From: Methanocella sp.
GTDB lineage: Archaea > Thermoproteota > Bathyarchaeia > Bathyarchaeales > Bathycorpusculaceae
Length of the DNA stretch: 10,674 nt
Assembly (NCBI GenBank): GCA_050261115.1
Contig: JBLNCY010000017.1
Coordinates: 1 to 10,674 of the forward strand
Reading direction: 5' to 3'
Shown piece by piece: positions 1-10,674 of the stretch (position 1 is the first letter of the stretch; the number at the start of each line of letters is the position of its first letter). A program made the translations under genes and the position numbers. Under the pieces are notes generated by a model. That model worked only from the letters and a program-made list of their open reading frames with translations, made no database searches and had not been told where the DNA came from.

Positions 1-1025
1 AATGCGCCTGAAGTAGGCGACAAGGCTGGCGGTGCTATTTCTATAATTGGAAACAATACGCAAAGGCAATGTCATAGGTGTCGCTGTGGGAATTACGGGT
101 TCTCGTTCTAATGTCGCGGAGAACACTCTTTTAGACGATGTTGGAGTGAACGGTTCTTACTCAACCATCTCAAAGAATGTTTTTTTCAGGAACTATCAGG
201 GCAAATGGCTCACACCTGAACATCTCCTCTAATACTAAAGATAGTTCAATTAAGATTGGTATGGATTCTGGAATCAAATTAGAAGGCGCATTTTGTACTA
301 TTTACGGAAATGTGATAACTGCTAAGAGGATGACTCCAGGGATAGGTGTTGACGGTAAAGATAATCTAGTGATAAAAAATATAGTAGAGAATTCAGATGT
401 AGGCATCAGAGTGAATGGCTCAAACAATTTCCTTTGCGCCAACATAATAAGTGACTGCATGATTTCCCCAGCGTACTCTTATACTATACCTACAAGCGGT
501 ATAGCTCTGCAAATTTCAGGGGACAATCTAGTATATGCGAACGACATCACCGACAACTCGTGGGGGATGAGTCTAAATCAATACTCAGAGATTGTTTCCA
601 TTTCTACTTTCTATCACAACAACTTTATTGGAAACACGTATCAGGTCGTTTTATTACCAGAAGAGTGGCTGATTGATTACACAAAAGATAGTTATGATAA
701 CGACAAGGAAGGTAACTTCTGGAGCGACTATAACGGCACTGACAGAAACGGCGACGGCATAGGCGACACCCCCTACATAATCGATGCCCGCCGTATGGAC
801 CGCTACCCCCTGATGGCACCTTATGATATAGATATCGCCACTATCGAGTTACCTTACTGGGCAAACCCAACCCCCTCCAGCACACCAGAACCCAAACATA
901 GCCCAACACTACTCCTCACCCTAACCATAGCCGCCACAACCGCCGCCGTGATCATAACAGCACTAATCATACACAGCAAAAGAACCCACCGCCGACCCAA
1001 CCCACAGAAAGCACCCCCAGCATAA
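1..1025 (+). pseudogene. NosD/pectin-lyase-like right-handed beta-helix surface protein with C-terminal Pro/Thr linker and TM anchor; 5'-truncated by the window, two apparent frameshifts (about 63 and about 180-186)
   Basis: Beta-helix-like sequence runs through three frames: frame 1 (1-63, NAPEVGDKAGGAISIIGNNTQ), frame 2 (65-181, GNVIGVAVGITGSRSNVAENTLLDDVGVNGSYSTISKNV) and frame 3 (ORF 177-1025). The C-terminal part has FYHNNF, GNFWSDYNGTDRNGDGIGDTPYIID...DRYPL, a PTPSSTPEP linker, a hydrophobic helix and a basic tail. The 282-aa frame-3 part is intact. The frameshifts could be sequencing errors. Confidence 0.75.
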
Positions 1026-1163
1026 ATCTAAAACTGACCCCTAGGCAAAGAGATCGGTTGATTAAAAGGTCAGGCAAAACAAAAAGGGCGCAGCTTCAAC
1101 CAAAACACTTCTGCAGCCAACCATCCGACTTGCCTGCAACCATACATCCCCTCACCGCCTAAA

Positions 1164-1211
1164 ACTAACAAACACCCAGACATACCCTCTACTTCCTGGC
1201 GGGTGTTTAGT
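1164..1211. other. Inverted repeat / hairpin immediately 5' of element copy 1
   Basis: AAACACCC (1170-1177) pairs with GGGTGTTT (1201-1208). Alternatively ACTA+AACACCC pairs with GGGTGTTTAGT (to 1211) with a 3-nt bulge. Confidence 0.55.
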
Positions 1212-1255
1212 CTATATATAAGAGAGGGGGTAGGTTAGCAAAGCACCAGAAACAT
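1211..1255. repeat. Dispersed intergenic element, copy 1 core (extended similarity about 1135-1272)
   Basis: 1211-1250 TCTATATATAAGAGAGGGGGTAGGTTAGCAAAGCACCAGA aligns ungapped to 8571-8610 at 33/40. CCAGAAACAT is also shared (1246-1255 vs 8615-8624). Confidence 0.8.
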
Positions 1256-1279
1256 ACCCTATCAAGCAGCCCTACGCAT

Positions 1280-1798
1280 TTACCAAGGGTGCTTTTTTAG
1301 TTTCAGCTTGTAAGCACCAAAATTAGTCAACAAGTGAATCGGCGGCGTCAAAATCAACACCGCAACCGCAACTTGCCAAGTCAACATGAACACGCCCAAC
1401 GCAACCAGCGGATAGGCAAACAGCAAGGCGCCGACAACGAAGTCAAGCTGATCTACCACCGGCAACATGCCGCCTGGCTGAATATCAAGCCGTCGCTTCA
1501 AAAAAGCAGCCGACAAATCGCCCAAAAGCGCTCCCAACGGAATTAACAAGCTAAACAGAAGTGGAAACTTGTCAAACCCAAAAACAAAGCCCTCCGCCAA
1601 TCCGACACCAAAACCCACCGTCCAGCCAAAGAAGAAACCCCGGAAGGTTTTGTTGTTGCCAAAGATGCGTTTGCCATCGGTAAAGTTTCGGCCAAAATCC
1701 ATCTTTTTTCCGCCGCCCGCAAGGACTGGTGTGCCGTTGGCGCAGTAGGCTGGAAAGATGAATTTTAGGGCTTCAACGATTAGGAGGACAAGATCCAT
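1280..1798 (-). CDS. carS: CDP-archaeol synthase (CDP-2,3-bis-O-geranylgeranyl-sn-glycerol synthase)
   Basis: Motifs PAYxANGxPV, D-G-x-RIFGxxKTxRG, GALLGDLxxxFLKRR and PVVDQLDF, ending KLKKHPW, with multiple TM helices. Start is ATG at 1798 or 1810. Confidence 0.93.
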   Translation of the reverse strand: MDLVLLIVEALKFIFPAYCANGTPVLAGGGKKMDFGRNFTDGKRIFGNNKTFRGFFFGWTVGFGVGLAEGFVFGFDKFPLLFSLLIPLGALLGDLSAAFLKRRLDIQPGGMLPVVDQLDFVVGALLFAYPLVALGVFMLTWQVAVAVLILTPPIHLLTNFGAYKLKLKKHPW

Positions 1799-1815
1799 CG
1801 GGCTGTGCATCCGTT

Positions 1816-2511
1816 CTAGTAGAGTTGTGTATCAGTTAATCCACCTACCCCTATATGTACATAGCATGTTGCTTGCGTTGCTTGGGTGGGGGCTTTTTCG
1901 ATTGATACCTGTATTACCTGCGGATAGTCTGTGGGCTTTAGACACAGGATGGTTTCTGCCCAGAACTTCAAGACCCGATTTGCAACCGGACGCACACTTA
2001 AGGACTCCGCCTCCTCACCTATTACGCTGCGCACTTGACTCAAAATCAGTAGCGGAATCTTTTTGGTTTTACAGAGCTGCGCAAGTATGGCGAGTTGTTT
2101 GTTTAGCTCTCGATTAACACTAAACGATCTAGGCAACTCTGCGGCCCGCGCGCTATAGAGCGAAGTAAACGTGTCAAACACCATAAGACCGACGTTAACG
2201 GTGTAGTCTTCGATTTTGTCGATGAGCACCGTTTGTTCCTTAAAATCCCGAGGCTTAACCAGCACCACACGCTCGGCCACCTCATCGAAGCGGTAATTTG
2301 CGATTTGGGCAAGACGCTCCGTTGAGAAAGTGTTGTCGCAGTCTACGTAGAGGATTTTTTGGCCTTGAACTGCACAGTTAACCGCACACTGCAACGCAAA
2401 GGTGGATTTACCGGTTTCAGGCTCCCCATAGACTAACATAATGGCGCCGGGTTGGATGCCTCCGCCGATTTTCTGGTCAATGCAACTAGATCCTGTGGGG
2501 ACGATTGCCAT
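1816..2511 (-). CDS. radB: RadB-like RecA/RadA paralogue (ATPase core only)
   Basis: Motifs PTGxxxID...GGG, Walker A GEPETGKST, YVDCD, FSTERLAQI, Walker B VFDTFTSLY, ELNKQL and LSQVRS. No N-terminal HhH domain. Start placed at ATG 2511 (MAIVPTG) because the upstream ORF extension runs through the divergent promoter region. Confidence 0.78.
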   Translation of the reverse strand: MAIVPTGSSCIDQKIGGGIQPGAIMLVYGEPETGKSTFALQCAVNCAVQGQKILYVDCDNTFSTERLAQIANYRFDEVAERVVLVKPRDFKEQTVLIDKIEDYTVNVGLMVFDTFTSLYSARAAELPRSFSVNRELNKQLAILAQLCKTKKIPLLILSQVRSVIGEEAESLSVRPVANRVLKFWAETILCLKPTDYPQVIQVSIEKAPTQATQATCYVHIGVGGLTDTQLY

Positions 2512-2586
2512 GGTTGACACGTCAAGCAATATTAGTTGGAAGATTAATAATTTGTTTTGCACTTAAACGTATACGATACTTCAAGG
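2512..2586. promoter_or_regulatory. Short divergent promoter region for radB-carS and the RNase H-fold/clp1 pair
   Basis: AT-rich gap between divergent starts. Minus-strand AAAACAAATTATTAAT (BRE/TATA-like, about 2543-2558) and plus-strand CTTAAA (about 2562-2567) lie about 25-40 nt upstream of the respective ATGs. Confidence 0.45.
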
Positions 2587-2592
2587 ATGGTT

Positions 2593-3240
2593 ATGAAGGG
2601 AAAAGTTGCCGTCGCAACAGTACAGGGTAAAGCCTACTATTACATAGTCAACGCTTTGCGTGAGTACGGCATTGGCTTCTTTAGCCTAATCCCCGGAGAA
2701 CCCATACCTTCAAGGGCAAAGTTGGTCATAACCACCGAAGAAGAAAAAGCCCAAGTCGCCTATCCCAAAGTCTTGGTTTTCCATGGTGAATCGGATCTTG
2801 ACACCCTAATTTTGGAAGTAAAGAAGGCGCTTTTGGGAAAGGAAGCCTACGAGAAGATTGTGGTGGGTATTGACCCCGGTGAAGCAATCGGTTTTGCAGT
2901 TATAGCAGACGGGAGAGTCATTGAGGAAAGCAACTGCTACACCAACCGCGAGGTAATAAGGGCTATTCTTAAAATTCTTAAGGCAGTGAACTTCTGTGTT
3001 ACTACCTTTTCGGTTAAAATCGGCAACGGTGTACCCCTCTATCGGGAGCTGCTCTATGACTTAGATGAGGCTTTGCCACATGAGGTGTCCCTGATAGTTG
3101 TAGGCGAAGCAGGAACCAATCGACCCCTCAGGGCGCATAGCCGAAAAGTTAGGCATATATCTTCCGCTATCCGTATAGCTGGAAGAACCGGGCGGTTATT
3201 GGCTAGGAGACATGTCGTTGCAGCACACAGTACAAACTAA
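2593..3240 (+). CDS. Conserved archaeal protein with C-terminal RNase H-fold (YqgF/RuvX-like) domain
   Basis: IVVGIDPGEAIGFAVIADG resembles the first strand of the RNase H fold with its catalytic Asp. Also KIGNG, VVGEAGT (cf. YqgF DERxT) and terminal RHISSAIRIA (cf. DxxAA). Start is ATG 2587 or 2593. Confidence 0.65.
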   Translation: MKGKVAVATVQGKAYYYIVNALREYGIGFFSLIPGEPIPSRAKLVITTEEEKAQVAYPKVLVFHGESDLDTLILEVKKALLGKEAYEKIVVGIDPGEAIGFAVIADGRVIEESNCYTNREVIRAILKILKAVNFCVTTFSVKIGNGVPLYRELLYDLDEALPHEVSLIVVGEAGTNRPLRAHSRKVRHISSAIRIAGRTGRLLARRHVVAAHSTN

Positions 3241-4312
3241 CAGAACCCTACTTGTGGACGGACCAGCAGCCATACAAGTCATCGCTGGAAAAGCAGAAGT
3301 CTTCGGCAAACCGCTCAAAGAACCCCAGCGGGTAATGGTTCACGAGGGCAAACGTAAACCCTTCTACGCCACCGAAACCCTCACGCTTAAGGTCCTCTTA
3401 GGCGCCAACGCAGCCATAAAAGAAGTGGAAGGCACCACAACGCCAGCGTCATGGGATAAACCGGTTGAATTTATACGCAGCCTCGAGCTTAAGCCCTTAA
3501 TAATCATACTCATGGGTGCCTCTGACGCTGGAAAAAGCAGCTTCTGCACCTACCTCCTAAACAAGCTCGTTGAAGGCAACCGTAGAGTGGGCATTTTGGA
3601 TGGCGACTTGGGCGAATCAGACATCGGACCCTCAGCCACCGTCGGCTACGCCGTAGCGGAAAAGCAAGTCACAGAATTAGGCAACCTAAAGATGCAAAAT
3701 GGGTTCTTCGTCGGCGCAACATCCCCCGTACACGCATTAAACAGGGCGGTTGAAGGCTTAGTCGCTATGCTACAAGAGCTACTCCAAAAGCAGCCAGACT
3801 ACGTGATAATTAACACGGATGGCTTCATAGCCGGCGAGGCTGCAGAAAAATACAAGCTGTCTCTCATAAGGGAGCTGAGGCCAAACATAGTTATCGGCAT
3901 CCAATCCAAAAACGAGTTGGACCCGATAATCTCCTGCCTTGGCGGAGGCGGCGTCATGACCGTTGAAGCATCACCAGCCGCAGGCACAAGAGGCCCAGAG
4001 AAACGCAAAGCCCTAAGAGAAAGAACCTACCAAAAACACCTCAAAAACTCAAAGCTCCAATGCATCCCCATCAGCCAATTAATAGTTGAACCCCGAACAG
4101 CCATCCCCAAAACGCAGGACCCAAACAAAGGGCTCCTAGTCGGCTTATATGGCTACGGCTCCAAATTCTTAGGCATCGGCGTCCTACGCGCCATTAATTC
4201 GACAAGAAAAACCTTGAAAATACAAACCTCCGTTCCCAAAAAGCCCATTCGACTTGTTTTAGGTAAGGTTATGCTCGATCGGAAGCTTCGGGAAGTCCCA
4301 AGTCAGGCTTGA
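3212..4312 (+). CDS. clp1: Clp1/Grc3-family polynucleotide 5'-hydroxyl kinase
   Basis: N-terminal LLVDGPAAI domain, Walker A GASDAGKSS, DGDLGESDIGP, FFVGATSP, INTDG and lid RKALRE. Overlaps the upstream gene by 29 nt. Confidence 0.88.
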   Translation: MSLQHTVQTNRTLLVDGPAAIQVIAGKAEVFGKPLKEPQRVMVHEGKRKPFYATETLTLKVLLGANAAIKEVEGTTTPASWDKPVEFIRSLELKPLIIILMGASDAGKSSFCTYLLNKLVEGNRRVGILDGDLGESDIGPSATVGYAVAEKQVTELGNLKMQNGFFVGATSPVHALNRAVEGLVAMLQELLQKQPDYVIINTDGFIAGEAAEKYKLSLIRELRPNIVIGIQSKNELDPIISCLGGGGVMTVEASPAAGTRGPEKRKALRERTYQKHLKNSKLQCIPISQLIVEPRTAIPKTQDPNKGLLVGLYGYGSKFLGIGVLRAINSTRKTLKIQTSVPKKPIRLVLGKVMLDRKLREVPSQA

Positions 4313-6279
4313 TTGCAGAAGAACTTGCGAACTTGCTCGGCTAAGGCGCCGGGTTTGTCAGGGATAGTTATCATGCCGTTAGTTACCCAGGAGGGTATGA
4401 AGCTCTTTACGTAAGCAGACGCATAGCGCTGGTCCAGAAAAACTATGGCGCCGCGATCGTCAAGTGTCCGTATGGGTCTACCGGCGGCTTGGCAAGCCTT
4501 CTTCATGGCCGGCAAGATATAGCCGTATTCACGGCCTCGACTGGGGAAACGGTCTTCGTAGTAGTCGATTTGGGCTCTAACCCGAGGCGTGGGCTCAGCG
4601 TAGGGGACACCCACGACGATGACGGAGTTCATTTGGTTACCAGGGAAATCTACCCCCTCCGAGGTTCGCCCACCCTGCACCCCCAAAAAGACTGCACCAC
4701 CTTTATCGCCGCATGCCTTGAAATTCTGCACCAGCTTCTCGTTATCTTTAGAACTCATACCACTCTTTTCATAGTAGAGGGGCTTTAGCAATTGGTCTTC
4801 GAGTCCTTCGGAGAGCAGCGCGTTTAGGACTTGGAAGCTGGCGGCGAAGATGCCTGTGTTGGTGGGGGTGCTGTTGACGACTTCGTTTATGCGATCAATC
4901 ATGGTCTGGTACATTTTGGGTGTCCGCTGCTCCATTGAGGTGGAGACGCCCATGCAGACCGCTGAGAAAACGTGCTCTTTAGGGAAAGGGGAAGGCGCTA
5001 AGAACCGCACCGTGGTTTCGGGTAGTTTAGTGATGCGTGCATAAGCTTCCAGCGGCTGCAGAGTTCCTGACATGATTACGTTGGCATAGGTCTGGGAGAA
5101 GACGGGCTCGGTTATTTTTGCGGGGTCTAAAGCGACGATTTCGAGTTTTGCTGCTTTATTGCCTTCTTTATTGATGTATTGGCTGGCGACGTTGATGTAT
5201 GAGTTATCGTTTACCGTGTCAAGCCATTTAGTTAAGAAATCGGCTGTGGCGTTAATGTAGCTTCGGGGGTTTTTGCCTTCAGCTAGCAGAGCTTTTTTTA
5301 TGGCAACGCCTGCCTCATGCATGTGAATAAAAAAATCACGGGGTCTATGGACTCCGCCTCTCTCAACTATTTCAAGAATGCGATCTGGCGATATCAGTTC
5401 TTCTTTTCGAATCTTGTCGGTTAACTTGTCGACTTCGTTGCGGAAAAAGTGAGCGAACTCTTCTATGTCTTTGTAACCAAATCGTTCTGCCTCCATTTCG
5501 GCTTGGCGCAGGATAAAGAGGGTAAGCTGAGAGCTAGAGATATCGACGGCGGTTTCGGGCAGATTATGGGCTTCGTCAACTACAAGAATAACTTTTGATA
5601 GCTCAGTCTCTAGGTTCTTAAGAAAAGCCGAGCGAATCTGAGAATCAAACACATAAAGATAGCTTAAGGCTATAACTCGGGCGTCATGAGTGGCCGCTTT
5701 CACAAGCTCATAGGGGCAAATCTCGGTTTTTTTGCATACCCGAAGGATTTCTGAGCCCATATAGGGTTTTATGGCGACTTGCGCAGAGAGCTGCAGGTAT
5801 TCATAGCTGCGGTTCTCCACGTTTTTGTAGTAGGGGCAGCGGCCTTTGGATTTGAGGAGTTCACAGACTTCCATCAGAGATTTCGAGTCAAATGCGCCCT
5901 TTTCGGCAAAGACGTTGAGGCACATTTCATTGCGTCCACGGATAGAGACGCCAGTCACTGGGCGCCGCTTGTAGATTGCCCGTAATTCGTCTATGACGCG
6001 GTCGTGTTGGCGATGTGTGCGTGCGACGTAGAGGATTTTGAGGTTCTTTTTCATTGCTACAGGAAGAACAGCGGACAACGACGAGATGGTTTTTCCTAAC
6101 CCATTAGCGCCTTCTATGAGGACGGATTTGCGTTCGTTTACGGCTTTGTTGACGGTGGTTATGAATTCGTCTTGGTGGGGGCGTGCGGCGCTATAGGGGA
6201 AGTATTCGAGCACCTCGGCGGGTAATTTGAGGTTGTTTATGGTGCTGTTGCTTGGGGCGCTGGGGGTTGTGTTGTTCAT
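4303..6279 (-). CDS. xpd: XPD/Rad3-family Fe-S cluster 5'-3' DNA helicase
   Basis: Q motif FPY..RPHQ, GANGLGKT, Fe-S Cys (NEMC, EVC, CPYY, CPYE), VDEAHN, SGT, SEGVDF and QAAGRPIR. Start ATG 6279 is preceded by AGGAGA and overlaps the nth stop (ATGA). Confidence 0.92.
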   Translation of the reverse strand: MNNTTPSAPSNSTINNLKLPAEVLEYFPYSAARPHQDEFITTVNKAVNERKSVLIEGANGLGKTISSLSAVLPVAMKKNLKILYVARTHRQHDRVIDELRAIYKRRPVTGVSIRGRNEMCLNVFAEKGAFDSKSLMEVCELLKSKGRCPYYKNVENRSYEYLQLSAQVAIKPYMGSEILRVCKKTEICPYELVKAATHDARVIALSYLYVFDSQIRSAFLKNLETELSKVILVVDEAHNLPETAVDISSSQLTLFILRQAEMEAERFGYKDIEEFAHFFRNEVDKLTDKIRKEELISPDRILEIVERGGVHRPRDFFIHMHEAGVAIKKALLAEGKNPRSYINATADFLTKWLDTVNDNSYINVASQYINKEGNKAAKLEIVALDPAKITEPVFSQTYANVIMSGTLQPLEAYARITKLPETTVRFLAPSPFPKEHVFSAVCMGVSTSMEQRTPKMYQTMIDRINEVVNSTPTNTGIFAASFQVLNALLSEGLEDQLLKPLYYEKSGMSSKDNEKLVQNFKACGDKGGAVFLGVQGGRTSEGVDFPGNQMNSVIVVGVPYAEPTPRVRAQIDYYEDRFPSRGREYGYILPAMKKACQAAGRPIRTLDDRGAIVFLDQRYASAYVKSFIPSWVTNGMITIPDKPGALAEQVRKFFCNQA

Positions 6280-6941
6280 GTGGTTGTCTCCTTGGATGGG
6301 CAGACGCTGCTTACAGGGCAGGCGTGGCATTTGGGGTTTTGGGCTTTGCAGGTTTTTCTGCCATGCGCAATCAGCAACAGGTGCACATAAGTGTAATCTT
6401 GGGGTTGGAAGAGCGATTGGAGACTTAACCGAACCGCTTCATAATCCCCTTTCTGGGGAGCTAACCCAAGCCGCCTTGCGACACGGTTAACATGCGTATC
6501 TACTGGGATGGTCGGTTTGCCCGCTGAGAACATTAAAACGACATCGGCAGTTTTGGGCCCAACACCCGGCATCTCCATGAGGGTTCTGCGCGCAACCTCC
6601 AGGGGCAATGCGAGAATCGCGTTCAGGTTGCCGCCGAATTTCTCAAGAACAATCCTAGAGACAGTCTGGATCGCTTTGGCTTTGCTTTGATACAGCCCAG
6701 CGGCGCGTATGCAGTCTTCTATTTCCTCAATTTTAGCCTCAGCCAGCACCGATGGAGTAATCGCGAATAGCTTTGAGAGTTTTTCAAAGGCGCGTTCTGT
6801 GTTGGTGTCGGCGGTGTTCTGAGAAATAATTGTCACAATCAGCGTTTGGTAGGGGTCGGCGCCAACTTTGACGAGGTCTGGCAGGGCTAGCGTTTCCTTT
6901 AGGGTGATGAGAATGGTTTGTGCGTTAGCTTGAGTCTGCAT
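6276..6941 (-). CDS. nth: Endonuclease III (HhH-GPD DNA glycosylase/AP lyase with 4Fe-4S cluster)
   Basis: Motifs ISQNT, HhH MPGVGPKTA (catalytic Lys), PVDTHV and C-x6-C-x2-C-x5-C (CKAQNPKCHACPVSSVC). Start probably ATG 6941. Confidence 0.93.
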   Translation of the reverse strand: MQTQANAQTILITLKETLALPDLVKVGADPYQTLIVTIISQNTADTNTERAFEKLSKLFAITPSVLAEAKIEEIEDCIRAAGLYQSKAKAIQTVSRIVLEKFGGNLNAILALPLEVARRTLMEMPGVGPKTADVVLMFSAGKPTIPVDTHVNRVARRLGLAPQKGDYEAVRLSLQSLFQPQDYTYVHLLLIAHGRKTCKAQNPKCHACPVSSVCPSKETTT

Positions 6942-6980
6942 AGCGTTACTTCTGCCTAAGAATGTTGAGAGTATGCTTCT

Positions 6981-6999
6981 ATTGGCTATAAATACCAAT
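6981..6999 (-). promoter_or_regulatory. Putative TATA box for nth-xpd, flanked by an inverted repeat
   Basis: ATTGG-CTATAAATA-CCAAT. Reads TTTATA on the minus strand (6987-6992), about 46-51 nt upstream of the nth ATG. Confidence 0.45.
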
Positions 7000-7144
7000 T
7001 GCGCAGGAAACTGTCATCTTTCAAGCCTAATTTTACATTTTAGCTTTATTTGATGTAGATAGGCTTGTTAAGTAGCTCCTTTCTTAGCGTATGATATCCC
7101 GTAAAACTAATTAGCTTAAACAACACCCGTTGTATTGTGAATAA

Positions 7145-8359
7145 ATGCAGAAAATAACAAAGCTGTTTTTTGCAGTTTTCGTCTGTTCACTGATAATTTT
7201 GTCATTCTCTCAATTCCCCACCTCATCCTCTGAATTGATGACATTTGAGGAACAAGCCTTAGCCTATATCAACAAGGTTTTACCGCTTGACATGACCCAG
7301 TACAATGTCACCTACTGTAGAGTCGGATGGCTACCCCCAGGGTACCAGGACACGCGAGTATGGAACACCACTTCAGTTTACCTCCAAGCCCCCAACAGCT
7401 CAGTTAGTGTAGGCTTCATATTCGTCAATGGGATAATGCGGCAATGCGGTATCTGTTATCTGTCGGGGACTCCATTGATGGAGCCAGGGTACAGCGGCAC
7501 TGGAGCCGTCATAGAGATACTAACGCGGCACAGCGAAATGGTCGGAATGGATTCCCAACAACTCATAAACGCACTCTCAAACGGAAAGAGCGAGGGTGTT
7601 TCCTTGAAAATTGACGAAAGACCTATGTATAATATGGAAATAGTAGACGACAGGCTTGAAGAAAAAGAGTATCTTGGTCTCACCACGAGCTATATTTGGA
7701 CAATAACTGTTGACGCCGTAGGCTACAATAGACTTGTGATGAGTTTTAAAAACGGTTACCTCAGTAACATAGAAGACGATCGCCCCTGTTACCCAATCGG
7801 CGGAACCAACATCGACATATCAAAAGAACAAGCCATAGAGATTGCCAAAGAATACGTCAGCAACTACACCAGCAACTTTAACCTAACCATAACCCAACAT
7901 GCAGCCTCAATCGGCAGCTTCCTACGCAACAGCGAAAAACTCTACCCCTGCTGGATGGTAGATTTACGTTTCAACCTAAACGTCAATGATGTCTCTGTGT
8001 ATCTTTGGGCTGACACTGGAGAAGTGTTCTGGTGCTATCAAGGCGGAAGCCCCCTCAACCAAAGCGAACTCAAACTACTATCAGCACCCAAATTCTCCCA
8101 ATCCTTTGACGTCCCTACCCCAGCGCCAACACAACAGGCAAACGTGGGCTCTTCGCAGCCGCAAGCCACCGACAAGCCAGTTGAACCACAGACCTCCACC
8201 CCAACACCTGACTACCGAACAGGCAACGAAGCATCTGCCCAGACGGATACACCTATGCAGAGTACAGATTCCCAAAGCAGGTCAATATTGGCTTATTCTG
8301 TGGCAGTTTTAATTGGGATAGCGGTCTTTGGTTCAATCGCAGTTATCCGTAGGCTATAG
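7145..8359 (+). CDS. Secreted, C-terminally membrane-anchored surface protein with PepSY-like domain
   Basis: N-terminal signal peptide (MQKITKLFFAVFVCSLIILSFS), PepSY-like pattern ISKEQAIEIAKEY...PCWMVDL...VYLWADTGEV, P/T/Q/S-rich linker, TM helix ILAYSVAVLIGIAVFGSIAVI and RRL tail. Confidence 0.8.
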   Translation: MQKITKLFFAVFVCSLIILSFSQFPTSSSELMTFEEQALAYINKVLPLDMTQYNVTYCRVGWLPPGYQDTRVWNTTSVYLQAPNSSVSVGFIFVNGIMRQCGICYLSGTPLMEPGYSGTGAVIEILTRHSEMVGMDSQQLINALSNGKSEGVSLKIDERPMYNMEIVDDRLEEKEYLGLTTSYIWTITVDAVGYNRLVMSFKNGYLSNIEDDRPCYPIGGTNIDISKEQAIEIAKEYVSNYTSNFNLTITQHAASIGSFLRNSEKLYPCWMVDLRFNLNVNDVSVYLWADTGEVFWCYQGGSPLNQSELKLLSAPKFSQSFDVPTPAPTQQANVGSSQPQATDKPVEPQTSTPTPDYRTGNEASAQTDTPMQSTDSQSRSILAYSVAVLIGIAVFGSIAVIRRL

Positions 8360-8570
8360 TCTAAAAATCGGCGAAAACCTAACAGATCCTGCCCCACTTG
8401 TGGGAAAGATGCAACCGGTTGTAGCCTCACCTAGACGCAAATGCTAAAACAGATTTCTGCCAAGCTCATTAAATTCCCACATAATAACACCCACTTGTTT
8501 GCCACTTTAGCAAGTCTCCCAAAGAGGAGTTTCAGCAGTTTCTTAAGCGTAGGTTCAACCCATGGTTGAC

Positions 8571-8624
8571 TCTATGTATAAGGGAGGGGGTCTATCAGCA
8601 AAGCAACAGACCCCCCAGAAACAT
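8571..8624. repeat. Dispersed intergenic element, copy 2 core (extended similarity about 8410-8634)
   Basis: TCTATGTATAAGGGAGGGGGTCTATCAGCAAAGCAACAGA matches 1211-1250 at 33/40. Contains the stem GGGGGTCT (8586-8593)/AGACCCCC (8608-8615) and is preceded by the hairpin TCAACC-CAT-GGTTGA (8555-8569). Confidence 0.8.
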
Positions 8625-8660
8625 CCAAGAGCCCAGCTAATAGCTATACAATAAGTGCAA

Positions 8661-8677
8661 GACAGCAAAAGAAGGGG
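8661..8677 (-). terminator. Possible archaeal pyrimidine/oligo-T terminator for purL-purQ
   Basis: The minus strand reads CCCCTTCTTTTGCTGTC directly after the purQ TAA. Confidence 0.35.
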
Positions 8678-9499
8678 TTAGTGGGCGGTTTTGGTGAGGT
8701 TGTCTATGATGCTTTGGAAAATCAATTTACCATCACCATACCGGCTTATCTTTGAGTCGCGTGTCCATGTGGGCTGCTGCCACCAGTACATCGCCCGCTC
8801 AGGATGAGGCATCAAGCCAAAAATGCTACCCTCAGGATTACATATGCCTGCGATGTCATAGAAGCTGCCGTTAGGGTTATCGGGGTATTTACCTTCTGCT
8901 GCGGTGCCGTCTTTGCTGCAGTAGCGGAAAACCAGCATGTCTTGGTCGATTAGTTTCCTAAGTATCGCCTCTTCTTTTTCTTTGGGGAATAGCAGTCGGC
9001 CTTCGCCATGCGCGATGGGTAACTGGATGGTTTTGCCGGCTGGGATAGCGCTGGTGAAGACGCAGTTGCTGCGGTTTTCCTGCTTTAGATAAACCCATTT
9101 ACATTTGAATCCCGCAGGCTCGTTTGTGGTAAGGGCAGCTTGGGGGTACTCGCTGATTCCATCAAAACCGGGCAGCAATCCGTATTCGACGAGAATCTGG
9201 AAGCCGTTACATATGCCCAGTATTGGTCTGCCCTCATCGACGAATTGTGCGATTTCCTTGCCCAGATGCGCAGAGAGGTGGCGTGCAAAGATAACGCCGC
9301 TACGTACATAGTCACCGTAACTAAAGCCGCCGGGGAAAACCAGCACATCGTAGTCTAGCAGGTTGCGTTGTTTTATCATGTCGCTGACGTGGACGACTTC
9401 GGCTTGTGCGCCTAATTCGGTGAATGCCCGCTGGGTTTCGGCATCACAGTTTGTTCCGCCAACTCGGAGTACACAGACTTTGATGTCTTGGGGTTTCAT
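8678..9499 (-). CDS. purQ: Phosphoribosylformylglycinamidine synthase glutaminase subunit
   Basis: Motifs GTNCD, PGGFSYGD, catalytic GICNGFQ, PIAHGEG, NPNGS and MPHPER. Has a GGAGG ribosome-binding site and an ATGA overlap with the purL stop. Confidence 0.96.
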   Translation of the reverse strand: MKPQDIKVCVLRVGGTNCDAETQRAFTELGAQAEVVHVSDMIKQRNLLDYDVLVFPGGFSYGDYVRSGVIFARHLSAHLGKEIAQFVDEGRPILGICNGFQILVEYGLLPGFDGISEYPQAALTTNEPAGFKCKWVYLKQENRSNCVFTSAIPAGKTIQLPIAHGEGRLLFPKEKEEAILRKLIDQDMLVFRYCSKDGTAAEGKYPDNPNGSFYDIAGICNPEGSIFGLMPHPERAMYWWQQPTWTRDSKISRYGDGKLIFQSIIDNLTKTAH

Positions 9500-10674
9500 T
9501 GGATATCCTCCTTGGGGTTGAGGGTTCGCTTCCAGCTCTGCCGTAGCTCATCCAGCGACGCCTCGACTGTGGCTTTGCCGTTTAATCCCTTGATGAGCAG
9601 CTTCGGTTCCTGGGTTACTTTTCCGATTGGTCTGCTGTATTTGCCCATAAACTCTTCATAGAGCGCTCTGTCTTGGGGGGCGATTTCGACTAGGAAGCGG
9701 CTATTAGACTCCGAGAACAACAAGAAATCATTGCGAGCTACGTCTTTGGCAGATACTTTTTTGAGATCAAGGTCTAATCCTAATCCGCTCGCAAACGCCA
9801 TTTCTGCCGCCGCCACGGCTAAGCCACCCTCTGAGAGGTCATGACAAGACTTCACGACACCCTCACCCATCGCTTTAGACAGGTTATAGTAGCATCTTCT
9901 GGCTTTAGCCGCGTTAAGTTTAGGCACCGACGCACCAAGGAACCCTTTGAGCTTATAGTATTCGCTGCCGCCCAGTTCAGGGTAAGTATCACCCACCAAA
10001 TAGACCAAGTTCCCTGCAGCCTTTAGATCCACAGACACAGTCTTGTTAATATCAGGCACGACGCCAATAGCGGTGATAAGCAAAGTAGGAGTAACTGGAC
10101 CAAGGGGCGACTCATTATAGAGGCTGTCTTTACCAGAAATAAAGGGTGTTCGGAAGGCTGTGGCTACATCATAGCATGCCTCACAGGCACGAACAAGCGA
10201 ACCCAGCCGCTCAGGTTTCTCAGGGTTACCCCAAGTGAAGTTATCAAGAATCGCAATCCGTCTCCCGCCTACCGCGAGGTTATTGCGTATGGCTTCATCG
10301 ATTGCTGAGGCCGCCATCCAGTAGGCATCGATTTTGCCATAGTTCGGGTTCATACCACAGCTGATCGCAAGGCCCTTAATCGAGTTGTCGAGGGGTTTTA
10401 GGACAGCTGCATCGTTGGGGCCTGCGTAGTCGCCTTGGAGGGGCTTTAATAGAGTGTTACCTTTGACTTCGTGGTCGTAGGTGCGGATGACGGCTTCTTT
10501 GCTTGCGATGTTGGGCGCCGCCAATAACTCCATAAGCGTCAACGTCAAGTTCTCAGGTTCAGGAAACGCTGGCTCTGTTAACTGGACTGTTTCGGTTGCG
10601 GCTATCTTTGTGGTTTCGCAGGGGCTGAAAAGAAAATCCATGTCTATGTCTGAGACGACTTCTCCTTTGTAACT
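9496..10674 (-). CDS. purL: Phosphoribosylformylglycinamidine synthase synthetase subunit, C-terminal part (5'-truncated by the window)
   Basis: The frame is open to the window end (SYKGEVVSDIDMDFLF...). Motifs YDHEV, DAAV, DEAIRNxxAVG, LDNFTWGNP, ISGKDSLYN, HDLSEGG and LFSES. Confidence 0.96.
   Translation of the reverse strand, partial: SYKGEVVSDIDMDFLFSPCETTKIAATETVQLTEPAFPEPENLTLTLMELLAAPNIASKEAVIRTYDHEVKGNTLLKPLQGDYAGPNDAAVLKPLDNSIKGLAISCGMNPNYGKIDAYWMAASAIDEAIRNNLAVGGRRIAILDNFTWGNPEKPERLGSLVRACEACYDVATAFRTPFISGKDSLYNESPLGPVTPTLLITAIGVVPDINKTVSVDLKAAGNLVYLVGDTYPELGGSEYYKLKGFLGASVPKLNAAKARRCYYNLSKAMGEGVVKSCHDLSEGGLAVAAAEMAFASGLGLDLDLKKVSAKDVARNDFLLFSESNSRFLVEIAPQDRALYEEFMGKYSRPIGKVTQEPKLLIKGLNGKATVEASLDELRQSWKRTLNPKEDIQ

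Follow-up and report, generated by a model that had tools for sequence, protein, structure and literature searches.

A modular, promoter-like intergenic repeat dispersed through the genome of a member of the Bathyarchaeia

Two convergent gene gaps in the window (the whole 10,674-nt stretch of DNA analysed here) contain similar non-coding sequence, and the question is what this shared sequence is. The original prediction saw a dispersed, lineage-specific element tied to accessory surface-protein genes. The first gap follows a NosD-type beta-helix gene that begins on another contig: the end of contig C43, the contig that carries the signal-peptide part of the coding sequence, is identical to window positions 1-121, and a Kyte-Doolittle scan finds its C-terminal hydrophobic segment. 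Copy 1 in this gap is directed into the 3′ end of carS at a distance of 30 nt, and copy 2 in the other gap into the 3′ end of purQ at 68 nt (Table 1). The predicted 33/40 ungapped identity between 1211-1250 and 8571-8610 was reproduced by an independent count. A repeat finder extends the match to 46 nt (1205-1250 versus 8565-8610; 80%, 37/46), and this pair ranks first among the window's direct-repeat families. The match is real and far beyond chance, because an HMM (nhmmer) built from the two window copies and scanned against the 2.15-Mb genome to which they belong (G000) gave 108 matches at E<=1, of which 86 reach E<=0.05 and 56 reach E<=1e-3. A core 20-mer with up to two mismatches occurs 61 times in G000, and its reversed control not once.

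Table 1. Features of the window that bear on the repeated element, with their coordinates
Feature	Position	Strand	Basis
NosD-type beta-helix surface-protein gene, 3′ part, C-terminal anchor	177..1025	+	Pfam NosD 5.6e-13
Strain-variable segment: C-terminal gene part and whole gap	838..1279	.	DNA run X5
Copy 1, type-B 5′ module, CA-rich, ~115-130 nt	1075..1204	+	profile and flank motif
Copy 1, TATA-like box TATATATAA	1213..1221	+	near-invariant family column block
Copy 1, G-run GAGAGGGGGT (family consensus GGGAGGGGGT)	1222..1231	+	
Copy 1, variable spacer AGGTT	1232..1236	+	
Copy 1, terminal box AGCAAAGCACCAGA (consensus GGCARAGCAACAGA)	1237..1250	+	
carS (CDP-archaeol synthase)	1280..1810	-	Pfam CarS-like 1.1e-40
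Gene upstream of copy 2, no Pfam family, hydrophobic segments at both N and C termini	7145..8359	+	
Copy 2, type-A 5′ module: TTCTTAAG, then dyad	8540..8572	+	type-A consensus
Copy 2, dyad GGTTCAACC-CAT-GGTTGAC	8552-8570	+	
Copy 2, TATA-like box TATGTATAA	8573..8581	+	
Copy 2, 8-bp complementary arms GGGGGTCT (8586-8593) / AGACCCCC (8608-8615) around terminal box	8586..8615	.	by eye
Copy 2, G-run GGGAGGGGGT	8582..8591	+	
Copy 2, variable spacer CTATC	8592..8596	+	
Copy 2, terminal box AGCAAAGCAACAGA	8597..8610	+	
Copy 2, tail common to only a few copies	8611..8634	+	BLAST of flanks
purQ	8678..9499	-	Pfam GATase_5 1.1e-69

The profile scan that the original prediction had proposed thus finds further copies genome-wide (86 at E<=0.05), and the two window stretches are 2 of about 90 copies, not special to these gaps. 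The element is dispersed and non-coding, as claimed: its ~86-108 copies share no conserved ORF, and 76 of the 86 lie outside crude ORF calls. It is short (75-180 nt) and present in many dispersed copies, as MITEs are. The claim that it is unannotated and belongs to no described family agrees with an Rfam search of the window, which gave 0 matches at E<=1, and a literature search for such intergenic repeats in Bathyarchaeia found nothing; for archaea more widely, the one relevant report that came up concerns halovirus HF2.

Each copy consists of three parts: a 5′ module of one of two types (A or B), a block made of a TATA-like box and a G-run, and a terminal box. The block, TATATATAA followed by GGGAGGGGG, is near-invariant (TATA-like box TATATATAA, G-run consensus GGGAGGGGGT), and a spacer of 5-7 nt separates the G-run from the terminal box GGCARAGCAACAGA, which is located where an archaeal start site would fall. 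About 80-99% of the aligned copies agree in the TATA box, G-run and terminal box. Conservation is far lower in the 5′ modules, the flanks and the spacer, the last of which takes a few discrete states across copies (AGGTC, CCCTC, CTCTC, CTATC and others). The type-A module is ~30 nt long with a small dyad, and 41 copies match its consensus, TTCAAG-nnn-AGGTTSAACC-nnn-GGTTGAC. The type-B module is CA-rich and ~115-130 nt long; 22 copies make up its alignment, and its profile gives 36 matches. One G000 copy (C22) is palindromic, with a G-run arm on either side of the TATA box. Short variable stems occur around the terminal box and a dyad at the type-A 5′ end; these are unlike each other and show no covariation. 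By eye, some other copies have arms similar to those of copy 2, only shorter. No family-wide 3′ tail was found, the flanks giving only 12-15-nt chance-level matches, and BLAST of the copy flanks revealed no longer parent element.

The two window copies differ in their 5′ modules. A profile of 21 other type-B copies (window excluded) matches 1101-1207 in copy 1 with an E value of 1e-14, and a AAACAGGCG-like 5′ flank motif carries the module back to about 1075. The collinear blocks that had been proposed upstream of the copy 2 core (TGCAACC-N8-CCTCACC at 8410-8431, CTAAAAC and AACACCCA) belong, in copy 1, to this type-B module, and in copy 2 they have no profile support: the same profile gives no match in 8360-8570 even at E<=10, and homology of 8410-8500 to the type-B module was rejected on this ground. 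Since copy 2 instead carries a type-A module at ~8540-8572, membership of 8410-8539 in the element is unsupported. The proposed downstream blocks (CCAGAAACAT and CAAG(C)AGCCC) hold in part; they do not belong to a family-wide tail, but the tail of copy 2 out to about +80 is common to a few copies (C17:8565, which is copy 2, matches C57:42785 at 77% over -14..+80 and C57:90752 at 75% over -19..+66). The TCTAAAA noted right after both stop codons is present; genome-wide, only 3 of 1993 ORFs have it no more than 12 nt after the stop, where about 1.2 would be expected.

Are the copies tied to surface-protein genes? A C-terminally anchored gene lies upstream of 7 of the 46 copies found 3′ of a co-oriented gene, against a background of 92 in 2029 ORFs (odds ratio 4.0, p 0.004, n=46); leaving out the two window copies that generated the hypothesis brings this to 5 of 44 (odds ratio 2.9, p 0.043). 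The remaining 39 of the 46 upstream genes are of other kinds, all 166 flanking genes pooled show no enrichment of C-terminal anchors, and the genes adjoining copies include psmA, the S8e gene, purE, fumarase, carB and glycosyltransferases. A specific tie to surface-protein genes is therefore weak at most. Variation at the locus has also to be weighed here. In strains that are otherwise about 99% identical, only the core at 1201-1235 is identical within 838-1279. A contig from DNA run X5 matches 808-973 with 28 other letters, replaces 974-1200 with 208 other letters, and has many changes and indels in 1236-1279; over the 4559 letters of its whole piece 1201-5767 it differs at 32 and has 8 gaps. 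The window form is present in run X9 and in a minor X5 contig. Synteny breaks at both gaps: in 6 relatives a different gene follows carS (gap 19-122 nt), and purQ neighbours differ in 4 relatives. None of 20 loci in relatives (11 of carS and 9 of purQ) has an element core alongside. This variable segment and these synteny breaks are circumstantial points in favour of the proposed recombination or insertion end, and nothing beyond them was found. Against an element that moves or swaps accessory surface-protein genes, as a cassette or recombination end, are the facts that the variable segment has its end point at the stop codon of carS, outside the core, and that copy 2 is identical in both DNA runs. 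Such an element is highly improbable, the genome-wide census having largely refuted it already. The practical result is negative: the repeat is no marker of surface-protein cassettes, and annotation should handle it as a genome-wide repeat.

The placement of the copies was close to random in orientation, and the check for an orientation bias thus turned out negative. Relative to their neighbours, 24 of the 86 copies are in convergent gaps, 16 in divergent gaps, 18 tandem and co-oriented, 23 tandem and anti-oriented, and 5 at contig ends. Convergent gaps hold more of the 81 classifiable copies than gap length predicts (24 versus about 15.5) and divergent gaps fewer (16 versus about 25). A co-oriented gene lies downstream in 34 of the 86, while 48 face the 3′ end of the downstream gene, at a median distance of about 55 nt (about 15 of them within 20 nt). 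The difference between copies facing a 3′ end (47) and a 5′ end (34) is not significant (p about 0.18, a binomial estimate).

Nor is the element confined to one species: several genera of this archaeal family carry the core in multiple copies. The cross-genome probe was an 18-mer spanning the TATA box and G-run, with at most one mismatch. Outside G000 it was present in 15 of the 103 same-family genomes and in 1 of some 297 other genomes of the class, with 62 copies in G064, 20 in G216, 18 in G349, 12 in G426, 8 in G406 and 5 in G412; the reversed 18-mer gave 0 in every genome. Congeners are patchy, with 61 occurrences of the core in G000 versus 0-2 in 24 congeners, and 62 of the 18-mer in G064. 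In G349 and G426, which belong to other genera, the G-run is followed, again after 9-12 nt, by a box like RAGAGCA(C/A)AACAG. In G064 and G216 a different conserved block, about 100 nt long, has the same TATA box and G-run at its 5′ edge and begins at GAGACGTCGCGTG, where a start site would fall. A promoter-like geometry is kept across genera.

Some positions are shared as well. In G064, 26 copies are flanked by 40 genes with a match in G000, and for 9 of these genes (8 loci) a G000 copy lies no more than about 400 nt away on the corresponding side, 5 of the 9 with the same orientation; about 1.7 would be expected by our own estimate (Poisson p about 7e-5). At 3 of the 8 shared loci the cassette is flipped, and two copies of the convergent kind (L028 and L031) are kept between G000 and G064. 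At psmA and the S8e gene, a promoter-like TATA box and leader, nearly identical in the two species, lie between the cassette and the gene; with this separate TATA and leader nearer the start, the cassette is not their proximal promoter.

What might such a unit do? The favoured reading, to which we would give about an even chance, is that the copies form one genome-wide family of modular, promoter-like intergenic cassettes with no specific tie to surface genes. TBP and TFB would assemble on the TATA box of the core, and RNA polymerase would start in the terminal box and read away from the 5′ module. The window copies would then give short plus-strand RNAs, antisense to carS and purQ at their 3′ ends, or alternatively be silent passengers; the family would owe its spread or uniformity to duplication, recombination or gene conversion and not to classical cut-and-paste transposition. 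The TATA-like box is near-invariant, and a start site ~25 nt further on is a prediction, the contigs giving neither ends nor strand; in copy 1 the terminal box is the putative start site, ~25 nt past the TATA box by archaeal promoter geometry. Multiple features do not fit a standard promoter. First, a BRE is absent: upstream of the TATA box stands not a purine- or A-rich stretch but GGTTGACTC or GCTGAGTC, with CCCCCTCCC on the other strand (tRNA genes of the same genome have RAAAG and TTTAWAT upstream). Second, the G-run is placed where promoters usually melt easily, which counts against a promoter. Third, the excess in convergent gaps and deficit in divergent gaps is unlike the placement of working mRNA promoters, and the window copies, both facing 3′ ends of convergent genes, have no gene downstream to transcribe. 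Three narrower versions were rejected: an ordinary mRNA promoter of the downstream gene (orientation is random, and psmA and S8e have their own nearer TATA), a tRNA promoter (no copy resembles the tRNA upstream regions of the genome), and a link between cassette-rich genomes and an extra TFB paralogue, for which the counts give no sign (3 TFB genes in G000, 2 each in G064, G216 and G349, 2-3 in G426; five genomes in which the 18-mer occurs 0-1 times have 4, 3, 3, 2 and 4).

RNA-library contigs touch the locus at one point. One contig, from run X15, continues from carS for 47 nt beyond the stop codon and reaches into the strain variant's terminal box; it represents RNA-library reads over the junction between carS and the box, and gives neither strand nor start. 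Since it reaches about 17 nt upstream of the predicted start, it could equally be carS 3′ UTR, read-through or DNA, and its end probably reflects a break of the k=31 assembly at a repeat. Neither window-form core is covered among the RNA-library contigs listed, and 8189-8900 is next to uncovered, which is uninformative on expression.

That contig, reading carS into the box, would also suit a signal that acts from the other side, in the orientation CUGUUGCUUUGCC-n5-CCCCCUCCCUUAUAUAUAG: a 3′-end, termination or insulator element, or a site to which a chromatin or regulatory protein binds. The 48 of 86 copies that face a gene 3′ end (30 and 68 nt away in the window) are consistent with this, as are the copies kept in convergent gaps at L028 and L031 in both G000 and G064, and the 8-bp GC-rich stem around the terminal box of copy 2, with a pyrimidine/AT-rich stretch after it on the minus strand. 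However, the 47 versus 34 split is not significant, the element has no run of five or more T, the first downstream T-runs are no closer than at random sites, the stem could not be demonstrated as a family feature, and no consensus fold emerged. A signal of this sort seems decidedly unlikely. A defined small RNA ending at a T-run was rejected on a similar count, the distance to the first T4/T5 run being as at random sites.

A structured non-coding RNA family, an option that the original prediction had raised, or a small-protein gene is very improbable. The type-A dyad, the partial complementarity of CAGCAAAC to GTTGCTG in type B and a GNRA-capped hairpin in the G064 module would suit an RNA, but structure is not found at the level of the family. 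RNAalifold of 22 type-B copies gave no consensus structure on either strand, and single-sequence folds of the type-B hairpin region vary between copies; the G064 stem is invariant and so offers no covariation. Rfam had no match in the window or at the repeat units of 15 G064 loci, where it returned only an LSU rRNA end and one sub-threshold snoRNA match, both off the repeat. As for a small protein, the type-B minus-strand ATG is unconserved and 1-nt indels are common, so no ORF is present.

The placement and distribution described above would also be expected of a selfish, non-autonomous repeat (MITE-, REP- or PATE-like), in which a mobilising enzyme or a recombination system would recognise the conserved core. 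The resemblance to a TATA box would then be incidental, and copies would pile up where they are least harmful. About 86 intergenic copies in random orientation, over-represented in convergent and under-represented in divergent gaps (as is usual for tolerated repeats), patchy copy numbers among congeners, subfamilies with modular 5′ and 3′ parts, and the lack of the window copies beside carS and purQ of relatives all point this way. Against it, the flanks of 31 type-B copies show no target duplication: in 16-nt flanks the mean longest shared word is 3.7, versus 3.4 for randomly paired flanks. The ends of type A (TTCAAG.../...CAACAGA) and type B (ATTTCTATC.../...CAACAGA) are not reverse complements by eye. 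No partner transposase was found beside a copy in the same genome, an assembly that is 95% complete and of a kind that often loses IS copies: PF01797 (the Y1, or HUH, transposase expected of an IS200/IS605-derived PATE or REP-RAYT system) had 0 matches (the control was positive in 6 of 14 reference genomes), PF13358 (DDE_3) had 0, PF07282 (TnpB-type zinc-ribbon) matched only below cut-off, and the single matches to PF01609 (DDE_Tnp_1) and PF00665 (rve) do not adjoin a copy. Since core and spacing are kept across genera and some positions are also kept, selection on the core fits better than neutral decay. We regard such a selfish repeat as unlikely.

Returning to the promoter-like cassette, a bolder form of it is tentative and unlikely as a whole. 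The core may represent a non-canonical, BRE-less archaeal promoter class (TATA box, downstream G-run and fixed initiator box) long kept across several Bathyarchaeia genera and copied to ~100 intergenic sites by a mechanism without inverted ends or target duplications; it would mostly fire noncoding or antisense transcripts into gene 3′ ends, with 5′ and 3′ modules swapped around a palindromic TATA core that would also be a recombination joint, as the variable segment 838-1279 hints. An active core would provide ~100 additional start sites, many antisense to the 3′ ends of genes, and with them influence expression in a lineage of uncultured archaea widespread in anaerobic digesters; a BRE-less TATA box with a G-run would be a testable variant of archaeal promoter recognition. 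If it is inactive, the family would be a clean case of a repeat spreading without inverted ends, target duplications or a visible transposase.

Several known systems share parts of this description. MITEs and other small bacterial or archaeal intergenic repeats (REP/BIME, Correia, BOX and RUP) resemble it in size (75-180 nt), modular build and patchy occurrence among close relatives, in their tens to hundreds of intergenic copies and in a preference for gene 3′ ends, and Correia elements are among those that carry promoters. In contrast to these, no terminal inverted repeats, target-site duplication or partner transposase were found for the present element, and its core is conserved across genera. 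With the canonical archaeal promoter (BRE-TATA-Inr) it shares a TATA-like octamer and a conserved box at start-site distance; in contrast to that promoter, it has no A-rich BRE on either side, TATATATA in place of TTTAWAT, and a G-run in the region that normally melts. The class I and II repeats of halovirus HF2 are 58 and 29 bp, intergenic and AT-rich with TATA-like motifs; 9 of 9 tested had promoter activity, long counter-transcripts occur, and sequence and position are conserved in related genomes (Russ, Pfeiffer, Dyall-Smith 2021, PMC8707807). Both are thus short, repeated, intergenic TATA-like sequences of an archaeal replicon, a resemblance by description. The HF2 repeats are viral and lie ahead of gene blocks, whereas the present element is chromosomal, has about 90 copies in either orientation, often in convergent gaps, and combines two alternative 5′ modules with a G-run; its promoter role is predicted here from sequence alone. 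Putative mobile promoters are groups of highly similar promoters at unrelated loci within and between genomes (PMC3575422). Those groups were defined upstream of genes, whereas many copies of the present element lack a gene to drive, and its conserved unit takes in modules that are no part of a promoter.

The core is shared by the two convergent gaps of the window, one between the NosD-type gene and carS (copy 1) and the other between the gene without a Pfam family and purQ (copy 2), as originally predicted: our own count gives 33 of 40 identities between 1211-1250 and 8571-8610, and in a direct-repeat search the match, the first listed in the window, grows to 46 nt at 80%. The NosD-type reading frame is just the 3′ part of a longer, assembly-split surface-protein gene, because window 1-121 is identical to the end of another contig of the same genome (C43, 41926-42433 region); that end encodes the signal-peptide N-terminus of a NosD-type protein. 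The window itself is contig C17 in full, 10,674 nt long.

Genes and gene fragments of the window
Feature	Coordinates	Strand	Remark
NosD-type beta-helix gene	177-1025	+	3′ part
carS	1280-1810	-	
RadB/Rad51-like gene			after carS in gene list
DUF460			weak match
clp1			
XPD-type helicase gene			
endonuclease III (nth)	6276-6998	-	
gene without Pfam family	7145-8359	+	
purQ	8678-9499	-	
purL			listed after purQ

The element is dispersed, as had been proposed. An HMM of the two window copies gives 108 matches at E<=1 in the source genome (2.15 Mb, 66 contigs, 47% G+C, 95% complete), 86 at E<=0.05, 56 at E<=1e-3 and 28 at E<=1e-5. Oriented and aligned, copies have in common ...TCTATATATAAGGGAGGGGGT, a spacer of 5-7 nt and then GGCARAGCAACAGA, with divergence beyond; the spacer comes in a few discrete forms (AGGTC, CCCTC, CTCTC, CTATC and others). 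Two alternative modules occur 5′ of the core: type A (TTCAAG-nnn-AGGTTSAACC-nnn-GGTTGAC, about 30 nt; pattern match in 41 of 86 copies) and type B (CA-rich, about 115-130 nt; 36 profile matches at E<=0.01). We call the whole a cassette: 5′ module, TATA-like box, G-run, variable spacer and terminal box. One family member, on contig C22 (about 33660-33710), is a near-perfect palindrome in which G-run and terminal box flank a central TATATATA on each side.

The collinear flanking blocks described around the two cores fared less well. Copy 1 is type B (a type-B profile built without it matches 1101-1207, E 1e-14) and copy 2 is type A; the upstream blocks of copy 2 are unsupported as homology, because the type-B profile gives nothing in 8360-8570 at E<=10. 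By flank BLAST, the downstream blocks are common to a few copies but not to the family at large. TCTAAAA does follow both stop codons (1026-1033 and 8360-8366); genome-wide it lies within 12 nt of the stop in 3 of 1993 ORFs, against about 1.2 expected.

On a crude ORF map (2029 ORFs, 85% coding), 76 of the 86 copies lie outside ORFs. Orientation, which the original prediction had wanted tested for bias, is near random (24 convergent, 16 divergent, 18 tandem co-oriented, 23 tandem anti-oriented, 5 at contig ends); measured against gap length, copies are more frequent than expected in convergent gaps (24 observed, about 15.5 expected) and less frequent in divergent ones (16 observed, about 25 expected). 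The tie to surface-protein genes proved weak: a C-terminal anchor is encoded by 7 of 46 co-oriented upstream genes versus 92 of 2029 in the background (odds ratio 4.0, p 0.004), leaving out the window's own two copies lowers this to 5 of 44 (odds ratio 2.9, p 0.043), and pooling all 166 flanking genes gives no C-terminal-anchor enrichment. That the element marks the end of a mobile surface-gene cassette is accordingly very improbable.

A structured RNA also seems most unlikely: RNAalifold, run on 22 type-B copies, found no consensus fold on either strand, single-sequence folds disagree among themselves, and Rfam, searched as the original prediction had suggested, gave no matches in the window at E<=1. 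A coding role for type B was rejected (the minus-strand ATG is unconserved and 1-nt indels are common), as was descent from a classical transposon, since no inverted repeats stand at the ends of the consensus. Flanks of 31 type-B copies held no target duplication (3.7 nt vs 3.4 nt in controls), and flank BLAST found no longer parent element. In the source genome, PF01797 (Y1 transposase) and PF13358 (DDE_3) have no matches, PF07282 (TnpB-type) has none above cut-off, and PF01609 (DDE_Tnp_1) and PF00665 (rve) have one each, neither adjoining a copy. IS copies are frequently lost from assemblies of this kind, so the transposase gap is not proof of absence. The element fails those defining MITE and IS200/IS605 tests that were run; a purely selfish repeat is a minority possibility, on balance unlikely.

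Relatives help to delimit the unit. In a first set of 41 genomes, a 20-mer core (<=2 mismatches) occurs 61 times in the source genome, and the only other occurrences are two in G007 and one in G002 (reversed control: 0 in 41). In a wider set of 401 genomes of the class, an 18-mer (<=1 mismatch; control 0 in all 401) is present in 17, including G064 of the same genus (62 matches), the source genome (52), G216 (20), G349 and G426, each of another genus (18 and 12), G406 (8) and G412 (5). Apart from the source genome, 15 genomes of the same family (of 103) have it, as does 1 of about 297 outside that family. G349 and G426 have a RAGAGCA(C/A)AACAG-like box 9-12 nt after the TATA and G-run. Most G064 and G216 copies read CTTTATATAAGGGAGGGGAGGT-n6-TGAGACGTCGCGTG, and many have a further conserved stretch of about 90 nt downstream with a GNRA-capped stem and an A-rich end; they show no conservation upstream of the TATA box, and the GGCAGAGCAAC box of the source genome is found in a minority of G064 copies. 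The cross-genus comparison therefore gives as common unit the TATA, the G-run and a box at the distance of a start site; the modules that flank this unit are, on this comparison, interchangeable. The different repeat unit of the two congeners G064 and G216 (about 125 nt; loci L040, L041, L047, L048 and others of G064, L065-L083 of G216) is headed by the same TATA and G-run and continues with GAGACGTCGCGTG, TTCCAGC, the stem CGGATACG-GNRA-CGTATGCG and CTAAAT..TATAGAAAAAATCGCA; it has no Rfam match, and most of the 62 G064 core matches are of the CTTTATATAA type.

The element is best explained as a promoter-like cassette, a reading given about an even chance, because the TATA-like box is invariant, its spacing to a conserved box is fixed, the block is kept across genera with its flanks swapped, and conservation in G064 begins at the TATA box and extends downstream. 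Such a core would read towards the G-run side; if active, copy 1 would fire antisense into the 3′ end of carS, 30 nt away, and copy 2 into that of purQ, 68 nt away. Three findings count against a promoter: there is no A-rich BRE, unlike upstream of tRNA genes in the same genome, the G-run occupies the region where promoters normally melt, and copies are in excess in convergent gaps. That the element is instead read from the opposite side, as a signal or a protein site, is improbable.

Some positions are shared between species. Flanking ORFs of 30 G064 copies were matched to their best counterparts in the source genome; a counterpart existed for 40 genes at 26 loci. In the source genome a copy lies within 1.2 kb of 13 of these 40, and on the same gene side within about 400 nt for 9 (at 8 loci; 5 of the 9 in the same orientation, 3 loci flipped), versus 1.7 expected on our own rough estimate, which assumes a copy at such a distance for about 4% of gene ends (Poisson p ~7e-5). 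At L028/C43 and L031/C51 the two species can be aligned directly after the core, over the end of the orthologous convergent gene, but not in the remainder of the gap. The shared copies adjoin housekeeping genes (psmA, the S8e gene, purE, fumarase, carB, two glycosyltransferases, a LysR-type regulator and a DUF116 gene). Ahead of psmA and of the S8e gene, both species have kept a proximal TATA-like box and a leader that hardly differ between them; the cassette, each species having its own type, stands 100-170 nt further upstream and is thus not the proximal promoter of these genes. These leaders (about 75 nt at psmA, C57 67150-67290 vs L055; about 45 nt at the S8e gene, C35 15480-15560 vs L049) are strongly constrained, the genes elsewhere being about 70-80% identical in DNA. 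Shared positions could stem from old copies homogenised per genome, or else the same gaps have received insertions repeatedly.

Both window gaps are, by gene order, synteny breaks. In six relatives carS is followed, after 19-122 nt, by the orthologue of a gene on contig C53, purQ neighbours differ in four relatives, and none of 20 loci fetched from relatives has the core beside carS or purQ. The carS-radB-DUF460-clp1 block is conserved in relatives' loci L002-L007 (with nth sharing the contig in several), where the gene after carS corresponds to C53:17465-17887 and purQL lies elsewhere; in the window, this block has rearrangement points at both ends.

Near-identical DNA occurs in 12 runs of 5 studies (digester, compost and biofilm metagenomes). 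The dominant strain of DNA run X5 is about 99% identical on both flanks and divergent over 838-1279: 28 other letters stand across 808-973, 208 other letters substitute for 974-1200, the core stretch 1201-1235 is identical, and 1236-1279 has many changes and indels. The window form is found in DNA run X9 and in a minor contig of X5, and neither run shows any change in copy 2. The segment, a protein C-terminal tail plus the entire gap, looks like an imported or converted one. Relative to the window, the main contigs of X5 and X9 alike have lost 15 nt at 6232, within the N-terminal part of the XPD-type helicase gene, and several linked substitutions lie at 6255-6438. In RNA-library run X15, whose contigs give neither strand nor ends, one contig covers carS 1280-1617 and extends 47 nt past the stop into the variant's terminal box, probably ending roughly at the point where the repeat would interrupt a k=31 assembly, and a second spans 902-1139. 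All that can be stated firmly from this run is that the carS/element junction is covered by RNA-library reads.

Small intergenic repeats of the MITE, REP and Correia kind are among the nearest known systems; our literature searches gave no description of such a repeat for Bathyarchaeia. Also near are the promoter-bearing intergenic repeats of halovirus HF2 (PMC8707807) and the concept of reused or mobile promoters (PMC3575422).
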